Source: Naegleria gruberi
Taxonomy: Eukaryota
NCBI GenBank assembly: GCA_000004985.1
Contig: GG738861.1
DNA: 64,000 nucleotides
Reading direction: 5' to 3' (one strand)
Made by a program: the position numbers and the translations under genes. Position 1 is the stretch's first letter, and each line of letters starts with the position of its first letter. The notes beneath the pieces are model-generated. The model saw only the letters and a program-made list of their open reading frames with translations, did not search any database and was not told the origin of the DNA. Below, one piece after another: positions 1-64,000 of the stretch.

Positions 1-1583
1 TCTGGAGAATTATTAGAATACCGAGATGAAGTAGAGGAAGATGGATTAAATTGAGGAGGATTAGGAGAGCAGAATGACTCGATTATATTTGTCTCATTGA
101 GAAGGGTATCACTAAGCAATGGGTTTTGAGTAGATGAATTTACAGAGAAGGATTGCCTTGTTGAGTTCTTTAGATATACTTCTACTTTTTCTATATTGTC
201 TGTGGATCCAACAATTTTGAATGCAATTTCATTGGATGAGCTCGACAGACCAGGGGACATTGGAATGGAATTAATACTTGCCAGTGTTGTCATGTTTGGT
301 GTTGTCTGAACGTCACGAAGCATGCTTGTTTGACACGATTTACAATCTCGCTTTTCTTCGTCGTCACTTGAAACAGAAGTATTGCATTCTCTCTTTGGTT
401 GAGGTTTTTGGAAATGTTTGGCATATGTGGATTTTACAGGTTCTCGTGAGCTAATCTTTTTGGAAATATTTTCTACTGCTTGGTTTGCTCTGGATTTGGA
501 GGTTGACGATGTCAAAGGTTTTTTCAACTCTGTCTTCTTTGAAGGCTCTGGTTTTGTATATTTGGAGGTTGGTGTTTTTGATCTTGTTGTTGCGACTTTA
601 GATTTGATAGATGTCTCTTTCTTCTCTTCCTTCATCGAGCTTACCTTAACGGATTGCGGCCTCTTTGGAGTTGTACTTTTTCTTGATGGTTTAATCCTTC
701 TTGGCTCATAATTTTCCTTGTCACTATCAACAGAGCTTATGGAAATATCAGCCTTCTTTTTCTTTGAGTTTTTAGCAGATTTTCCAGAGAAGATTTCATT
801 TTCCATATATTTTTCTCCATAATTATCAAGTTTTGTAAATAATTCATCTGTGTTTGTCGACATATTTGAGGCAGTAGATATCATATCATCCACAGGTCCC
901 ATTCTGTTTGATCTCAATGGAGTGACAGAAGAAAGAGATGTATCAATATCTCTTGGCTTGTATGTATTCGAGAATTCTGTCAACTTCCCATAAAGATCAC
1001 TCAAAGAATCATCCAAATTATGCTGAGTAGGTTTAGGTTTTGATTTTTCATTGTATTTTTCCAAATATCGTTTCAAAGCACTTGCTGTAGAGTCAATTGA
1101 ATCGTCCATACTGATGTTTTCTGAAATCTTTGAAGATAATTTCTTGTTGGAAGGATGAATAAGGCTGCTATCACTCAAGTCATCGTATGCAGCATAGGAA
1201 GATCGTTTTGAGGCACTTGAGGTTGTTTTTTTGACATTACTTTCAATCTCCTTTGCTAAATTATTCATCTCCTCCCACTTTGTTGATACCGATGAAGAGT
1301 TAGACATCATGGAAGAATTTAGACTTTTCATATTTCCAAGAGCAGCAGTACTTGTTGTGGTGACACTAATATTATGATGTTTTTGTACACTAGGTGGCGT
1401 AAGCCTTGACATTAAACTCGACAATAATTCTGATGAATCCTCATCCCCAGTTGTTGGACTCTTTCTTCTCGGGGTTGAATTTACTGATGATGGATAACTT
1501 CTCACAACATACGATGATGAACGGTCCGTATCCTCTCCAGCGTCAGAAACAGTTGACGACGACGAGGAAGAATATTTACTCAT
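1..1583 (-). CDS. Ser/Thr/Lys-rich low-complexity protein, partial (C-terminus lies beyond window start)
   Basis: Manual translation of the minus strand from ATG at 1583..1581 (MSKYSSSSSTVSDAGEDTDRSSSYVVRSYPSSVNSTPRRKSP...) runs without a stop to position 1, about 527 codons. It is not in the supplied ORF track, presumably because it has no stop within the window. The plus-strand ORFs 418..711 and 1406..1597 are antisense to it. Confidence 0.5.
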   Translation of the reverse strand, partial: MSKYSSSSSSTVSDAGEDTDRSSSYVVRSYPSSVNSTPRRKSPTTGDEDSSELLSSLMSRLTPPSVQKHHNISVTTTSTAALGNMKSLNSSMMSNSSSVSTKWEEMNNLAKEIESNVKKTTSSASKRSSYAAYDDLSDSSLIHPSNKKLSSKISENISMDDSIDSTASALKRYLEKYNEKSKPKPTQHNLDDSLSDLYGKLTEFSNTYKPRDIDTSLSSVTPLRSNRMGPVDDMISTASNMSTNTDELFTKLDNYGEKYMENEIFSGKSAKNSKKKKADISISSVDSDKENYEPRRIKPSRKSTTPKRPQSVKVSSMKEEKKETSIKSKVATTRSKTPTSKYTKPEPSKKTELKKPLTSSTSKSRANQAVENISKKISSREPVKSTYAKHFQKPQPKRECNTSVSSDDEEKRDCKSCQTSMLRDVQTTPNMTTLASINSIPMSPGLSSSSNEIAFKIVGSTDNIEKVEVYLKNSTRQSFSVNSSTQNPLLSDTLLNETNIIESFCSPNPPQFNPSSSTSSRYSNNSP

Positions 1584-1727
1584 TTTTTTGTGTCTAATGA
1601 AGTTTTGCGCTTAATTTTTTAAGCAACCTCAAAAATGTAGAATTTTGGCGGGAAGAAAAAGGCGGTAACAGATAAACTTTAAATTAAAACCTTATTGAAA
1701 TAGATGAATAGAATGAAAACCTCATAT

Positions 1728-3048
1728 TTAATAATCCACTAATAAATCATGCAAGAATTGTTTACGAGCTTGATTCATAACTTTGGTCTTTTTGGTTGAG
1801 CTTTGAACACCACCTGCCTTCTTTCTCTTCTTCTTATTAGATTCTGCTTCTTCCAAAACAGTCTTGGCTTCAGGATTTAAAAGCTTTTCTTCAATTTTCT
1901 TTTCTTGTTTCTTTAATTTCTTGACATCTTTTTCCTTTTCCTTAACATCGACCACATCAACCAAATTCAAATCAAACAAACCAATGGCATTGTAAAATCT
2001 GATATTTTCCAAAGAGCAACTTGCTAAATATTTGGCATCTCTTGAAATACTCAAATCGAAAATTGGTTCATTAGTTTGATCTGTTAATCTATGTTGACGT
2101 TTAGTATTCTTAGTGTTAAGTCCAAATATGACACCATCATCTGATGCATAGGTCAAATAACCTTCCTTAACTAGTTTCATTACTGAAATATTACTGGTCA
2201 ATGTCGAAATACATCTATTTGGTTGATATAATTTGTGTGATTGGAATTCATAAATAGTTCCTGATGATCCAGCAGCATAAATAAAATCACCATTTGACAT
2301 GGTAGCAATTCCAACAAGGTCATCATTCACTCCTTCAGTCACACCAACACCAGTTGGCTTTGATTTTTTCATATCCACAACACTAATACATCCATCAGCT
2401 CCAGCAGAATATAACATTCCAGATTCTGGAGCAAAAGCAAAGCAACTAATATAATCTCCATGTTCCTTATATGATTGAATGGCTTTCTTTTGACGAACGT
2501 CCCAAATTCTAACAACTCCTTCATCATCTCCTGTTGCAACTCTATCATCATCAATAACGATGAGTGAATTAATTGGTGATTTGTGAGCATCCTTAATTGA
2601 AAATTTAACTGATGCCTTTTTAACATCCACAACATTGAAACGACGATCGGAACCACATGAAAGCATTGTTTTACCATCATCGGAGAAGAAGATTTTACGA
2701 CAAGCTTCATTGTGATGATTAAATGTGGCTACACAAGTATTTTCAATTTCAATAGAGTATTTATATCTTTTGATGATGAATTTAATTAATATTAATATTA
2801 AATAAATTATTTAATTAATAGTTTGCAACTATGTGGATTACTCACATTTTAGTTTCACCTGTCACTAAAGCAACAGCTAATAAATCCAATTTAGGATGAA
2901 AATCAATAGAAAAAACAGATTCCGATTCGATAATTGGCTTTGGGACGTAGATTTTTTGATTCTTTTCATCATTCTTCACAATGAAATGTTCATTCAAAGA
3001 ATAGTCAATCTCATCAACAGATTCACGCACGTCTTCTTCTTTGATCAT
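1728..3048 (-). CDS. WD40-repeat protein with lysine-rich C-terminal tail; 2 exons (about 3048..2846 and 2766..1728, intron about 79 nt GTGAGT...AAAAG)
   Basis: Track ORFs 2842..3063 (FSIDFHPKLDLLAVALVTGE, WD-like) and 1728..2666 (VRIWDVRQKK, GDYISCFAF, ADGCISVVD) join in frame across a GTGAGT...AG intron. Exon 2 extends upstream of the listed Met as IYKYSIEIENTCVATFNHHNEACRKIFFSDDGKT. The first ATG sits in an aaaaaaATG context at 3048. Confidence 0.7.
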
Positions 3049-3138
3049 TTTTTTCAAGTTCAAAAAATAACTTGATTTTAATTCATTTCAAGAAAACATG
3101 GTTGAATTATTGAATTGTTGAGTGAATGAAGAGGATGT

Positions 3139-6096
3139 TTATTTCTTTCTCTTCTTGGCTTGCTTATTCTTAATGGATCCAATTGCATTGAGAACTCTTT
3201 TACTCTCAATTTCAGCTGCCTTCTTCTTTTTCTTGTCTGCTTCGAATATGAATCGTTCGAGGGGAGTCATTTCTTCTACTTTTTTACTTCTGATGGCTTG
3301 CCTCTTCTTTCTCTCTGTTAGAATTGGTTGAATGTACGAATCAACTTCCTCCCTCGACATATTCATTCGTTCTAGACAGAAAGTGTAAAATCCTTGCCAA
3401 TTCAATTTTGGTGGGTCAGTAGAAGAAGAAGAAGCAGTAACTTGAGACGATGAGGATTGAGTTGATGGATCACTATCAATATCTGCCCAAACAAAATCTG
3501 AAAGAGAATCATCTACTTGTGGTTTCGTGTAGGCATCAATAATCTTACTATCTGGGAATCCTTCTGGGAAGATGAATTTCTTCTTGGAACCCTTGTAATT
3601 GAATTGGAAATCACCCTTTTTACCCCATGATTTTTGAGTTCGTCCCATATTGAAAGTGTCGTCCTCAACCCATAATTTGAAATCCTTCAATCCCTGGGTA
3701 ACTTCTTCTAAATTATCTTCATCGAGTTCTTTTTCTTCAGGGTTGAAGGCGTCCACAACTTGAGTTGCTGTCACAGGACCAACATTATGTACACCATCCG
3801 TATAGTCAGAGCCCAATAAAAGAGCTATCTGAATTAGATTAGTCCTTGTAAATCCCAAAACTTTGAAAATATTATCCATTCTATATTCTTCAATAATATT
3901 CTTGTCGATATGCCTTGTCGATCCAAATACATTTCTATATACACAATTTGCACCGAACAAAAACAAGTCAGAATCCTCAGTAATGACAGCATCCACTAAA
4001 TTATGTTTAGATAAAAATCCACATTGAGCATCGGCTTCGCTAGGTGAAACCAAGTAAGGAACACCAAGATAGGTCAATAAATCTTTGGCCAGGTCCACCA
4101 AGGCGAAGAAGAGATTTGTTGTTTTCGACTTGGAGTTAAAGAGATCGATCATTGGGTAATCAGAGTCGAACATGGCCTGCTCAAACCTAGCCGCATTCAT
4201 TTCTTGCATTCTTGCCTCTTCATCGCTAACCAGAGGAACCGAACTCATTTTCAATAATGCTTCCTGTTCATTTTCAAATGAATCATCCATAGAGTTCATG
4301 GATTCATTTGTAATTGATACACTTGATTGGGAGGGAGTGACTTCTTCCACTTCATCATCGCTGCTGTCGATTTGAACAGGTTCAAAATCATCTTCAATGA
4401 CTACTTGTTCATCAATATCTATTGGTATTGGTTCTTCTGGTTGAGCCTGCACTTCATCCCACTCATCTGTGTCACCTCCAGCCACAGCTGGTGGTGATTT
4501 ACCTTGAACCTCCTCAAATTCATCCTCCTCCACTAATTGAGCGGTTTCCCATTCTTCATTCATGTTTCGTCTAATAGAATCCCCACTTTCCACTATTGTT
4601 GAAAATATTGAATCTGGTAGCATATCACTATCAGAAATATTATCAAGATCATTATTTGAAAATGTTATTTGAATTTCATCGTCTTCATCATCAAATTCAT
4701 TTTCTACATTGATAGGAGCTTTACCTTTTGCAGCAGGTAGTATTTCCTCTTGCTCTACAACTTCCTTTCTTGAGAGAAAGTCGCTAAATCTTTGAATTGT
4801 TTCCTTACTTAACTCTGCCTTTTGAGTATTGATAGGAGTCTCTCTTTGTTCTTTTTCTTTTGGTGGAGTTTTCTCGAGGAGGACATATCCTTGATTTGGA
4901 TTTGATGCCAGTCTACCACCTGCTACAATTTGAAAGTTTCCAATGTCACCTTCCACAGAGGAAATCGATGAAGAGGCTCTATTCGACTTTGGAGTTGTTT
5001 GTGAAGCTGATTGGAAAATTGATGGCTCCTCATCCTCTTCAAAGAATCCCATACCCATTTCATCAGATTCTTGTTCCACTTCTACTTCCACTGGCTCCTC
5101 TTTAACCATTGTTATTTCATCATTGCTTTGTGAAGATCCAATATTCTGAGGTAGAGAATCCAATAAATGTTGTCTCTCTGAAACTTCCAATAATTTCTTC
5201 AATTGTAATGATGCTTGACTTCCCTTAATAAAAGAATCAAGTTGAGTAGTAGAGAATTTTTCAGGAGTCTTTTTCTTCAAATCTCTAATATGGGAATCGG
5301 GTTTGAATCTCTTAGATCTACGCAGTTGTTTGATAATATCCTGTTGAATTTCCTTTGGCAGTTGTGTAAAAACCTCTGGATCAACTCCAGATCCTAAATC
5401 CAAATTTGCATTCATATCCACTCTTTCAATAGCTTCAAATGAATCATTCATTGCTCCTTCATAATTTCTCTCATCACACAATATTGAAACTTCTTCATCC
5501 TTTACACTTGTTTGTTGATTGTTTGAACTATTTACACCACTCGAACTTGCAACACCACTACTTGATGCAACCGACGAAGAAGATGATGATGGCATTGCAA
5601 AATCAAAATCCTCCTCATATTTTGGTGACTCAGGTTCCTTAGCTTTTTTCATATTTATCAATTTTCTATCTATGGAAGAAACTCCCGAATGTTTCTCCAA
5701 CATTCTTCTATTCAATAACTTTTTCGCCACTTTTTTCAATCGAAAATTATGTTTGGTTGATCTCATTCTTCTCTTTTGAATTGTTTTCTGTTTTACAAGT
5801 GGAGTTGCACCATCAAATATAAAAATTGGTTTGATGTCATAATATAATAATTTACAAATTCTCTTAAATAAAGCCTTCAAATATCTAACTTGAGAAAACG
5901 ATGCTTGACCTGTTTGATTATTGGCTCCTCGACCAAAGAAGAATTCATCATCATGATCCTCTAATCCCATTCCGAGCATGAATTGATGAAGCCAAACACT
6001 AATATCCACAGCAACAGTCTTTCCCGAGAGTACATCAAGACTCTGCACTTGAAATGCCGCAGGACGCAACAAATCCCACAACCCTTTTACGCCCAT
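3139..6096 (-). CDS. RAD2: XPG/RAD2-family DNA repair endonuclease (ERCC5 homologue), single exon, 985 aa
   Basis: N-terminal XPG-N motif MGVKGLWDLL...KTVAVDISVWLHQF and XPG-I motif LGVPYLVSPSEADAQCGFL...VITEDSDLFLFGA. A long acidic/Ser-rich spacer separates them, as in RAD2/XPG. Basic C-terminal tail. Confidence 0.9.
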   Translation of the reverse strand: MGVKGLWDLLRPAAFQVQSLDVLSGKTVAVDISVWLHQFMLGMGLEDHDDEFFFGRGANNQTGQASFSQVRYLKALFKRICKLLYYDIKPIFIFDGATPLVKQKTIQKRRMRSTKHNFRLKKVAKKLLNRRMLEKHSGVSSIDRKLINMKKAKEPESPKYEEDFDFAMPSSSSSSVASSSGVASSSGVNSSNNQQTSVKDEEVSILCDERNYEGAMNDSFEAIERVDMNANLDLGSGVDPEVFTQLPKEIQQDIIKQLRRSKRFKPDSHIRDLKKKTPEKFSTTQLDSFIKGSQASLQLKKLLEVSERQHLLDSLPQNIGSSQSNDEITMVKEEPVEVEVEQESDEMGMGFFEEDEEPSIFQSASQTTPKSNRASSSISSVEGDIGNFQIVAGGRLASNPNQGYVLLEKTPPKEKEQRETPINTQKAELSKETIQRFSDFLSRKEVVEQEEILPAAKGKAPINVENEFDDEDDEIQITFSNNDLDNISDSDMLPDSIFSTIVESGDSIRRNMNEEWETAQLVEEDEFEEVQGKSPPAVAGGDTDEWDEVQAQPEEPIPIDIDEQVVIEDDFEPVQIDSSDDEVEEVTPSQSSVSITNESMNSMDDSFENEQEALLKMSSVPLVSDEEARMQEMNAARFEQAMFDSDYPMIDLFNSKSKTTNLFFALVDLAKDLLTYLGVPYLVSPSEADAQCGFLSKHNLVDAVITEDSDLFLFGANCVYRNVFGSTRHIDKNIIEEYRMDNIFKVLGFTRTNLIQIALLLGSDYTDGVHNVGPVTATQVVDAFNPEEKELDEDNLEEVTQGLKDFKLWVEDDTFNMGRTQKSWGKKGDFQFNYKGSKKKFIFPEGFPDSKIIDAYTKPQVDDSLSDFVWADIDSDPSTQSSSSQVTASSSSTDPPKLNWQGFYTFCLERMNMSREEVDSYIQPILTERKKRQAIRSKKVEEMTPLERFIFEADKKKKKAAEIESKRVLNAIGSIKNKQAKKRKK

Positions 6097-6226
6097 TTTT
6101 TTTATAAAATTGAAAAATTCTTGTAAACAATCGAACTCAACATTGAAAAAACTTCACTAATTTCATTTATCAATTATGGGGTTTCTTTTGGTTGTTAGTC
6201 TGATTCGGAAAGAATGAGAGCTTTAT

Positions 6227-7111
6227 TCATTCTACACCCTTTTTCCAAACAAAATTACTAAGGGCAGAAAGTGAAACATCATCACAAGTGACAATTGAAT
6301 TATTTACAATGGCAAATTTGACAATTAACCATGGGTTGTTTGGGTTGGAGTGGTCTGGATTGCAATCACCAATAAAAGCAACAATTTTATCCAAATGTTG
6401 AACGCTTTCATCAGCTTTGGTCAACTCTTTCAATTTTTCTGAATTATCAACTACTTTGAGCACCATTTGAGATTTTGTAATCAGCTTGCTTTCATTGAGA
6501 ATTGTAAAATTGAATTGAGGAAGTTTCTTTTCCAAGAATTGAGAATATTGTTCACACAATCCCTCCTTCTCAATCAAATCACAATTCAAATAGACATGAT
6601 TCTTCTCCTGTGAAATTCTATTCCAAAAATATGAATCCATTTCCAATAACCATTGTCTATGAAATTCCGAATCTTCACAGCCAGGTGGAAGAGCTCTCTG
6701 AACATATTCCCTCCAAAAGTCAATTTGTAAATACTCCTCCCCAACTTCTTGCTGAGTTTGTACATGTCTAGAAGATCTGACATTGACTTGTCCCTTTCTC
6801 TTACTCTCATAATCAACCCATTGTTTCCACAAATTGTGATGAAGTTGCACTTGTTTTTGTAAAAGATCAATCTCTCTCTTCTGTTGGACCATTACAATGT
6901 AAAAGAGATATGAGACGAGAGCTGTCAATACAACGAGCCACAATCCTTGAATTGCTGATAGTGAAGATGGGCTGGAGGAGGCCATCTGTGTAGCTGTTGG
7001 TATGTTTTTTTTAATTGTCTGATCAGATTGAATATCGGAAGAGGAAACACGTGTTTTTTCAGAATCAAATTTGGACACTTGACTTCCGATATCACATCTT
7101 AATACTTGCAT
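6227..7111 (-). CDS. hypothetical single-pass membrane protein
   Basis: ORF 6227..7198 whose listed start is TTG; first ATG at about 7111 (MQVLRCDIG). One hydrophobic helix (GLWLVVLTALVSYLFYIVMV). No recognisable domain. Confidence 0.4.
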   Translation of the reverse strand: MQVLRCDIGSQVSKFDSEKTRVSSSDIQSDQTIKKNIPTATQMASSSPSSLSAIQGLWLVVLTALVSYLFYIVMVQQKREIDLLQKQVQLHHNLWKQWVDYESKRKGQVNVRSSRHVQTQQEVGEEYLQIDFWREYVQRALPPGCEDSEFHRQWLLEMDSYFWNRISQEKNHVYLNCDLIEKEGLCEQYSQFLEKKLPQFNFTILNESKLITKSQMVLKVVDNSEKLKELTKADESVQHLDKIVAFIGDCNPDHSNPNNPWLIVKFAIVNNSIVTCDDVSLSALSNFVWKKGVE

Positions 7112-7476
7112 AGAGGATGAGAAACTTGAGGAATTTTGATACTTAATTTTGTCTATTTTACAATTTCTGTAAATATTTGTAGTAACCTTAAACGTCAAAG
7201 TTTGTGAATCTGACTAACTTAATCAAGCTAAACAAACCCAGTACTACTAATTTAACATTTTACTTGACGATATTGCTCTTCCTTGTATCCATTCACAAAG
7301 AACTTTTCAGACAACTAATACAACCAATAAACTGGAAAATTCGTTCATTTCAATTTCTTTTACAAATTCAAACAGTGATGGTATTAATATTGTCATCATC
7401 TTTGTCATTGTGTAATTGTTTTAAATAGCAAGTGTTATATAATAAATTTAGGAGTATACATTTATTTACAGAATAA

Positions 7477-8031
7477 TTATTGTCTTGGAGCACCTCTTCC
7501 TCGTCCTCCAGAGATACTAGATGACATTCCTCGTCCTGCACCAAGTGGTTGCATTCCTTGTTGTGTTGATACAGCTCCTAGAGATGTTGGTCCTGACATT
7601 AATCCAACAGGAACCATTCCGATCATTGTTTGTGGAACAACTTGTCCTCTTAGTGGCATTCCTCTAGCAGCAGACATAGCTACACCTGAAGTTGCACCAG
7701 CAACTCCCTTTGGAATGGATGATGTATTGGTGGTAGCTTGTTTTGCAAGTATTGATTTAACTCGAGAGTCTTCTGCTGGTGGCGGTCCTTCAACAACAAT
7801 TGAAATTATATTTTCTCCACGAATAAGTAAAAATCCAAGGCTTCTCTTTTGTTCAACTTCTTCTCCTTTACTTCCTTTTGGTATAATCTTTCTAAATTCC
7901 TCACAATCAGCAACAACTAGATTCATAAATTTATCAAAAGCCATAAATTTTCCTACTATTTGTCTACCATCTTGAAGAGTTATTCTCATACGATAGTTGA
8001 GAAATTGGTAGAGTTTAGAGTTTTTTGGCAT
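7477..8031 (-). CDS. SNRPB: Sm core protein SmB (small nuclear ribonucleoprotein-associated protein B)
   Basis: Sm fold sequence [49 protein letters not shown] followed by a Pro/Gly/Arg-rich tail ending [10 protein letters not shown], typical of SmB/B'. Confidence 0.88.
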
Positions 8032-8354
8032 TGACTATGATCCGATTAATCCACACACAATTTCATTAGTTCATACAATCATCATTATCCACAAATTATT
8101 GTCATTAATTTAATATAATATATTGAATGTTATATTAGAATAATAAACACAATAAATAATATCATCAAATTGTCATTATGATCAGCTTTAAAATAAAACA
8201 AAAAAATCACCTACCATTTTTTCGTATTTTTTTATAAATAATAATTAAAATTCTAATTGAAGATGAAGTAATAGCGTCAACAGAAAGTTGACCTTTGCAA
8301 ATAATTTTACTAGTAATGAACTGCAGTTGCAATAATTAAATTGAACTATACAGA

Positions 8355-9404
8355 TTATATTTCAACACTTTCTGGAATGTCAGTATTTGGTGCAAGCTCA
8401 AGAGATGGTTCGTATGGTGTAGATTCTTCTTCGGCTTCACCACCAACATTTTCTTCTTCAGCACCACCTTGACTTGATCTCTTTTTCTTCTTTGGGGATG
8501 GCTCTACTGTATTGTCATCTTCAAATTGGAATTCCTCTTCTCCATCTTCTTGAGAGTATGGCTTAGGTCTGTATGGAGATGTGGAGAATGAATCGTCCTT
8601 ATTTACATTATCTTCATCGTTGTTTTGTTCGTTTTGTTCATTATTTTCATCTTGTTCCTCTTCTCGGTTATCATCTTGATTTTCCTCTTCATCACCCTCG
8701 TGATAAGATGGAAGAACACTCTTAGATTGACCTTTCTTTCTCTTTCTTTTACGTTGTTCCTTATTATGTACAGCTTTTTGATAACGAGAACTAAATGTTG
8801 ATCGTCCCCATTCCATAGCTTTATGAACTCGATTACTAAAAGATTGAGATTCCATAAAGGAGAGAGCTTCATCCATTTGTAAATCTGGAAAAACAGTCCT
8901 GCACCAATCGTGAAGTGTATCAAGATAGATATTGAGTCTCTTTGTCAGTACTTGTTTTTCATTACCACTATCCAATGGTACATTTGCTAATTGTTTAAAT
9001 TCCTTATTCTCACTCAAAGCTTGATGTAACACATGGAAACCCATCTGTTTATCTGTATACTTTTCAATTCTTCTATACTTGAGTGGAAGTTTTGGACCTT
9101 CATCTTGTTGAGTAGCACCACTTGCATCACCATCAGCAGTTGTAACACCAGCAGCCTTTTTACGTGTAATCTTCTTTACAGCACTTGCTTTGGCAGCTGA
9201 TGTTTTTGCTGCGGAAGAATTGGTGACTGATTTTCTTGATGCTTTTGAAGGTGGTCTTCTACTCTCCTCCTCATCATATGATTCCAAAAGCGCTCTTTCT
9301 TCTCTCAAAAGTTCATATTTTTGGTCATCATTTTCAAATTCAATAAAACCATCAAATTCGTCCTCGTATAATTCCTCCAAATCACGACGATTACGTGAAG
9401 ACAT
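8355..9404 (-). CDS. acidic nuclear protein, possibly TIPIN/Csm3/Swi3-family replication-fork protection factor
   Basis: 349 aa, ATG in an aaaaaaaATG context. The central segment LNIYLDTLHDWCRTVFPDLQMDEALSFMESQSFSNRVHK resembles the TIPIN core (W..R.FP.LQ.D..F.ES). Basic KRKRKK stretch and Asp/Glu-rich C-terminus. The family assignment is tentative. Confidence 0.45.
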   Translation of the reverse strand: MSSRNRRDLEELYEDEFDGFIEFENDDQKYELLREERALLESYDEEESRRPPSKASRKSVTNSSAAKTSAAKASAVKKITRKKAAGVTTADGDASGATQQDEGPKLPLKYRRIEKYTDKQMGFHVLHQALSENKEFKQLANVPLDSGNEKQVLTKRLNIYLDTLHDWCRTVFPDLQMDEALSFMESQSFSNRVHKAMEWGRSTFSSRYQKAVHNKEQRKRKRKKGQSKSVLPSYHEGDEEENQDDNREEEQDENNEQNEQNNDEDNVNKDDSFSTSPYRPKPYSQEDGEEEFQFEDDNTVEPSPKKKKRSSQGGAEEENVGGEAEEESTPYEPSLELAPNTDIPESVEI

Positions 9405-9718
9405 TTTTTTTACTTGTTTTTAATAATTATTTGAATGGCGTAACGATTGAAAAGTGGCGCCAAAATTTTATCCTGAGTGATTACTTTTCACATTTATTAT
9501 TTATTGCTCAACTCGTAAGCAAGGTAATCTTTCATATCCAATATGATTTTCTTATTTCTAACAAATCTTCTGCATTATTAAAGATAGCTAAGCACTTTAA
9601 AATTCATTGACCAGATGTAAATATAAAAAGAATGTTCAACAATATTCAACTACAGCCAACGGAATTTTATTTCAAGCTTTATTTGTCTCTCAAAATTCTA
9701 CAAAGAATTCTCAAAAAA

Positions 9719-10675
9719 ATGCGTCAATTACTTCTCTTCTTCATTGTTCTTCTTGCCTTAATGAGTGTTTGTTGTGGCTTCGATGTTAAGGTCGCATTGC
9801 CTGCTTCAACAACCACCTCACATCAAACCCCTGAGAAAAAACTGGTCAAATCATCAGCAACCTGCCACTTTGGAGAAAGAACAGGTTTACCACCAATTAT
9901 ATGCAGTGATTGCAAGTATTGCAATAAAGCTCCAACATGCACAAATTTCAATGGAGAGAAGAGCATATTTAACTCTCTACAATTCGAAAACAAAAACCTT
10001 GCTTGTAAATTGGCAATGATGAGAGAGCACTGTGCCAGTTCTGATCCAACAAATGATAATTTGTGGACGGTAGTTTCACCCAGTTATTATCCTTATTATA
10101 ATCCAACTTACAGATTCAAACTTTGTAAACGTTGGACTAACAAAATGTCTTCTATTTGTTACTCTAGCTATGATGTTGAATATGATAGTGATTGTTGGGA
10201 TGATCCAACATTCAGTTTTTCAGAGGCAATGGCAAGTGATGGACTTTGTAAGTTTGGTGAGCTCGTAGGAAAAGCTCCTCAACCGTGTCCGAATTGCACA
10301 GCATGTGGAAATGGAAATTATCCAACATGCTTCACATATAATTCTCAATTACAAATGAAAAAGCTCATTAATAATTATGGTGGCCTTGTAAATGAAGACT
10401 GTTTCGTTGATGTAAAACAATTGGTATGTGCTCAATATCATCCAAAGAATCAGGGATACCATTATAAGATATGGTCACCTTTTCAGGCTTGTAGATCTGT
10501 CTGTGAAAAGAAAAGGAATATGTTGTGTTATCCAGAATGGTATAATTGCAACGATTTTCCAACAGCTGATTGTTGGGATGGATCTATTACTGTGTCAGGA
10601 AGTTATGGATTCTTCCAAATTGTTCCGTTCAAGATAATTTTTGGATTGTTTGTTCTTATTTTAAGTCTCTTCTAA
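9719..10675 (+). CDS. secreted cysteine-rich protein with C-terminal hydrophobic (GPI-anchor-like) tail
   Basis: The ATG at 9719 gives a signal peptide MRQLLLFFIVLLALMSVCCG. About 30 Cys in conserved spacing (CSDCKYCNKAPTC..., CPNCTACGNGNYPTC...). Ends in FKIIFGLFVLILSLF. Confidence 0.6.
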   Translation: MRQLLLFFIVLLALMSVCCGFDVKVALPASTTTSHQTPEKKLVKSSATCHFGERTGLPPIICSDCKYCNKAPTCTNFNGEKSIFNSLQFENKNLACKLAMMREHCASSDPTNDNLWTVVSPSYYPYYNPTYRFKLCKRWTNKMSSICYSSYDVEYDSDCWDDPTFSFSEAMASDGLCKFGELVGKAPQPCPNCTACGNGNYPTCFTYNSQLQMKKLINNYGGLVNEDCFVDVKQLVCAQYHPKNQGYHYKIWSPFQACRSVCEKKRNMLCYPEWYNCNDFPTADCWDGSITVSGSYGFFQIVPFKIIFGLFVLILSLF

Positions 10676-10860
10676 ACTATTATAATTAAACTAATCAATG
10701 AATTCATTATTTACTTCTATTGCTCATAAAAAAGTGACTTTTTACCTTTGGATAGAGACTTATATTCAACATTGTGGATGGAGAAAAGAATGATTATCAA
10801 GGTATTGTCTAATGCTGTATATGAAAACAAATATATGAATAATAATTCATAATTATGTAT

Positions 10861-10932
10861 TCCCGTGTAGTCCAATGGCTAGGATACCTGGCTTTCACCC
10901 AGGAGGTCCGGGTTCAATTCCCGGCATGGGAG
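10861..10932 (+). tRNA. tRNA-Glu (anticodon UUC)
   Basis: TCCCGTGTAGTCCAATGGCTAGGATACCTGGCTTTCACCCAGGAGGTCCGGGTTCAATTCCCGGCATGGGAG. A 7-bp acceptor stem forms (one G-U pair). Anticodon stem CCTGG/CCAGG with loop CTTTCAC. T-loop GGTTCAATTCC. A T-run follows downstream. Confidence 0.9.
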
Positions 10933-11396
10933 AATACTTTTGAATAGGTATATCTTTCAATCTTTATTGTCCTCAATATTTTTTGCGCTAGTCTTTTTAC
11001 GGGCGTATCAATTCTCTCAACAAACTCCGAATAACAATATTGTGCTCACCTTGCTTCTCAACTACCTACCAAAATCTACCTCACTATCAAATTTGCTTAG
11101 ATTTTAAATCTTTGAGTAATACAGAGGATAATCCCACAGGGGTAATGGAGCAAATAACCCCGATAACACCAATAAACAATAAAATTCAAATTTTGCGCTT
11201 CAAAAAAATATTTCAACAACGTTGAAGGCTTTGAATAGGTGAATCACACAAAAACTCGCTCTCAAGTCTTCCTTCCCATCTTCATCAATTATTTTTGTTG
11301 TTTTGTTGTGGTTTTTTTTATTGATTAACACTACCAGTCGTCATCATTACCCGATCCAATTTTAACCTTCTCTTATACATCACCAATTTTGCCAAA

Positions 11397-13241
11397 ATGT
11401 TGAGGACATTATTTGCTTGCACAGTTTTGATTATGTGCTCGCTGATTTCAGTGACCCTTGCCCAAGAACACTATTGTTCATCTTCTAATGTGACATTGCT
11501 TCATTGGAATGTTACCGATCCAAGTTTCCCTAATTCTCCATATCCACTTTATTTCCCACAACTTCCTGACCTCCAATTTATGGTTGACATTGATGGAGCT
11601 CCACAACCAATGAAAACTAATGATAATATTTATGATGCTTTGAAGGGAACAACATTCTCAATGATGTTCCACGTTGTTAAAAACAAGGAAGATAAGGCCT
11701 TCTACAAGACTGTTTACGTCATGAACTCCAAGCATCAAGGAGGTAGTGTCCAAAAATTGATGGATTGCAACATTAGAGTTGCTCAAAATGAAATGGCCTA
11801 CTGTGATGGTTTGACAATGCTTCCAAATACTGTTACAACTGAAGGAAAGAATCAATACTCTTTATGGAATATTATTTCTGGAAGACAATTCGGAAGTGGT
11901 GATTTGAGTTCATCTATTATCCCATATTTATATACATCCGATATTACTTCATATGGTGTTAATGCTTCAATTACTGATGCTATTGCTATATTCCCAATTA
12001 TTCTTACAAATGTTGACAAGGATCCAATTTATGCTAAAGATGGTTCCATTTCAGGATATGAAACTTTGACTTCTGCCAACAATGTCACTTCCAACATTTT
12101 TGTTAAACCAATTTTACTTTTGGATGTTATTAATAATCAAACCAATCAAAACGAAATTTTGGCTTTGCACAAGTCAGATGCTAATGCTATCCGTATTATT
12201 AGAATCACTCCTTTCCATGAATCATTTGGAATTACTTCTCAATACCTTCTCGTTCCTTCAATCCAAAGTGAAACTTTAAAGCCAACTATGGTCCAAAACA
12301 ATGCTAGAATTGTCTACAGCTCAAAGAGAGGATTGTTGCATGCTGTTGTCACCCTCTACAAGGATCAACAAGTTGCTTTCGAAAACTACCACAGACTTGA
12401 ACATGACAAGTTTATCAAATTCTCCTCAAATGCTCAATTTGTCAATGTTCTCATTACTCTTGATGCTTCAGATCTCAGCAATTTGAAGGTTGTCAAGGTT
12501 TCTCAAATCCTCACTGCTAACAATGTTAAATCAACTGCCGAACTTCTTGCTAGTGGAAATGTCAAGACATGGAAGCTCAATGATATTACTTTATCTGGTG
12601 ATTCTGAACAATATGTTGTAGTTGTTGGTACTATGATCTATACTGCCGAAGGTGAAACTGATAAGAATGGTTTTATTTATACTGTCAATATTGATGACTA
12701 TACTCCATTCCAATCTACTCCAGTTGCTGAAAGATTCTCTCTCATCACTGATGATGAAGCTCAAATTAGTAATTCAGATGCTCTCACTGTTACTGCTAAT
12801 TTCTATGGACTCAATGATACTATTGCTGTTGGTTCAGTCATTCGTACCAAGCTTAAGGATGATCCATTCTATGTTGAACCAAAGTTGGTGGGTTATGTTC
12901 ACTTATACAGTGCCTCAAATCTTGATGAACCTCTTGGATCAAAGATCATGAGAGAAAACCAAGGTATTAATCGTTTGTTCAAGGTTGAATACTTCCCAGG
13001 TCAATCCAAAGACTCCCATGCCCACATCTTCCTTGGATGGAATATCAATGATAATGGTGCTGTTGTCTCTACTCTTTCATTCTCTTGTATTCCAAAGGTT
13101 ATTAGAGATGGATGGCAATACATGTTGATTGGAGTTTTTGGTGGTGAATTCCTTATTTGCGTCTTGATTGGTGTTATTTACTTTGTTGTAAAGAAGGTTA
13201 GAGCCAAGTTTACTGCCAACAAGGAATACGAACAAGTTTAA
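11397..13241 (+). CDS. type I transmembrane glycoprotein, lineage-specific (no recognisable domain)
   Basis: 614 aa. N-terminal signal peptide (MLRTLFACTVLIMCSLISVTLA), many NxS/T sites, a single C-terminal TM helix (LIGVFGGEFLICVLIGVIYFVV) and a short basic cytoplasmic tail. Confidence 0.6.
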   Translation: MLRTLFACTVLIMCSLISVTLAQEHYCSSSNVTLLHWNVTDPSFPNSPYPLYFPQLPDLQFMVDIDGAPQPMKTNDNIYDALKGTTFSMMFHVVKNKEDKAFYKTVYVMNSKHQGGSVQKLMDCNIRVAQNEMAYCDGLTMLPNTVTTEGKNQYSLWNIISGRQFGSGDLSSSIIPYLYTSDITSYGVNASITDAIAIFPIILTNVDKDPIYAKDGSISGYETLTSANNVTSNIFVKPILLLDVINNQTNQNEILALHKSDANAIRIIRITPFHESFGITSQYLLVPSIQSETLKPTMVQNNARIVYSSKRGLLHAVVTLYKDQQVAFENYHRLEHDKFIKFSSNAQFVNVLITLDASDLSNLKVVKVSQILTANNVKSTAELLASGNVKTWKLNDITLSGDSEQYVVVVGTMIYTAEGETDKNGFIYTVNIDDYTPFQSTPVAERFSLITDDEAQISNSDALTVTANFYGLNDTIAVGSVIRTKLKDDPFYVEPKLVGYVHLYSASNLDEPLGSKIMRENQGINRLFKVEYFPGQSKDSHAHIFLGWNINDNGAVVSTLSFSCIPKVIRDGWQYMLIGVFGGEFLICVLIGVIYFVVKKVRAKFTANKEYEQV

Positions 13242-13334
13242 TTTATTAATTCATTAAAAAACACTCTGTGTATTCAGAGAATAAAATCTTAAATTATTCA
13301 ATGTATGCTCAAGTAAGGTTGTCCACAGAAAAAA

Positions 13335-14267
13335 ATGACAGATAGTAGTGATAGCAAAAGTCTTGTTACCTTTCTCTTGATTGATTTTCATCGTGATGAT
13401 GAGAAGAATAATTATATATTTTCCAAATTGAAGGAAACAATGCAGAGAAAACTGCCATTCGAGAAATGGCTCCACTCTGTTGTAATTGACATTAATGGAA
13501 ATTTTGATCGTTTCATTACTGATATTTATCACCAGAATCATTCCTTGTTGTGTTCCAGTCCAAAAGCTCTCAAATTTCACACTGAAAACAAAGAAACTCA
13601 AAGATATCATCACAAGATAGGAGATCAATGGATTCATCCACAGCATGGTGTAATATTCGAAGGCATGTATTCTAGAAATTCTTCAGTTCTGTATCCTCCA
13701 GTTGAGTTATTTAATCCAACTGGATTTACTTTATTATTGAGGGTATTTATTCAGTCAAATGAGAGAGGAGTAATAATCATGTTTGGAGGAGGACACAGTT
13801 GGTTTGGTATTAATCCTTTTGGAATTAGTTTGAATAATGGTGATAAATGTTACGAGTTCACAAGTCAATTGGAATTATGTCAGTGGAATGATGTGTGGGT
13901 TTCGTATAATAATGCACAATATCCTGGCACATTTAATGAATCATGTCGTGTCTTTACTCACAAGAATTCTAATACAAAGAAAGAAATATTTTGCATTGTG
14001 AATGAAAATGAATACCACTTTGAAATTCCAATCGATAATGATGTTCTTTCTCTATCAGATGATGATTACATAGAAAGTGAAATGGGAATGGAATTTATTG
14101 ATCATTACTGTATGGATCGCCTCAAGGGTTTTTTCTCCAGTTTAGTTTTATTCAATCAAAGTTGTAATAGTTTTGATGAATTGAAATTGGTTGCCTCAAA
14201 CTTTTTGGAAAATCATTTTAAACCAACCGAAACCTATCAAGAAGTATTAAAAGATAAATTCAAATAA
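13335..14267 (+). CDS. hypothetical soluble protein
   Basis: 310 aa ORF with an aaaaaATG start. No recognisable motifs. Confidence 0.45.
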   Translation: MTDSSDSKSLVTFLLIDFHRDDEKNNYIFSKLKETMQRKLPFEKWLHSVVIDINGNFDRFITDIYHQNHSLLCSSPKALKFHTENKETQRYHHKIGDQWIHPQHGVIFEGMYSRNSSVLYPPVELFNPTGFTLLLRVFIQSNERGVIIMFGGGHSWFGINPFGISLNNGDKCYEFTSQLELCQWNDVWVSYNNAQYPGTFNESCRVFTHKNSNTKKEIFCIVNENEYHFEIPIDNDVLSLSDDDYIESEMGMEFIDHYCMDRLKGFFSSLVLFNQSCNSFDELKLVASNFLENHFKPTETYQEVLKDKFK

Positions 14268-14310
14268 TCTTAAATTCTTTAAGGAAGTAATAAATTTTAA
14301 TGTACAAGTA

Positions 14311-15552
14311 TTAATAATTAACTTTTGGTTGAATGAATGTTGAAGTTCGTTTCATTCTCCTCAGAGATGACTGTTCCTGAGCTGGTTCTTCCTCACGTAC
14401 AATTTGAATTCCACTTGTTGTCAATAATCCACCACCACTCTCTTCATCTTTTGAATTCTTTTGAGAAGGGGATGAGTACATGGATTTTAGTTTTACAAGT
14501 GTTGAACCTACTCTCTTTCTATTATTCGAATCATCGTTCTCTGTTGCATTTTGATGATCAGAGGTATCCGAGTTTGCATGTTGATGCTTGTTTTGGTTCT
14601 TTGAGGCCATATTTCTCATCACCTCAATGGATTTGATAAATTCGGCAACTTCTTTAGGTTGCTGAATAGATTTTTCAATTGCATTTAAAGTTTCGTACAA
14701 ATCTGAAATGCTAATTAAACGATCTGACTTCATGTAACACATCCATTTGAGTGTAAATTTGATAATTTCTTTCATATTGAGAGGTGTGTTAATAATTGAA
14801 ACATCTACTAGGTATTTCTGTACAGCTTTGATCAAATCCAAATGTTCAGCAATCAACAGTAAAAGTTCATTCATAGAGTTGACTGAAAATTTTAACATTT
14901 TCTCAATAGTGGTATTACTACTAAACAGTAATGAAAAGCAAACACTCTTCAGAATGACCCTCTTTGCCAATGTAATTTCAGTTTTAAAAACTGTTGTTTC
15001 TAACACTGAATTTCCACAAACTTCTCCAAATAGAGAAAGAGCATTTTCCATTGTCATTTTGGTATTTTCTGGAAGATTGAGAATTTCAGTCTTTTCAAAT
15101 TTAGTTTTGGCAATGATTTGTGTAGCAGCTTCTCCCATCAATATCTTTTTCAATACTGTTATCAAATTGATAATCTTGAAACGATAGGCCATCATTATAA
15201 ATTCACTCAAATCATTCACTTGACAATTGACAACTCCAGAGTAAAAGTATTCAATGAGACTTTTGAATATTTTGAGAGGTTCTTGAATGGGAATTGTAAG
15301 AATTGATGAATTGGATACTGTTCCTGATGAAGATCCTCTCGGAGTAAGAACCTTCTCATGAACATCAAATAAATTCTTAAAATATCGATTTTGATAGAGC
15401 ATGAATTTGTGTGCATAGATTTTACCTTCCAATGTTTCAAAGATAACGTCTGGGAATGATTCTGCATTGTTAAAACATTCGGAAAAAGTGCAATCAAAGC
15501 AGGGGACAGATATCAGATTGTTTGACATTTTTTTTTTAACGTATGATGGCAT
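14311..15552 (-). CDS. BTB/POZ domain protein
   Basis: N-terminal BTB signature FPDVIFETLEGKIYAHKFMLYQNRYFKNLF. The probable true start is the second Met (about 15529, aaaaaaaaATGTCAAAC). Ser/Asn-rich C-terminus. Confidence 0.7.
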   Translation of the reverse strand: MPSYVKKKMSNNLISVPCFDCTFSECFNNAESFPDVIFETLEGKIYAHKFMLYQNRYFKNLFDVHEKVLTPRGSSSGTVSNSSILTIPIQEPLKIFKSLIEYFYSGVVNCQVNDLSEFIMMAYRFKIINLITVLKKILMGEAATQIIAKTKFEKTEILNLPENTKMTMENALSLFGEVCGNSVLETTVFKTEITLAKRVILKSVCFSLLFSSNTTIEKMLKFSVNSMNELLLLIAEHLDLIKAVQKYLVDVSIINTPLNMKEIIKFTLKWMCYMKSDRLISISDLYETLNAIEKSIQQPKEVAEFIKSIEVMRNMASKNQNKHQHANSDTSDHQNATENDDSNNRKRVGSTLVKLKSMYSSPSQKNSKDEESGGGLLTTSGIQIVREEEPAQEQSSLRRMKRTSTFIQPKVNY

Positions 15553-16426
15553 TTGTCATGCTATTCTTGATTTGGAATGTATTCGTCATCGATAGTGGTT
15601 GAATTGGTGTTTGGGAAATGATCAGGGCAATACACTGCATGATGAGCTGAGCATTTAAAATAATGACTCCCTGATGAGATTAAGGATCTATCTTGGTTCC
15701 TCTTAAAATAGAGATATCAAAGTGTTTAAAATTACCTCTTTCGTTTTCAAGAATATTTAAATATTCCCATGGGCTTTAAAATGCAAGGAATTTATTTTTG
15801 ATTGGAAAATTGGTCATCATTTAAGGCCAATGAATGAACTGAGGATAAATTTCATGTGGAGAAATTCCCCAACTTGTTGGTGTTAGTGAGCTCCATAAAT
15901 CTAATTCCAATCTTTTTTAATGTTGATCCAATTCTTCTTCGATGTGCTTTCATCTAGAAAGATAAGTGTCTTGAAAAAGAGCGATATTTCTTTGTTAATT
16001 CTGTTGTCTTCTTCTCGAAATTCTCATCACACGAAGTTGAGAAACCTAGAGACTGTTTCATTTCATTCAATTCATCATCTCTAGATCTGTCAAGGATTGA
16101 GTCGAATCTCAAATCAAGAAAGATATCAAATGTCTAAAAAAGAAAGAAGATCAATCTTATTCTTCTATGTCTTCTCTGTAAATCTTGAAAATCTTTATCA
16201 TTATCATCTGTTTTATTCAATAATCTATAAGAGAATCTCTCTGGAGTTCTATTATTATTTCACAATATCTAAGGAGTACAATCTAGTAGTGACGTGGGCT
16301 GTAACCTATAGTTCCGTAATATATGACCAATCAAAACATTGCAAAACATTATCATTTGAGACCCACAATGCAATTAAAATATTAAAAAAAAGAGAATGAG
16401 AAATATTGAATATTAAGGAATTAATT

Positions 16427-17318
16427 CTACTTACGGTCACCGCCTCTTCTTCTAGAATCATAAGGAGGGGATCTTCTTGGAGAGTAACCACCTCTTGGAC
16501 CACTTGGTGATCTATCACCTCTGTCTCCTCTATCACTTCTATCACCTCTGTCACTTCTGTCACCTCTATCTCCTCTGAATGGTGGTGATCTTCTGGAATA
16601 TGGGTGATATCTTTGGTCTCTTCTACTATAACGATCATCGTCATATCTACGAGAACCACCTCCTCTACCTCCACCAAATCTACCTCCTCTACTTCCACGA
16701 GTAGATGGAGCAATACCTAATTGACTCTTCTTGTCTCTACCGACATCATAGTCAACATCCCATTTGTTTTGACCAGAAATTTCACCAGACTTGACAGCAT
16801 TGAAGGCCTTTTCGGTGTCTTCTCTGTTGGCAAATGAAATGAAGGCATATCTCAAAAAGTGACCTTGTTTAGTGAAACCAAGCTTAACACTAGCAATTTC
16901 ACCACACTTAGAGAAAGCATCACGCAAATCATTTTCAGTTGTGTTACTATCCAAGCTACCAAGGAAAATTGAAGTGGCCTTTGACTTTTCTTCTTGGAGA
17001 CTAAACTATGTGTTAAAAATCAATAAAATACTACAATAATACATACGCAACATTGTTTTCACTACTACTAGGTCTTCTATCGTATCTTCTTTCATCGTAA
17101 GATCTTCTATCATCACGACGGTCATCATATCTTCTTTCATTGTATCTTCTATCGTCATTGTATCTTCTGTCATCACGACGGTCATCATTGTATCTTCTAT
17201 CGTCATGTCTATCATCATTATATCTTCTATCATCGTTGTATCTCTTTGGAGAAGAACGAGGAGAGTGATTATTATTATTATTATGAGGTTCATCACGTTG
17301 AGGGGAATTATTTCCCAT
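16427..17318 (-). CDS. RRM-domain RNA-binding protein with N-terminal RRYNDDR heptad array and C-terminal RGG / RGDRSD repeats; 2 exons (about 17318..17047, 17000..16427, 46-nt GTATGT...TTTAG intron)
   Basis: Exon 1 is ORF 17031..17318 (MGNNSPQRDEP...RRYNDDRRYNDDRHDDRRYNDDRRDD...). Exon 2 supplies RNP-2 (SIFLGSLDSNTTENDLRDAF) and RNP-1 (RYAFISFANREDTEKAF), followed by GGRFGGGRGGG and (RGDRSD)n. The frames join across a GTATGT intron. The listed ORF start at 16954 is a TTG inside exon 2. Confidence 0.65.
17085..17265 (-). repeat. in-frame 21-nt coding tandem repeat (about 8 copies) encoding RRYNDDR heptads
   Basis: Repeated catcgt / atcttct / atcatc periodicity is visible on the plus strand between 17090 and 17260. 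It lies inside the RRM gene's N-terminal exon. Confidence 0.6.
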
Positions 17319-18593
17319 TGGACTTCTTGGTGGACTACCAGACTAGATAATTTCCAAGAAGAAGAATGTGTAAATGTAAAACAATAATAATTGTCGTCAT
17401 CATTGTAGCATACAAAGAGGCGGTTTTTGATCAGCGAAAAAAAGAGCGGTGCTGATAACGTACCATTTTGAATATTTTTTTTGAAGTTGAAGCGTTGCAT
17501 TTTGGTTGGCAAAGCTGAGAGAAGCGGTTTTTAATAATTTGCCTTCAAAACTTTGGGATAATTGAGTGGAAAGTGAAAGACCATTGAGTGGCAGATTTGA
17601 ATTGTTGGGATTGTGTTGGAGGTGTAGATTAAGTTGTTGAGAAAAATTGTTTGCATGGCGAAGTAATTGTGTCGAAAGAAATAATGTCAGTTTGAAGTGG
17701 AATTGTAAACTGGCCAACACAATTTACTAAGAATATGGCAAATTTGAGGGATAATTTTGAGGGATGGTTTTCCTGTTTGGCTTTTTAAAGAATTCCTTCC
17801 CAATTTGCAAAGAGCAATTTCATGTTCAGTAAATAATTGGCAAGATTAATATGATGTGTTTACAATACAAAAAGATGGATCCAAATTCATTAATGAAAAT
17901 GATTAGCTTGCTTGTTGTTGTATGGACATTGGTAGTTCAAATATGTTATTCTATATTTAGAGAACAATAAACTGTATTAATATTTCTTTATTCTGTGGTT
18001 GAAATAATTTTTAGTATTAATTTCAAATATTGAAAACAGTCTTTGCTCAATAAATGTTCTCTTCACAGTCAAATAATTTTGTTATCAAGGATTGCCTATT
18101 TTCATAGTTTGAGCCAAAAATAACTTTTCTTAACCCAATGCTGAGAGTTAGATTGAACAATATCCTTATTCCTTGTCTCTATATAAATTATCGCTTATTA
18201 TCAAAACATGTTAAATATTTGCAAATAAACGAAAATAATTTGTCAAGCCGATAATAATAATATTTACTCAGCACACACTTGGTGTCAACATAAACAAGAA
18301 AAAAATTTCGCACCACCTTGAAATTCATTGCTTGTGCTCTGAGAGTAAACATATCGACAAAACAATACCGTAACGACTGGAATATTTTTGCGCCAAATAC
18401 ATTCACGTGCTATTCAAGTCCAACTTCGCCGCCAAAACAGCGTTACATTAGGCAACCTATCTTCAACGTATCATCTCTTTGCACCAACAACAAAATTCTC
18501 TCTGGCTAGCTGGTCATCCGCACCAACAACAATAACATCATCATCAACAATTATTATAATAATAATATTGAGAGCATAATACAAAGCATAGTG

Positions 18594-20542
18594 ATGAGTG
18601 CTAAAGCTTCTCCTCTTACTACAAACACCAAACGAAAGTTTGACGAGCTTTATTATGATGATCACAAAAATACAGCCAACGGAGGTACACCTAAAAAGAC
18701 ATCATCAAAAGCCAAGAACAATAATAATAACAACAATATAGAAAGAACTTCTCCTCCAGATAAGAGAGTAAAGAAGTTTACTTCATCAGCCTCTCCTAAA
18801 GTTGTAGGTAAGTAATACAAACCAACCGACGTTTCCAAATATGTATAATTGGCCAACATTTTACAACGCCTTTCATTTTGCCATCAGTATTATCATCTGA
18901 TTCCTCTTCCTCCAACACATTGCCACTTTCTAAGAAAGTAAATAGACGACAATCCACTGCAGTTGATAATGAAAATAGCTACTCTCCATCAGGTTCTTCA
19001 TCCTCTTCAAGTTCAAGGGAGAATAGTTGCGATACTAAGGAAACAATAATATTTATCAAGAAGGATCTGCATTCAAAAGGAAATGAATTGAGTGATTCCA
19101 TTGATAGTGATGAAATGCCATGTATTTCACATAAAACAGTCTCCCTCAAACGACCACTATCACAACAACAAGGATTTGCAACTCCAAACAAGATCAGTAG
19201 TAATCCTCAACCACACATAAGCACAACCTCCACTCAATCCCATTCGACCTCCACTCCTCCAATTCCTTCTAGTTCACAAACCCATAGTAATAATAGTAAT
19301 GGTAATACCACTCCAAAGACTCCAAAAACTTCATTTGCAACACCTTCCAGCCAATCCTCTAATGTATCTCAAAAAAAGATTTCACCTTCTCCATTTTCTC
19401 AACATTTCCCTAATTTAACAAGACCTTATTTATCATCACCTCGTGATACCAAATCTCCATTATCCACTCCAATTAAAACATCCAGCCAAGTTTCAATGGT
19501 GTCTGATAATGCACCTTCTCCTACCTCTGTAAAAACTGGTCCAAACCATCAAGCAACCCTTCCAATCCTCTCCCAAAAACCTAAGAAATTTCCAGTATCC
19601 TACTCTCAAAAGATTGGACAATGCATATGGACTCCTCTTGAATCCAATTCAGAAAATGAAGGAATGCTCGAAGAGTTTGAGTTATTCTGCATTAAAACCA
19701 TCAGAGATCAAGACAGTTTTATACCAGATAAGGCCCTTGAAATTCTACATACCTTCGACAATGACATCAAACAAGCTAAATTATATGTGAAGGAACATCC
19801 AAAACAAATCACAAGAAGGAGGATTTTAACTGACGAACAAGAAGCAAAACTCTACAAGGCCTTCAATGAATTCCATCTCTACAAGGGTTCTCTTAGGAAT
19901 TTATACAAGGCAGTTTTGCCAGAGGTACCTTATTTTGATTTGGTTAATTATTTTTTCATTTACAAAAAGGAAGAATCTAAGGTTCCACCAAAACTCAGCA
20001 AAATTGTTCGTAATGGTCTTTTAAGAGCTGCTCAAATGCGCAATATCATTTCAAATCAAGCATCATCCTATCAAAACAATGACTCTGATAGTAGTGGTGA
20101 CAGTAGTTCTGATGATGAGAATTGTTCTGATAGTGCAACAGAGGGAACTCCATCAAGACAAGGTAATAATAATATAAAGAAGGAATCTAATCAAAATGAA
20201 GAAGATGATTCTGGTGATGAATCCTCTGATTCAGAGGAGGAAGAAGAAAAACTCAAGTCTACCCCAATCAAATCACACTCAAATAGTAATCATATCAAAT
20301 CTCAAACACCTCATTCGACCTTTTGTTTGAGTGATAGTGAGGAAGATGTTAGTTTCAAAGATCATGAGTTTGTCAATGATCTTGCACAATACAGCAATCA
20401 TGATGCTTCTTCTCAGGAGGACAGAGCTTACATACCTATTGAGAATGAAGACTCAACCTCAACAACAGAAGTGTTCAATTTTGAAAACAACGAAATGTAT
20501 GAGTTACATCCTCCAACTCAACTCTTCTTTGATCTAAATTAA
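18594..20542 (+). CDS. Ser/Asn-rich nuclear protein with ELM2-SANT-like region (MIER/CoREST-type); 2 exons, intron about 18808..18887
   Basis: Exon 1 (MSAKASPL...SASPKVV) ends at a GTAAGT donor. The acceptor CCATCAG sits at 18887 and is in frame with ORF 18878..20542. The segment CIWTPLESNSENEGMLEEFELFC...DKALEILHTFDNDIKQAKLYV resembles ELM2. The segment LTDEQEAKLYKAFNEF..HLYKGSL..YFDLVNYFFIYKK resembles the adjacent SANT domain. Acidic Ser-rich C-terminus. Confidence 0.5.
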
Positions 20543-20615
20543 TATCACGTGGAATTGTAATAAAGTACTTATGTATTTCAATTCTCAATTTGAGATTCTT
20601 TATTAATAGTAAAAA

Positions 20616-22663
20616 ATGTCTCAAAGCAACTGCAGTGATGATACCAACAAGAAGAAATCTGCTGCTGCCAATAAGAATGAAGCAGAGGACAGTCAATCCC
20701 GAAGCCAAAATACAACACCAACAAAAGGAAAATCAAATCTTCAAATACATATTGAAGATCATCATGATGAAGAATTGGATTGTTCTTCACCAAAACCATC
20801 ATTTGGTGCTTCATCATCAACTTGTTTGGCAACTCCTTTGAGAAGTAATATACAACAACAACAGCAACAACAACCCGTGATGACAAAGTTTGTTCTCGAT
20901 GATGAAACTGGAAAATTGGTACAAGCTGCTTTTGATGAGGATGAAATTCAAGATTATTTGGATGCTGAGGATTCAGATTATGATGAGGATGATTCCGAAG
21001 ATTATGACGATGAATACGATTTAGGAGATCAATTGGAAAAGGAATTTATGGATCAAGTTCTTGAGGAGTCAATGAAAACCCTAGATATACTATCACCAGT
21101 TAAACCACCTGCTGGTTCCGAACATGTGTTTGATTTTGTGACAGGTGGTGCTCAGGATATTCTCGAAAAGCAACTTCAATTTGAAGATGAGGAGGAAGAA
21201 GAAATACTCATGACTGATTTTGCTGAAGGAATTGTCAAATGTATTCCATTGAAAGAATACGAAGCTGCCATTGAGGAATCTTCATCATCAATATTGATGG
21301 AAGCTTGTATGGCTGAAAATTCATATTATTATAATGTATTTCAAAGTGCTATGAAGAGATTTTATTTGGATGTGAAAAGATTTTTAATAACTCAGTCATA
21401 CAGAAAGAAACAAAACGATCCATCTCTTCAGGTATCTTCTGATGAGGAGGAAATTAAGAAAAAGTGCTATGAAGGTTTGTTTCAACAAAGTTTGAATCAT
21501 TCTAAATATTTTAACTAGTTCAACCAACATTGTCCTATTTGGAAAATGAAATTTATGACAATTTTGTACCAAAAAGCTCTCAAAGGGATGATATTCTTTC
21601 AGATAGTGAAATGATTCGTATTGCTCAACAAATTATCAAATCAAAAGAGGAGAGAAGAAAATTATTTTATGAATGGACTGAAGAATGTGATAGAAATGCC
21701 ATAGCACCTGATACTAAGGATGAAATGGAACATTTTGATGACGATCCAAATGATCCAGAATATGAAGATGCAGCCAATAAGGATGAGTTGGACAAGCTGA
21801 AAAGATTCAAAACTAATGGAGCTCACATTAGAAGAATTAAAATTGGACAATGGTCACCAACACTCAATTATGATGGGCAATTCCTGCTAAAGGCATCTCC
21901 ACTATTGAAAAAGATTTACTACAAACTGTTCACATATTCTCCAAAGTATCACATACGACCAGAGAGTTTAGACGAAAAGGAAGTGTTGGAATCTTATATT
22001 GTCGAGTCATCAGCATCAAAGGAATCATTTAATGATCAAGTATCAAGAGAATTTGATAGATTTAAGGTTAGTCACGCACTTTGGATGGAAATTGACTATG
22101 GAGATATCATTGGTATTCATTTACAAAAGACATCCACGCCTAAATCCATTCAAGATCATCCTCTCGGTTTGCTTGTGCTCCTTTTATCAAAGAAACCAAA
22201 ATTCCTTACCAGAAGAATTGCTTGTACAGATCAACAACTTAATACCCTCAGAGAACGTGCAGATTTTACCAACGATAAGCAGGCCTCATTGTACAATAGA
22301 CATTACATTATTGGAGATTATAGAGAATTGAAACGAGTTCTTTCAGTAATTTTACAAAGTGATGATAGTGGCAGATTATCGAGAATTTATCAAGATGGCA
22401 TGGAAAACATTTTCGAAACAGAGCCAATTTGGAGCTATGATCCCTCAGAGGATGATAAATTTATCGATCCATCCAAGGACACAATAGATGAGGAAAACTT
22501 AGTAAGAGCCCTCCCTGATGAAGAGGGTTTCTTTGAGGCAGAAGACGAAGAAGAGGAAGCTCTCTACGAGCTCGAATACGACTCTGATATTGGAGAGTTT
22601 GATTTTAAAAATCTTGGTACCACTTATCAATTGAGCAACGACACTACAGAATTGGACAATTAA
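20616..22663 (+). CDS. acidic (Asp/Glu-rich) hypothetical protein; 2 exons joined by a 44-nt GTTTGT...CTAG intron (about 21475..21518)
   Basis: ORFs 20616..21518 and 21530..22663 are in different frames. They become contiguous (…CYEG|VQPTLSYLENEIYD…) if the 44-nt intron is removed. Intron length and A+T content match the other introns in the window. Confidence 0.5.
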
Positions 22664-22959
22664 CCCTTTGAATTTCCAAATCTGTAGTCATTAATACTAC
22701 ACCATCATTTTGTAAATATGATTCGCTCACAATATTGATAAGGTTGGAACTAGGAAATGTTACAACAAAAAACTATTCGATATCCATTCTAATTTCATTT
22801 TTAGCAATCAACAGTTCACCTTTCATTACAATAATCGGTATTGAAGAGATTTTCATTCCACAACCAATAAAGCAACAAGTGTCTCTTGGATTTTTCACAC
22901 GAAAAAAAAGCGTCCCTGACATTTGCCATTCAACAACAAATTGATTGACCAAAATCAAG

Positions 22960-23946
22960 ATGATTAACCCATCTGTTTCCACTGTGCAAACTTTGCACTC
23001 ACCTGATGTGCGCCAAATGATTCCCATCACTTTCGGCTACACTTCAACCTACGCCCACACTATCCTAAACTTTAACGGAACCTCTCTGTTGCCACAACAA
23101 TTCAACGATTTTCACCAACTTTCCCAAGCAGACTATACCAAAACCTGTCAAGAATTAGACACTCTCATTCTCAAGAATTATGCCTACGAGGAGAGAAAAG
23201 AGTTATTCATGAGAATTGCTGCCATTGTTTCATTAATTCTCTTGCTGCCAATTATTGGATTTTTCATTTATTATGCAATCGATGAGTTGTTTTTAAAGAA
23301 GAAGAGAGATGCTGAATTGAGAGAGAATATGCAAAGGATTTTGGATGATCACAATGCTAGATTGTATAATCCTAAGGGAGTTTCATTGGTTTTGGATGTT
23401 GGATTGACATTGAATAGTTTTTCTGTTCCGATTGAAGCTTGGGAAATTAAGGTTGTTTCACATAGAGTTCAATTGCCACCTGCTAATCAACCATTGGCTT
23501 CCCCAGTCAAATTATACGAAACTAGATGTTCCTATAATAGAGAATGTCGTTTATTTAATCAAACTATTCCAGCCTCAATCAAGGATCAATATCAATTAGG
23601 AGATGAATGGGAGAAACTTGTTAAGGAAATGAATGCAATTTCCCTTAATAATTTACAAGTTTTCTTTCAATTTGTAACTGCCCCATTATACTGGTCTGTT
23701 TTGGTTTCGTCCATTACTCTATTTCTTGCTCTATTTTTATTTTTGCCATTCTTCTTGATCTATGTTGCCATCATTTACTTTGTAAAACTCAAACCAGAAG
23801 AAGATAATATGAGAAATGTGAAACTTCCACAACTTGTGAAGGAATATAATGAGAAATATTTCCTTCCAAAGGGTTTGAGAATTGCTCTCGATCAAAATAA
23901 GGTAAGAACTGCACATATTGATACTCTTTATTTGGCAAAACAATAA
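22960..23946 (+). CDS. hypothetical membrane protein (2-3 TM segments)
   Basis: ORF 22945..23946 with first ATG at about 22960 (MINPSVSTVQ). Hydrophobic helices at LILLLPIIGFFIYYAI and VLVSSITLFLALFLFLPFFLIYVAIIYFV. Confidence 0.45.
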   Translation: MINPSVSTVQTLHSPDVRQMIPITFGYTSTYAHTILNFNGTSLLPQQFNDFHQLSQADYTKTCQELDTLILKNYAYEERKELFMRIAAIVSLILLLPIIGFFIYYAIDELFLKKKRDAELRENMQRILDDHNARLYNPKGVSLVLDVGLTLNSFSVPIEAWEIKVVSHRVQLPPANQPLASPVKLYETRCSYNRECRLFNQTIPASIKDQYQLGDEWEKLVKEMNAISLNNLQVFFQFVTAPLYWSVLVSSITLFLALFLFLPFFLIYVAIIYFVKLKPEEDNMRNVKLPQLVKEYNEKYFLPKGLRIALDQNKVRTAHIDTLYLAKQ

Positions 23947-24004
23947 AAATATTCGAAATGAGTAAATCATGAGAAATATTTCCTAAATTTAATGATTTTT
24001 CAAA

Positions 24005-25171
24005 TTAATGTTCACTAGCGGCAGAAAACAATGCAGCAACTGGTGTCGAAACTAATGATTCAGTTTTTGTTGTTGTTGAGCTTTTCACAATTTCATTTCT
24101 CTTTTCAATTTCATTGAGCGCCTTTTCAGAGTCCAAGAATAATGGATAGAAAAGAAATAAAACCAAAACTGAATAGATTAAAACACCTAGACAATTGAAG
24201 AAATGCCAAACTGCTTTGATTTCTTCAAAAGCTGTGACTCCTGCAGCTAAACTAACGGAAATTATTTCTAATAAAATACACAAAACTAAACCTATCATTA
24301 ATCCAATGGTAATTTTGAATGGTGATTGAACTCTCTTTTCAAATGTTTGAGTTTCTAATGAAATCCTTACAGAGCTATTACTGTGATTATTTTTCTGAAT
24401 GGATTGAGTAACATTTTGAGTTGTTTTCCTAATGTTTCGAATAACCAAAACTCCAGAGCTGATAACCATTGAAATAACAAAAGCAAACATGAAGAAAACA
24501 ATCACAGCAAAGACAGGAAAAATATATGTCATTGTACTTGTTGGCACAATTTCGAAATTCTTAATTCCATATAAAATAGAAGCTGCCAAAATTAATAAGG
24601 AAGAAACGAAAATGAATACCACATTAATGGAAATCATTAGCATTTCAATAACTTTGTGAGTTTTCTTTGAAACTGCTCGCATTAGTTGTGCTGTTTTCCA
24701 ACTTGAATTCGAAAGTTCAGTAAACTGAAAATTAAACTAAACTTACAACATACTCTGAATGAAAAATATAATTTCAAACAGCGAAATAAAGTTAATATAC
24801 ATAAAGAATGTTGAAACGCCACCCATCACTTGAATTGCAACGAAAAAATTCCATTCTACTAATTGACCACTTTCGGATAATATCCTGCCATGCATTTGCA
24901 TGGAATCAAGGACTAATCTGCACATCAGATTCAAACATTGTATCAGAACAAACAAAATTGTGAGTCCGAATAGTATTTTGTGGTTTCGAACAAGTTTAAT
25001 TTTCGTGCTTATTCGAAACAAGAATAAACCTAGACCTATTAAATAAACTAGAAATACAATGAGAAAGAATAAACAATTAGCAAGAGATATTGCATTCGAC
25101 CAAACTGGAAGAAATGCACCTGTAGTAACGTTAGCATATTCATTAATTTCAATTGGTTTCGAATAGAACAT
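24005..25171 (-). CDS. multi-pass membrane protein, paralog A (2 exons: about 25171..24746 and 24700..24005, 45-nt GTAAGT intron)
   Basis: ORFs 24743..25171 and 24005..24682 are collinear, 55-65% identical paralogs of 27578..28012 and 26837..27550. Exon 2 extends upstream of its listed Met (…F|WKTAQLMRAVSKKTH), matching the paralog's SWKTARLLRAISNKTH. The splice keeps both frames open. Confidence 0.6.
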
Positions 25172-25536
25172 TTGGATTTGTTTTTTTTAATGTTGAAAAG
25201 TTTGTTGCATTTTATTGCTTGATTCGCAAATATCGCAACTAGTGGGGATACTGGAATCATTACTCATCTCTTGTCGAGGAATCCATTGTTGAAAATGTAT
25301 ATCTACACCTTTCGAATAATCGTAATGCACTTTCGGTTGATGAGAGCAGCTATGAAAATACTTTTATGAGGAGAGATGCATTTCGAAGATACCAACATGG
25401 AAGCATTGCATGTTACTTTCAAATCCCAAAATGTCGTTGCATTCGTCTTGTTTCTAATATTTTTTACCATGTTACAATATTATTAGAAACATTACCATTT
25501 TAAAATTAAATAATGTTTGTCTATCAATTGAGTGGT

Positions 25537-26637
25537 TTAGTTTTGTAATAATTCAACAATTGCATCAGCCAAGTCGTTATAGTTTCGTTTAAATCTGAAA
25601 CCATGAGTTCCACATTTCCATTCCTTAATTTTCAACTTTCCATTCGAAACCTTGTTAATTAAAGTAGCAAATAATTCGCCTTCATCTCTTACTACATCAT
25701 ACTCGGCAAGCCAGACGAAACCTTTTGGAAATTTGGAATAGAATAAATTATCTGAAAGGTCAATAGCACTAAGTGGTGATAAAAATCTATTCGATTTCAC
25801 TTCTTCTTCCCTCAATTCACCAATTAACAAACTCCAAAACATGTCCATTATCATTCCATCAAGTAAAAGTCCACAATCTCTAAATTTCTTATACGAATCA
25901 TACTTTTCATTTCCATATTTGTAATATTCCAAAACTGGATATAGTAAACCTTGCTGAGTTATCTGTGGCACATTTTCTCTTTCCAATATTTCTTTATCAA
26001 CTGAAAATATTCTAATTTGAGTTGTAATTGCTAAATGAGCTCCTGAAGATTCTCCTGTTATGGTCAATTGTGAAATATTTCCATTATATTTCTGATAATT
26101 CTTTCCAATCCAAGAAAGTGCATTCAAATTATCATTTAAACATGATGGGAAAACGTGTTCTGGAGTTTTTCTGTAATTTACACTCACGACTAGGAATCCT
26201 TTTTTGGATAAAGTCAGGCAGAGTTGATTGGAAGAGTCAATTGAGCCAAGCATCCAACCACCTCCATGAATATACATCACAATGGGATAGCCATCATTTT
26301 TGAAAGGTTTAGGTTGGTAAATTCGAAGTGAATAGTGTGAAATTGGTTGACCATTTTCTTTCAAATATAGTTCAGAACTTGAAGTGTCAAATGTAATTGG
26401 AATTGTCTCAATTTTCAACGATTCCGTTTCTAGAGAAGGTGGCAATGGTTTGGAAAGAACCTTTTCTATTATTTTCATTCTAGGTCCAAGAATTTTTATC
26501 ATTGACTTGATTAGGAAACTTCCAACAATTATTGAAATTTTCACACCAGGAAATTTCACACTTTGCAAATAGATATGACCAATAAAGAATGCTACTATTA
26601 ACACGGCTACAATAAACAGTACGAGTAGTAATGCCAT
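25537..26637 (-). CDS. alpha/beta-hydrolase, arylacetamide deacetylase / hormone-sensitive-lipase-like esterase with N-terminal membrane anchor
   Basis: HGGGW oxyanion-hole motif (IVMYIHGGGWMLGS) and GXSXG nucleophile elbow (TGESSGAHLA). N-terminal hydrophobic anchor MALLLVLFIVAVLIVAFFIG. Confidence 0.8.
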   Translation of the reverse strand: MALLLVLFIVAVLIVAFFIGHIYLQSVKFPGVKISIIVGSFLIKSMIKILGPRMKIIEKVLSKPLPPSLETESLKIETIPITFDTSSSELYLKENGQPISHYSLRIYQPKPFKNDGYPIVMYIHGGGWMLGSIDSSNQLCLTLSKKGFLVVSVNYRKTPEHVFPSCLNDNLNALSWIGKNYQKYNGNISQLTITGESSGAHLAITTQIRIFSVDKEILERENVPQITQQGLLYPVLEYYKYGNEKYDSYKKFRDCGLLLDGMIMDMFWSLLIGELREEEVKSNRFLSPLSAIDLSDNLFYSKFPKGFVWLAEYDVVRDEGELFATLINKVSNGKLKIKEWKCGTHGFRFKRNYNDLADAIVELLQN

Positions 26638-26836
26638 TTTTTTTAAATATTTCCAAATAGCTTCAACGTTTACTGCGACAATTTACGATTATTCGTTGAG
26701 ATTCTAGTTGACCGTTGTAATCTTGCAATTATTATCCCTATTGCAGAGTTATTCTCATTAGTTCCAGATCCAAGCAAGCTTCAATTTCTTCCACAAATTA
26801 TAATTTCAATCCATTAAGACACAACTCAATAGTCAA

Positions 26837-28012
26837 TCACACATCTTCCTTACTCAATGAAATCTGTGAAGAATTTGCAGAATTTTCAATTTTCACAACA
26901 ATGCTCGAATTCATCAACTCATTTCTCTTCTCAATTTCCTTCAATGCATTTTCCGAATCCAAAAACATTGGATAGAAAAGCAACATTAACAGCACTGCAT
27001 AAATCAAAACTCCCAAACAATTGAAAAAGTGCCAAATTGCCTTGAAATCTTCGGATGAAGTTACGGTGGAGGCGAGAGCCAAAGAAATTATTTCCAATAG
27101 AATGCACAATAATAATCCTAAAAGTAAGCCGAAAGTTATTTTGAAGGGAGATTGGACTCGTTTTTCAAATGATTTGATTTCAAAGGAAGCTCTGTTGGTG
27201 GGAGCAGAGTTTTGAGTATCGGAAAGTGAAGTGTTTCGAATAGATTGAGTGACGTTTCGTGTTGTTTGTTTGATGGTTCGCATGACGAGAATTCCTGAAG
27301 TGATAATTAATGAACTGAGGAAGATTAGAATAATGAAAATTGCAATAAATGATGCAACGAAGGCATAGGTCAAGTAGTTATTCGAAATGATTTCGAATTT
27401 CTTAATTGCATACAATGCAGAAACTGCAACCACAACCAAAACTCCAATAATTACAACCACAACATTTGCTATTAGAATGATAATTTCAATAATTCTATGT
27501 GTCTTGTTTGAAATGGCTCTTAAAAGTCTTGCAGTTTTCCAACTAGACAAATTATTCGAAAGTGTTCAAAACTAAACTTACAATAATCTCTGAACAAAGA
27601 AAATAATTTCGAATAGTGAAATGAAATTAATATACATGGCAAATGTTGTAATACCTGCTGTCACTTGAATAGCAAGAAATAAACTCCATTCCACCAATTG
27701 ACCACTTTCGGATAATAATCTTGCATGTATTTGCAACGAATCATGAACTAATCTACAAATTAAATTCAATATCTGAATAATAACAAAGATTATTGTCAAC
27801 ACAAATAAAACCTTGTGATTTCTCACTAGTTTCACCTTTCTACTTATTCGAAACAAGAATATTCCAAGTGCAATCAAGTAGACAATGAAAATTATTAGAA
27901 AGAAAATACAATTCGAAAGTGAGAGAGCACAGGACCATACTGGAAGAAAGACAGATGTTGTTACGTTGGCGAAACCTCCACTTTCAATAACTTCTAAAGG
28001 TACAATTGACAT
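26837..28012 (-). CDS. multi-pass membrane protein, paralog B (2 exons: about 28012..27583 and about 27543..26837, 39-nt GTAAGT intron)
   Basis: Same architecture and conserved blocks as paralog A (FLPVWS, RISRKVKLVRNHK, LSESGQLVEW, FEKRVQSPFKIT, WHFFNCLGVLIY, FLDSE.AL.EIEKRNE). Confidence 0.6.
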
Positions 28013-28319
28013 GTTTTTTTGTGTGAATTAATTATGTTTCGTCCGGTTTCTTTTGGTGATCTAATCCTGTTTGGGAACATGTAAATGATGCAGTTAACAA
28101 TATTAATTGTCAATTTGACTTTCTATATTTGAAATAGAATCGGTCAAAAATGCTCAAACATTTCTAATAGTTTTATTCGAAAGATCTACTATGTCAATAA
28201 GGAAATGGATGAACATCATGTAAACGAACTCTTGAAAAGAACAACAATCAGTTGAAAAATTACTTGCATTCTATTGACAAAGTTTTTTACAAATCTAATG
28301 GAATTTTAAGATATCTAAG

Positions 28320-28560
28320 AGAGATTATTATTGGAATAAAAAGGAATTCACACTAGCTCAGAAAATGCTGTTGAACCACTTTACAGAAATAATCCCACTA
28401 ACATTGTGATTAACACACAACTACTTGTTAATTATAGATGCCTCTGTTTATTAAATGGAAATGCCAATGATTTTCTGTCAAATGTAGAGTTTTATTACTG
28501 TATGATTTCACATACTTTTCACAGGTGAAAACTCAGAACTATTCGGACATAACATTACCA
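28320..28560 (+). repeat. degenerate non-coding copy of an internal segment (about 29680..29930) of the downstream TPR gene
   Basis: gagattattattggaataaaaaggaattcacactagctcag, ..gatgcctctgtttattaaatggaaatg.. and ggtgaaaactcagaactattcgga align by eye with agagattattattggaatagaaaggaattcacactagctcag, ..gatgcttatgtttattgaatggaaat.. and ggtgaatattcagaactattcgga inside the TPR CDS. The copy carries frame-breaking changes. Confidence 0.6.
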
Positions 28561-28726
28561 TGATGTAAATTACAATATCCTTCTAGTATATGATAGAGAG
28601 TTTCCAATTTTTCTTTTGGATCACCAATTTTGTGCCATATAGAAAACCCAATGTATTTATGTAGCTAGGAAGATATTTGGAACTCTAAATTGATTGAGTT
28701 TTTTGGATAAAGTGATCACAAAAAAA

Positions 28727-30595
28727 ATGTCCATAAGAGCAGCAAGATTATCATGGTCAACTGTTGTTAGGGTTGGAAAATTGGCACTTTTCTCTAATAA
28801 CACCAACAAGAAAATATTTTCGCACCATCAATTCACAAAATTAAATACTTTTAATACCTTTACAAATATTAATATTAATAATACTAATAATGCTATTAGA
28901 CAATATCACAGCAAGAGTACACTCCATAACAATACTGCTATTGAAAATGTTACTTTGGAAGATTCAATAGAATCCAGTAAAAAAGATAGAATTCAACATT
29001 TGACAGATGTTCTTGATTTGAATCCAAATTTTGCTCCTGCTCTGTTAGAGAGAGGTTTATTATATCAAGAATTGCATGATTTTACAAATTCTTGTATTGA
29101 TTTGGAAAAAGCAATTGAGATTGATCCAAATATAGAAGGATTAGTAAATCTGCATACTCAACTAGGCTATATGTATTCGAAAGTTGAAAAATGCCATGAA
29201 AAGGCGATTTTACATTTAGAAAAAGCATTGGATTTATGTTTTGAAGCTAATATAATTCCTTCAAATATAATTTTCATGTTAACATATACACTCTATGACA
29301 ATAATGGTCACCACGAAAAATCAATTAAACTTTTAACGAGGGGAATTAAATTTCTATCAAGTTTGGAAGCAACTGAAGAATTATCAGAATTATATGTACT
29401 GAGAGGAAATACTCTAATTTCTGAATATAAAATGTTTGAACGTGGAAATCAAGATTATGAAACATCACTTCAATTAGGAGTCAAAACCAAATTGTATTGT
29501 TTAAGAATAATTTTGAATTCTTATGTAAATTTACAGTTATTTGATGATAAGATATTAATGTATTACAATATGGCAAGTGACATTATTAAACAATTTGAAG
29601 CTGAAAATGTGAAACAACTAGATTATCATGTTGCAGAAATGTATTACACTGAATATTCTAAAATTAATACTATAATGAGAGATTATTATTGGAATAGAAA
29701 GGAATTCACACTAGCTCAGCAATATGCTGGTGAGGCAATTTATAAAAATAATCCTGAAAATATTAGAATTGATCCAATGCAACATAATGATTATAGATGC
29801 TTATGTTTATTGAATGGAAATTTCAGAGATGTTCTAGAAAATGTAGAATATATTTATGGGAAGATTGCAAGTAACATTACAGTTGATTTAAGTTTCAAAG
29901 GTGAATATTCAGAACTATTCGGAAACAAAACAGAAACCTTAATTTCACAACGTATTTTCTTGGGTTTATTATATGAAGCTGATAGGCAAATCGACAACTC
30001 GATCTTATTTTGTGGACCAATCAAAGAATTGTTGAAAGATTACAAAATTGATGAAAATTTCACATGTATTCCAAAAGAAAAATTGGAAACTCTCTATCAT
30101 GTGCTTGAAGGATATTGTAATTTACATCAGGGCGATCATTCTCTTTTGAATGAAAACATTTCTCTTGTTGTAAAATATTTTCCATTTTATTTATTTACAA
30201 TTGGTACAAGATACAAAATTAGAAATGAAATGGATAGGTCAAGAGAGTATTATTTACAATATTTCGATAAAAGTGGAGATTTGGAAGGATTATCTGAAGC
30301 AACTGACTGTCTAATTTCACTAAATAGATATGAGGAGGCAGTGGAAGAATCTGATAAATTATTAGAAAGAGATCCATTATACATTCATGCTCTGTACAAC
30401 AAGGGTGAATCATTATTTCACTTGGGGAAATTAGAAAGTGCCAGAAAGTGTTTTGATTTGGCAATTACTGAAGCTGAGAAACAGAACCACAAACATCTTG
30501 AATTGATGGTTCATTCATTGAAGCAAATGTGGCCTCAATATTTAATATTGTCAATTCCTATTACTTTGAAAAAAACCAATAAAAAATTAATTTAA
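28727..30595 (+). CDS. TPR-repeat protein
   Basis: The listed ORF starts at TTG 28694; first ATG is at 28727 (MSIRAARLSWSTVVRVG, resembling an organellar presequence). TPR-like helical repeats: ALLERGLLYQELHDFTNSCIDLEKAIEIDPN and YEEAVEESDKLLERDPLYIHALYNKGESLFHLGKLESARKCFDLAI. Confidence 0.6.
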   Translation: MSIRAARLSWSTVVRVGKLALFSNNTNKKIFSHHQFTKLNTFNTFTNININNTNNAIRQYHSKSTLHNNTAIENVTLEDSIESSKKDRIQHLTDVLDLNPNFAPALLERGLLYQELHDFTNSCIDLEKAIEIDPNIEGLVNLHTQLGYMYSKVEKCHEKAILHLEKALDLCFEANIIPSNIIFMLTYTLYDNNGHHEKSIKLLTRGIKFLSSLEATEELSELYVLRGNTLISEYKMFERGNQDYETSLQLGVKTKLYCLRIILNSYVNLQLFDDKILMYYNMASDIIKQFEAENVKQLDYHVAEMYYTEYSKINTIMRDYYWNRKEFTLAQQYAGEAIYKNNPENIRIDPMQHNDYRCLCLLNGNFRDVLENVEYIYGKIASNITVDLSFKGEYSELFGNKTETLISQRIFLGLLYEADRQIDNSILFCGPIKELLKDYKIDENFTCIPKEKLETLYHVLEGYCNLHQGDHSLLNENISLVVKYFPFYLFTIGTRYKIRNEMDRSREYYLQYFDKSGDLEGLSEATDCLISLNRYEEAVEESDKLLERDPLYIHALYNKGESLFHLGKLESARKCFDLAITEAEKQNHKHLELMVHSLKQMWPQYLILSIPITLKKTNKKLI

Positions 30596-30937
30596 CAGTA
30601 TTTGAAATAGTTTTTTATGTAAATGTAATGGAATTTCAGCAATTCAATTTTACAAGTGTTTATGATAATCAATTATTCAACAGATTTGACAATAAACTGA
30701 TTTCTCTCCTTTTCAAGTTATCACGTCCTGTAAATATTCAAAATTCATTGTAAACTAGCCTATTTCCTAAAAAGTAAGATATCAATCATTTCTAAATTGT
30801 TCACTGATCGTCATCCAAACGTTTTTTCATAATCTCAAAAGGTTTCTCAAGTAACGAAGAGTTTTCAAAAATAAAAAAAAACCAACATCCAACCTCACGT
30901 CAACAACTGCCAACTAATTGTACAGACCTAGATCAAT

Positions 30938-31459
30938 ATGGGAATCACACAAAACAAACTGTTAACCGTTGTAAAATCCATCTCTCTAGAACATTTAGAA
31001 TCTGGACTAAATGCTGAAGAAGCAGAATCACTTTGGAAGGAAGCAGATCTCAACCATGATGGAATTTTATCCGAAAGTGAAGCAAAATCACTTTTAAAAA
31101 ACCTAAACCTCACAATTATGGAAAGATTAAGAAAGGCAATGTCTGATCTCGATCAATATCTTCAATCTGATGAATTATTAAAAGAATGGATGAAAGAATG
31201 TGATGAAAATCAAGACGGAAAAATTACAAAAGATGAATTTCTTAAAATGGTAATGAGTGGACATGCAGTTGATACAATTCCAAAGATTTTACTTGATTCA
31301 ATTCATGGCATTGAGGAACAATCAGAAAAGAAGAGAAAGAGACAAGTTGAAGATCAAGCTAAGGAAGATTCGGATAAAGAGGAAGAAGAGGAAGAAAAGG
31401 AAGAAGAAGAAACTTTTGAATCTGAACTGAAAAAGGTTAAATTCACAACACTTGTTTAA
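30938..31459 (+). CDS. EF-hand calcium-binding protein with acidic C-terminal tail
   Basis: Two canonical EF loops (DLNHDGILSESE and DENQDGKITKDE). Starts MG..., possibly myristoylated. Glu-rich tail. Confidence 0.7.
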   Translation: MGITQNKLLTVVKSISLEHLESGLNAEEAESLWKEADLNHDGILSESEAKSLLKNLNLTIMERLRKAMSDLDQYLQSDELLKEWMKECDENQDGKITKDEFLKMVMSGHAVDTIPKILLDSIHGIEEQSEKKRKRQVEDQAKEDSDKEEEEEEKEEEETFESELKKVKFTTLV

Positions 31460-31649
31460 TCATGATGCATTGCATCGATAATAAAATGTAATATAAAATG
31501 TAATAAGGTTGTTCCCATATTCACCTGAAACTTTCGAAATAAGTTTAAATAACTTAAACTAAACCTTCCTTTTTAGTAACAAAATTCAAACAACCCTGCA
31601 TTGTTCTTTTTTCCATTTTTCCAAAAAAATTGTCTTGACATGTGTAAAC

Positions 31650-32198
31650 ATGCAATTCCTGCCCAATACAATTACCCCAGGTTTTCACATCTCCATCCGA
31701 GTCATCAACCAACCACCACCTTCTACTAGAAATTATCTTGAAACCATCAATAGTAATGGCACTTTAAATTTTGCCTATGGGTCGATCATAACTCCACCAC
31801 AAAACTATGTTCATGGAATGATCGATGAAAATGTCATGACGGATATTCTATCTCATTTCTCTTTACATTCTATGGCTCCTCTTGAATATCACATTGTTCA
31901 GAGAATACTTGTTGGTCAACCGGTGTTTATTAAAATTCCAAACTCTACGGAATATGGTGGATTATTCGCAAACAAGTTGATTGGATTGGTGTTTCAAGTG
32001 AAAAATGATGTTTTAGTATGTGTAGTTGTCAAGACAGATGGCAGCTCTGTCGATGATTGTGCAATTTCAAAATTATTCAAAATAGTGCAAGGAGCTTCTG
32101 TAATATCAGAGGATTCATTGTTTTCGAGTGGAGATGTAAATATTGGAAATGAAAGACGTAAATATATATACTTTGTTCTTGGGGAATTTCTCAACTGA
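31650..32198 (+). CDS. hypothetical protein
   Basis: ORF 31635..32198, first ATG at 31650. No recognisable motifs. Confidence 0.4.
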   Translation: MQFLPNTITPGFHISIRVINQPPPSTRNYLETINSNGTLNFAYGSIITPPQNYVHGMIDENVMTDILSHFSLHSMAPLEYHIVQRILVGQPVFIKIPNSTEYGGLFANKLIGLVFQVKNDVLVCVVVKTDGSSVDDCAISKLFKIVQGASVISEDSLFSSGDVNIGNERRKYIYFVLGEFLN

Positions 32199-32395
32199 GT
32201 AATCTGGACGAAAGTCAAACTAAACTGTGCACAACAAAAGCAATGTTGTGAGTAAGATTGCCACCTCACCAATAAACAATAAAATTCCCAATTTAGAACA
32301 AACGTGATTGTGGTTTATTTTCTCAATCCATTGCTCGAATTTGCCATCAGAAATGTCAAATAAAAAAATACAGAAAATACTCTAGTCTGTGTGAA

Positions 32396-35300
32396 ATGTC
32401 ATTTGACAACAGCAGGGAGTCTGTCTTGTCAAAGAAACTTCTATCGGGTGACATTTACCTTTCCATTAAATTGTCGAATCCCTTCCACAACTTGAAAAAT
32501 AGAAAATTCCAAGTTTTTATAAATTGCATTGGTTCGGAATTGAATAATGATGATGGCAATAGAATCAGATTAATATATTCCTATTCCTGTTTATGTGAAC
32601 CAAGTAGTGAAAGTACGAGTCTTGTTGGAAGCAATGGATATTCGAATGATTTGAATGATAAGTATATTGATCCATTGACAAGAATGGTTACAATTCAAAG
32701 TACAATTTCACCCAAAGAAGTGACACAATCCGAGGATGGTAAATCACTTTTTATTAAAGTGGGAAATTATGGAAAGAATCCAGGAAGAACACAAATCAAA
32801 TTCTTGGCTCTCGTATTTGAAATCCAGTATCAGAATCAATACTATCAAGCTTACATCACCATTAAAACTCAAAGAGGAAGTGGTGTTGAGCAAAGAGGTT
32901 GTACAACCAAAGAATCCTGTTTCATTTCAGATGCTGTTCAAAATGAGGAGGATGAATTCATTCAGGCTTTTTTAAGGTTTAACTCTTTAGGCTCTTCTTT
33001 AAGTAATTGTTCAAGTCCAACCAACAGGAGGAGAACACCAAACAGCAAGCCAAACTTTGGAAGTGTCTTTGCAGAGCAAAAATTTGTAAATTTCATGGAA
33101 GGCACAACAGATTCTCTTGACAGACTTACTCCTGATATTATTGCTGTTGGACAATCTGACAACTATGATGATGAAATTGATTATCAAAATTCACTTACTG
33201 ATTTTTACAATACCATCACATTCACAAAAATCCATTTTGAAAATGGACCAAAACAGGGTGGACAACCAAATACTCTTTATTTATCATTCAAAGACAGCTC
33301 AAAAACTGGATTGTATGAACTGATAAAACACCATTCAATGCAAAGTATCAGTATGTGGTTTGTACCAAAGCATCACCCAGAAGTTCAGGTAGGTCTTCCA
33401 CAAATACTTCACATCAGTGAAATTGGAAATTATGCAGCCCTCCATTTTATTACTTCTCCAGTTCTTACACATTTTGAGGGTGATTTGGATTCTTGTGTTT
33501 TCTTGGTTATTGATAATGAAATAATTGATGGACTAGTTGACTATACATTTGTTGACATTTCAGATAATATTCAATCTACAGATTATTACAATACAGAAGA
33601 GAATCTGAGAGGGGTTCAGTACACTACCCAGCAAGGAGGTAATACCCAAACAACCTCAAACTATTCTCTTAGTAAATACTCCCCAGTCGTTACCATATTG
33701 AACATTGGACAATTTGCAAAACAACAATACCAACAATCTATGGATAAATTTGAGAATTTAGGTCATTTCATTGAAAATTTCCAAATGCAATTCGGTAAAA
33801 TAATTGACGTATTTGGATACAACTTTGCTGGATTCCTCAAATCCAATGGATTTGTGGTAGAAGGTGTCACATTTGAAGAAGTGATTTGTCCTACTAGTTC
33901 CAATGAACAATTAGTAACAATTGAACCAGCTGAGGTCCGAAAAGAAGAAAAGGTATTTGGCGCAGAAGAGGTAACTGATATGATTGTAAAATCTATTCAA
34001 AATAGAATTTCTTTAGAAGATGAGAAGATGATTGAAAACTCTGTGCAAACATTGGCACACAAAAGCAGTGATCTTGATACAAAACAAGCTGAAGAATATA
34101 TTGTCATCAACACTGTTGTTCCAAAACACTTGGAAGCTAATTACAATCCAGGAAAACGTCACGCCAGAAATGACAAAGAGCCATATCTCAATCTCAAATT
34201 TGTTATATACGATGCTAATGCACTTCCTTCCCAAGATGCACAAAACAATATTCCAAAATTGAAAGTGGCTCTTTTCTTTGCCAAGTTTGTTATTTCTTTT
34301 GATGACAAAACTCACTTGATAGTTATTGAAGATCAAGAAAAGAAAGAAAATTTCCTCTATCAAACCTTCTATGATTGTAACATTTACAAAGTTAGAAAGA
34401 ATGAAGAAATTGATAGCTTCCTTTATAGATTGGCTGAATTCAACTGTGCATGGAACTGTTCTCAATTCTATGATGAAAAGAACAGCAATACTGGACATTA
34501 TGTCATTTCAGTTTTGAAATATTTGAAGATTTGGGATCCATCTGCACTTTGGGCTAAATTTGCTATCAATGTATGTGAAGGCAAACCACTTGAAAAACAT
34601 GTGACAATTTATCCAGACTTTTTCCACATGGATTCAAAGCAAAGTATCCCAGCAATGCTCAACGGTACTAAAGCAGCAGAATGTCCAAAATTGAAGGACA
34701 CAATAACAGGATATGTGAAACAATCATCAGATGCTCCATTTAAATATCATTTCAGTGGGTATTCAGACGATCCAGAAGTTGAAGCAAAAGCAGCCAGAAC
34801 TGAATTGGAATTCATGTATGAATTGCTTCGTGAATGTGGTGAAAGTTATTTGAGAATTTTGGAAGATAGTGTTCGTGCTCAAAGATTGTTAAAGAAAATA
34901 ATGCAAACAAATTACGGTCAATCTCTCTCAAGTGACACATGGCAACACTTGAAACAGTTATCTGACAAGCATAATCAAACTTTCCACAAACAAATGTACA
35001 ACTTCCCTAATTTCTTCAATCTCATCAAGCCAACCAAGAATTCTGAAGTCGTGGAAAAGGCAGCCAAAAATGCTTGGAGAACTATGCAGGAATCAACCAA
35101 CATGCAACTGAGTGAACCATCTATCCCAGATGTTCCAGATGTTGTTGAAGGAAAAATCCATTTTACTAATCTTGATTCGCCTTTAAACGACAATCCAAAA
35201 CTACTAACTCTTAACTTATCAGGACCTTTACCACGCTCAGTTCTACCTGAATCTGTAACAATCTCATATGAGCTTGATGAAGACGATAGAGGTAAGGTGC

Positions 35301-35821
35301 TTGTTAGCGATTCTAGAGTTGTTAATGTAAATCAGACAAGTAACAATTTACAAATTAATTTTGAAGTGCCAACTTCAAACACCTGTGATTTCAATTATTT
35401 CAAAATTCAAGCAAGAATGGTGGTTAAGATTAATGGTTTTCCTTTGGATTCTGAAGAAATTATATTTACAATTAGACACGATCCAAGCAAGTATGTTCAA
35501 GTATGCACAGGTTCTAAAGTTGTCAATGCAAATGGACAGACGCTAACGCTGTTCTTGAGATTTTCTGAACCAACTCGGCTCAATGGTGTCATTAATCTTT
35601 ATAGTTCTATGAAGTGCAGCTACATCACTCCCATTCTAGATCGTTTCCAAAAACATTCTGACAGAGAATATAGTTATACATTTCAATTGGAAAACAATTA
35701 TGACATATTCCACATATTTGTTAGGACAGAAGCAGAGGATATTCTAGTTGGAACTATTCATGTAAGTAAGCAACATTTATTGATTACTAAATTATTTCAT
35801 ATTGTAGAATTTGGAATTTAA
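32396..35821 (+). CDS. large (1141 aa) soluble orphan protein
   Basis: Uninterrupted 3.4 kb ORF with an ATG start. No TM segments and no recognisable catalytic motifs by eye. Confidence 0.6.
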   Translation: MSFDNSRESVLSKKLLSGDIYLSIKLSNPFHNLKNRKFQVFINCIGSELNNDDGNRIRLIYSYSCLCEPSSESTSLVGSNGYSNDLNDKYIDPLTRMVTIQSTISPKEVTQSEDGKSLFIKVGNYGKNPGRTQIKFLALVFEIQYQNQYYQAYITIKTQRGSGVEQRGCTTKESCFISDAVQNEEDEFIQAFLRFNSLGSSLSNCSSPTNRRRTPNSKPNFGSVFAEQKFVNFMEGTTDSLDRLTPDIIAVGQSDNYDDEIDYQNSLTDFYNTITFTKIHFENGPKQGGQPNTLYLSFKDSSKTGLYELIKHHSMQSISMWFVPKHHPEVQVGLPQILHISEIGNYAALHFITSPVLTHFEGDLDSCVFLVIDNEIIDGLVDYTFVDISDNIQSTDYYNTEENLRGVQYTTQQGGNTQTTSNYSLSKYSPVVTILNIGQFAKQQYQQSMDKFENLGHFIENFQMQFGKIIDVFGYNFAGFLKSNGFVVEGVTFEEVICPTSSNEQLVTIEPAEVRKEEKVFGAEEVTDMIVKSIQNRISLEDEKMIENSVQTLAHKSSDLDTKQAEEYIVINTVVPKHLEANYNPGKRHARNDKEPYLNLKFVIYDANALPSQDAQNNIPKLKVALFFAKFVISFDDKTHLIVIEDQEKKENFLYQTFYDCNIYKVRKNEEIDSFLYRLAEFNCAWNCSQFYDEKNSNTGHYVISVLKYLKIWDPSALWAKFAINVCEGKPLEKHVTIYPDFFHMDSKQSIPAMLNGTKAAECPKLKDTITGYVKQSSDAPFKYHFSGYSDDPEVEAKAARTELEFMYELLRECGESYLRILEDSVRAQRLLKKIMQTNYGQSLSSDTWQHLKQLSDKHNQTFHKQMYNFPNFFNLIKPTKNSEVVEKAAKNAWRTMQESTNMQLSEPSIPDVPDVVEGKIHFTNLDSPLNDNPKLLTLNLSGPLPRSVLPESVTISYELDEDDRGKVLVSDSRVVNVNQTSNNLQINFEVPTSNTCDFNYFKIQARMVVKINGFPLDSEEIIFTIRHDPSKYVQVCTGSKVVNANGQTLTLFLRFSEPTRLNGVINLYSSMKCSYITPILDRFQKHSDREYSYTFQLENNYDIFHIFVRTEAEDILVGTIHVSKQHLLITKLFHIVEFGI

Positions 35822-35966
35822 ATCCTCTGAATTGGAAGAGTAAATTTATTTTGTAATAAATAATGTAAATATGTAAATAATCATTTTCCCGACAAAATGT
35901 TAATAACTAACAAAAAAATGTCTAACATCTTCTTTCAGTCATTTTGAGACGGGTTCCCATTTCTAT

Positions 35967-36530
35967 TTGAATGCTTTGAAGAAAATATTTAGGAAATTAG
36001 AAAGAAAGCAACTAAAGTTGGAGAATATTTTCTTGAAAATCAATCAGATTATGGATTGGCTAAATGTCAACATTCCTAATTGTGGAACTTTAGGTTTTAT
36101 TGATCCTGCATTGTCAAATGGAAGTACACAATTCAATTATTCCTGTGACATTTACAGTTTTGGTAAAACTGTCATGCAATTCATCTTGGGAAAGAAATTC
36201 AATCCTTCTTATTATGATTCTGATCTTGAGGAAATGATTAAGGAAGCTGGAATTTCAATTAATTTAAGTTCATTGATTCATAGAATGATTGACCCAGATC
36301 TATTGGAAAGAATTCAACTTGAAATGGTTTTGGAAATTGCTAGGGAAAATCTCCAACCTAAAAAACAGTTTCGGCCACAATCAATAGGTGTAATGGTAGA
36401 GAGTCCAAGTGCTAAATCTCAATTTCGTCCAATCAATAAGTTTCGAAACCACCAAGTACAAATTCTGAATTTGGTATTTTTCATTGTGCTTCCCATGTTT
36501 CAAATAATCGTTGTTTGTATTAGAACTTGA
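35967..36530 (+). pseudogene. protein-kinase C-lobe-only fragment (probable gene remnant)
   Basis: Contains kinase subdomains VIb-like KLENIFL, VIII GTLGFIDPA and IX DIYSFG. No N-lobe motifs (GxGxxG, VAIK) exist in any frame upstream. The listed start is TTG. Confidence 0.4.
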
Positions 36531-37107
36531 ATGGACTGTAAATAAACTTTGGTACACTGTAACTTCATCAAGCAATACAAAAATATTGAACCAGTGGTGG
36601 AAATTTCCAATATTCGAAACTTTCGAATAGCACTGTGAAATGGAAAGTCAAATCATCTAGATACCCCCACAAATGAGAATTCAAGCAATCCAGATTACAA
36701 GATTCGTGTATGAATGAGAATACAACAACTTCTGGATTGTTCAATTTAAATGTCGTTGGCTAAGTTGACCAACAAAATGATTTCGTTACAATCTTTCTAC
36801 AGTCCCACAAAGTCACAATCAATCAATACCTTTCCTTACTAGCACGAATCAACAATAACAAACTGGCATAACATGTCTCTATTCAGCAACTCATCTGCCA
36901 AACGTCAATTTTTATGTCGCACTCAAAAATCTTGAAAAATACATACGGCTGTTTTCACTACACAATCCTTCTCGCATTATCCAGTCAATTATCAATAATG
37001 ACAGATCTCTAATTTTTCCAAGACGCACAAAAGTGTCAGCTGCCACATGTTTAATAACATTGAACCACCAACTTCCTATTCTCTTCTCTATCATCATTAA
37101 AAAAAAT

Positions 37108-40100
37108 ATGTCAAACAACACCCAACGAGCACTGACAGGTCTTTTTCTACTCCTGTTAATTGTCAGTTTGGTCACTTGCCAAACCAATTGTCCACAAGAC
37201 GCTCAAGGTTTAACATTATTTTCCAGTATTTCTGGATTTTCAACTGCTAACAGTCAAATTACGATTAGCACAGCTGTCAAGGTTGACAAATCTCCACCTT
37301 ACAAACTTCGTTCCATCACTGTTTTAAATGGAGGTTCACTTATTTTCGATAACGCCAATTTGACTTTGAATGTTGATTTTATTAGAGTCGAGTCTGGAGC
37401 TAGTTGGATTATGGGAAGTGCCACATGTCCAATTACTAATAAGATTGTCTTGACATTTTATGGATCACGTACTACTGAGAATGAAATTGGAACAGATCCA
37501 TTTGATAATGTGAATATGGGATCAAAGGGAATTGGTTTTCTTTCTGGATCTAGAGTTCAAATCTTTGGTCAAGTTGACTCACCAACATTTACTGATCTTG
37601 CTGTTACTGCTGTTAAAGGAAGTAATCAAATCAAGTTGAGTGAAAGTGTTTCATGGAGAGTTGGTGATTCCATTGTTATTGCTACCTCAGATTATGGTGA
37701 AATGTTGGACTATACTAAAATAACTTCTTCATTGATTGGTTGGGCTAGAGGTGTTAAATTCCCAGATCAAAATGAAGAACGTATCATTACTCAAGTTTTG
37801 GATGGTGGTAAGACTATTGTCTTGGATGCTCCACTCAATTATACTCACTACAGTGATGGAGATAAGATTAAGCCAGAAGTTGGTTTATTGTCGAGAAGAA
37901 TTGTTTTCCAAGGAGATAATTCATCTGATGCTTCTCAATTTGGTGGCCATTTTATGGTTCGTTTGGTTACTCAATTCCAAGTTGAAGGTATTGAAATTAG
38001 AAAGTTTGGTCAATATGGTTTGATGGGAAGATATTCATTCCATCTTCACCTTTTGGAAAATACTGCTCAAGGTACTGCTTTGGGTACTCAATACTATATT
38101 AAGGGATGTTCAGTTCATGACTCATTCCAAAGATGTTACGTTGTTCACGATACTAATTATTTCTTGCTTCAAGACAATGTCTGTTTCAATTCTAATGGAC
38201 ATCAATACTTTTTGGAAGATGGTTCAGAGTTAGGTAATGTTTTCAAACATAATTTGGCAATTCGTGCCAAGCCAGTTTATGACTTGACCTATCGTCTGAT
38301 TCCATCTGATAGTGATGTTGCTAATTTTTGGATTACCAACCCAAACAATACATTTATTGACAACCATGCTTGTGGTTCCAAACATGCTTTTTGGTTTACG
38401 TAAGTTATCACAATTTATTCCTCTATTAATGTTTTAAATTTTAGAATGCCAACCTTCCCAACAGGTGCAAGTGCTTCCCTGTATGCTCCAGGTTCTATCA
38501 ATCCAAGAACTGCTCCTCCAAAGCCATTTTCTGGAAATGTAGCTCACGGTTCACAAAATGGTCTTTTTATCGATGACATGGAAAAGCCAGACGGTACAAC
38601 TGAACAAGCTGGTTATTATCCATCCATTGAGGCATTAATTGATAATTTTATTGCTTACAAAAATAGAGGTTATGGTATTTGGGCTCGTTGTGGTAATATT
38701 GTTTTCAAAAACTTGTACTTGACTGATAATATGAGACAAATGAACTCTCCTCCAGGTACTTCATATATTACTGATTCCATCATGATTGCTGAATCTGACA
38801 ATGTTGGTGATTATACTTTGAGACCTTCTGTTGATGTTGGTAATAGAACTAGACCAAATGCTTACTACTCACTTACCACTGTTATTAAGGGTTATGAAAC
38901 TTATGATAACGGCGGTGCTGAATTGTTGAGAAATGTCACTTTCAGAAACTTTGTCACTGACAAGTATAAGAGAGCTGGTTGTTTGTCAGTCCTTGATAAC
39001 TTCTTCAGACTCCATACTAGAAATAGATATTGTGATTTGAAGTTTGAAAATTCTCCTCAAAGAGTTTTCTTGGATACAGTCACTTATGAAAACCACAAGG
39101 GTGCTGCCCTCATGGATATTGATGGTTCCATCACTGGTATTGCTGGTGGTGCTTGGATTGGAGGTATTGACCCAATTCAAAACTGGGAAGGTTGTATCAC
39201 CAGATATGACTGGAATAATGCTTCAGTTTGTCCATTGATGGGTGAATCACTCTTCCAATTGAGAGTTTTGAATTATAACATTTCTGGATCAGTAATTGTT
39301 GATCCATACGGAGTTTCACACGCTGATTACAAGGATAACTCAAAGAAGATTCCAAGATTGTTCCTTACTGATCTCTTGAGAAATATTCAAGGTACTGTTG
39401 CTGGTGTTCAATCCAGTGGAGGAGAATTCTATATGCAAGCTAACGTTCCAGCTCGTGGTTTCTACGCTATCAAGTTCAACTGGGATCTCCCACCTCCAAA
39501 TCCAATGAATTTGCAAATGCAATCATCAGCTGCTGGTGATTGGAGTGTTTTGGCTATTCAATATCCACTCGGTTCTACATTCACAGTTACTTCAAGCGGG
39601 CCAGGAACACTCAATTTGTGTGACTCATTGGAAGATGTCATTAACTTCCCAACCCAATGCTACTATTTCAATACCACAACAGGTCACTTGTACCTCAAGT
39701 TGAAGAATGCCAACTCTAAGAGTAACAAGAAGGAATGGTACGGATTTGTTGACTATGGTAATTGGGGTAACTCTGTTGCTGTCAATATTACTGCCAAATG
39801 TCCAAATGATTATTGTGGTACTTCCACTCCAAGTCTTCCTGCAAATCCAAGAGAAACTTACAGAGTTTACATGAAGGAAGATAGATTCGTCGGTCGTTTG
39901 GAAATGTGTCAACAAGCTGCTGTTTCTGCATTGGCCCCTGGTTCTACTAGTGCTGTTGGTTCAGTCTTTGCATTCTTGAATTACAATGACAGATTATTGG
40001 ACATTGTTCTCCATCACAATTTGAACAATAAGGCAAGTTTGGTTGAAGTTGGTGTTGGTGCTCCTGGTGCAGTTGAAAGATATATCACTTACAGTTATGT

Positions 40101-41136
40101 TCCATCTCCATATTCTCAAAGTAGATTTGGATTACAATTATCTCATGGTGAATGGGTTGACTTGTTGAAGGGAAGAATTTTCATCAAGGTTTCCTCTACT
40201 GAAAATCCAAATGGTCACTTGAGAGCTCAATTGTACTGTAGTGGTAAATGTAATTTGCCACCAGCAGTTTCAACAACTTCTCCATGTACTGTTAAGAACG
40301 CATCTCAAGTTATTACCTTGTACGATGAAGGAGCTACCTTCAAGTCAACTGGATTTACCAATGGTCCTTATGCTAGTACTAGTCCTGATTACTATGTTGC
40401 CAACATTACCTATCCATTCAATCCAATTTGTGGTAATTCTTCTTATTACTTTGGTCTCAAGAAGGGTGGATTCCAACTTTACAGAGGTTCAGTTGTCAAT
40501 GTCGATACCAGTGTTTACAAGTACTTTGAATTTTTCATTAAGGGAACCAATAACTCTGGTGTGATTGAATTGGTCACTAGTTTTGCTTACTACAATACCA
40601 CTTCAAAGACCTATATTAATATCAAGACTGGTATGCCAACCAATGCTACTTATGTTCAACACTACAAGATTGATGATACTCGTATCACCAGAGTTAGATA
40701 TCCACTTGCTGATATTGGATTCCAAGGAGTTCAACCATTCAGTAAATTCGCCTTCTACTTGGGTAACCAGGGACAATACAGAGAAATGATTATTGACAAT
40801 ATTCGTTTCGTTGGTGATCAAGGAACTGAAGAAACATCCAGATTTATCACTTCAAGTGAAATTAAGACCTGGGGATCTGTTTCTACATGTGGTGCATCAG
40901 CTAGTCCAGATGTTGATCCATTGAAGATGTCATCCTTATTCTTTGATGTCACCAATGAAGTGAGATCAGGTCAAGAAACACCTATTGAACCAGGTACTTC
41001 ATCTATTCCTGCACCTTCATCAAGCAATACTGCCATTCCAAGAGCTTCTGCTTTTTCTGGTGCTTCTGCTATTGGAATGAATATGCTCATCATGGTTATT
41101 GTTGCTTTGGTTTCATCCTTCTTCATTGCTTTCTAA
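37108..41136 (+). CDS. G8-domain / right-handed beta-helix cell-surface glycoprotein (CEMIP/TMEM2/fibrocystin-like); 2 exons, 45-nt GTAAGT...TTTTAG intron about 38400..38444
   Basis: Signal peptide MSNNTQRALTGLFLLLLIVSLVTC. G8-like block (ITVLNGGSLIFDNANLTLNVDFIRVESGASWIMGSATCPITNKIVLTFYG). Beta-helix region (FHLHLLENTAQGTALGTQYYIKGCSVHDSFQRCYVVHDTNYFLLQDNVCFNSNGHQYFLEDGSELGNVFKHNLA). ORF 38446..41136 joins in frame after intron removal. C-terminal hydrophobic tail MNMLIMVIVALVSSFFIAF. Confidence 0.7.
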
Positions 41137-41302
41137 ATTAATTTTGAATCTCAATAAACAGAAAGTATTTCATCAAACTTATCTGAACCTTTTGCTTATT
41201 ATGTTTTCGTCTTTGATATCAATCTTTCAAGAAGGAGTTAAATATTATTGAAAAAGAAGAAACCTTTAGAATATTGTAAATGAATCTGCTATTTATTCAA
41301 GT

Positions 41303-42863
41303 TTAATGATCCCACCACAAAATTCCTCTAAACTTTTCATTTCTCTTCAAGGCAACACAATTCTTCAAATTTTCGAATAAAGCACCAAAGAAACTCTTAT
41401 CAGTCTCATCTCTATAATAATTTCCAAGTTTTCCCTTAATTGCTTTCGTTGCTTCCTCAGCATGATAGAATGGAATCTTTGAAAAGACATGATGACACAC
41501 ATGTGTATCAGTAATGTGATGCAATTTGGAATCCAAGAATGAACCCATCGAACGATCAATGGTACACAAAGCTCCCTTCAACCAATTCCACTCACCTTCA
41601 TCCAAATGAGGAACGTCATCGTGGACGTGTTGTAAAAAGGTAATTGAGGTCAATAGGAAGAAATTAATACTGAGTGGTAAGACATAGACAGTGACCATCA
41701 CTTGCCATCCATAAATTTGGAATAATTGATAGAGAATGAATAACATGGCAATTACTCCAAAATTAGACAAGTAAATCTTTAAGGTTTCTCTACTATTAAA
41801 GATTGGAGAGGATGGTAAAAAGTGAGAGGTGAATTTGATTGGATACTTTTGTGAAATTTGCTTATAGTCAGAATATTCATTTTCATCATCTTGAGAGTTT
41901 CCATCACTTTCGGTAATAATAGTTGGTTCATAACGAATGCCCTTTGCATAATAGGCCACAACATTTTCCTTAACTGGACCAGAAACATTGAGCACCAAGT
42001 GAAGTGGCCAACCAATAGTTGCCATAACAATCATATCAGTAATGGCAGAAAGAGATGATTCAGATTTTGGTTTCATTTCAACTTGTTTGTCAACTTGAGA
42101 TTTTTGAGCTGGATTATTAGAAGGAATTGGTTGGACATTTTGAGGAACCCAGGTTTGATCTCTTGTCATGTGATTGGTATTTGCATGGTGAATAGCATGT
42201 GATTTCTGAAGAATTTCAAAAAATATTCAAATATTCCAGTAAAAAATTAACAAATTCTCTGGTTGACTAAACTTACTTGCCAAGCAAAATATGGAACCAA
42301 CAAGGCACTTCCGACAATGTAACCGACAATATCACAAACAAGAGGACTATCAGCAAAAGCATAATGTCCACATTCATGCTACAATCATAATAAAATATTC
42401 ACACAAATTGTTCGAAATATTTCACACAATTTCACACGAATTATTCGAAACATAAAGATGAAATCCATAATATATAAACCTAATCGAATAATAATTAACC
42501 TACCTGAAGAACCCACAATCCAGTAAATGTAAAACCTTCAATAAAAACATAACCACAAAACAAGACACCCTGCAACAAGTAATAAATTGGACTCAACACT
42601 ACAATTTGATTCAAATTAGCAAACCACCACGATTCTAACAAATTGGAAAAGTAATAATAGGCAACAGTATAGGCAATTAATTGAACCAAATCTGAAATGA
42701 GATGGAGCATACTGGTCATGACAGGTCTTTGGAAGCAATGTTTTGGGATGGCTTCCTTTAATTCACGAAGAGTGAAGGGAATGGCATCTCCGTGGTAGAG
42801 TGAAGAGAGTTTGTCATACTTTTCAGCTTGTTGAGCGCAAGATTCTGATGTGGCAGCTGACAT
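41303..42863 (-). CDS. FAD2: delta-12 (omega-6) fatty acid desaturase, FAD2 family; 3 exons (42863..42504, 42378..42277, 42205..41303; introns 125 and 71 nt)
   Basis: N-terminal PFTLRELKEAIPKHCF. Three His boxes: HECGH (exon 2), HAIHHANTNH and HVCHHVFSKIPFYHA (exon 3). Introns are GTAGGT...TGTAG and GTAAGT...TTCAG. A hydrophilic insertion (KPKSESSLSAITD...) lies between His boxes 1-2 and 3. Confidence 0.85.
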
Positions 42864-44743
42864 TTTTTTTCTTTCGAGATCTTTTTGAAAATACGGAAAT
42901 TTCAAGCATATCCTAGTGCGATGGATAAAAAGACCGGATTGCTATCCGAACAGTAACTCTGTCATACTGTTTAGGATGCCTTTTTTTTCACAAGTAATTT
43001 TGTAAACTTCTTTACAATATTTAATTCTCCTACTCTTTAAAATTTTTATTGCACAAAAGGACAATCACATGTGATACGAAATTAAATCCTCTACAAACAT
43101 ACAATCCAATCAAATAATCATATCTGATATTCTCATAAATATTTCCACACATTAGAATTTGTAATTCATGCCTCACCGATATGGAGACGTGTCCATTGCC
43201 ACCCATAAACCAGTTCCTTGTGATTTCCTCATTGATTGGGAGTGGATGAAAAAAGAGGTTCCTTACTCTCCGATGATGAAACAGCAACAAATTACCAGCA
43301 ATAAAAATTTGATCATCAATATCTAGGATTCATCATGAGCGCTATAATTACAGCTTCATAATAGAATTATTTAAGCATTAAGGATGAATGGTCTTTTTGC
43401 AAAAAACAAGATCACAGTTCTCCATTACTATTATTTACACAACAAAATCGTGCTAAAATGATATCCAAATTTGTTTATTGAAATGAAAACCTTGCATGCT
43501 GATTATTGGTGCTTGGGCTTGGATGCAATATTGTATCCAACATTAGCAAAAATCTGGTGAGGAGCAAAATTCAATTTTTATTGAGACAATGAACCAGAGC
43601 GATTAGGGTTGGATTTTTCACAACCGAGAAGACAACACCACAAGAGAATGGAAACTGAAACTTTGTGTTCAAGCCATTTATCATGTGATCTGAAATTATT
43701 GTAAGAGAACAAGAAATGAATACACACCTTTCATTTTGGGTGAAATTTTACTGGTGACATGATAGGTGCATGCGACTTGTCTCTCAAGTTATGAATAAAA
43801 ACAGCCGAACAAATTTTATACATTGAATACCGTACCTTTTAAAATACTCAAGTAAAGGACTATATTCCTTATTTCAGAAACTCAACAGAATACATCTACA
43901 GTACAGTGAATTGTAAATAAGTTACAACAGCCATTACAGAAACCCCCTAAATAAGAAACCTAAAACCTCATGTCAATGACTCTAGTAAATAAGTATGCTT
44001 TCATTCCCCACAACAACATGAACCTTGCAATTGTCAATTCAAAGAACAATTGAATGAAAGGTGTTGGAAAATTTGTGCGAAGATTCAACACGTTTTGATG
44101 AAATTGTACAGGACTGCCGAAATGCAAGGAAGGTAATAGCCAAAATAATCAATAACTTGTTGATAGTGTTGTTTATCATCGGGAGATGTTTCCGCCACAA
44201 GTAGGACAATAGATTCACATATTTTTTGTTATCTAATCTCTCTGTGCATTAATTTGCTTACTGCAAACCAAAAATCAACTTTAGATATTCACACAACACA
44301 GCGCTATGGAGAGAATACAAGATCCTTATTGGCTACCGTAGCAATGTACTTGTATTTTTTAGTTTTGGGAAATAAGGCAACAATACTGTTGGTTGGGTGC
44401 GATTCTCTGTGTCGCAGGCAAGTTGATAAAACCGACCTTAACTTGCACGATTATGGCATTTAAGTGCACTTTTGCCAAGAACAACAACAAGAAAAAAAAC
44501 TCTTGCAACGTTCTTATTAGCGTTATCATCAACGACAATTTTGAAAAACACAACACAACACCACCTTGATTATTTGCTTGTTGTAGCTGTGTTGTTTGTT
44601 TATGAGTTGTGAAGAGTTTGTGCAGTTTTTTCAACATTTTGCGATTAAAGGCTTTGTACTCTCATCAAATCTAGAGAACGTTGCGCAACCAACCACGTGT
44701 GTTGTTACATCTTCATCAACAACAACAACAATTAATCATCCTC

Positions 44744-46189
44744 ATGGGACTTTTTAAATTATTATTTGGGAAAAGAGATGGTAGTAGTAGGAGTAGTAGT
44801 AGAAAAAAGAAGGCTTCCTCTTCATCTCTCTCTTCGGATCATGTAATAGATTTATTTCAAACGTTTTCATCAAGCTTTATTCATGATAACATGTTGAAAT
44901 TTTTAACTTTTGATGATGTGATGAATCTATCTCTTGTCAGCACTCAATTCAGAAGTTTGGTACTTCAGTTATATGCGGTTGGTATTCGTATAGATGACGA
45001 GGAAAAGGAAGAAGATGTGAATACTAAAAAACAAAAAAAGAAAAAGATATTCATTGACTATAGATTGTTGAGCGAGCTTCCTTTTGAAAATGTTGTTAAA
45101 GTACAAGTATTTGGAAGACCTGTAAATATACCCAAGATTAATTGGAAATGCGTTAAAAAGTTATACTTTGATGTGCATTACTATCATGAATATTACAAAG
45201 TTTCGGATATTATTAATTCTGCTTTGGAAACAAATAGAGGTACATTGAGTGATGTTTGCATTCATAATACCAAATTTCCAAATGACAAGTTAACAGTATC
45301 ACGTATTATACAAGGAGTTAACCAAGGATTTTGCATTAGAAAATTGGAAACCTCTTTGGAAACAGACTTTTTCGATTTATTGAAAAGGGATGTTGTTATC
45401 AAGTATTTATCTGTAAAGGCAAACTTCTTCTTTGAAGAGGATTTTTTAGAGGGAAATGTAGGATTGTGTAAAGTAGAGAGATTTAAATGTGCCATCACTC
45501 ATGAAAATTTGAAACATTTTAAAAAGTTAATTACATTCCCAGAGTTTCAACCTGAAGTTTTGGAATTATGTATTTCAAATCAAATTTCACATGCATTACC
45601 AGAAATTTTGAAACTTTGTAATAGAGATGTCTTTAAGAGAATTATTCTTTCTGATTTGGATGGATGTTTTGTGTGGCACACATTGTCTACACTTAAAGAA
45701 GAGGATTTACCAAAATGCGAAATTGACATGTCCTTCTGTACACCTAGAGTTGATTCCCTAACAAAATTCAAACAGAATGAAAGAATTCAATCCTTGGCCA
45801 TTGCAGTTCACGAGCAACAAGAAATTGAAAAGCTTGTTTCCACACTGTCAACTGGTTACAAAAAATTAATTCACCTAATGATAACCTGCGAGAATCCCCA
45901 TATTTATAATGATCTAGTTTCATCCATGTCTAAGTCTTTCCATTTAATACACGCCCACCAAATAGTAATGTTCAAACGATTCAACTCTCAAGGTGCCATC
46001 AATTCCAAGAAAGTTTATGAATCTTGTAACAGACTGAGGAAGTTCACCATGTTAAAAATTCAAGAAAAGGTTACAACAAGACGTTGTTCAGCTGACAATC
46101 AAGAAATTAAAATTGTTGAAGACGTTCTTCCTTCTGCTCAATGGAAACATTACAAGAAACCAACCATCAAAATCCTCAATACCAATTAA
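44744..46189 (+). CDS. hypothetical protein, possible F-box-like N-terminus
   Basis: ORF 44681..46189 with first ATG at 44744 (MGLFKLLFGKRDG). The segment LKFLTFDDVMNLSLVSTQFRSLVLQLY is F-box-like. No other motifs. Confidence 0.45.
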   Translation: MGLFKLLFGKRDGSSRSSSRKKKASSSSLSSDHVIDLFQTFSSSFIHDNMLKFLTFDDVMNLSLVSTQFRSLVLQLYAVGIRIDDEEKEEDVNTKKQKKKKIFIDYRLLSELPFENVVKVQVFGRPVNIPKINWKCVKKLYFDVHYYHEYYKVSDIINSALETNRGTLSDVCIHNTKFPNDKLTVSRIIQGVNQGFCIRKLETSLETDFFDLLKRDVVIKYLSVKANFFFEEDFLEGNVGLCKVERFKCAITHENLKHFKKLITFPEFQPEVLELCISNQISHALPEILKLCNRDVFKRIILSDLDGCFVWHTLSTLKEEDLPKCEIDMSFCTPRVDSLTKFKQNERIQSLAIAVHEQQEIEKLVSTLSTGYKKLIHLMITCENPHIYNDLVSSMSKSFHLIHAHQIVMFKRFNSQGAINSKKVYESCNRLRKFTMLKIQEKVTTRRCSADNQEIKIVEDVLPSAQWKHYKKPTIKILNTN

Positions 46190-46363
46190 TTCCTAACCAG
46201 CCAATTCATTCCACCAATTTTATCCAACCCAATTTTGCTCCAATTTTTCAAAAATATTTATTTTAAATCATTACAAAATAACAAGATGATATTAATAAAT
46301 TGTAAAAGGTATAGACTTGCTAATACCAAAATAATTAATAATAATTAATTTTCAATTTAATAT

Positions 46364-47779
46364 TTAAAATAAAATTACAATAATGGCAAAAAGTGAAACC
46401 AATAATAACTTGAAACTGAAAGTTGTTTGACCATTAGCATCAGATCTTCTTGGAAGAAGTACATCAATATTTTCAAATGAACTTTCAGTTGAAATCTTGA
46501 ATCCATTCATTGAATTAATTGTCGATGATTGTCCAACATTCTTCCAAACTCTGTGTTGACATGTGTAATATCTTTCATAATATCTCTTACAAGATCTGTA
46601 AATACTACTATCCTCATCTACATATTGAGCATACCCCAAGCCAGGAGTTAATGAACTTGCCAATGGAGTTCCAATATACAATCCCTTATTATATAAACAA
46701 CTAATGACATCATAGAGTGGTCCTGCACAACTTGGCAAACATTTTCCCTTATTATTTCCATTACTGGCCTTGCCACCACAGACACAACCACCTGATAGGC
46801 TATTGCAAGAAGTGGAATTGTAACAAGTATCTCCATTATCGAGTGTAACATCTTGACAGGTTTTTGTATCCTTATTACAATAACCTGAATAACATTCAGT
46901 GTTATTTTGACAGGTAGATCCTTTCAATCCTGCTAATAATCTTTTACATTTGTTATTGGAACATGTTACCAATCCTGAATTTGTATTTCCACAATCAGAA
47001 TCTTCTCTACAATAATCACCAAAATCAGCAAATCTTTGACAGATGGCATCATTTGAATCCTTACTCTTTCTACAGGAATAACCAGTTTGACAACTGCTTG
47101 TTTCATTACATTTAGCTTCTAATCTAATCGAATTAATGCAAATTGAGTCTTCTCCACAATAAAAAGAAGCTTGACAAACTCTATATTCCTTAAATGGATT
47201 AAAAACTCGAGTACAATTTTCATCCTTGCTAACCATTGGAGTTTTTAAACAAGAACCCAAAACACAGGAAGCTCCAAATTCACACGAGTAATACAATCCT
47301 TCATTATTATCAACATCTCCACATTTTTCACCAATTTTCTTTGTAAACTTTACCTTATAAGGTTTACATTTGCTATCTTTACAATAAAGACCTCCTTTCT
47401 TAACAGAAGCTTTTGTTGTAACACATTGTTCATGTTGCGAACATGAATCTCCTTCAACTCTATCAGCACTATAACACTTATTGTAAACACATTTCATATA
47501 ACCGAATTTACAATCAGAATCTTTGGAGCAATTTGTGTTCATGATTTTATCATAAACTGTTTGGAATGGTTGGCAACCATTTCCATCGTTAATAAAGGAA
47601 ATTGGACAAGCAACATTTGTGGTACTTTCTTTTTCATCAATGTACAGAGATTGACATGTTTGTTGGAATGTGACAAGTGGCAGGAGAAGAAAGACAGCAC
47701 AGGTGAGACAGATCGTTAGAAGATTTAGCTGTTTGGAAGAGTAATTGTAAGAAACAAGATGATGGTGTGGTTGTTGCAT
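46364..47779 (-). CDS. secreted cysteine-rich repeat protein with C-terminal hydrophobic (GPI-like) tail
   Basis: Signal/anchor LLTICLTCAVFLLLPLVTF. At least 8 tandem Cys-rich modules of the form C-x(3-5)-[DS]-x-[DE]-C-x(4-9)-C-x(3-5)-[KN]-C (for example CSKDSDCKFGYMKCVYNKC, CREDSDCGNTNSGLVTCSNNKC). Ends FSFKLLLVSLFAIIVILF. Confidence 0.6.
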   Translation of the reverse strand: MQQPHHHLVSYNYSSKQLNLLTICLTCAVFLLLPLVTFQQTCQSLYIDEKESTTNVACPISFINDGNGCQPFQTVYDKIMNTNCSKDSDCKFGYMKCVYNKCYSADRVEGDSCSQHEQCVTTKASVKKGGLYCKDSKCKPYKVKFTKKIGEKCGDVDNNEGLYYSCEFGASCVLGSCLKTPMVSKDENCTRVFNPFKEYRVCQASFYCGEDSICINSIRLEAKCNETSSCQTGYSCRKSKDSNDAICQRFADFGDYCREDSDCGNTNSGLVTCSNNKCKRLLAGLKGSTCQNNTECYSGYCNKDTKTCQDVTLDNGDTCYNSTSCNSLSGGCVCGGKASNGNNKGKCLPSCAGPLYDVISCLYNKGLYIGTPLASSLTPGLGYAQYVDEDSSIYRSCKRYYERYYTCQHRVWKNVGQSSTINSMNGFKISTESSFENIDVLLPRRSDANGQTTFSFKLLLVSLFAIIVILF

Positions 47780-48390
47780 TTTGTTTATCTTGTAAAAGAT
47801 GAATGTGGACGAAACTTTGATTCTATTGGAACGAATGTCATTGAAATGTCAAGAATGAACTTGATTTTACCATTAAAACATGCGGAAACTGGAGGTTCCA
47901 GTGAGTGTAATTTATGTTACCATTACAACAACAAACTTTCCCTGTCACTTTTCACTTTTTGAATACATTTTTGTTGAACTACAGTTTTACCACAAATTCC
48001 TTACATTCCAATGAATCTTCTTCCTTAGATCTATCCACAAATTATTAAATTTAATATTTCTCACTATCAAAAGAAGTAATTTAGTCAAAAACTCTCCAAA
48101 GTCTTTAAAAGAGCGCCAAATTTTTTTTTCTCTTCATTTGCCGTGGGAGGACCTTTTACGGACATTTTCATCACCCAAAAAAATCACAAAAAAAAATAAT
48201 TAAATTCAATACCTTTGAAAAAACCCTTTTTGATTTTGAAAAGATCATCATCATACGGAATCAACAACAACAAGAAAAAAAATACTACCACCGATACACT
48301 TTGTTTTAAAATAGTATCATCATCATTAGCTTGATTTTTTTATTGTATATGATATAATAATATTTATTAATCTATTTTGTAATTAGAAAA

Positions 48391-50022
48391 ATGTCAATGC
48401 ATCCGAGTCATAGTGGAAATCATTTAAATGTTCCTGCTGGAAATGATGGAATGACCAGAGTTAAATCTATTGAATTTTTACATTTGGGATATGAACAACA
48501 AACTCCTCAATCATTATTTCACAATTTGAGACAACCTGTTCATAAACATGAACCACAAGCGCACTATAATCATTCTGAATGGGTTGCTAGTTTACAACCA
48601 ATTTTTGAGAATTATTTCCATGCTGAATTACATTTAATCAAAGATCAGGAATCACATTTGAAAAATACTGTGAGAAGAATTGTAAAGAAAATTTCTGAAA
48701 AGAATGAAAAGGGAGAATCATTCTTTGTTGTTGATTTGTCACATATTGTGAGACAGATTGAGAGATGGAGAAAGGCAATGACAATCTATCCAAAGGATCA
48801 ACAAAAGATTGAAATTGATGATCGTGGTGTGAGACCTTTCTATGCTGTGAAATGTAATCCAAATGAAAATATTGTAAAGGTTTTGTACATGATGGGATGT
48901 GGATTTGATTGTGCCAGTGAGGCTGAAATTGCACTCGTTTGTGAGACTTGTAAAGAAGTTGATACTTGGTTGGAAAATAATCAACAATTCTATGAAAGTT
49001 TGACAATTGTTAATCCAGATCCTTCATTGGAACAAATTAAGAATAGAAGATTTGTTCCTGGACGTGATATCATATTTGCTCATCCATGTAAACAAATTTC
49101 ACACATGGAATATGCTGCAAAAGTTGGTGTTGAGCTTACTACGCTCGATTCCGTTTGTGAAATTGAAAAGATTGCAGAACATTGGAAGGCTGCCAAGTGT
49201 GTAATCAGAATCAAGACTGATGATTCACATGCAACTGTTGGTTTCTCTGCCAAATTTGGCTGTAGTAAGTTTGGTCAAACTATTCTCCTCGAAAAAGCAA
49301 AAGCTCTTGGTGTTAATATTTATGGAATTTCATTCCACGTTGGAACCAATTGCTCAGATACAAATTCCTATAAGAAGGCCCTTCAAGATGCTGCAGAGCT
49401 TGCAAAACTTGCAATCAAATATGGATACAAGCTCTCTTTGATTGATATTGGAGGAGGTTTCATGGGTAGAATTAATGATGAAAATCCAATGGAAACTGTA
49501 GCCTCTCAAATCGTTCCTGAAATTCAAAAACTCTTCTTGAGAGATGAATCAACCAATGCAGACGATTCAATCATTGATCCAAAGACTATCAAATTAATTG
49601 CAGAGCCAGGTCGTTACATTGTCAGTGCTTCACATACCCTTGTCTGCAATGTTCACACTGTTAAGGATATGAGATTGGAGAATGAGCAATTGAAGAAGGA
49701 AGGCATTCCAACACCTGACGATTTTATCTATTACCTCAATGATGGAATTTATGGCTCTTTTAATAATATTGTCTTTGACTATGTCCACTTAGTTGTAAAT
49801 ATGATCATGTCCAAGTCAACCAAACATGAAAAGAAGTATGCATCTACCTTGTTCGGGCCTACATGTGATTCATTAGACTGTTTGAGTAGAGGATATCCAT
49901 TACCTGAGCTACATGCAGGAGATTATTTGTTTTTCAATAATTTTGGAGCTTACACAACTGCAGCTGCCTCAGATTTCAATGGTATGAGAACCAAAAGAAT
50001 GTTTTACATTTGGAGAAACTAA
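48391..50022 (+). CDS. ODC1: ornithine decarboxylase (PLP-dependent, group IV decarboxylase) with N-terminal extension
   Basis: PFYAVKCNPNENIVKVLYMMGCGFDCASEAEIALV (PLP-Lys region), GISFHVGT, IDIGGGF and EPGRY motifs. The ~130-aa N-terminal leader is absent from animal ODCs but present in many fungal ones. Confidence 0.9.
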   Translation: MSMHPSHSGNHLNVPAGNDGMTRVKSIEFLHLGYEQQTPQSLFHNLRQPVHKHEPQAHYNHSEWVASLQPIFENYFHAELHLIKDQESHLKNTVRRIVKKISEKNEKGESFFVVDLSHIVRQIERWRKAMTIYPKDQQKIEIDDRGVRPFYAVKCNPNENIVKVLYMMGCGFDCASEAEIALVCETCKEVDTWLENNQQFYESLTIVNPDPSLEQIKNRRFVPGRDIIFAHPCKQISHMEYAAKVGVELTTLDSVCEIEKIAEHWKAAKCVIRIKTDDSHATVGFSAKFGCSKFGQTILLEKAKALGVNIYGISFHVGTNCSDTNSYKKALQDAAELAKLAIKYGYKLSLIDIGGGFMGRINDENPMETVASQIVPEIQKLFLRDESTNADDSIIDPKTIKLIAEPGRYIVSASHTLVCNVHTVKDMRLENEQLKKEGIPTPDDFIYYLNDGIYGSFNNIVFDYVHLVVNMIMSKSTKHEKKYASTLFGPTCDSLDCLSRGYPLPELHAGDYLFFNNFGAYTTAAASDFNGMRTKRMFYIWRN

Positions 50023-50092
50023 ATCTATAGATCCATAAAATTATGGATCACCTATTAAAGTCTTTATTCCAAGCAATTGCCCACACAAATTA

Positions 50093-52219
50093 TTAATTAT
50101 TGAAATTCCTAGCGATTCTTGGCATAAAATTTTTCATTGTGTTTGCTAAAAACTGAGCTGATGGTAAATCTCTCTTTCTCTGATCATCTGCAGAGGTTGT
50201 TGCAGTTGAAGAGCTTTCATGACTTGATGTTGGAAGAGAGGATGCTTGATCATTTGTTGAGGAAGAAATGGAGTCTAAGGGAGGACCACAATTTGGTGGT
50301 GAAATGTTGACAACGAGAGCTTCAATTGCATTCATAATAGGTCCATAAACTTTGGTTGTTCTTCCATATTTTGAGGAAAAGTGTTTTAGTCCTCTCATAT
50401 CTCTATCCAAGGAATTGAGAATATTTGTTTTAATCAGAGGTACATTTGAAATTTCATTATCAAAAAATAATTCGAAATGTACTTGGGCTGCCAGAGCAAA
50501 TGCAAATATAAAACTTGATAACATGCCTGGGAAATAGGGATTATCAACAATTTCACTAATTTCATCCGCATATTTGAGCATTTCCAATTTCACAAATCGT
50601 TTGTCCTTTGGATTCTTTGCGAGGACCACTCTTAATGCTTCAAGTCTGTGTAAAGCAACATTGAGTTTGTCCATCATTAGACCTATTTGTACATATTCTG
50701 GAACATGTGATCTTCCTTTGTGGCTCTTCTTCATTAAAATGTGTAAATCATCCAATACAGACATTTGCTGCGCAAAAGTAAATTCATTAAGGTCCGCATC
50801 AAGTATTTCAACAAAATTCTGTGGTAATTCATTTCCTGTTGCTATTTTGTAAGACACTGCAACTAGATTGCTATATTTTTGGCCCTTATTCCAATCCAAT
50901 CTATTGTCATAGAAAAATATACTCGTAACTCCTCTCTTCTTATCTAAATTATTTACAATAAAATGTTCGCTATTTCCAAAACATGGCAAACCTCGAGCAA
51001 TTTGTCGTGCTCTTCTTTTAAAATACTGGTCAACCAGTGTTAAATAATTACTCGAAAGTTCATCCTCTCCCTCTCCAGCTAAAAAGAATGAAATATAATT
51101 ACATGTGCAGGCAACAGCAAATGATTCCAAATCATCATAAATTTTCCCTAAATACTTTTTACACTCGTTAAATGCTTCAATGGCTTTGTCTCTTCTGCCC
51201 ATGCTGCAGAGTTTTGAAATTTCAATACTTTGTAATGGCTTAACAACTTACTATTGGTCACACAGAGCCTGAATTGAGTAAAAAAGTGAAAGACTATATT
51301 CATTATCATCTAATTCTTCCGTTCCATTTCGAAAAAACAAATCCTCCATTCTCGTTTGTTGCATAGTTGACATTCCCATTGACAACTTTCTATAATAAAT
51401 ATCTACAGTTTGTTTTTTTACAGAATTCTTTACAAAAGTATGAGCCCATTGTGTTTGTGGTTCCATATTTTGATTCCAAATCATTAAATATTTCAAATTA
51501 TCCTCAATTTTATCTGAATGATGATCTTTATCCTTCTTATTCTTTCTAATATATTGTTTGTTCTTTCCTGGTGTATATTTACATTCCCGTCCATAGGTCA
51601 CACATTCTGTGCATTTCGGTTGTTTTTTATCACATTTCCTGTGCAGTTTTCTGCAACCAACACAACTCAGTGTTGGTTTAAATTCGCCATCATGATTCGT
51701 TCGACTTTGACTAGAATTAGATATTGATAATGGTACCACAGCAGTAGCAGTAGTACTACTATTCGTTTCATTATTACTATTTTCGTCCAACATTGTCATT
51801 GATCCAACAATATTACTATTATGACTAACAAGTAAAACTCTTTCCGAAGGCAAGGCTTCAACACTTTCTAGCCTATTTTCCTTTGATTTTTCCATATTCA
51901 TCATCATCACACCATCACCAGAGCATGTTGATATTAATTGATGATCACAACTAGTACTACCTACTACTCCATCATGATATTGCCGTTGCTGTTGATATGA
52001 ATGTTGTTGTTGTTGATGAAATTTGTTATTCGGGTGTGGTGTTGATGCTCTGTTGAGGTCTTTGGGCATTTTTCTTGAGATTTGAACCACAGCACAAGCG
52101 GTGTTTGAAAGGAGATTGAGAATTTGCTGAAACATTGTAATGTTTATTAACATTGAACAAGTTGATTGATTGGATAGGTTCTTGGATAAGAGGTTAATAA
52201 GGCAATTGCCTCTTTTCAT
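50093..52219 (-). CDS. Zn(2)-Cys(6) binuclear-cluster transcription factor; 2 exons (52219..51252, 51203..50093) with 48-nt GTAAGT...CTGCAG intron
   Basis: CVGCRKLHRKCDKKQPKCTECVTYGRECKY is a canonical GAL4-type Cys6 cluster. ORF 50093..51202 (MGRRDKAIEAF...) is in frame after the intron is removed (…ALCDQ|Y MGRRD…). Q-rich N-terminal region. Confidence 0.75.
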
Positions 52220-53709
52220 TCCTCCTCAATTGATTCTATGATTCTTAACTTATTCGCAGTGGTTTCAACATTGGCAAACGGAAGATCAACCTCCAAATTG
52301 GCTGGAAAATTGGTATTCTTCTTAATGAGGTGGATTCCACTCACTGAAATCTTGGTTCTATAAATGTCTAAATAGGTGAGCTTGGTGAGAGTTGTAGAAT
52401 TGGCAAAGTCCTGCGCTGTATCATCGTCAAGAGTTGAATTTCTACTAATTCTCAAATCGTTCAAGTTTTGATAGGTATCAGATTCTGTAATGATTTTTGC
52501 TGAACTCGTCTTGATACGTGTATTGTCTAAATCTAAGGATTCCACACTGCTTAAATCACACTTTTGGAATAGGGTCGATCCATAGTAGGAAATAGTGTTA
52601 TCTGCAATGGAAAATGTGTGAAGATTCTTTAACCATTTACATTGTATCATGGCATCATATCCTTCACTTGTCCCACCCATCTTATTCTTGGAAATATTAA
52701 GGCTTCTCAACTTAGAAAGGTGAGAACTTTCGAATATAGCTTTAGCTCCTTCGTCCATTATTTCATTGAAACCAATGTTTAGTTCTGTGAGATGCGATAA
52801 ATCTTCACAATTGGCAATGTATTTTGCTCCTTCAGTACCAATACTATTTCTACACAATCCAAGTGTTCTAAGATTCTTGAGTTTACCACTTTCACACAAA
52901 TCCTTAATACCACTTGTTTCAATGCCACACCAATACATTTCTAAAAAAGTTAAATTGTTGAGATAGGGACTATTGGCTAAACATGTAGCTCCTGTTGAGA
53001 GCAAGTGTGTTTGTGCAAGATCCAATGTTACCAAATTTGACATATTTTCACTGCTGGCAATTATTTCTAAACCTTCACTTTCAATAAACGTCTCTGCAAG
53101 CTTTAAACATTTCAATTTAGGACAATTATCGACAATCACTCTAATTGTGTCCTTAGAGAGAATATTTCTACTCAAGACTAAAGTTTCCAAGTTTGGAACA
53201 TTTTTAAAACCATTCACTGTACTGTCACTCTTCAAGCTATTGTAATACAGATTCAGATACTTGAGATGAGATACATTAGGAGTTGACAAAAATGCGTCCA
53301 ATCCACTGTTATTAATACTAGATTTCCCAATTGTTAAATATTGTAATCTAGTCAACTTGCTTTCACCAATGAGTGAAATTTCATCCTTCAAACTAGTTCT
53401 CTTTTCAATGTGCAAACTAGTAAAACAATTTGCAAAACTACTATTCAACCTCTTTTTCAGAGTGACAGGACCACATGAAGACCAGCTATTTGTATTCAAA
53501 ACCAAGTTTAAATTACCACACACAATCAACCATTGCTTTGAAACGAGAATACATCGACGTAAAATTTGAGCATTTGGTAAATAGGAGAGAATGATTGTGA
53601 TCATCTCATCCGGAAGATAGAATGGTTCGTTGCCTGATGACAACAAGTCGGTGTTGGCTTTGGTTTTCTTTTCATTTTTTTGATCTCCGAAGGTTTGTTT
53701 TCTTTTCAT
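52216..53709 (-). CDS. F-box / leucine-rich-repeat protein (RNI-type LRRs)
   Basis: F-box LPDEMITIILSYLPNAQILRRCILVSKQWL. At least 12 LRRs of RNI/AMN1 type (L..L.L..N.I...G...L). Probable start at 53709 (aaaaaaATGAAAAGAAAACAAACC). Its stop codon overlaps the first ATG of the downstream Zn2Cys6 ORF. Confidence 0.7.
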   Translation of the reverse strand: MKRKQTFGDQKNEKKTKANTDLLSSGNEPFYLPDEMITIILSYLPNAQILRRCILVSKQWLIVCGNLNLVLNTNSWSSCGPVTLKKRLNSSFANCFTSLHIEKRTSLKDEISLIGESKLTRLQYLTIGKSSINNSGLDAFLSTPNVSHLKYLNLYYNSLKSDSTVNGFKNVPNLETLVLSRNILSKDTIRVIVDNCPKLKCLKLAETFIESEGLEIIASSENMSNLVTLDLAQTHLLSTGATCLANSPYLNNLTFLEMYWCGIETSGIKDLCESGKLKNLRTLGLCRNSIGTEGAKYIANCEDLSHLTELNIGFNEIMDEGAKAIFESSHLSKLRSLNISKNKMGGTSEGYDAMIQCKWLKNLHTFSIADNTISYYGSTLFQKCDLSSVESLDLDNTRIKTSSAKIITESDTYQNLNDLRISRNSTLDDDTAQDFANSTTLTKLTYLDIYRTKISVSGIHLIKKNTNFPANLEVDLPFANVETTANKLRIIESIEEE

Positions 53710-54150
53710 TTTTTTAGATGGTGTTGATTCATTTTTTCTAATTTTTATTAGAAGTTTAAAATTTATTGCAAATATTAAATATTTGACTGATACATTGCAA
53801 GAATGAAAAGTGATAATTTTGCCGATGAATTGGTGGAAAATTCTTTCATCAACCGTAAGAATTCTAAGGCACGGCACTAGCACTCACACAAGGAGCAACT
53901 TAAGCTAATAATTGTTGTGTTCGATTTTAGAATACAAGTGCTTGACTTGCACATTTCCAATGTTTTCGTTCTGGCATGGTATTTGTGGTGCTACTACTGT
54001 GAGGAAAGAATCAATTTTTTGGATGTAAATTGTATTTTAAACGCAAATGAATTAAGAATGTTCTTCAAGGGTTGGACACAATTTGTACTACTAAAACTTT
54101 ATAATGATTGGACCAATTATTGCGAAATATGGATCTCAAATATGTTACAA

Positions 54151-55005
54151 CTATGTTATTTCTTTTGTTTTAAAGGTCTGCTCAATTTGATTCAATTCAC
54201 TTCTGATATTATTTGAGTTTGTAAATTGAACTCCAAAATCATCTCTATTGAAATAGCTCTGAGTAACTTGAAAAATACAAGTCATGGGAGGTTTGAAACT
54301 TTCCTTGAAATCCTTCATTGAAAATTGCATTGATTCCAACTCCAATTCATACTTGACAGATAACAGTACTATCGAATAGGTTGAGATTTCATATTGAACT
54401 AAAAAATGTGAAATATCTGATTGAAGAATGTCTTCATTGAGGCGATTGGTTGCAATTCTTTTTGGAATTAGTAAATGATGAATTTTCTTTGTGTTTTCCT
54501 GTAGTAAATTTTCATTAGAAATGAATAGCAAATTAAGATTATACTCTTTGGATTTCTTATTTAGGAAATTAAGGAAACTTTCTGGAAGAGATTCTTGGTT
54601 TCCAATAATTCTAGTGACTAGTACTAGTTTATCAGTATCTTTTACAAATTCTGATTTTCTGATATCCAAATTAGCATTTTCCACTTTCAAATTATCTTCA
54701 GTAGTTGTAGATTGTGTTGCAATTACAGAGCTTTCACAATTATTCACAAAATTATTATTCGAATCGGAATTTACAATATTAAAATAATGATATGGGAGAT
54801 ATAGAGCAATTACTCCAATCAAGATGATAAATAAATTCGGTACTATTGCTGATAAATTGATTTTTGAGTTATTGTTTCGTCTAAAATGTTTCTTCCGAAC
54901 ATATAAAATCATCTCCCTCCTTTCCAATAAATCATCTGAATCTTCTGAATCTTCTGAAACGTGATGACTCACTTGCTGCTTCCTCAAAGTCCCATACGCA
55001 CGCAT
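54151..55005 (-). CDS. hypothetical type II membrane protein
   Basis: N-terminal cytosolic acidic segment, one TM (LFIILIGVIALYLPYHY), and a lumenal/extracellular domain with weak similarity to the C-terminus of the adjacent gene 55066..56763. Confidence 0.45.
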   Translation of the reverse strand: MRAYGTLRKQQVSHHVSEDSEDSDDLLERREMILYVRKKHFRRNNNSKINLSAIVPNLFIILIGVIALYLPYHYFNIVNSDSNNNFVNNCESSVIATQSTTTEDNLKVENANLDIRKSEFVKDTDKLVLVTRIIGNQESLPESFLNFLNKKSKEYNLNLLFISNENLLQENTKKIHHLLIPKRIATNRLNEDILQSDISHFLVQYEISTYSIVLLSVKYELELESMQFSMKDFKESFKPPMTCIFQVTQSYFNRDDFGVQFTNSNNIRSELNQIEQTFKTKEIT

Positions 55006-55065
55006 AGATGTAAAGTATTTTTTTTTAAATTTAATTTTAAATCAAAATTTAATTTAATTTGAAAT

Positions 55066-56751
55066 TTATTTTACTTTTTTGTTTTTTTTCAAATCAGAAA
55101 CAATTGATTTGATATGTTCTTTCAAATCAAATTCCAATGTTTGGAAACTCTTGATTCCTGTATCATAACTAATCTCAGCAACATATGATGAAAGTGGAAA
55201 CTTCCTAATATAGTCTCTTAATAAGAAAGCAAGTGGATTGGCTGGAATACTTTCAACGTTATGAACGAATAGAAACAATGTAGGTTGTGGAACTGGTAAT
55301 TTCCTTTCAAATTCTTTCCAATCAACAAACGAAATGTCTTCCTCCAATCTTCTAATTCCAACATTTTTCATTACAATATTCATGTCATACTTTTCTCCCA
55401 TATTGCTAGTAAATTGAACATTTGGAATAATATCTCCTAAAAATTCCAATAACTCTTCTTGATTGTCATGATTGTGTCCTTGTCCGAAAATGGAAATTTT
55501 GGCATTGATTACAAAATCAAGTTTTGAATCTCTTTGAGGTTTGGCATCTGCTAAGATATTTCCCTGCTGAGAATTAGTACCAGATTGGCTACATTGGCAT
55601 TTTCTTATCAATGGAGCAACAGGTTTTTCCACATATCTAATGGTGCTTTCTGAAGGAATCACTCTGAATAACACAATTGCTATTAAGGCAACAAGAATAC
55701 AAAAGAACCACATTATTCTATTGGTAAATTTGGAAAAATTATCCTTGGATTCTTGTAATTGTTTCCTGATTTCTGCAATGGCTTTGAGATTTTCATCAAT
55801 GTTATTGAACTTTTCTTTTGAGTTCTCAACAAGAGTCTTAACACTTTCTATTTCGGTTGATAAAGATTCTGAACTATTATTCAATGCTTGTTGTGATTCT
55901 AATGCTTTAGTCTCGATATCATTAGAAATCTTTAGAATCTGTTTCTCCAAGTTCAATGCTGAATTCTCAATCTTGTCAGAAATTTCTCTTTTAACCTCAT
56001 TTGCAATCAATTCTTGATTATCTTTAAATTCTTTCGATTGTCTAACCAACTTGTCTTGTAATTGATCTTCTAACTTGGAAACATGCTGTAAAATAACATC
56101 TTCAGAAGCTTGAATCTTTCCCGTAAACTTGTTTGATAGAGAGCTCTCTATATTTTCAATTTCCTTCTTCAAATTATTTTCTACATCTTTCACATTTGTA
56201 GAAATTTGAATTTGTTCTTGTTCAATTTTCTGTTTCAACCCATCAAATGCCACACTGACATGCTCCATGACAGCATGTTCTGATTTTTCCATCTTTTCAT
56301 CAACTCTTCTCTCCAGTTTTTCCTTTTCATGTTGCAGTTCATCAAATGATGGATATTGATCTTCCAATTGGTCAACTTGGTCTTTAAGAGATTCAATCTG
56401 TTCTGAGCGAGCAATGCACAGTTCAACTTTCGAATTCAGTTTTTGATAATTTTCCTCCAACAAGGTTGAAGAAGGAGATTGGTTAGTTTCCTCTTCAACG
56501 TTGTTAGATGAACTTGATTCAACTGGTTTAGTTTCGGTTTCTTCTTCAGAATACTCTACTCTTTCGAATGAATCTTCTTTGATTGGTGAGTCTGCAGATT
56601 GTGAATCTTGATTGGAATTAGCTTGCACCATTTTTTTTATAGTTTCTAAACGTGATTTACCCACTTGCATAATGACATGTTGTTTTGGCAGATGACAAAT
56701 TGATTGATCATCACGTTTGAGTTCATGTAAAATTGGAGCTTGATTAAACAT
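55066..56751 (-). CDS. coiled-coil membrane protein
   Basis: The listed start GTG is at 56763; first ATG is at about 56751 (MFNQAPILHEL). About 250 aa of heptad-rich coiled coil, one TM (IMWFFCILVALIAIVLF), then a C-terminal globular domain. Confidence 0.5.
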   Translation of the reverse strand: MFNQAPILHELKRDDQSICHLPKQHVIMQVGKSRLETIKKMVQANSNQDSQSADSPIKEDSFERVEYSEEETETKPVESSSSNNVEEETNQSPSSTLLEENYQKLNSKVELCIARSEQIESLKDQVDQLEDQYPSFDELQHEKEKLERRVDEKMEKSEHAVMEHVSVAFDGLKQKIEQEQIQISTNVKDVENNLKKEIENIESSLSNKFTGKIQASEDVILQHVSKLEDQLQDKLVRQSKEFKDNQELIANEVKREISDKIENSALNLEKQILKISNDIETKALESQQALNNSSESLSTEIESVKTLVENSKEKFNNIDENLKAIAEIRKQLQESKDNFSKFTNRIMWFFCILVALIAIVLFRVIPSESTIRYVEKPVAPLIRKCQCSQSGTNSQQGNILADAKPQRDSKLDFVINAKISIFGQGHNHDNQEELLEFLGDIIPNVQFTSNMGEKYDMNIVMKNVGIRRLEEDISFVDWKEFERKLPVPQPTLFLFVHNVESIPANPLAFLLRDYIRKFPLSSYVAEISYDTGIKSFQTLEFDLKEHIKSIVSDLKKNKKVK

Positions 56752-56776
56752 CACGTTTACCACACACTTTAAAAAA

Positions 56777-58312
56777 ATGGAACCTAAACATCTTGGACAT
56801 ATTGCCTTCTTGTTTATTTTCAGTGGTTTGCTTGTATGGCTTGTATTTTATTCGAAACTATTAGCCAGAGTGCCAGACGACCTTTCCTGTTTGAAAATAC
56901 ACGACTATCACATCAAGAGAGAAAAGTACTTATTGTCATCTCCATTAAAAGTTGGATTTAAACTTCATTCATCAGGTTGCATCACAGAATATACGCACAG
57001 CAATTGTCTTGTCATTCTTTCACAAACTAAACATTCGAATGGAACTAGTTCAGATTATTATTTGAAATCTCAACAAGGAATTACAATTACAAAGAAATCA
57101 ATTCAAAATAATGAATTCCAAATAGAAATTACTCCAGTTCATCATGACCATTCAAATGTCGATAAATTACCAAAACAATTGAACTTGGATTTGACATGTA
57201 ATTCCAAAAATATTGAAAGTGTAACTATTCCTCTATCCACACAAATATTTTCCGAGCAAGTATTCAAAGCATATAGAAAGAATAATCCAGAACTCAATCA
57301 TGTTAACATTCTAATTGCTGGAAATGTTGGATCTGGTAAAAGTACTCTTGTCAACTCGTTCTATACTTGTGTGACAGATCGTGTCAAGTTTACAGTTCCT
57401 GCTCTAGTCAATAACAATCACACCACAATTGAACTAAACAAATTGAGATTGAATGTGATGGATTATTCAACAGATAGTTCAATTACTTCGAATATTACCA
57501 TTCTGGACACTGTCGGCATTACAAAATATAATTACAATTCGAAAGAGGCAATTGAATTGATTTTATCAGGTGAAAATCCGAATATTTACCTTGAAGGAAA
57601 TATTAAGAGATCAGAAATTGATATCAAGCTTCTTGAGGAAAGACTGCGAGAGTTGGCAATTGTATTCGAATTGAAAACTATGAGTACTGAAGAGGAATAT
57701 TTGTTAAATCTCTTTTTTGCACACAATACGCCAGAACATCAACAAAAGTTACAGAACTATGTCAAGAATAATGATTGGAATTCGTATATTGAAAAGAGAA
57801 AGAAAGAAATTAAATTTAAAAAGGATAATTTGGATAAGTTGGCTGATTTGGAGCTTGAATATAATACCAAAGATGCAATTGTTAAACAAAATAAGGTTTT
57901 ACTAAATACAGAAAAGGAAAAATTTGAAAAAGGACTTGCCAACAAGAAGATGGACAATAAGATTAACAATAAGGTTCATGCTATTGTCCTGCTCGTTTCT
58001 CAACCATCAATAGATTCAGATCATTTACTTCAGGATAGTATTAAGAATTTCATTAAGGAAATTTCCATTCATGGAATTTATCCCATTATTGGTGTGACTC
58101 ATCTCTCAACCAATAATGAAAGTATAGTTATTGAAACTGTTAAGAAATCTTTAGGATTTGATGCCAACAATATATTCCTTGTACCATTCAATACCAATAA
58201 GGAGAAGAATTTTGAAGTTGACAAGAAAATACTATCTCTCTTACTTGAAGCAATCACAAGAGGCAACGATTTTAAAGAACAACGAAGAAGTCAAGTTAAA
58301 GATGAATTGTAA
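56777..58312 (+). CDS. membrane-anchored TRAFAC-class P-loop GTPase (AIG1/IIGP-like) with C-terminal coiled coil
   Basis: N-terminal TM (IAFLFIFSGLLVWLVFY). G1 GNVGSGKSTLVNSF. G3 ILDTVGI. Conserved blocks follow (HAIVLLVSQ, PIIGVTHLS). Lys/Glu-rich coiled coil between G3 and the C-terminus. Confidence 0.55.
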   Translation: MEPKHLGHIAFLFIFSGLLVWLVFYSKLLARVPDDLSCLKIHDYHIKREKYLLSSPLKVGFKLHSSGCITEYTHSNCLVILSQTKHSNGTSSDYYLKSQQGITITKKSIQNNEFQIEITPVHHDHSNVDKLPKQLNLDLTCNSKNIESVTIPLSTQIFSEQVFKAYRKNNPELNHVNILIAGNVGSGKSTLVNSFYTCVTDRVKFTVPALVNNNHTTIELNKLRLNVMDYSTDSSITSNITILDTVGITKYNYNSKEAIELILSGENPNIYLEGNIKRSEIDIKLLEERLRELAIVFELKTMSTEEEYLLNLFFAHNTPEHQQKLQNYVKNNDWNSYIEKRKKEIKFKKDNLDKLADLELEYNTKDAIVKQNKVLLNTEKEKFEKGLANKKMDNKINNKVHAIVLLVSQPSIDSDHLLQDSIKNFIKEISIHGIYPIIGVTHLSTNNESIVIETVKKSLGFDANNIFLVPFNTNKEKNFEVDKKILSLLLEAITRGNDFKEQRRSQVKDEL

Positions 58313-58344
58313 TCAAAAGAATTTACAGTTTACAATTAAAAAAA

Positions 58345-58974
58345 ATGCAAGAATTTGATCAAACACAATTTTTCATCATTTCATCAAAAACTAAATTAAT
58401 TTCCTTGAAAAATTCAATTAACCTCGGAGAGAGCATTAAAATTGAAAATGTAAATTGTTTGGAGTTTTGTAATTGCCTCTCCGTTCATTCCGATGATCAT
58501 CAAATTGATGAGAAAAATTCAATCGTAAAATGTTGGAATTTATTTAATAATAATTTACAAATGGAAATCTTACTGGCTAACAAATCGTTATGGTGTTGCA
58601 ACTATGTGATTGGATTGAATGAGAATTTTATTAGAATTGACAAACAACTCACCCAAGTGAGTAGTGATGAGAGGGAGGAGGAATCCTTGCTTGTTAATTC
58701 AACCCGTATTGAATCTGGCCACTCAATACTGTGTCAAGATGGATTGGAGTATGCAGAGTGTGCTGGTGAACTAAGATTGAAGTATTTGGGGAAGGAATCA
58801 AATCATGCTTTATTTGAAATTGTATCAATTAATTTACAGAGCTCTTTCTTTGCATTTCCTGATGAGAGATTTCTAAAAGCATGGGAACGATTCAATATTG
58901 ATGGAAAGAGACTATACAAGACTAATTATTGGGAAATGAAAGGAAGAGCAGAGAAACATAAATATTTGAAATGA
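58345..58974 (+). CDS. hypothetical protein
   Basis: 209 aa ORF with an aaaaaaATG context. No recognisable motif. Confidence 0.4.
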   Translation: MQEFDQTQFFIISSKTKLISLKNSINLGESIKIENVNCLEFCNCLSVHSDDHQIDEKNSIVKCWNLFNNNLQMEILLANKSLWCCNYVIGLNENFIRIDKQLTQVSSDEREEESLLVNSTRIESGHSILCQDGLEYAECAGELRLKYLGKESNHALFEIVSINLQSSFFAFPDERFLKAWERFNIDGKRLYKTNYWEMKGRAEKHKYLK

Positions 58975-58975
58975 A

Positions 58976-60232
58976 TTATTGTGGACTACCTTCAACAAAT
59001 TTGTGATTCTTCCAATCACTGACCATATTATGAATGACACTCAAAATTTGCATCTTGTAATCGTTGGATGAATCTTCAATTTCCATTTTAGAGAATTTAT
59101 CACTATTGAGAACACATGGCTTCCAAATTCCATCAACACCACTTCTTACAGCGTAAATACCTTCTCCACACTTGTCTGCAAATCTACATCCATTACAATA
59201 ATCAGTCATTAATCTTCCTCTGCCAATATTCTTGATTTCAACTTTGTGATCTGAGGCATCATTGGTTTTGTAAATATTGACACGACCTCCAAAACCTTCA
59301 CGAGTTCCACAAACTTGTACACCATTATTTTCCATCAAATCTTCCAACCACTTTGGATTTGTCCATGATTTTTCTTCATCTGGATTACAATATTGAGATT
59401 TATCCAAATTAGATCTAATAAGGGAAATTACTTTCAAATCAATCTTATTAGGAAGAGCAAATTTCAAAACATTTTCAAATTCATCCTTATTGTAATCTCC
59501 CAAACTATAATTAATTTGAACTCTATAGCCATGCTCTTTCAATAGGACCATATTTTTCATTACTTGTTCAGCACCTGCATTAATTCCAAGATATTTCTTG
59601 AAATCAGATTCTCTAGTTGTGTGCAATGAGGCATAAATTGCATCAACTTGTGGAACTTTAGGCGCTCTCAACAATCTCTCAGCAAGAAGCACATTTGAAT
59701 TGAGAACAACTATTTCCAAAACAGTTCATGATAATTACATTTTCACACAAAACAATTTGTACATACCTCTAGTATTCTTCTTATCAATTGATTTTAACAC
59801 ATCAACAATATCCTTTCTCACCAATGGTTCTCCTCCTGTAATATTCAATTGAGTACCACCAAGATCACAAAAATCATTCATCATTCTAACCAATTCTCCA
59901 ACCGGAAATGGTTCCTTTCCTTGTTTTTTAATTGGTGTTTTATCACCCAATGAACGTGGATTTTCCATTCCTTCATTATGACAGAAAAAACAGTTCATAT
60001 TACAAGTATTCACAACAGCCACTCTAAACTTGGCATTCAACTTGTTGTAAATTTCAAAGGAATCCAAATATTCTTGTGGATATTTACCAACATGTTTATT
60101 ATTGGTACTATTAGTGGAATATGACATTGTATTATTGAATTGATGAGATAGAACAGCTGATGTAGCTGAGGAGGATGCCGATCTATGCAAAGATGCAGCT
60201 GCTGATGCGAAATTACAAATAGCTCTCTTCAT
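58976..60232 (-). CDS. radical SAM enzyme, MoaA/MOCS1A-like (molybdenum cofactor biosynthesis protein A family); 2 exons with 57-nt GTATGT...AATAG intron (about 59766..59710)
   Basis: CNMNCFFCHN is the CxxxCxxC radical-SAM cluster. GGEPLVRKDIVDVL glycine-rich motif. Presequence-like N-terminus. Exon 2 (in frame: …NTRG|VLNSNVLLAERLL…) carries a C-terminal Cys cluster CNGCRFADKCGEG...C resembling the MoaA auxiliary-cluster region. The family assignment is moderately confident; exact function is not. Confidence 0.6.
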
Positions 60233-60484
60233 TGTTGTGAATATTTTTTTTGGTTGATGTTGAAATGCTTTCTAGCTCAAACTTTTATTTGGTAGTTGTT
60301 GCGAAGTTCTGTGATCATACAAGTAGGTCATTTTGTAAACAAAATAATTTTGATTGAGGCCTTGCTTGAGCAATGCAGAGTTGAAGTGTGAACATTTATT
60401 AATTTGTCGTAGTATTGTAATAGTTTAATAGTTTAATAGTATTAAATTGTACATATTTATTACAATTTAAATATTCAAAAAAAA

Positions 60485-60925
60485 ATGGGAAGAACCAAGC
60501 AAAGAGCCCGCAAAAACATGGGAAAAGGATGGTCCCAGAAACTCAAAGAGAAGGAACTAGCTGCTAAGGGTGGTGGCGGTGCAAGTAATAATAATACAAC
60601 TGAAGAAGAAGTTCAACCATCATCATCGGAACAACAATTAAATAATAATAATATTAATAATAATAATACATCATCAACACCTCAACAACATGATGTTGAT
60701 AATAAGAAGAAGAGAAAGGGAACAGAAAACAAGAAACAAAATAAGCAGAAGAAGAAAAAGATGGACGCCAAAAAGCAAGATCTTAAAAAGGAAAATAAAG
60801 CAGCTGATGAGAAGAAGGAAGTAAAGGAAGTAAAGGAAGATGGAGAACAGGTTGAAATTAAAACAACAAGTACAGATGGAAAAACTAAGGATGAAGAAAA
60901 ACAAGAACCTGAAAGTACAGAGTAA
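60485..60925 (+). CDS. lysine-rich low-complexity protein (nucleolar-type)
   Basis: 146 aa. ATG in an aaaaaaaATG context. K/E-rich with an Asn run. Confidence 0.45.
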   Translation: MGRTKQRARKNMGKGWSQKLKEKELAAKGGGGASNNNTTEEEVQPSSSEQQLNNNNINNNNTSSTPQQHDVDNKKKRKGTENKKQNKQKKKKMDAKKQDLKKENKAADEKKEVKEVKEDGEQVEIKTTSTDGKTKDEEKQEPESTE

Positions 60926-61085
60926 ATATTAAAGAAAGAATTATCATCGGAATTTGAATTTGATATTTTGAATGTTGGAATTTAATCTTCAAGTTTTAAA
61001 CACATCATGAGTTATTTACAATGAACTAGATATTAATAAGATATCTGAGGAAAAGAGAATGTTAACTATGTGAAATTGGAAATAT

Positions 61086-62267
61086 TTAATCATCTTTTTT
61101 ACAACATTTGATTTTTTGTGTAATTTCATGATATTTCAACAGAATCCATTGAATAATTCTCTCTCCTTGATATTTAATACTAAAACATAGAGAATCTGGA
61201 CATGATTGCCAAATGACCAAAGCACCAATGAAATAGAAAACAAAGGCAAAACTCAAAATCATGGAAATGTAAAAATTATCCAACTCTCTCACATATCCCT
61301 TCAATGAAATTGACTTTTCAAACATGTTATTATAGTGAGCAATTTCATGAACATAGAGCAATTCATTGAGATATCTCAAAAATGATAAATAAGGTAAAAA
61401 TGGAAATGGTAATGGCATTCCAGAAAGTTCTGGAAGTGAAGGAGTCAAACCAGCAAACATGTAATTAATAAAAATAAATACTACACAAGTAATTTGTGCA
61501 ACACTTTCACTTAATAGAGTTGAAATGATATATCCAATTGGAAATGTTGTAAACATTGCTAAAAATGTAAATGAAAAATAGAATCCAAATGTTTCTCTTG
61601 GTTTTACAATGAAATAAAAAGCCAATGTAAAGAATAAAGCATCAAGTACAATGTAAATCAATGAATAGATGCATTTGGTAAAATAATATACCATGGTGTT
61701 AATTCCACTTTCAATTTCCCTTTTTCGGAAATTAACTTTCTCAGCACCAAATATTTTCAATGAACTCATAATTGATGTCAAGCTCATGGCCAAAACAAGA
61801 GTTCCAGTAAATCCTGTAATACTATCAACATTTGGTTGTCCACAAATTTCTTTCATTTGAGATGGACATGAATCGTATATGGATTTAGAACTTTGTCCTT
61901 GGAAAACTAAATTTCCAGAAAATAAAGCAGCAATAATGAAACCACCAATAGCATTTAAAATTAAATCACCCAATAAGGTAGTCAATTGGTGAATAGTTTG
62001 TAAGAAACATCTCAATAAACATGCAACAGCTTGAACATAGAATGGCACATGACGTATTACAATATTGCTATTACTGTTTCCAATATTAGTAGTAAAGCTA
62101 TTACTAGAATTAGCAGCAATATCACTGGTAGCTAAAAGTTCTTGTTGTGATTGACTGCCATTAGTTATTGCCATCACATTCGAAAGTGAACAAATAAAAT
62201 TATACTTATTATTCGACATACCATCCACTAAAAATAGAAAATTAAATTCCAAATAGGAAATTTCCAT
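61086..62267 (-). CDS. ABC-2 type (ABCG-family) transmembrane domain protein lacking a nucleotide-binding domain
   Basis: Six-helix ABC-2 TMD (RHVPFYVQAVACLLRCFLQTIHQ…, typical ABCG TMD entry). No Walker A/B or LSGGQ signature in any frame between 62268 and 62301 or within the ORF. Confidence 0.55.
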   Translation of the reverse strand: MEISYLEFNFLFLVDGMSNNKYNFICSLSNVMAITNGSQSQQELLATSDIAANSSNSFTTNIGNSNSNIVIRHVPFYVQAVACLLRCFLQTIHQLTTLLGDLILNAIGGFIIAALFSGNLVFQGQSSKSIYDSCPSQMKEICGQPNVDSITGFTGTLVLAMSLTSIMSSLKIFGAEKVNFRKREIESGINTMVYYFTKCIYSLIYIVLDALFFTLAFYFIVKPRETFGFYFSFTFLAMFTTFPIGYIISTLLSESVAQITCVVFIFINYMFAGLTPSLPELSGMPLPFPFLPYLSFLRYLNELLYVHEIAHYNNMFEKSISLKGYVRELDNFYISMILSFAFVFYFIGALVIWQSCPDSLCFSIKYQGERIIQWILLKYHEITQKIKCCKKDD

Positions 62268-62301
62268 AAATGTAAAATTAAAAAATAATTTTGTTTAATT
62301 C

Positions 62302-63453
62302 TTACCTCTTTCCCATGACTGCAGTAAATGATTTTGCAGGAATAAAACCTGAAACATTTTTCAATAATGTTCTTTTTGGTCCACTCACTTTAAGATTTTT
62401 AAAAACAATATTAACACCTGAAGGTTTTTCAGACTTTCCAAAATAGGTAACTATGGAAAGCCAAGAAAATAAAAATTCCTGATAATTCACTGGATCAAAA
62501 TTAGAAATTGATTCATGAATATAAAAACAAGCCACACAACATATAATAATCTGCACCACTGTAATCCAAAATATTTTTAACATGTCATTTAAAATTGAAG
62601 TTTGAGAATCGTCGACAAGTAAGTGAAATAGTCCACTAATATTCTTGACAGATTCAAAATTTGATGTTTTAATTCTAATGGCAATAGTATAAGTTTGATT
62701 AAATATTTGACTAGTATTAGTACTAGTTGTTGTGAGGGTAGTGTTTGTAATAGTTAATGTTCCATTATTGGTAGTATTATTTCCATTTTTGGTATTATTT
62801 AAAATAATTGTTTGATTATATTGAGTAATAATTGTTTGATTATTTCTAAAATCATTACTAGTCAACCGCCATTGTTTTGTAAAAAATCCTGAATAAGTTT
62901 TTTCCACATTTGTAACATCTGGTGTATAATAATCCAAACTTCCATTTATAGATTGATTATATTGCTGAAATAATGAATAATCCTTGAAAAATATTAAATT
63001 AGTTTCCACATTCATTGCATATAAAAATAGCAATACATTTGAATCACTTGGTTTCGTCTTGTTTATCACAGTTTCTAATACATTCGTCTTGTTTCTATCC
63101 AATGGATTAATTCTCACTTGTTTAAACCAAAAATTTCTAGTAGAATTATTGGTAATATCAGAAAAGGAAACACTTTCGATATTTCTAGAAAATTCCCTAA
63201 CTTTTTCCATTGAAACATTAATAATAATTAGAGAGGCAATTAAATTAAATGTGAAAAAGAAAAGAACGAGAATTGTGAGAAACCAAAATGATTTCACAAT
63301 TGTTAGAAACCAGTATGAATTATTCGAAACTACTTTCTGGAAGAGAACTTTTCTATTTTGAAAAATGGCATTGATGATGGCTAGCAGTGGTGCAATCAGT
63401 GCACATGTGAAGAAAATAACGAGGGAGATGGAGGTTAGTGCATCCCACAACAT
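62302..63453 (-). CDS. ABCG/PDR-like transporter remnant: membrane helices plus large N/T-rich extracellular loop, ending with the first about 35 residues of a nucleotide-binding domain
   Basis: TM helices, then a ~230 aa Asn/Thr-rich loop. The segment VNIVFKNLKVSGPKRTLLKNVSGFIPAKSFTAVMG aligns with the PDR NBD2 entry (…[29 protein letters not shown]). It stops at the position where Walker A should begin (…AVMGKR*), followed by a GTAAGA donor. Confidence 0.5.
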   Translation of the reverse strand: MLWDALTSISLVIFFTCALIAPLLAIINAIFQNRKVLFQKVVSNNSYWFLTIVKSFWFLTILVLFFFTFNLIASLIIINVSMEKVREFSRNIESVSFSDITNNSTRNFWFKQVRINPLDRNKTNVLETVINKTKPSDSNVLLFLYAMNVETNLIFFKDYSLFQQYNQSINGSLDYYTPDVTNVEKTYSGFFTKQWRLTSNDFRNNQTIITQYNQTIILNNTKNGNNTTNNGTLTITNTTLTTTSTNTSQIFNQTYTIAIRIKTSNFESVKNISGLFHLLVDDSQTSILNDMLKIFWITVVQIIICCVACFYIHESISNFDPVNYQEFLFSWLSIVTYFGKSEKPSGVNIVFKNLKVSGPKRTLLKNVSGFIPAKSFTAVMGKR

Positions 63454-64000
63454 GTTGTTTCGAATAGAGAGTGAAGAGTGCGTTTTTTTTAATGATGATA
63501 TGTATTAAAATTAATTGGTGCAATGTTTAGTTGACACCTTCTTGTTGTTAACTGTTGATACTATCACGTTTTAAATTGGTGCACAAACAGATTCTTATTC
63601 GAATGTCAATATCAAAAAGGCCAGTTTCTAATAAAAATATGAAGAAATTATTGAACCGTTCAATGTTATTTTGTATACTAGTTCTAAATGTATCAAGAAA
63701 TCAAAATGTGAAAAGGCATGTCAATTTAAAGATGCAACACTTCAGGTAAAAACGTGATCACAATAATATCACGTTTTGATTTCCAACAACAACAGTAACT
63801 GCATCATCAATATTGAACACAAAGACCAACAAGAAGAAGGTGTCAACCTAACTTTCAAAATGTTATTCTAAACAATATTCGAACATGTCACTATTAGTGT
63901 TCATATCAATATTATAAAAAAAAAATGACATATTACTATCAATCAAATTCCAAGCGGTGTGGTACCATCCTAGCCGTTCTCTTTGTCCTCTCCATTTATG

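Follow-up and report, generated by a model that had tools for sequence, protein, structure and literature searches.

At positions 24005 to 28012 of the window (the whole stretch of Naegleria gruberi DNA that was analysed, 64,000 nucleotides long), two related genes, A and B, lie on the minus strand with an esterase gene between them. The locus raises the questions of whether each is a single gene with two exons, what kind of membrane protein the pair encodes, and whether the esterase belongs with it. The overall explanation that we consider probable is that genes A and B are old paralogues of a Heterolobosea family of 7TM proteins with a GPCR fold, that the family is receptor-like, and that the esterase is independent of it.

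Gene models and a conserved mini-intron

The predicted features of the locus are as follows.
24005..24701, minus strand: gene A exon 2, encoding ICL2, TM4–TM7 and the C-tail; stop TAA at 24005..24007
24702..24746, minus strand: gene A intron, 45 nt, GTAAGT...CAAG, phase 2
24747..25171, minus strand: gene A exon 1, ATG at 25171, ending with the TT of a split Phe codon; encodes the N-terminal tail with an NVT sequon, TM1, ICL1, TM2, ECL1 and TM3
25537..26637, minus strand: esterase/lipase gene, 366 aa, single exon, Abhydrolase_3 (HSL/AADAC-like); XP_002678679.1
26837..27542, minus strand: gene B exon 2; stop TGA at 26837..26839
27543..27581, minus strand: gene B intron, 39 nt, GTAAGT...CTAG, phase 2
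27582..28012, minus strand: gene B exon 1, ATG at 28012
27773..27940, minus strand: 168-nt in-frame stretch within gene B exon 1, GTATGG...TTCAG, treated as an intron in XP_002678680.1

As read from the sequence, the two-exon models of genes A and B are almost certainly correct. Both exons of each gene match the family HMM (gene A, 4.4e-39 for exon 1 and 8.4e-57 for exon 2; gene B, 1.8e-37 and 2.5e-58, respectively), and the spliced proteins comprise 373 aa (gene A) and 378 aa (gene B). The first-pass annotation had placed two exons per gene at 24005..25171 and 26837..28012 on the minus strand, separated by introns of 45 nt and 39 nt with GTAAGT donors, and all of these coordinates and lengths matched. 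A search with the family HMM elsewhere in the 64-kb window found no further copies.

Each gene would be transcribed from the minus strand, followed by removal of one short phase-2 spliceosomal intron. Both putative introns have GT...AG borders, keep the reading frame and are conserved in position and phase. Specifically, of all the AGs lying within 100 nt in gene A, only that at 45 nt brings the exons back into frame; in gene B, the acceptor at 39 nt is the first that keeps the frame. The spliced junction reads ...F/WKTA... in both genes (the slash marks the splice), and unspliced read-through is stopped in both by an in-frame TAA arising at the donor. The same Phe codon is split in phase 2 in five genes from four species, with the shared pattern TT/GTAAGT...AG/N, conserved exon flanks, divergent intron interiors and lengths of 39 nt (gene B), 45 nt (gene A), 51 nt (Willaertia ortholog) and 59 nt (N. 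lovaniensis paralog). A GTAAGT intron splits this codon even in an N. fowleri member that is only ~20% identical. The intron, which interrupts an invariant Phe codon where TM3 ends, would be as old as the family itself. Furthermore, 16 independent database proteins end in ...FxQxxL, the product of read-through into the stop of the intron, and the full-length models of paralogs P0002 and P0003 read FWKTA/FWSTA over the junction. Introns of 45–48 nt with GTAAGT donors also link other long ORF pairs within the window.

It could be argued that each ORF pair represents two separate small genes, or that gene A is a decaying pseudogene, the 'introns' being intergenic spacers, given that the deposited annotation holds only exon 2 of gene A and that many database entries are single-exon fragments. 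We regard this as extremely improbable. The split always falls at the same invariant Phe codon and in the same phase; exon 1 alone gives a 3-TM product and exon 2 alone a 4-TM product, which together form one confidently modelled 7TM bundle; the frames are intact, with dN/dS well below 1 in both copies; and full-length models are deposited for paralogs.

With the two-exon reading in place, the public models for genes A and B are wrong, the former being truncated and the latter mis-spliced, and two public N. gruberi gene models are thereby corrected. The model of gene A (NAEGRDRAFT_66267; XP_002678678.1) includes the exon 2 part only, from an internal Met (225 aa). That of gene B (NAEGRDRAFT_66269; XP_002678680.1) likewise uses the 39-nt intron and additionally removes 27773..27940. 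Translated, this stretch gives 56 conserved residues that cover TM1, ICL1 and the greater part of TM2, and it is therefore most likely coding rather than intronic. Collinear, conserved counterparts occur in gene A, the Willaertia ortholog, P0002, P0003 and P0010, and the family-conserved residues S31, N34, S35, K63, N65, K67 and Q80 all lie within it. A literature search by the locus tags of the genes found no paper. More broadly, gene callers systematically cut the family at the conserved mini-intron, and proteome surveys that count helices to find 7TM proteins are therefore expected to have missed most of its members.

An old pair in a Heterolobosea family

Genes A and B are 58% identical over their global alignment (220/381), within the range of roughly 55–65% estimated by the first-pass annotation, and the six conserved blocks quoted there are all identical between the two proteins. 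The tblastn match between them (E = 1e-121 to 3e-143) is far above chance. The synonymous divergence between genes A and B (dS about 2.4) exceeds that between gene A and its Willaertia ortholog (0.83), and a recent duplication was rejected; the duplication is ancient. Both genes are under purifying selection, with a dN/dS of about 0.12 between A and B and 0.23 between A and the Willaertia ortholog. The two would accordingly be tandem paralogues of long standing within a multigene family.

The family comprises 102 cluster representatives at E ≤ 1e-3. All named representatives come from Naegleria or Willaertia, the family loci in N. lovaniensis alone number about 18 or more, and orthologs are present in the pathogen N. 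fowleri. The diverse family profile retrieved nothing beyond the family from a third indexed protein set at E ≤ 10, and profile searches of PDB sequences yielded only noise. As far as can be seen, the family is restricted to Heterolobosea, and the earlier remark that it has no obvious named homolog held up in both Pfam and profile searches.

A predicted seven-helix bundle with a conserved cytoplasmic face

The proteins show seven hydropathy peaks, with K and R concentrated in loops 1, 3 and 5 and in the tail, a charge bias indicating an N-out/C-in orientation. The N-terminal tail is about 20–25 residues long and carries an N-x-T sequon in about 80% of members. AF2 models were obtained for paralogs P0003 and P0002, which are 37–45% identical to gene B. 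For P0002, an alignment of 54 sequences yielded a model with a pTM of 0.71 in which 250 residues reach pLDDT ≥ 90; the earlier model gave the same picture, and both contain seven helices. In a Foldseek search with a paralog model the top hits were all class A GPCRs, and the model superposes on solved GPCR or rhodopsin bundles. On the basis of these models, the family very probably adopts a GPCR/rhodopsin-type 7TM fold.

The first-pass annotation had located its conserved polar motifs inside helices and had proposed a transporter or receptor-like function. The former holds only in part, because several of the conserved blocks are loops or lie past TM7: KLVRNHK corresponds to ICL1, SESGQLVEW to ECL1 and FEKRVQSPFKIT to the ICL3/TM6 junction, while EIEKRNE follows TM7. 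As to the latter, the exactly seven TM helices and the GPCR/rhodopsin-type fold favor the receptor-like half of the proposal. The transporter half found no support, and we consider it quite improbable that the seven-helix bundle serves as a transporter, channel or pump.

Conservation is unevenly distributed over the bundle. The relative entropy reaches 2.24 bits in ICL1, 2.10 bits in ICL2 and 2.53 bits in TM7, as against 1.10–1.18 bits in ECL1–3, and F144, L283 and P335 are invariant across the family. P335 lies near the cytoplasmic end of TM7 in a [Y/N/H]-P-[L/M]-F motif; in 71 sequences the preceding residue is Y in 23, N in 22 and H in 15, with F at +2 rather than Y at +3. TM3 ends in I-x-x-F-[VI]-Q-x-x-F, without a conserved Arg, and neither P nor W occurs at mid-TM6 (both 0).

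In the proposed arrangement, the short glycosylated N-terminus and ECL1 would form an extracellular lid above a bundle that contains a conserved polar network, potentially involving N34 (TM1), Q80 and R87 (TM2), Q/E294 (TM6) and N318 (TM7). The extracellular loops appear variable across the family, and the most conserved surface would be the cytoplasmic face, formed by the KxNxK of ICL1, the F-W/L-x-T of ICL2, the end of TM5, the ICL3/TM6 junction and the proline motif of TM7. Such a pattern, variable outside and conserved inside, hints that many inputs may converge on one common cytoplasmic partner.

Receptor function, the neighboring esterase and known 7TM systems

Judging from the modelled fold, we are evenly divided on whether the proteins act as membrane receptors. 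Naegleria encodes many G-alpha subunits, some of which need an exchange factor, together with 28 7TM-RGS proteins and arrestin-like genes (PMC9283941). In N. fowleri, a single cAR-like GPCR candidate is accompanied by slow-exchange G-alpha subunits and arrestin-like genes, and unpublished 7TM proteins without similarity to known receptors are mentioned in the same work (PMC9283941). Because Naegleria has many G-alpha subunits and only one recognised candidate GPCR, a heterotrimeric G protein would be the most attractive cytoplasmic partner, although we put forward coupling to a G protein only tentatively, as something rather doubtful. A broader proposal, which we rate as somewhat less likely still, is that the family supplies the GPCRs 'missing' from Naegleria: its members, ~18 or more in each Naegleria genome, would act as ligand-activated exchange factors for slow-exchange G-alpha subunits, and the family would then be a separate GPCR class with an origin outside unikonts. 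The family in any case offers concrete candidates for the gap between the large Naegleria G-protein toolkit and its lone GPCR candidate. The neighboring genes in the window are unrelated to signaling.

Alternatively, the proteins could be endomembrane 7TM scaffold or trafficking proteins of the TOM1/THH1 or GOST kind rather than signaling receptors, recruiting small GTPases or cargo at internal membranes. One distant family member, from N. fowleri, bears the name THH1/TOM1/TOM3 in UniRef, but it is unmatched by that model even at E ≤ 10, and the THH1/TOM1/TOM3 and Lung_7-TM_R Pfam models match 0 of the 32 members tested. GOST proteins (TMEM87A/B, GPR107 and GPR108) carry an N-terminal luminal GOLD domain before the 7TM region. 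This large domain contrasts with the tail of about 25 residues here, and membership of the GOST group was rejected for want of both a GOLD domain and a Lung_7-TM_R match. We therefore hold an endomembrane role to be unlikely.

The esterase gene is intact, and its product matches PF07859 (Abhydrolase_3) at 4.6e-38, covering 208 of the 210 positions of the profile. Its translation contains IHGGGW, GESSG, DVVRDEG and GTHGF, which would supply the HGGG oxyanion hole, the GxSxG nucleophile and the Asp and His of the triad expected of an HSL/AADAC-type enzyme, preceded by an N-terminal hydrophobic membrane anchor. The earlier description of a membrane-anchored AADAC-like esterase between the two genes on the same strand was thus borne out. 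One might suppose that selection maintains the esterase together with the two 7TM genes as a functional unit, such as a pair of receptors with a ligand-processing esterase: the three genes share a strand, the spacers around the esterase are only 365 and 199 nt, and the esterase is membrane-anchored. However, co-transcription of neighboring genes is not normal in eukaryotes. Furthermore, the first-pass annotation had asked whether the esterase is always embedded in the pair, and a synteny check answered in the negative: in Willaertia, no esterase and no second copy lie in the 10 kb flanking the gene A ortholog on each side, nor do the flanks show synteny with the window, and the paralog loci of N. 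lovaniensis and N. fowleri are likewise without an esterase. The esterase is therefore not a conserved part of a unit. With the esterase missing at the loci of all three species, an esterase-receptor functional cluster was rejected as very improbable, and the esterase would be an independent, unrelated gene placed there by chance.

Among known systems, the closest are GPCRs, taken broadly as a fold (class D Ste2, class C GPR156/GABA-B, and class A), with no sequence similarity at the Pfam level. Specifically, Pfam GPCR families matched 0 of 32 members tested, a 7tm_1 match was found in none of gene A, gene B and 30 relatives, and the class A hallmarks E/DRY (TM3) and CWxP (TM6) are both absent across the family. 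Class A receptors have NPxxY in TM7, whereas the family has [Y/N/H]-P-[L/M]-F. A microbial (type I) rhodopsin was rejected: the fraction of K is 0.00 in each TM7 column (residues 312–336) in about 71 sequences, which therefore leaves no site for retinal attachment, and no Bac_rhodopsin Pfam match was found. PAQR/CREST seven-TM hydrolases have a cytoplasmic N-terminus and conserved His/Asp/Ser metal-site motifs; these features are lacking here, and this assignment was likewise rejected.

THH1/TOM1/TOM3 proteins (PF06454) and the RSF orphan GPCRs of choanoflagellates (PMC12716839) resemble the family in consisting of 7TM only, with a similar size, no extra domains and an orphan function. PF06454 matched none of 24 members at E ≤ 0.1, nor 8 more at E ≤ 10. 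The hallmark of RSF proteins is an additional short helix, NxLQxxMNxL, between TM6 and TM7 (PMC12716839); membership of that group was rejected for the family, its ECL3 having 8 residues and its models no helix between TM6 and TM7. In N. lovaniensis, an RGS gene adjoins one family paralog, and this RGS neighbor gave no match to the family profile. The 7TM-RGS proteins carry an RGS domain, which is present in 0 of 32 tested members of the family described here, but they too are an expanded Naegleria 7TM family, one that has been proposed to sense extracellular cues (PMC9283941).

Gene structure and the shared mini-intron

The first-pass annotation was correct in its calls on gene structure and orphan status. 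In this stretch of Naegleria gruberi nuclear DNA, two minus-strand two-exon genes lie where it had placed them:

25171..24747, minus strand, gene A exon 1
24746..24702, minus strand, gene A intron, 45 nt, GTAAGT...AG
24701..24005, minus strand, gene A exon 2
28012..27582, minus strand, gene B exon 1
27581..27543, minus strand, gene B intron, 39 nt, GTAAGT...AG
27542..26837, minus strand, gene B exon 2
25537..26637, minus strand, intact Abhydrolase_3 esterase ORF between genes A and B (4.6e-38)

The spliced products, 373 aa for gene A and 378 aa for gene B, are 58% identical, within the 55–65% first estimated, and all six conserved blocks quoted then are identical between them. The proposed 39- and 45-nt introns have GTAAGT...AG ends and share one split codon: both interrupt a TT/T Phe codon to give the junction ...F/WKTA.... 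Among all AG dinucleotides within 100 nt, solely the 45-nt acceptor restores the frame in gene A.

Comparison with relatives makes a strong case for the predicted intron. Specifically, gene A and gene B share the split codon and its phase with the Willaertia magna ortholog, whose intron has 51 nt, and with the N. lovaniensis paralog P0002, whose intron has 59 nt; in an N. fowleri family member with only ~20% identity, a GTAAGT intron interrupts that same Phe codon. The intron interiors are unrelated among homologous genes, in contrast to the conserved exon sequence on either side (ATGTT / TTGGAAAAC). Sixteen independent database proteins terminate in ...FxQxxL, the read-through into a TAA formed at the donor; many other family proteins start just past the junction, and the full-length models of P0002 and a further paralog, P0003, cross it without a break. 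Other long ORF pairs of the window are linked by comparable 45–48-nt GTAAGT introns.

The deposited gene A record (NAEGRDRAFT_66267, 225 aa) contains exon 2 only. The gene B record (NAEGRDRAFT_66269, XP_002678680.1, 322 aa) matches gene B at 99% identity and uses the 39-nt intron, and also splices out an in-frame 168-nt segment (27773..27940) coding for TM1, intracellular loop 1 (ICL1) and most of TM2. Every full-length relative conserves the product of this segment in collinear form, and several family-conserved positions fall within it; the segment is therefore almost certainly coding sequence. The deposited 168-aa Willaertia model covers only the last part of a 367-aa two-exon gene (JBEGDK010000149.1, 9353..10507). 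The splitting of family genes is a systematic annotation error of moderate interest.

History and genomic neighbourhood of the pair

A neighbour-joining tree covering 30 family members pairs genes A and B as closest relatives within N. gruberi; the single Willaertia gene is nevertheless nearer to gene A than gene B is. Overall identity of gene A is 70% to the Willaertia gene and 58% to gene B; in the exon-2 core the values are 82% and 56%. Nei-Gojobori distances (A-B, dN 0.30, dS 2.4; B-Willaertia, dN 0.30, dS 2.7; A-Willaertia, dN 0.19, dS 0.83) indicate that the duplication is older than the Naegleria gruberi-Willaertia split and that both genes are under purifying selection. The A-Willaertia dS of ~0.83 is surprisingly low between genera, and neither N. 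lovaniensis nor N. fowleri yielded an ortholog as close as that of Willaertia.

The intervening ORF carries HGGG and GESSG motifs, the triad Asp and His motifs, and an N-terminal anchor, confirming a membrane-anchored esterase on the same strand. The proposed check of whether it is always embedded in the pair gave a negative answer at the loci examined. Within 10 kb on each side, the Willaertia locus contains neither a second copy nor an esterase, and its flanks show no similarity to the window; the esterase is also absent at the N. lovaniensis and N. fowleri paralog loci examined; it is therefore an unrelated neighbour and no part of a conserved module. The other genes of the window are likewise unrelated (XPG nuclease, BTB, G8/CEMIP, ornithine decarboxylase, Zn2Cys6, LRR, ABC-2).

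At the P0002 locus (PYSW02000049.1, 7756..21544), a run of signalling genes comprises an RGS-domain gene immediately upstream of P0002, then a hybrid histidine kinase/response regulator, a guanylate cyclase and two Ras/Roc GTPases. The membrane part of the RGS gene bears no relation to the family, and the clustering may be chance.

Several further features of the window were recorded. A candidate 45-nt phase-2 GTAAGT intron at 38400..38444 (plus strand) lies between ORFs 37033..38403 (G8 and CEMIP beta-helix, 456 aa) and 38446..41136 (896 aa), split in the ORF track; splicing would yield a single CEMIP/TMEM2-like protein of ~1,350 aa. A 48-nt phase-2 GTAAGT intron at 51204..51251 (minus strand) would join ORF 51251..52219, with a 'fungal' Zn(2)-Cys(6) binuclear cluster domain (PF00172, 1.1e-08), to ORF 50093..51202 (369 aa, no Pfam match); a regulator of this type merits attention in a heterolobosean. 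A candidate 80-nt GTAAGT intron at 18808..18887 (plus strand) would connect an open frame of 99 codons with the 554-aa ORF 18878..20542, so the 5′ end of this gene may be under-called. Just downstream of gene A, a 333-aa ORF without a Pfam match (22945..23946, plus strand) shows an apparent internal duplication, with a hydrophobic helix twice followed, ~25–30 residues on, by Y-N-x-K...P-K-G-x-x-x-x-L-D. CpG is depleted across the window (observed/expected 0.44), and its commonest context is the palindrome TTCGAA (50 observed, ~18–22 expected), present in both the gene A and gene B introns.

Family range, fold and proposed function

Run exhaustively on 1.84 billion representatives, HMMER recovered 102 family representatives at E <= 1e-3, of which 30 reach E <= 1e-30. 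Even with the weakest matches included, named members come only from N. gruberi, N. lovaniensis, N. fowleri and Willaertia magna, the remainder being unnamed environmental contigs; Pfam gave zero family matches for genes A, B and 30 relatives (32 proteins), in keeping with the earlier remark that no obvious named homolog exists. N. lovaniensis has ~22 locus tags, some as near-identical pairs. Several N. lovaniensis members occur as near-identical copies on one large and one small contig, which may be haplotigs. C9374_007817 and C9374_007818 (P0017 and P0026) are consecutive on one contig, suggesting tandem pairs elsewhere in the family.

Hydropathy gives seven TM segments in both proteins, and the K/R-rich loops 1, 3 and 5 and tail indicate an outside N-terminus and an inside C-terminus. 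Profiles run against all PDB sequences returned noise only. The AF2 model of P0003 is moderate (mean pLDDT 67), while that of P0002 (54-sequence alignment) is confident (pTM 0.71, 250 residues at pLDDT >= 90): its seven helices are long, its tail is disordered, and a small beta-bridge joins the N-terminal segment to extracellular loop 1 (ECL1). The top Foldseek matches are all class A GPCRs, yet weak (best E 5e-3), and structural matches share 3–13% sequence identity. A GPCR/rhodopsin-type 7TM fold class is thus well supported by the predicted model, but placement in a particular family is not.

Conservation by relative entropy is highest in TM7 (2.53 bits), ICL1 (2.24) and ICL2 (2.10) and lowest in the extracellular loops (1.10–1.18); F144 (the split codon), L283 and P335 are invariant, and ~80% of members carry an N-x-T sequon. 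The family may comprise membrane receptors that sense varied inputs and act on one common intracellular partner. Such a reading would fit a glycosylated outer N-terminal tail pairing with ECL1, a putative buried polar network (N34, Q80, R87, Q/E294, N318), variable extracellular loops, a conserved cytoplasmic face, a long ICL3, and a C-tail fairly rich in Ser/Thr (19–29%). From the literature, heterotrimeric G proteins would be an attractive partner: N. fowleri possesses G-alpha subunits whose slow exchange should call for an exchange factor, together with arrestin-like genes, and only one cAR-like GPCR candidate is known (PMC9283941). The same authors also mention, as data not shown, 7TM proteins dissimilar to known receptors (PMC9283941). 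The first-pass reading, 'transporter or receptor-like', is favoured in its receptor half; transport is less likely, with no transporter fold among the top 60 structural matches of the P0002 model, nor for P0003. The main rival to a receptor is an endomembrane TOM1- or GOST-like role. UniRef names one distant member 'THH1/TOM1/TOM3 domain-containing', but this protein does not match the current Pfam THH1/TOM1/TOM3 model even at E <= 10. As candidates for Naegleria's missing receptors, the family is moderately interesting.

Comparison with known 7TM families

Motif tests separate the family from several known groups. Lysine is absent from every TM7 column, excluding retinal proteins (microbial rhodopsins), and conserved His clusters are lacking, ruling out PAQR/CREST hydrolases. 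Neither E/DRY nor CWxP is present, and TM7 ends in [Y/N/H]-P-[L/M]-F, whose position recalls NPxxY and whose sequence departs from it. RSF orphan GPCRs, a recently described group, possess an additional helix between TM6 and TM7 (PMC12716839), which the family proteins lack. The 7TM family to which genes A and B belong as an old tandem pair is lineage-restricted and uncurated; it falls in the GPCR fold class and does not constitute a new type of system.

Follow-up and report, generated by a model that had tools for sequence, protein, structure and literature searches.

A rearranged mosaic of TPR gene fragments in the intergenic region directly upstream of that gene in Naegleria gruberi

Duplicated (unprocessed) pseudogene fragments are homologous to a functional parent, carry frameshifts or stop codons, lack a start codon, accumulate neutral substitutions, and lie near the parent. 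Short segments taken from within 1-2 kb and joined in direct and inverted orientation, with the intervals skipped, are characteristic of FoSTeS/MMBIR template switching, for which junction microhomology is diagnostic, and of the templated “filler DNA” inserted at double-strand breaks. Gene-derived inverted sequences are also found at endogenous siRNA loci, including the mouse oocyte pseudogenes that yield endo-siRNAs, the Drosophila hpRNAs, and the pseudogene siRNAs of Trypanosoma brucei, where they can form perfect or near-perfect double-stranded RNA with the parent mRNA. As for Naegleria, candidate Dicer, Argonaute, MOV10, and C3PO homologues of putative function are reported for N. fowleri, and RNAi has so far not been demonstrated in the genus (PMC13315211). 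The N. gruberi locus described here, a short mosaic lying immediately upstream of a TPR gene, resembles each of these systems in some respects and departs from each in others.

The window, i.e., the whole 64-kb stretch of DNA that was analysed, is AT-rich (33.5% G+C) and gene-dense and has a eukaryotic content (EF-hand, alpha/beta-hydrolase, and TPR proteins). The mosaic occupies roughly 28255-28634 (about 320-380 bp, non-coding) and is composed of the pieces A, B, and C, whose parental segments A', B', and C' all lie within 2.4 kb of the insert. The locus is organized as follows:

26837-28012, minus strand: two-exon membrane-protein gene, the upstream divergent neighbour
28013-28726, no strand assigned: divergent intergenic region of 714 bp between the membrane-protein gene and the TPR gene, holding the mosaic
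28255-28306, plus strand: piece A, probably derived in degenerate form from the end of the TPR gene (about 30582-30636: final codons, stop codon, and 3' flank)
28319-28547, plus strand: piece B, a decayed direct copy of CDS 29677-29923 (codons about 317-399)
28548-28557, no strand assigned: B/C junction, ~10 nt assignable to neither piece
28558-28634, minus strand: piece C, an inverted copy of CDS 30042-30132 (codons about 439-469), delimited by gapped alignment and by tblastn on the minus strand
28635-28726, plus strand: unique sequence between the mosaic and the ATG, with an in-frame TGA (28691-28693) and an A-run before the ATG; presumed core promoter and 5' UTR of the TPR gene
28727-30595, plus strand: the parent gene, coding for a 622-aa TPR protein that is 100% identical to N. 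gruberi XP_002678566.1 / NAEGRDRAFT_66270, titled “predicted protein”
29677-29923, plus strand: parental segment B', delimited by blastn
30042-30132, plus strand: parental segment C', the partner of the inverted arm
30582-30636, plus strand: parental segment A', running from the CDS end through the stop codon into the first part of the 3' flank
30593-30595, plus strand: stop codon of NAEGRDRAFT_66270

The NAEGRDRAFT_66270 ORF is uninterrupted, and its start (ATG 28727) is fixed by the in-frame TGA and by the A-run listed above; Pfam places TPR motifs only near residues 96-170 and 527-584 of the product. No mention of this gene was found in the literature, and the literature on Naegleria transcription start sites and UTR lengths yielded nothing useful. 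The A-run directly before the ATG (AAAAAAAATG) is common to both divergent genes (28005-28019 and 28720-28734), and the two start contexts form a 15-nt inverted repeat across the intergenic region; AAAAAAAATG may be a general start-site context in N. gruberi.

An earlier note on this DNA had observed that about 240 bp at 28320-28560 resemble 29680-29930 within the TPR CDS, and alignment bears this out. Specifically, blastn aligns piece B with B' on the same strand with 177 of 247 columns identical (72%, 18 gap columns, E 1e-34), i.e., 77% of the 229 ungapped columns, which is far above the level of less than 60% over less than 100 bp that had been named as the mark of mere background similarity. 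Smith-Waterman comparison of the intergenic region (28013-28726) with the TPR gene gives a score of 147 in direct and 106 in inverted orientation, against a mean of 27.4 and at most 36 for 200 dinucleotide-shuffled sequences. The peptides picked out in the earlier note (RDYYWN.KEFTLAQ, YRCLCLLNGN, and GE.SELFG) are recovered by tblastn and by three-frame translation, and the reading frame is broken, as had been stated, by the loss of 1 nt near 28362 and a net loss of 17 nt around 28508-28520, with stops in all three frames. The position relative to the gene has to be corrected: the fragment was placed 1.1 kb upstream of the gene, whereas piece B ends 180 nt before the ATG and sits ~1.36 kb upstream of the segment that it copies.

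Piece C, which begins ten bases after piece B and had been overlooked, is the better preserved of the two. Its core (28558-28620) is the reverse complement of 30070-30132 with 59 of 63 positions identical (94%, E 9e-24 by blastn), and beyond the core a 15-nt deletion is followed by 14 more matching nucleotides up to 28634 / 30042. The piece lies 93-169 nt upstream of the TPR ATG, and with C' it constitutes the sole inverted repeat of such kind in the 64-kb window, its arms being 1.4 kb apart and bracketing the promoter and the 5' two-thirds of the CDS. Piece A, likewise overlooked, is marginal: its identity to A' is 76% over 55 columns (E 2e-5 by blastn), and its Smith-Waterman score of 38 barely exceeds the maximum of 37 reached in 300 shuffles, although it is higher than all 100 real-sequence controls drawn from elsewhere in the window (maximum 32, mean 24.7, sd 3.0); judged by these scores, it is probably a true copy of the 3' end of the TPR gene. 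The shuffled and the real-sequence controls together rule out chance similarity of AT-rich DNA.

The origin of the pieces was addressed by searching for other possible donors. Self-comparison and tblastn disclosed no further copy of the fragment in the 64-kb window, and the remainder of the intergenic region yielded no additional TPR-like sequence, either as DNA or as protein. Relatives of the protein were sought by an exhaustive HMMER search of 1.84 billion representative proteins with its non-TPR middle (residues 180-520) as the query, and the matches were the protein itself (E 1e-224), one generic weak match, and the N. gruberi paralogue NAEGRDRAFT_73356 (582 aa, 29% identity, on another scaffold). 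A word-indexed protein search with 29264-30286 missed even the identical entry, and its negatives need caution. No orthologue of the TPR gene outside N. gruberi was found by the protein searches, including the exhaustive HMMER search of representative proteins, nor was any related metagenome locus, and the gene thus appears lineage-restricted. Since the sole detectable relative is the 29%-identical paralogue on another scaffold, the parent is the adjacent TPR gene or a near-identical copy that has since been lost. The encoded peptides point the same way: the fragment encodes RDYYWNKKEFTLAQ, where the neighbouring TPR gene has RDYYWNRKEFTLAQ and NAEGRDRAFT_73356 has KQYFLKRKDYKKAIE. An origin from another family member or from a dispersed repeat is ruled out within the window and the protein search, and the paralogue mismatches the fragment's peptides.

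Much of what is seen in the mosaic agrees with the features of duplicated pseudogene fragments. It shows significant similarity to a functional parent that lies nearby, it contains stops in all three frames on both strands and no start codon, and it covers, of the CDS interior, only codons about 317-399 and 439-469. Moreover, its substitutions look unconstrained, at least in piece B, piece C having only 4 differences. The mismatches of piece B are spread evenly over parental codon positions 1-3 (18/74, 17/77, and 17/77) and hence bear no trace of a period of coding constraint, and its composition (G 0.154, C 0.162) has moved away from that of the purine-rich parental coding strand (G 0.195, C 0.098) to that of the surrounding intergenic DNA (G 0.153, C 0.139), a combination that marks neutral decay. 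The mosaic differs from this class in that it is not collinear with the gene, being made of three short shuffled pieces, one of them inverted, and in that divergence differs about four-fold between pieces. The pieces do not look retroposed, as they are internal, one is inverted, and no poly(A) tract was found beside or behind any of them, while intron loss is no guide to retroposition here, given the uninterrupted ORF of the parent. Around 28255-28634, neither terminal inverted repeats nor direct repeats were found at the flanks, and capture by a transposon of the Pack-MULE or Helitron type is ruled out by the lack of flanking terminal repeats and of any other copy in the window; likewise, no Rfam match at E<=1 was obtained in 27400-31000, which rules out a known structured RNA.

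The unevenness of the divergence deserves separate treatment. Piece C has 4 mismatches in 63 positions and piece B 52 in 229 (6% vs 23%, Fisher p=0.003), corresponding to Jukes-Cantor distances of about 0.07 and 0.27, respectively. Within piece B the mismatches are clustered (permutation p=0.014 on bin variance): the first 46 nt carry only 2 and are 96% identical to the parent, against 50/183, plus indels, in the rest of the piece (p=0.0003, for a split chosen post hoc). This pattern is not predicted by a single event followed by uniform neutral drift, and calls for an extra assumption, i.e., two events, gene conversion, or selection on conserved patches. As to piece C, three of its four differences affect third positions of parental codons, and the remaining one is a conservative V/I change in translation. 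With n=4 this distribution has no statistical significance, but it fits changes that accrued in the parent under constraint, and selection on the copy need not be invoked. In an RNA duplex with the mRNA, two of the four mismatches could still form G-U pairs, which is weak evidence for maintained pairing because transitions are common anyway. A younger age or gene conversion would explain the low divergence of piece C equally well; gene conversion, which the earlier note had named as a possible origin of the fragment, would be one of two ways to account for the uneven divergence.

Taken together, these observations make it probable that the mosaic is a non-functional, rearranged pseudogene fragment of the adjacent TPR gene, left by local template switching or patch repair. 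The homology, the arrangement, the disablement, the neutral substitution pattern, and the uneven divergence are directly observed; how the insert formed, that it has no function, and why its divergence is uneven are inferred. The proposed course would begin with a local replication or repair accident near the TPR gene, which would have served as the template either for serial template switching of the nascent strand (FoSTeS/MMBIR-like) or for templated “filler” synthesis at a repaired break. The insert would have been dead on arrival, having no start codon and a scrambled order, and most of piece B would then have drifted neutrally, while piece C and the first 46 nt of piece B may be later additions or may have been restored to the parental sequence by short-tract gene conversion. 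The order A (3' end, direct)-B (direct)-C (inverted), with its mixed orientation and lack of collinearity, is better suited to template switching or patch repair than to simple tandem or segmental duplication, and this qualifies the earlier suggestion that the fragment can be a “relic of segmental duplication”: its derivation from the adjacent gene, its disablement, and its neutral substitutions all stand, but a mosaic of direct and inverted pieces is not a collinear duplicate. Like the products of FoSTeS/MMBIR and of filler synthesis, the mosaic joins short direct and inverted segments from within 1-2 kb and skips the intervals between them. Unlike them, it offers no recoverable microhomology, since none could be assigned from the alignments at 28307-28318, 28548-28557, or 28634/28635, where the decay of piece B obscures the original junctions; moreover, its uneven divergence suggests that it is not the untouched product of a single event. 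It is unlikely that the mosaic is instead what remains of a once complete tandem or inverted TPR paralogue, trimmed by deletions and a local inversion. The neighbourhood does have a history of local gene duplication (26837-28012 vs 24005-25171), B' and C' fall within one 456-nt stretch (29677-30132), and B and C would result if that stretch had been duplicated once and the copy had then undergone an inversion and lost ~118 nt; against this, the order A-B-C demands at least three extra rearrangements or three ancestral copies, the mismatches of piece B show no third-position excess that would betray past coding constraint, and the rest of the intergenic region is devoid of detectable TPR-like DNA or protein sequence. 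The need for several further rearrangements and the missing coding-constraint phase in piece B render a decayed full-length tandem paralogue the less parsimonious explanation.

Other readings assign a function to the inverted arm. The earlier note had suggested that the fragment could be a source of antisense or small RNAs against the parent gene; the stretch that it had in mind, piece B, is a poorer candidate than arm C because it is direct, shares only 72% identity, and would have to be transcribed in the direction leading away from the gene, while arm C could pair with the TPR mRNA if it were transcribed in the gene's direction. Under such a scheme, transcription toward the TPR gene would start upstream of 28553 (from an upstream start site or with a long 5' UTR), the leader 28558-28634 would pair with 30042-30132 within one RNA molecule, the 63-77-bp duplex so formed would prevent translation or be cut into siRNAs that down-regulate this very gene, and selection would maintain the identity of arm C. 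The geometry is favourable, given that the arms are 94% complementary over 63 nt and extend to 77 pairs with a duplex energy of -103 kcal/mol, that the helix is part of the minimum-energy fold of a hypothetical 28540-30200 transcript (forbidding the 77 long-range pairs costs 70 kcal/mol), and that arm C, which lies close to the ATG and belongs to the sole such inverted repeat in 64 kb, is significantly less diverged than piece B with half of its mismatches G-U compatible. Like pseudogene and hairpin siRNA loci, it is a gene-derived inverted repeat able to form long, near-perfect double-stranded RNA with the parent mRNA, but with 63-77 nt it is shorter than the arms typical of described hpRNA loci, it would pair in cis with the parent's own CDS, and it is known from sequence alone. 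The host side is consistent with such a role to the extent that candidate Dicer and Argonaute homologues are encoded in Naegleria genomes, although RNAi has yet to be demonstrated in the genus (PMC13315211); transcription of arm C is hypothetical. Furthermore, pieces A and B, the latter clearly decaying, would play no part, and the low divergence of arm C, including its third-position differences, is accounted for equally well by the age, gene conversion, and parental constraint considered above. A cis-encoded hairpin or endogenous RNAi trigger is therefore improbable, and the stricter proposal, in which arm C is kept near-identical as part of a transcribed leader and its 77-bp intramolecular duplex makes the gene self-limiting by translational block or Dicer cleavage, is more doubtful again. 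Lastly, the arms C and C' could recombine and flip 28635-30041, i.e., the promoter and the first 438 codons, so that the gene would alternate between full-length and truncated forms. The 94%-identical inverted arms do lie on either side of this stretch, and after the flip the frame would run through arm C and stop about 6 codons on (minus-strand frame 1, ending in ...PKEKLETLYHILEGYCNLHHGNVMSE and a stop), but this is an argument from geometry only, neither a gene nor a site for a recombinase is evident, and the assembly contains a single orientation. To our knowledge, no such inversion switch is known in Naegleria, and we regard this possibility as very remote.

The divergent neighbour (26837-28012, minus strand) and the gene at 24005-25171 (minus strand) are paralogous two-exon genes for multi-pass membrane proteins that lack a Pfam match. 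They share 68% identity over 1077 nt and 53% at the amino acid level, enclose an alpha/beta-hydrolase gene (25537-26637), and evidently represent an old local duplication beside the mosaic. The mosaic is unlikely to stem from that same event, as the divergence between the paralogues is much greater and the surroundings of the other copy contain no TPR-like sequence. The ORF gaps in the two genes are about 27 nt (27551-27577) and about 60 nt (24683-24742) only, and the intron boundaries must fall inside the listed ORFs. Elsewhere in the window, two divergent long ORFs (55066-56763, minus strand, and 56777-58312, plus strand) are only 13 nt apart, and a shared promoter would hardly fit into this gap at 56763-56777, unless the real start codons are located further inside the ORFs.

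As a relic of the TPR gene, the mosaic matters little beyond being another case, of a known type, of gene-derived debris in protist intergenic regions; it exemplifies small templated insertions and complex local rearrangements and cautions annotators against calling ORFs in such places. It has modest value as a molecular fossil, through which the events at the locus may be placed in relative age and which possibly offers evidence of short-tract gene conversion in Naegleria. If the self-limiting hairpin were true, the locus would represent a cis-acting, gene-derived hairpin autoregulator in a heterolobosean, a lineage in which RNAi is so far not demonstrated, and if arm C is transcribed, it would provide a natural hairpin substrate for testing whether RNAi works in Naegleria.
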